DNA of 5,791 nucleotides from a virus (Duplodnaviria; Heunggongvirae; Uroviricota; Caudoviricetes), in the IMG/VR virus record IMGVR_UViG_2529292729_000022, positions 1 through 5,791 of that record, one strand, 5' to 3'. Below are positions 1-5,791 of this stretch, piece after piece. Numbering within the stretch: the first letter of the stretch is position 1; the number at the start of each line of letters is the position of its first letter. The position numbers were made by a program, and so were the translations under genes. The notes beneath the pieces were generated by a model. The model worked only from the letters and a program-made list of their open reading frames with translations. It searched no databases and had not been told where the DNA came from.

Positions 1-22
1 GTTATCAGGGAGCGGGCGATGA
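1..22 (+). CDS. H: 3' terminus of upstream tail gene, probably tape-measure protein H (partial, last 7 codons)
   Basis: Frame open from position 2 to a TGA at 20-22 that overlaps the M start as ATGA (19-22), the same 4-nt stop/start overlap I recall for lambda H/M. Too short to identify by sequence; call rests on synteny only. Confidence 0.35.
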
Positions 23-348
23 AAACATTTCGCTGGAAAGTGAAGCCGGATATGGAGGTGAACTCGCAGCCATCGGTGCGTGAAGTGCGTTTTGGTGACG
101 GGTATTCGCAGCGTATGGCGGCGGGGCTGAATGCTGACCTGAAAACATACCGTGTGACGCTTTCCGTGACCCGGGAGGAGGCCCGGCATCTGGAAGCGTT
201 CCTGGCAGAGCACGGTGGCTGGAAGGCGTTTCTGTGGACACCGCCTTATGCATACCGACAGATAAAGGTGACCTGTGCCGGGTGGTCTGCGCGGGTCGGG
301 ATGTTGCGCGTTGAGTTCAGCGCGGAGTTTAAGCAGGTGGTGAACTGA
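19..348 (+). CDS. M: Tail tip assembly protein M (lambda gpM-like), 109 aa
   Basis: ATG at 19 preceded by GGGAG (8-12). Same 109-aa length as lambda gpM, and sits directly upstream of L with stop TGA 346-348 sharing one base with the L start. Order M-L-K-I-J matches lambda. Confidence 0.88.
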   Translation: MKTFRWKVKPDMEVNSQPSVREVRFGDGYSQRMAAGLNADLKTYRVTLSVTREEARHLEAFLAEHGGWKAFLWTPPYAYRQIKVTCAGWSARVGMLRVEFSAEFKQVVN

Positions 349-1046
349 TGCAGGATATTCACGAAGAAAGTCTGAACGAGTCGGTTAAATCAGAGCAGTC
401 ACCGCGGGTGGTACTCTGGGAAATCGACCTGACGGCACAGGGCGGTGAGCGGTATTTTTTCTGTAATGAGCTGAATGAAAAAGGGGAGGCGGTCACCTGG
501 CAGGGGCGGAAGTACCAGGCATACCCGATTGACGGCAGTGGCTTTGAGATGAACGGGAAGGGCAGCAGTGCCCGCCCGTCGCTGACGGTGTCGAATCTGT
601 TTGGTCTGGTCACCGGGATGGCGGAGGACCTGCAGAGCCTGGTGGGGGCCACGGTGGTCCGCCGCCGGGTGTATGCGCGTTTTCTGGATGCGGTGAACTT
701 TGTGGCAGGCAATCCGGAGGCCGACCCGGAGCAGGAGCTGACTGACCGGTGGGTGGTGGAGCAGATGTCATCGCTGACGGCCATGACGGCCTCGTTTGTG
801 CTGGCCACACCGACCGAGACGGACGGGGCGCTGTTTCCCGGTCGCATCATGCTGGCGAACACCTGTATGTGGGATTACCGGGGAGATGAATGCGGGTATA
901 ACGGTCCTGCGGTGGCGGATGAGTTCGACAACCCCACCACGGATATCCGTAAGGACAGATGCAGCAAGTGCATGCGCGGGTGTGAGATGCGCGGCATGGC
1001 GGTCAATTTTGGCGGTTTCCTTTCCATCAATAAACTTTCGCAGTAA
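348..1046 (+). CDS. L: Tail tip protein L (lambda gpL-like), 232 aa, C-terminal cysteine cluster
   Basis: ATG at 348 with AGGTGG (335-340) 7 nt upstream. Same 232-aa length as lambda gpL and recognisable blocks such as VVLWEIDLT, GGERYFFCNE, VTWQGR, PGRIMLANTC, YRGDECGY, NFGGFLSINKLSQ. Cys at residues 173, 182, 205, 208, 212. Confidence 0.92.
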   Translation: MQDIHEESLNESVKSEQSPRVVLWEIDLTAQGGERYFFCNELNEKGEAVTWQGRKYQAYPIDGSGFEMNGKGSSARPSLTVSNLFGLVTGMAEDLQSLVGATVVRRRVYARFLDAVNFVAGNPEADPEQELTDRWVVEQMSSLTAMTASFVLATPTETDGALFPGRIMLANTCMWDYRGDECGYNGPAVADEFDNPTTDIRKDRCSKCMRGCEMRGMAVNFGGFLSINKLSQ

Positions 1047-1056
1047 ATCCTGTTTT

Positions 1057-1800
1057 ATGACACAGACTGAATCAGCGATTCTGGCGCATGCCCGGCGGTG
1101 TGCGCCTGCGGAGTCGTGCGGCTTCGTGATAAGCACGCCGGAGGGGGAACGGTATATCCCTTGTGTGAATATCTCTGCAGAGCCGGAGGCGTATTTTCGT
1201 ATCGCACCGGAAGACTGGCTGCGGGCAGAGATGCAGGGGGAGATTGTGGCACTGGTCCACAGTCATCCCGGTGGACTGCCCTGGCTGAGCGAGGCTGACC
1301 GGCGGCTGCAGATAAAAAGCGCACTGCCCTGGTGGCTGGTCTGCCGGGGTGACATTCATAAATTCCGCTGTGTGCCACATCTGACAGGACGGCGCTTTGA
1401 GCACGGGGTGACGGACTGTTACACGCTGTTCCGGGATGCCTACCATCTGGCGGGAATTGATATGCCGGATTTTGAGCGTGAGGATGACTGGTGGCGCAAC
1501 GGTCAGAACCTTTACCTGGACAATATGGCGGTCACAGGCTTTTACCGGGTGCCCCTGTCCTCTGCACAGGCGGGCGATATCCTGCTGTGCTGCTTTGGCG
1601 CATCGGTGGCCAATCATGCCGCCATTTACTGCGGCAACGGTGAACTGCTTCACCATCTGCCTGAACAACTGAGTAAACGGGAGAGGTATTCTGAAAAATG
1701 GCAACGACGAACGCATTCTGTCTGGCGTCACCGCCACTGGTCCGCATCTGCCTTCACGGGGATTTACAACGATTTGGCCGCCGCCTCAGCCTGTATGTGA
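1057..1800 (+). CDS. K: Tail assembly protein K (lambda gpK-like), 247 aa; N-terminal MPN/JAMM domain plus C-terminal NlpC/P60 domain
   Basis: First ATG after the L stop, in frame with track ORF 796..1800 (whose upstream TTG-started extension overlaps L and is rejected). JAMM motif H68-S-H70-x7-S78-x2-D81 (HSHPGGLPWLSEAD, nt 1258-1299) with upstream Glu in STPEGERY. NlpC/P60-type Cys121 in GVTDCYTLF and His187/His199 in NHAAIYCGNGELLHH. No clear Shine-Dalgarno; start is 11 nt after the L stop, so coupling or reinitiation is plausible. Confidence 0.88.
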   Translation: MTQTESAILAHARRCAPAESCGFVISTPEGERYIPCVNISAEPEAYFRIAPEDWLRAEMQGEIVALVHSHPGGLPWLSEADRRLQIKSALPWWLVCRGDIHKFRCVPHLTGRRFEHGVTDCYTLFRDAYHLAGIDMPDFEREDDWWRNGQNLYLDNMAVTGFYRVPLSSAQAGDILLCCFGASVANHAAIYCGNGELLHHLPEQLSKRERYSEKWQRRTHSVWRHRHWSASAFTGIYNDLAAASACM

Positions 1801-2378
1801 ACACGGCAGCGGAGGCCATCCGTGCCCTGTCGCTGCAGGTGCCGGGATTCCGCCGTCAGATGAACGAAGGCTGGTACCAGATACGTATTGCTGGTGAGGA
1901 CACGGCACCGGAGGCGGTGTATGCCCGCCTTCACGAACAACTGGGTGAGGGGGCGGTCATCCATATTGTGCCGCGACTGGCCGGTGCAGGGAAAGGCGGA
2001 CTGCAGATTGTGCTGGGGGCGGCAGCCATCGTGGGCTCTTTCTTCACGGCCGGAGCATCGATGGCAGCCTGGGGTGCAGCGCTGAGTGCCGGCGGTTTTT
2101 CTGCCACCACGATGCTGTTTTCACTGGGTGCCAGCATGATACTGGGTGGTGTGGCACAGATGCTGGCCCCGAAGCCAAAAACACCGGAATACAGGGCAAC
2201 GGATAACGGTAAACAGAACACGTACTTTTCGTCGCTGGATAACATGATTGCCCAGGGGAACCCGATGCCGGTGCCTTACGGTGAAATGCTGGTTGGCTCA
2301 CGGCGAATCTCCCAGGACATCAGCACCCGTGATGAAGGTGGTGGCGGGAAGGTGGTGGTTATCGGGCGGCAGGGGTAA
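1698..2378 (+). CDS. I: Tail assembly protein I (lambda gpI-like), 226 aa
   Basis: ATG at 1698, GGGAGAGG at 1679-1686. Strong resemblance to remembered lambda gpI (ARICLYGDLQRFGRR, GAEAIRAL, GWYQVRIAG, GAVIHIVPR, QIVLGAAAI, GSFFTAG, LFSLGASM, LGGVAQMLAPK, TDNGKQNTYFSSLDNM, YGEM.VGSR). Overlaps the 3' end of K by 103 nt in a different frame, as in lambda. Confidence 0.88.
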   Translation: MATTNAFCLASPPLVRICLHGDLQRFGRRLSLYVNTAAEAIRALSLQVPGFRRQMNEGWYQIRIAGEDTAPEAVYARLHEQLGEGAVIHIVPRLAGAGKGGLQIVLGAAAIVGSFFTAGASMAAWGAALSAGGFSATTMLFSLGASMILGGVAQMLAPKPKTPEYRATDNGKQNTYFSSLDNMIAQGNPMPVPYGEMLVGSRRISQDISTRDEGGGGKVVVIGRQG

Positions 2379-2383
2379 AGCAT

Positions 2384-2416
2384 AAAAAAATCCCGCAGTG
2401 TATGGAGGCTGCGGGA
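2384..2416 (-). terminator. Candidate rho-independent terminator oriented for leftward (minus-strand) transcription
   Basis: Perfect inverted repeat CCCGCAG (2392-2398) / CTGCGGG (2409-2415) with a 10-nt loop; on the minus strand the stem is followed immediately by ATTTTTTT (complement of the A7 run at 2384-2390). No T-tract follows it on the plus strand. Confidence 0.35.
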
Positions 2417-2548
2417 ACAGAAAATGAAGATTAACCACAGGGGGTTTTGTTTTTATTGGCCCGAAAAAACTGTAACGCCCGGGAATGATATCTGCCACGG
2501 GGCGTACAGAAAATGTGAAGAAATTCAGAAATTTTATTCCGTCATGAC

Positions 2549-2580
2549 ACAGGCACCCTCCGGGGTGCCTGTCGTTTTTG
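2549..2580 (+). terminator. Candidate rho-independent terminator oriented for rightward (plus-strand) transcription, about 45 nt upstream of the J start
   Basis: Perfect 9-bp GC-rich stem CAGGCACCC (2550-2558) / GGGTGCCTG (2563-2571), 4-nt loop TCCG, followed by TCGTTTTTG (T5 at 2575-2579). Confidence 0.45.
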
Positions 2581-2607
2581 GGGCATAAACAGATTCAGAC
2601 ATCAGAC

Positions 2608-2617
2608 AGGAGAGGGG
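2608..2617 (+). promoter_or_regulatory. Shine-Dalgarno region for J (AGGAGAGGGG)
   Basis: Purine-rich AGGAG/GAGGGGG 6-11 nt upstream of the GTG at 2624. Confidence 0.5.
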
Positions 2618-2623
2618 GACAGA

Positions 2624-5600
2624 GTGGGTAAAGGTGGCGGCAGGGCGCACACGCCGGTAGAGGCAAAGGACAATCTTAAGTCCACGCAGATGATGAGCGT
2701 GATTGACGCCATTGGTGAAGGGCCGATTGAAGGTCCGGTGAAGGGGCTGCAGAGTATTCTGGTGAACAAAACCCCGCTGACGGACACGGACGGTAATCCT
2801 GTGATACATGGTGTGACAGCGGTCTGGCGCGCCGGGGAGCAGGAGCAGACACCGCCGGAAGGTTTTGAGTCATCCGGCTCTGAAACCGCACTGGGCGTGG
2901 AAGTGACGAAGGCAAAGCCGGTGACGCGCACCATTACGTCCGCGAACATTGACCGCCTGCGGGTCACCTTCGGGGTGCAGTCACTGGTGCAGACCACCTC
3001 ACAGGGTGACCGTAACCCGGCATCCGTCCGCCTGCTGATTCAGCTGCAGCGTAACGGTAACTGGGTGACGGAAAAGGATGTCACCATTAACGGCAAGACC
3101 ACCTCACAGTACCTGGCGTCGGTGATTCTGGAGAATCTGCCTGAGCGGCCCTTTAACATCCGGATGGTCCGGGAGACGGCGGACAGCACCACGGACCAGC
3201 TGCAGAACAGAACGCTGTGGTCGTCATACACCGAAATCATCGATGTGAAACAGTGCTACCCGAACACGGCCATTGTGGGGCTGCAGGTGGATGCGGAGCA
3301 GTTCGGCGGTCAGCAGATGACGGTGAACTACCATATCCGCGGTCGCATCATCCAGGTGCCGTCAAACTACGACCCGGAAAAACGCACGTACAGCGGCATC
3401 TGGGACGGCAGTCTGAAACCGGCATACAGCAACAACCCGGCCTGGTGCCTGTGGGACATGCTGACTCACCCGCGCTACGGCATGGGAAAACGTCTGGTGG
3501 CGGCGGATGTTGACAAGTGGGCGCTGTATGCCATCGGGCAGTACTGCGACCAGACGGTCCCGGATGGTTTCGGGGGCACAGAGCCGCGGATGACCTTTAA
3601 TGCGTACCTGTCACAACAGCGTAAGGCGTGGGACGTTCTCAGTGATTTCTGCTCGGCGATGCGCTGTATGCCGGTATGGAACGGCCAGACGCTGACGTTC
3701 GTTCAGGACCGCCCGTCGGATGTGGTGTGGCCGTACACCAACTGCGATGTGGTGGTGGATGATAACGGCGTGGGGTTTCGCTACAGCTTCAGCGCCCTGA
3801 AGGACCGCCACACGGCGGTGGAGGTGAATTACACCGACCCGCAGAACGGCTGGCAGACCTCCACGGAACTGGTGGAAGACCCGGAAGCCATACTGCGCTA
3901 CGGGCGCAACCTGCTGAAGATGGATGCGTTCGGTTGCACCAGTCGCGGTCAGGCCCACCGTGCCGGGCTGTGGGTGATAAAGACCGGACTGCTGGAAACG
4001 CAGACGGTGGATTTCACGCTCGGGTCACAGGGGCTGCGTCACACACCCGGTGACATTATTGAAATCTGTGATAACGACTATGCCGGGACCCTGACCGGCG
4101 GACGTATCCTGTCCATCGATGCCGCCAGCCGCACCCTGACACTGGACCGTGAGGTGACCCTGCCGGAGACAGGTGCCGCCACGGTGAACCTGATTAACGG
4201 CAGCGGTAAGCCGGTGAGCGTGGCCATCACTGCACACCCCGCGCCGGACCGGATACAGGTCAGTACCCTGCCGGATGGTGTGGAGACATACGGTGTGTGG
4301 GGGCTTTCCCTGCCGTCACTGCGTCGTCGCCTGTTTCGCTGTGTCTGCATCCGGGAAAACACGGACGGCACTTTTGCCATCACGGCGGTGCAGCATGTGC
4401 CGGAAAAAGAAGCCATCGTGGATAACGGGGCCAGCTTTGAGCCGCAGTCAGGCACCCTGAACAGCGTCATCCCTCCGGCAGTGCAGCATCTCACGGTGGA
4501 GGTGAGCGCCGCTGACGGGCAGTATCTGGCGCAGGTGAAATGGGACACGCCGCGGGTGGTGAAGGGGGTGCGCTTCAGTCTGCGCCTGACCAGCGGAAGC
4601 GGAGAAGACAGCCGTCTGGTGACCACCGCCATCACCGCGGATACAGAGCACCGTTTCAGCGGTCTGCCGCCGGGGGAATACACCCTGACGGTCAGGGCGA
4701 TTAACAGTTATGGCCAGCAGGGGGAACCGGCCACCACCACGTTCAGGATTAATGCACCTGCGGTACCCGCCACGATTGAGCTGACACCGGGCTATTTTCA
4801 GATAACAGCGGTCCCGCGTCTTGCGGTGTATGACCCGACGGTACAGTTTGAGTTCTGGTTTTCGGAGACAAAAATCGCAGATACATCTCAGGTGGAAACC
4901 TCTGCCCGTTATCTGGGGACCGGCAGTCAGTGGAGTGTATCCGGCCCGCACATTAAGCCCGGGAAGGATTTCTGGTTTTACGTGCGCAGCGTCAACCTGG
5001 TGGGGAAATCTGCTTTTGTGGAAGCCAGTGGCCGGGCCAGCAATGATGCAGAAGGGTATCTGGGGCTGTTTCGGGAAAAAATAGGAAAACTGCATCTGGC
5101 TCAGGGGCTGTGGGAGCTGATAGACAACAGCCAGCTTGCGGATGAGATGGCGGAGATGAAGACCTCCATCACCGAAACCCGCAATGAAATCACACAGACG
5201 GTCAGTAAAACGCTGGAGGACCAGAGCGCCACCATACAGCAGATACAGCGCGTGCAGAAGGACACAAATGATGACCTTGCTGCACTTTACATGCTGAAGG
5301 TACAGAAAACAAAAAATGGCATACCCTATGTTGCCGGTATTGGAGCGGGGATTGAGGATACTGATGGCCAGCCCCTGAGCAACATACTGCTGCTGGCTGA
5401 CCGTATTGCGATGATTAACCCGGAGGACGGCAACAGCACGCCGTTATTTGTGGCGCAGGGGAATCAGTTGTTCATGAACGATGTGTTCCTGAAGCGGCTG
5501 TTTGCGGCGAGTATCACGTCATCCGGCAACCCCCCGACGTTTTCCCTGACGCCGGAAGGGAAGCTGACAGCCAGGAACGCGGATATCAGCGGAGCAATTA

Positions 5601-5791
5601 CCGCGAATACCGGCACGCTCAATAATGTCACCATTAACGAGAACTGTGTCATCAGAGGGAAACTGTCTGCAAACCAGATTGAAGGCGACCTGGTGAAGAC
5701 GGTGGGGAAAGCCTTTCCCCGGAATAACAGTTATGCCAGCGGGACGGTAACCGTCACAGTTTACGATGACCAGGGATTCGACCGGCAGATT
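2624..5791 (+). CDS. J: Host specificity / central tail fibre protein J (lambda gpJ-like), N-terminal ~1056 codons; 3' end beyond window
   Basis: GTG start at 2624 (frame closed by TGA at 2516-2518; no in-frame ATG, GTG or TTG between). My own in-frame translation from 2624 to 5791 has no stop and resembles remembered lambda gpJ from the first residues ([293 protein letters not shown]). Not in the ORF track because no stop lies inside the window. Confidence 0.9.

Follow-up and report, generated by a model that had tools for sequence, protein, structure and literature searches.

Two questions are raised by gene K at this locus: from which codon is the protein read, and what function does it perform when it is read from there? 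The window, by which we mean the whole 5,791-nt (5.8-kb) stretch of viral DNA that was analysed, is filled by a tail-tip module of the lambda type, in which the genes are arranged as M-L-K-I-J. Gene M occupies positions 19-348 and is followed on the plus strand by gene L (348..1046), which is present in the ORF list, encodes the minor tail protein L of 232 aa and is recognised by the Pfam profile Phage_tail_L with E=4.6e-92. Gene K (1057..1800) and gene I (1698..2378 in its long form) lie on the same strand and overlap; after a spacer of 245 nt (2379-2623) gene J starts with GTG 2624 and continues past the end of the window. The position of K between L and I is confirmed by the Pfam assignments of the neighbouring genes and by the gene order of lambda. 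Stx-converting and BP-4795-like prophages of pathogenic E. coli match the window with 98-99% identity, and the carrier of the K module is a Stx/BP-4795-like lambdoid prophage of E. coli. A search of the window against Rfam gave zero matches at E<=1.

The reading frame of gene K and its start

The frame of K extends from ATG 1057 to the TGA stop at 1798-1800 and specifies a tail tip assembly protein of 247 aa with a JAB and an NlpC/P60 domain, for which the ORF, the Pfam matches, the homologues and RefSeq all provide evidence. The initial annotation of this DNA had argued that this long form is the real K and that a lambda-style protein of 199 aa would have to begin at nt 1201, where the window carries Ile. 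Both details were confirmed: the codon at 1201..1203 on the plus strand is ATC, which encodes Ile49, and nt 1201-1800 correspond to 199 aa. In the alignment with lambda the start of the annotated reference protein, ATG 14276, falls exactly on ATC 1201; an indel is found in this alignment, but it leaves the lambda start on nt 1201.

The 247-aa form is supported as the real K, much as had been proposed, because the MPN domain begins at residue 3, codons 1-48 evolve as coding sequence, the structural model is confident at the N-terminus, and distant homologues align from their own N-termini. In comparison with lambda, nine of codons 1-48 have changed synonymously and three non-synonymously, and of the 14 base differences 10 fall on third positions; judged by these substitutions, the codons are under purifying selection. 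In Escherichia, Salmonella, Citrobacter and Edwardsiella the homologues have lengths of 242-249 aa. Altogether ~1,800 cluster representatives match K at E<=1e-10, and among the best 150 of them those with 35-50% identity are typically 230-260 aa in length and aligned from residues 3-15. The distant set to which the conservation counts below refer consists of 110 full-length representatives with <62% identity. Position 49 is occupied by Ile in 73 members of this set, by Met in 13, by Leu in 11 and by Val in 7, so that lambda, with its Met, is the exceptional case. RefSeq annotates an identical 247-aa K as a C40 family peptidase in the E. coli prophage that is closest (WP_000194707.1). The identity of K, its start at ATG 1057 and its two-domain architecture are held with high confidence.

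The TAA stop of L is located 10 nt upstream of the K start, and in the L-K spacer between them (1047..1056, plus strand) the SD duplex scan detected no Shine-Dalgarno match before ATG 1057 (0 kcal). Because the ATG is not preceded by such a match, we infer that translation of K is coupled to termination of L, so that ATG 1057 is probably reached by ribosomes that terminate at the L stop. In the alignment the distance from the L stop to the K ATG is 5 nt longer in the window than in lambda; this length is not divisible by three, and the frame upstream of the K ATG is therefore not shared coding sequence. Lambda has an in-frame TAA seven codons upstream of the long-form ATG, with zero start codons between the two.

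The further claim that only the 247-aa form is possible in this phage is too strong, as in-frame start codons are present downstream of 1057 (GTG 1126, GTG 1165, ATG 1231 and GTG 1246). Each of them would remove residue E19, and GTG 1246 has a good Shine-Dalgarno match (the SD-like GGGGGA, -9.4 kcal, spacing 4). K versions of 189 aa are present in databases (P0066). The shorter starts are excluded because of domain integrity and conservation, and not because start codons are absent.

Two predicted peptidase domains

The JAB/MPN+ (JAMM) metalloprotease domain covers aa 3-105 (1063..1371, plus strand) and is identified by Pfam Prok-JAB (PF14464; E=4.5e-16, 59.2 bits against a cut-off of 25), where these residues correspond to positions 3-113 of the 114 in the profile, by PDB sequence matches to 2kks and PfJAMM1, and by Foldseek. 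The PDB sequence matches to JAMM proteins begin at K residues 4-12. If K is started at nt 1201 instead, only profile positions 63-113 are left, with 26.6 bits, just above the same cut-off. An AlphaFold model was built on 19 homologues, with the lambda row left out of the alignment. Residues 1-40 are its most confident part (pLDDT 82-93), with a helix at 3-15 and strands at 19-27 and 30-35; overall the model is moderate (pLDDT 74, pTM 0.56), and the mutual placement of the two domains in it is unreliable. With the N-terminal half of the model, Foldseek retrieved PfJAMM1 (TM 0.59 on target), CSN5, Rpn11 and AMSH with E around 1e-4.

The JAMM signature had been described as intact, with E31 as its glutamate. 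The first part of this description stands: a Glu, the HxH pair, the Ser and the Asp are all there, and the spacing HxH-x7-S-xx-D is exact. The zinc-binding part, H68-S-H70 ... S78 ... D81 (1258..1299, plus strand), is invariant in close homologues, and the codons of H68 (1258), H70 (1264), S78 (1288) and D81 (1297) were checked individually, as were those of E31 and I49. In the distant set H68 is kept in 108 of 110, H70 in 106, D81 in 108 and S78 in 100, with Thr in a further eight. The glutamate is a different matter. E31 (GAA, 1147..1149, plus strand) is replaced by Pro, Met or Ala in close homologues and is Glu in only 21/110 distant ones, and this residue was rejected as the JAMM glutamate on the grounds of both conservation and alignment. 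The likely catalytic Glu is E19 in the AESCG motif (1111..1113, plus strand), which is invariant in 20 close homologues, kept in 105/110 distant ones and placed by alignment opposite the Glu in the 'VEVCGF' stretch of P. furiosus JAMM1. The E-x-x-G position in AESCG is the one used by the JAMM enzymes Rpn11, CSN5 and AMSH-LP. Since E19 and E31 are both encoded upstream of codon 49, the argument for the long form survives this correction. The JAB domain of K is a predicted zinc isopeptidase.

The second domain, a papain-like domain of the NlpC/P60 (C40) type, covers aa 111-224 (1387..1728, plus strand). The Pfam profile NLPC_P60 (PF00877) is matched over its full length (positions 1-105 of 105; E=2.8e-13, 50.2 bits against a cut-off of 23), and with the C-terminal half of the model Foldseek retrieved MepS (8xup, 8xud) and 7v6t. 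The three residues that had been named as catalytic are all present, with their codons checked on the plus strand: C121 (TGT, 1417-1419), H187 (1615-1617) and H199 (1651-1653). They are kept in 105-106 of the 110 distant homologues, and in the alignment with 9ubf H199 falls on the His within 'YHAG'.

Past the NlpC/P60 domain, residues 214-247 of K (window 1696-1797) are unusually conserved in close homologues, where W215, R217, H220, S221, W223, H225, W228 and the stretch FTGI-ND are invariant. In homologues with ~40% identity the alignment to K usually stops near residue 226. The conservation of this C-terminal tail is likely due to dual coding, as the N-terminus of I is read from the same nucleotides in the -1 frame.

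The lambda reference sequence and alternative forms of K

One G is missing after position 14266 from the lambda reference NC_001416, whose sequence is the same as that of J02459, and the gap lies 10 nt before ATG 14276. In the alignments the matching base of the window is the G at 1191 on the plus strand, which falls between J02459 14266 and 14267. Across lambda 14260-14275 the sequence reads GGAGGCGTAT with the G and GGAGGCTAT without it, and the site lies in the G+C-rich run GGAGGCG. Owing to the missing G, the reference has an in-frame TGA at 14255, the coding sequence conserved upstream is thrown into another frame, and the record annotates only residues 49-247 (199 aa) as K. The initial annotation had assumed that lambda annotators picked an internal Met of a longer frame; Met49 is indeed the reference start, but there is no open long ORF in that record from which it could have been picked, as the frame is broken by the missing G.

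Other lambda sequences carry the additional base. PV340536, LC730321, DE3, KT232076 and lambda imm434 differ from NC_001416 across K only by this G, and all of them encode an uninterrupted protein of 247 aa. One base more than in the reference is spanned by 55 of the 60 near-identical phage records listed, and an exact match to the reference was found in only four records, namely J02459, its RefSeq copy, OR474059 (marked UNVERIFIED) and OR974322. When the whole genomes of LC730321 and NC_001416 are compared, two single-G indels are seen: LC730321 has one G fewer at 138 and one more after 14266. A vendor's note on the lambda sequence reportedly lists exactly this pair, as 'G deleted at 138, G inserted at 14266'. 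The simplest explanation of the 199-aa K of lambda is a one-base error in the 1982 sequence. A programmed frameshift within lambda K that would bridge the break in the reference is unnecessary, because other lambda sequences carry the extra G. The annotation of K varies even among the records that contain it: depositors give the protein 247 aa in PV340536, only 211 in KT232076, and 199 in both DE3 and lambda imm434. In the literature searched we found no paper in which the base absent at lambda 14266 is explicitly pointed out or the annotation of K is revised.

Several observations concern these records themselves. In imm434 the coordinates of genes H to L are displaced by one base, which fits the difference at position 138, where the reference has an extra G. 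LC730321 has an extra C at 20833 in the stf (orf-401/orf-314) region, which we take to be the intact-stf state of Ur-lambda. OR974322 was deposited as a 'chicken cloacal swab isolate'. Its identity to the reference is 99.99%, and apart from Sam7, the amber change at 45352, it follows the reference; the DNA most likely came from laboratory or control lambda and not from a phage in the environment. It keeps the reference state at 138 and is without the cI857 and ind1 changes (37742 and 37589), which suggests a reference-guided consensus.

Three other accounts of the length of K have to be weighed against the start at ATG 1057 and a sequencing error in lambda. The frame is open upstream back to nt 787, and the 334-aa ORF of the window is, as had been recognised, the K frame extended over L (TTG 796 to 1800); K could accordingly be thought to start within L, either at TTG 796 or, with 293 aa, at ATG 919, and the latter form is annotated in the BP-4795 record as ORF70. 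This is extremely unlikely: the extension overlies the L frame and is not conserved, given the 5-nt deletion in lambda and the in-frame TAA seven codons upstream, homologues begin within a few residues of M1, and the JAB profile begins at residue 3. In the BP-4795 RefSeq record, ORF70 (2915-3796) starts from the ATG equivalent to window 919 and overlaps L by 128 nt, which represents an over-extension. Two products from one gene, in the manner of lambda C/Nu3 or S/S', would mean that a shorter protein with the NlpC/P60 domain only, initiated within the gene at Met49 in lambda and at GTG 1246 or ATG 1231 here, is made beside the 247-aa form. The starts at 1231 and 1246 fall inside helix 51-60 of the MPN fold, and with Ile at position 49 here and in 73/110 distant homologues against Met in 13/110, an internal start at that position is not a feature of the family. 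Lambda does have GGAGG 10-11 nt upstream of Met49, where some depositors annotate a ribosome-binding site, but in the window GGAGG is kept only as part of the P-E-A codons. GTG 1246 is preceded by its SD-like hexamer, and a small group of phages and prophages has a K homologue consisting of NlpC/P60 only (Iyer et al. 2006, PMC1779556); all in all, we consider a second product decidedly unlikely.

The third account takes the missing G of J02459 as a genuine deletion in the strain from which the 1982 sequence was obtained, so that the phage could do without the JAB domain and the NlpC/P60 fragment of 199 aa would suffice. On the one hand, the phage sequenced in 1982 was viable, OR974322 with its Sam7 change is also without the G, and two papers give commercial lambda DNA as NC_001416 with four substitutions only, leaving the indel unmentioned. 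On the other hand, the G is found in every independently assembled lambda derivative examined (DE3, imm434, the Ur-like stf+ strain and an MG1655 lysogen), the site itself is the G+C-rich GGAGGCG, and about 95% or more of distant homologues retain the catalytic residues of JAB; OR974322, moreover, reads as a reference-guided consensus in which the state at 138 is kept and the cI857/ind1 changes are absent. A real deletion is therefore very unlikely, and an error in the 1982 sequence is the preferred explanation.

The long form of K is a correct but already known annotation point, because RefSeq annotates the 247-aa ORF and the architecture has been in print since 2006. It matters nevertheless that NC_001416/J02459 still gives a 199-aa K without the N-terminal half of JAB, and that the proteins derived from this record inherit the truncation. 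A 2020 review analysed the 199-residue gpK and reported only a peptidase domain. For cloning, modelling or mutating K, the 247-aa form is the right version.

Gene I, the possible role of K and related proteins

The 3' end of K and the long form of I overlap by 103 nt (1698..1800, plus strand), with I in the -1 frame, as they do at 14773-14875 in lambda. The start of I is annotated in two ways. The long form begins at ATG 1698 and has 226 aa (223 aa in NC_001416), overlapping K by these 103 nt (also at 1847-1949 in L003); the short form begins at GTG 1797, within the ATGTGA to which the K stop belongs, and has 193 aa here and 190 aa in PV340536, KT232076 and RefSeq prophages. The long form looks right, because Pfam Lambda_tail_I covers aa 16-97 of it (profile positions 4-83 of 83) and ATG 1698 is preceded by the Shine-Dalgarno match GAGAGG; the short form would be expected to lose the first strand of the ubiquitin-like domain. 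A programmed -1 frameshift from K into I was considered and rejected, as the overlap contains a single GGGG run and no X_XXY_YYZ heptamer. Fusion proteins of L with K (PF05100+PF14464+PF00877) and of K with I (PF14464+PF00877+PF06805) are present in the database (P0020, P0024, P0025, P0036, P0043, P0046 and P0116), in clusters of 1-11 sequences, most of them with one or two; these are probably frameshift or assembly artefacts in prophages. Rare fusions of I were also noted by Iyer et al. 2006 (PMC1779556).

Downstream of I, the I-J spacer has 245 nt in the window against 60 nt in lambda and carries no annotation. About 80 records of Stx and lambdoid phages contain it with a conservation of at least 95%. 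A hairpin at 2391-2416, which follows A7, resembles a minus-strand terminator and has an invariant stem and a variable loop. A block of ~85 nt (about 2515-2585) is highly conserved and ends in a strong plus-strand terminator hairpin (2549-2572) with a U-run, resembling the 3' end of an sRNA; the middle of the spacer is variable, with indel lengths that are not divisible by three. The z-score of the RNA fold is -4.6, and searches of the spacer gave zero Rfam matches and zero sigma-70 promoter matches. An ORF of 54 aa (2424-2588) was rejected as a gene, since it is without a Pfam or PHROG match and relatives show indels not divisible by three. The spacer could be an uncharacterised prophage sRNA or moron; we found no link to the published sRNAs AgvB, AsxR or Pas.

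What, then, does the full-length K act on? Protein I is presumed to be its substrate or partner. As translated from the long form and in agreement with Iyer et al. 2006, I opens with an N-terminal ubiquitin-like domain whose end reads ...VPRLAGAGKGG (...GAKSGG in lambda), and a linker that is Gly-rich and hydrophobic leads from there to a C-terminal domain. In 2006 Iyer, Burroughs and Aravind (PMC1779556) described the combination of JAB and NlpC/P60 as 'TAPK' and proposed that the ubiquitin-like domain of I is processed at its C-terminal glycine. It is known that lambda gpK is needed for tail assembly, that it is absent from the virion proteins detected by mass spectrometry, and that it is contained in no resolved structure (PMC10721106, PMC12617516). 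Considering the gene neighbourhood and the proposal of 2006, K would act catalytically in the assembly of the tail-tip initiator and would not be kept in the virion; it is predicted to be a cytoplasmic assembly enzyme with two predicted peptidase domains. That its JAB domain cleaves the ubiquitin-like domain off I is a tentative proposal, to which we give somewhat less than an even chance. The cut would most likely be made after the Gly-Gly that closes this domain (...PRLAGAGKGG), and cleavage would free the C-terminal part of I, the plug that cryo-EM places inside the lambda tail tip. In lambda virions gpI is resolved only at residues 135-223 (PMC10721106). Cleavage by K would explain why nothing but this part is seen in the tail structures, an agreement that falls short of proof. 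The mass spectrometry of the same study identified gpI by a single peptide, which is too little to establish that its N-terminal domain is absent from virions. K may thus possibly be a 'de-ubiquitinase-like' tail-tip maturation enzyme, whose JAB domain would need residues 1-48, including E19, and would cut I at ...AGAGKGG; this reading is plausible and rather less than probable.

An alternative to catalysis is that K serves as a non-catalytic assembly chaperone, in which the peptidase folds are only binding modules. Enzymatic activity of K has never been reported, and K is absent from virions, as a chaperone would be. The JAMM motif and the Cys-His-His triad are, however, kept in about 95% or more of the 110 homologues (<62% identity), which is unexpected for pseudo-enzymes and makes a non-catalytic role unlikely. 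The preferred reading is that K acts as an enzyme. We found no biochemical or other experimental test of the cleavage of I by K in the literature searched. Work on lambda K often used the truncated reference protein of 199 aa, so JAB activity on I, if it is true, may have been overlooked. The idea of cleavage dates from 2006, and the old question of what both protease domains of K cut is directly testable with the full-length protein.

The closest characterised relative is lambda gpK in its corrected form (XSB40720.1 in PV340536), which is 87% identical to the K of the window over 247 aa with zero indels. The first 25 residues are the same in the two proteins, and MTQTESAILAHARRCAPAESCGFV represents residues 1-24. 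The M-L-K-I-J order and the 103-nt overlap of K and I are common to both loci, whereas residue 49 is Met in lambda and Ile in the window, and the L-K spacers differ in length as described above.

At the level of the separate domains, the relatives are cellular enzymes. P. furiosus JAMM1 (5LD9/5LDA), the desampylase of Haloferax and 2KKS have the same fold and the same E...HxH...S..D motif as K. The stand-alone JAMM/MPN+ enzymes cleave ubiquitin-like proteins after a C-terminal Gly-Gly and are ~20% identical to K, in which the domain is instead fused to NlpC/P60 and employed in virion assembly. The NCBIfam desampylase model gives 30 bits against a cut-off of 130, and K is therefore not an equivalog of that enzyme. 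The second domain shares the papain-like fold and the Cys-His-His triad with E. coli MepS/Spr and other C40 peptidoglycan endopeptidases. By direct reading of the sequence, the N-terminus of K is without a signal peptide or lipobox, and considering also that K is not found in the virion, a cell-wall substrate is doubtful. The score of K with TIGR02219 phage_NlpC_fam, 25 bits, lies below the cut-off of 81.9.

As a whole protein, K matches PHROG 30 with E=6.4e-161. This group corresponds to the TAPK family of Iyer, Burroughs and Aravind 2006, whose members in lambdoid and T1-like phages have the same two domains and the same neighbours I and J. The K of the window is a typical member of this family, and nothing substantive sets it apart.

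Follow-up and report, generated by a model that had tools for sequence, protein, structure and literature searches.

Positions 2384-2538 of the window, the 5,791-nt stretch of viral DNA analysed here, very probably constitute a small RNA (sRNA) gene that is carried as prophage cargo head-to-head with the late tail operon, while the hairpin to the right of this gene is a separate and older element. Sequence comparisons indicate that the gene is a divergent, unannotated allele of the published PasB/EcOnc22 sRNA family and that it lies antisense to the tail genes. The finding is genuine but for the most part not new, two laboratories having detected RNAs of this family before, and the main result is the correct annotation of a divergent and hitherto unannotated allele.

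The I-J spacer and its genomic setting

The window carries the lambda-like tail genes M, L, K, I and J, all on the plus strand. The features referred to in the text are the following, with the evidence for each given in brackets.

19-348, plus strand: tail gene M
348-1046, plus strand: tail gene L
about 1067-1800, plus strand: tail gene K
1698-2378, plus strand: tail assembly gene I, whose stop codon lies 6 nt before the 3' end of the sRNA (open reading frame list, RefSeq annotation)
2384-2462, minus strand: predicted sRNA of ~79 nt, a divergent PasB/EcOnc22-24 allele (PasB ends carried over by alignment, covariance model, identity)
2384-2416, minus strand: intrinsic terminator of the sRNA (8-bp stem UCCCGCAG/CUGCGGGA, 10-nt loop, U7 tail)
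2434 to 2427, minus strand: conserved single-stranded core UUAAUCUU, candidate seed (position just upstream of the terminator, conservation among alleles)
2474 to 2469, minus strand: proximal -10-like hexamer TACAGT, predicting a start at G2462 (TAnnnT in all alleles)
2490 to 2485, minus strand: distal -10-like hexamer TATCAT, an alternative -10 predicting a start near 2478
2507-2538, minus strand: conserved upstream block GAAAATGTGAAGAAATTCAGAAATTTTAT (travels with every copy of the sRNA gene)
2514-2529, centre 2521.5, no strand assigned: CRP-like site TGTGA-N6-TCAGA (conservation, unique in the window)
2549-2580, plus strand: terminator-like hairpin in the sense of the tail operon, with a 10-bp stem, the loop UCCG and a T-run (scan, fold, comparison)
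2596-2608, plus strand: CAGACAT heptamer repeat, ~2 copies, lying after the right hairpin and before the J ribosome-binding site (seen in the sequence)
2609-2626, plus strand: J ribosome-binding site GGAGAGGGGGA and GTG start at 2624 (sequence, RefSeq annotation of the identical locus, tblastn placement of the J N-terminus)

The spacer between the I stop codon (2376-2378) and the J start codon comprises 245 nt (2379-2623), while the corresponding spacers of lambda and phage 21 are both 60 nt long and lack the sRNA module; the lambda spacer was given as about 60 nt in an earlier note on this DNA, written from the sequence alone, and the difference in length is as stated there. The A+T-rich core that the same note had perceived by eye was also evident on measurement, the GC content being 0.40 at 2420-2539 and 0.55-0.67 in the genes on either side. 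As judged by alignment, the DNA that is extra relative to lambda corresponds to 2384-2538, ~160 nt situated beside the I stop codon.

A locus identical to that of the window is present in E. coli O26:H11 11368, where the RefSeq gene calls are the same and no feature is annotated in the spacer. Many O26, O103 and O157 genomes, as well as Stx1a phages, contain the 245-nt spacer at 100% identity. The spacer was matched in 786 of 5426 complete E. coli genomes, at a median of 4 places per genome, and is annotated in none of them.

Terminator and body of the sRNA gene

In the left hairpin, positions 2391-2398 pair with 2409-2416 and the plus-strand A-run at 2384-2390 provides the U7 tail of the minus strand. 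The folding energy of -13.9 kcal/mol (z = -4.0; 0 of 200 shuffled sequences folded as well) and the U7 that follows the stem uphold the minus-strand hairpin with a T-tract that the earlier note had placed at 2384-2416. The terminator scan missed this hairpin because it allows only loops of 3-8 nt. Comparison of alleles revealed that the stem UCCCGCAG/CUGCGGGA is identical in all 19 allele types aligned, with a U6-7 tail kept and a loop that varies, and the stem and U-run but not the loop were likewise constant across about 29 sRNA allele types. RNAalifold detected no covariation in the terminator among the 19 alleles, and covariation cannot lend it support since the stem never varies. No structure beyond the terminator was predicted either by RNAalifold on the 19 alleles or by folding of the sRNA body. 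Both hairpins of the spacer, whose lack of conservation in close relatives would have counted against the proposal as first made, were found again in dozens of related spacers.

Aligned with one another, the spacers of the window, of EPEC and of Sakai are colinear, and the ends of PasB carried through this alignment fall at about 2463/2462 and 2384 of the window. The 5' end of the window RNA is accordingly predicted at 2462 and could extend upstream to about 2478. A covariance model (R1) built from 16 other alleles, with every window-type sequence excluded, matched the minus strand of the window at 2384-2478, with model positions 1-94 of 94 aligned (61 bits, E = 2.9e-10), and gave no other match anywhere in the window. 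The Rfam 15 covariance models gave 0 matches at E <= 1 in the whole window. When the terminator together with the core was used as a search pattern in IMG/VR, 121 of 121 matches were located in an I-J spacer, antisense to I. Within the core, ATCTT is invariant and TTAATCTT nearly so across the aligned alleles, while the sRNA body outside the core diverges. The U-tail and the A/U-rich body of the window RNA are features consistent with Hfq binding.

The proposal that the spacer holds a moron or small-RNA insertion therefore takes a more definite form, namely a self-contained sRNA gene with its own terminator, belonging to a family whose RNAs have been detected experimentally. As expected of a moron, the segment is extra DNA that lambda and phage 21 lack at that position and it possesses a terminator of its own; as to a promoter of its own, the consensus scan gave no match, and the region has two conserved -10-like boxes together with an upstream block that is likewise conserved.

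Relationship to PasB and EcOnc22-24

EcOnc22, EcOnc23 and EcOnc24 are homologous orphan RNAs that were crosslinked to Hfq and are encoded by prophages Sp15, Sp14 and Sp11, respectively, of EHEC O157:H7 Sakai (Tree 2014, PMC4104026). On Northern blots they gave a band of ~85 nt, and they were destabilised in an hfq deletion (Tree 2014 Table S2, PMC4104026). The three CRAC peaks lie at a constant offset from the J start, at the I-J spacers of Sp15, Sp14 and Sp11. The first 23 nt of the Northern probe for these RNAs, GGGAGAGAACGATGAAGATTAAC, match exactly in the Sp15 I-J spacer, in the sense of the tail genes and adjoining the left hairpin. Since a Northern probe is complementary to its target RNA, the tail-sense orientation of the probe means that the RNA is antisense to the tail genes. 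The strand so deduced agrees with the one given in the table of Tree 2014. Taken literally, the CRAC coordinates of 2014 would put EcOnc22 antisense to the right hairpin; this placement was overturned by the probe sequence together with a shift between versions of the Sakai sequence, which differ by ~+128 nt at 1.94 Mb as determined with the AgvB1 probe, and the shifted peak falls on the Northern probe.

PasB (E2348CN_0006) is an 83-nt RNA of prophage PP6 of EPEC O127:H6 E2348/69, encoded on the minus strand (1466343 to 1466261; PMC8550237), and was seen on Northern blots with the probe AATCCCGCAGTGATCGCGGAGCT (Pearl Mizrahi, Sci Adv 2021, PMC8550237). In an hfq deletion its level changed by a log2FC of -6.8, and RIL-seq recorded 37 interactions in the form of Hfq-dependent chimeras (PMC8550237), the partners (about 37) being RNAs of both the core and the accessory genome. 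The probe AATCCCGCAGTGATCGCGGAGCT corresponds to the EPEC homologue of the left hairpin. PasB is located between gpI, which ends at 1466255, and gpJ, which starts at 1466496, so that its end at 1466261 follows the end of gpI as the sRNA U-tract of the window (2384-2390) follows the I stop codon (2376-2378). The seed proposed for PasB occupies the same position as the UUAAUCUU core of the window (Zhu, Shabalina & Storz, bioRxiv 2026), and a target motif for PasB was not reported. Both the EPEC and the EHEC homologues were expressed in uninduced cultures.

The window allele and PasB thus occupy the same gpI-gpJ slot on the antisense strand and have in common the stem UCCCGCAG/CUGCGGGA followed by U7, a length of ~80 nt, a conserved stretch upstream of the terminator and the same upstream block, while they are only 74% identical, share no word longer than 17 nt and have unlike 5' bodies. 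Because the 5' body differs, the targets of the window RNA may differ from those of PasB too. EcOnc22-24 are found at the same junction and on the same strand as the window allele, and the right half of their spacer is nearly identical to that of the window, while the RNA itself is 73% identical in the case of EcOnc22. As indicated by the probe sequences and the alignments, PasB and EcOnc22-24 are one gene family, a link that appears neither in the 2021 paper (PMC8550237) nor in the bioRxiv 2026 preprint and that should be useful to studies of riboregulation in EHEC and EPEC.

The upstream region and a CRP-like site

A scan of the window for sigma-70 consensus promoters found 0 sites, in agreement with the failure of the earlier note to recognise a convincing one, and the promoter of the sRNA is for this reason argued from conservation alone. 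Upstream of the RNA, a T-run, a TAnnnT box, a NAT(A/C)AT box and a long block are kept in all alleles, the distal box conforming to NAT(A/C)AT in nearly all of them and reading TATAAT in EPEC and several others. The proximal box fits the reported 5' end of PasB, at the end of the T-run, and may act as the promoter element. The block at 2507-2538 is assigned to the sRNA gene because it is kept in the spacer class of 340-366 nt, in which everything to its right is different, and because it is repeated with each copy of the gene in tandem arrays.

The block includes the sequence TGTGA-N6-TCAGA, which agrees with TGTGA-N6-TCACA at 9 of 10 core positions and is the only match in the window, where 0.01 would be expected by chance. 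Among 70 unique modules, 66 have invariant half-sites on both sides of a variable N6 (4 of its 6 positions vary), a pattern such as would be expected of a CRP site. With the start predicted from the proximal box as reference the centre of the site is at about -59.5, and with that predicted from the distal box at about -43.5. Class I CRP sites are centred at -61.5 and class II sites at -41.5; with either -10 box, the CRP-like site thus comes close to a canonical position without coinciding with it. PasB was higher in overnight LB than in DMEM, while Spf showed the opposite behaviour and was higher in DMEM. Spf is a CRP-repressed RNA, and the contrast is compatible with activation of PasB by CRP, an effect of growth phase or of RpoS being equally possible. 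A common upstream block with an invariant CRP-like site offers a directly testable idea on how the RNAs of this family are controlled.

The hairpin upstream of J

The stem of the right hairpin spans 2549-2572 (ACAGGCACCC/GGGTGCCTGT) and is followed by CGTTTTTGG. With -23.1 kcal/mol and z = -3.3 it ranks first among the terminator-like sites of the window, as suited the strong plus-strand hairpin and T-tract described in the earlier note at 2549-2580. The further idea that the two hairpins bracket a single cassette did not hold, since only the left one belongs to the inserted gene and the right one is also found in lambda. The 60-nt spacer of lambda and phage 21 contains the hairpin AACCGCC-TGCG/TCCG-GGCGGTT-TTGTC with a T-run; that of lambda folds at -21 kcal/mol, and in the phage 21 record OL657228 the I-J hairpin is annotated as 'terminator'. 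As in the window, it is a GC-rich stem-loop with a T-run, oriented in tail sense and placed just upstream of the J ribosome-binding site, while the stem reads AACCGCC/GGCGGTT in lambda and ACAGGCACCC/GGGTGCCTGT in the window. Tail operons of Enterobacter, Pantoea, Rahnella and Pseudocitrobacter, whose gpI is only 34-47% identical to that of the window, carry at this place a hairpin of unrelated sequence followed by T7 and the J start region.

Every spacer class compared has a hairpin with a T-run at the I-J site. Since lambda, phage 21 and distant lambdoid operons all possess one, the right hairpin is regarded as an ancestral I-J element lying outside the insertion, and these comparisons mark it as an old conserved feature of the junction. 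The PasB class shows a compensatory exchange of C-G to U-A in the stem of the right hairpin. A covariation alignment of I-J hairpins, assembled by hand by picking hairpins, yielded high pair counts, but these statistics are circular because the alignment was chosen for its hairpins. In the literature we found neither a described I-J terminator of lambda nor an experimental study of the role of this hairpin, and a conserved terminator-like hairpin before J in lambda-like tail operons represents a cheap experimental target. The CAGACAT heptamer that follows the right hairpin is present in 4 copies in L083.

Proposed mode of action and alternative readings

According to the mechanism proposed here, the promoter region at 2469-2538, with its two -10-like boxes and TGTGA-N6-TCAGA, would direct leftward transcription of the minus strand, starting at about 2462 and stopping at the intrinsic terminator (2416-2384). 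The product would be an RNA of ~80 nt with an unstructured, A/U-rich body, a terminal hairpin and a U7 tail. In the homologues PasB and EcOnc22-24 the RNA exists, measures 83-85 nt, is bound by Hfq and is destabilised without it (PMC8550237, PMC4104026). By analogy, the window allele is presumably expressed in the same manner and its RNA may be an Hfq-dependent regulator that base-pairs in trans, using as seed the single-stranded stretch upstream of the terminator with the core UUAAUCUU; the allele-specific 5' body may give it another set of targets. Transcription of the sRNA may be activated by cAMP-CRP. The right hairpin would probably stop polymerase that is not Q-modified before it reaches J, and this might include any polymerase that starts divergently from the sRNA promoter region.

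The two hairpins leave room for a different assignment of strand, in which the functional product is a plus-strand RNA of about 2496-2580 that ends at the right terminator, arises from a promoter in the spacer or by processing of the late mRNA, and uses the block at 2507-2548 as its Hfq-binding body. That block is rich in A/U and in ARN and is followed by a strong hairpin and U-run, the 86-nt plus-strand stretch folds with z = -2.9, and a conserved (A/C)AT(T/G)AT box is found at 2484-2489 on the plus strand. However, the block stays with the minus-strand gene in the 340-366 nt class, where the right hairpin has been replaced, and is repeated with each sRNA copy in arrays that contain a single right hairpin; moreover, the plus strand is without a usable -35 and no tail-sense Hfq peak or sRNA at the I-J junction is reported in EHEC or EPEC. 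On the sequence we consider such a plus-strand sRNA unlikely and give this reading a low probability. It appears still less credible, and indeed very improbable, that the spacer encodes a small protein from the open reading frame at 2424-2588 (54 aa, plus strand), either as a protein moron or as a type I toxin. An ATG-initiated frame of 54 codons is present there, its start ATGAAGATTAAC recurs in the Sakai and EPEC alleles, and an antisense RNA over the 5' end of a small open reading frame is the usual layout of a type I toxin-antitoxin system. Yet several allele groups have ACG or ACA in place of the ATG, the Sakai open reading frame has 38 codons and runs through the conserved right-hand block in another frame, the 54-aa product has no Pfam match, is not hydrophobic and is preceded by a weak ribosome-binding site, and the tandem arrays repeat the RNA module and no open reading frame. 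The protein moron was consequently rejected as a candidate, and the type I toxin-antitoxin reading likewise, because the start and frame are unconserved among alleles and no protein family is matched.

The spacer might also be nothing but a functionless, decayed remnant of old insertions in which the hairpins have been kept through recent divergence, as the mosaic nature of the junction, its many size classes and the lack of covariation in the terminator stem would allow. We consider this scarcely tenable, since the terminator stem and U-run, the core, the -10-like boxes and both CRP-like half-sites have survived in alleles of 66-77% identity, and two alleles yield abundant Hfq-bound RNAs. A question of another kind is whether the RNA acts mainly in cis or on sibling prophages as an antisense RNA rather than on host mRNAs, either by pairing with the I-J spacer of the late mRNA, leading to cleavage or altered J expression, or by promoter collision. 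Complementarity between the sRNA and the late mRNA is perfect at 2384-2462, and through its conserved core the sRNA would match late mRNAs from co-resident prophages with other alleles as well; a genome has a median of 3-4 such junctions, and transcription of the sRNA converges with the PR' operon. In RIL-seq, on the contrary, many core and accessory transcripts were partners of PasB, while the tail genes of the prophage were near-silent (base means of 5-15 reads). A mainly cis-acting RNA is therefore rather unlikely, and the cis and trans roles are not mutually exclusive. The reading that we prefer remains a minus-strand sRNA gene of the PasB/EcOnc22-24 family.

The I-J junction as a cargo site and the distribution of alleles

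The 126 I-J junctions collected from GTDB genomes and IMG/VR fell into spacer length classes of 64, ~105, 238-265, ~300, 340-366, ~680-718 and 858 nt. In the 858-nt class, sodC is encoded on the minus strand (Pfam Sod_Cu, 3.9e-32) on the upstream side of a truncated sRNA module; it takes the place of the right hairpin and of the upstream half of the sRNA gene. A Citrobacter prophage also has sodC at its I-J junction. These sodC morons resemble the window sRNA in junction and in strand, and differ from it in that their cargo is protein-coding; we found nothing specific in the literature on sodC at this junction. In Enterobacter and Pseudocitrobacter prophages the junction is occupied by a lipoprotein open reading frame on the plus strand, and two IMG/VR contigs harbor 3-4 tandem, diverged sRNA modules with just one right hairpin. 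The occurrence of sodC at the same junction identifies it as a cargo site, and with the lipoprotein gene and the tandem sRNA copies the I-J junction is a hot spot for cargo.

The census of Pas sRNAs in the bioRxiv 2026 preprint used the EPEC sequence as query with a BLAST word size of 28. The longest word that PasB has in common with the window or Sakai alleles is 15-17 nt, and such a census could therefore not find these alleles. In the 5426 complete E. coli genomes the three alleles were distributed as follows.

EPEC-type (PasB) allele: 956 genomes, 999 places, median 1
Sakai-type (EcOnc22) allele: 542 genomes, 1246 places, median 2
Window-type allele: 469 genomes, 1558 places, median 3

Carriers of the window-type allele were mainly STEC/EHEC, and EHEC genomes contained a median of 3-4 I-J sRNA copies. 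The family thus extends beyond what the 2026 census suggests, and in STEC it is present in multiple copies.

Short, prophage-encoded RNAs at a fixed cargo site are also known in AgvB and AsxR, anti-sRNAs of lambdoid prophages that bind Hfq and that, like the window family, combine a conserved 3' part with a variable 5' part and are present several times in an EHEC genome. They differ from the window sRNA in sequence and in being located downstream of Q/PR' and not in the tail operon. An identity of the window sRNA with AgvB/AsxR was rejected, their site being the PR' moron site and the Rfam models having no match in the window.

As a tentative extension, which we regard as possible and hardly as probable, the I-J junction may host a diversifying system of sRNA cassettes with a shared cAMP-CRP-responsive promoter block, which would accumulate by multiple lysogeny and tandem duplication. 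Besides PasB, EcOnc22-24 and the window allele, such a system would comprise at least one more allele group; common to all its members would be the promoter block, the terminator and a short core, while the rest of the body and possibly the targets would differ. If this were true, shigatoxigenic E. coli would have a layer of sRNAs dependent on carbon status that was missed by a census based on a single allele. The 4-copy tandem array was found in 67 of the 5426 complete E. coli genomes, mostly STEC.

Variation of the I-J spacer among related loci

The whole module of the PasB/EcOnc22-24 family small RNA (sRNA) is present in 3-4 diverged tandem copies in the I-J spacers of two IMG/VR loci, L183 and L173.

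L183, 320-1150 (IMGVR_UViG_2728369607_000007): tandem sRNA array in I-J spacer
L173, 4415-5050 (IMGVR_UViG_2698536657_000013): tandem sRNA array in I-J spacer

The repeat unit of both arrays consists of the terminator, the body, the -10-like boxes and a TGTGA-N6-TCAGA block, and one module copy of the L183/L173 arrays carries a deviating terminator stem, TCTCCCGT/ACGGGAGA. The array of four copies was found in 67 of the 5426 complete E. coli genomes, e.g. O178:H19 strain 2012C-4431.

In locus L126 and in 13 more IMG/VR loci, which form a class with an 858-nt spacer, and likewise in L031 from Citrobacter meridianamericanus, the I-J spacer carries a minus-strand sodC gene, coding for Cu,Zn superoxide dismutase. 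In the 858-nt class sodC takes the place of two elements: the right hairpin, which is the terminator-like hairpin just upstream of J, and the half of the sRNA gene that holds its promoter. This leaves a truncated sRNA module on the same strand as sodC and downstream of it, and this module might be produced as the sodC 3' UTR. The I-J spacers of Enterobacter wuhouensis (L044) and Pseudocitrobacter faecalis (L042), of about 680 nt, carry an inserted ORF on the plus strand; its product of 160-185 aa has a lipoprotein-type signal (LFISGC/LLISAC), and a Pfam match was not found for it; a terminator-like hairpin ahead of J is kept in both despite the insertion.

Many genome-contig matches (L009, L012-L026 and others) were assigned to unrelated taxa such as Streptomyces, Shewanella, Bradyrhizobium and Paenibacillus, among others. 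These are low-coverage contigs whose sequence is that of lambda or of lambdoid E. coli phages, and in most of them the I-J spacer is identical to that of lambda. They appear to reflect contamination of the assemblies by lambda DNA or by E. coli and not real prophages.

Coordinates and probe of EcOnc22/23/24

The coordinates of the Hfq-bound EcOnc RNAs of EHEC Sakai (Tree et al. 2014) refer to an older version of the Sakai sequence and lie about 128 nt below those of the current NC_002695.2 at 1.9-2.9 Mb; read literally, the 2014 positions would misplace EcOnc22-24 onto the right hairpin. The 3' part of the EcOnc22/23/24 probe is printed as TGATGAGTTA (Tree et al. 2014, Table S3C) while the Sakai genome reads GTTATGGAGTTA, the exact match being limited to the first 23 nt of the probe. 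This mismatch may have arisen through mistyping or text extraction of the supplement.

Start of gene I and region upstream of J

The I ORF of the window (226 aa, ATG at 1698) runs for about 100 nt over the end of K in a different frame (1698-1800), and lambda I likewise overlaps the end of K in another frame. At the identical locus RefSeq gives a shorter I of 193 aa beginning at the K stop, a start that may have been placed too far downstream.

In the stretch that separates the right hairpin from the J ribosome-binding site, the window carries about two copies of the heptamer CAGACAT (2596-2608) and four are present in the relative L083, indicating that the copy number is variable.
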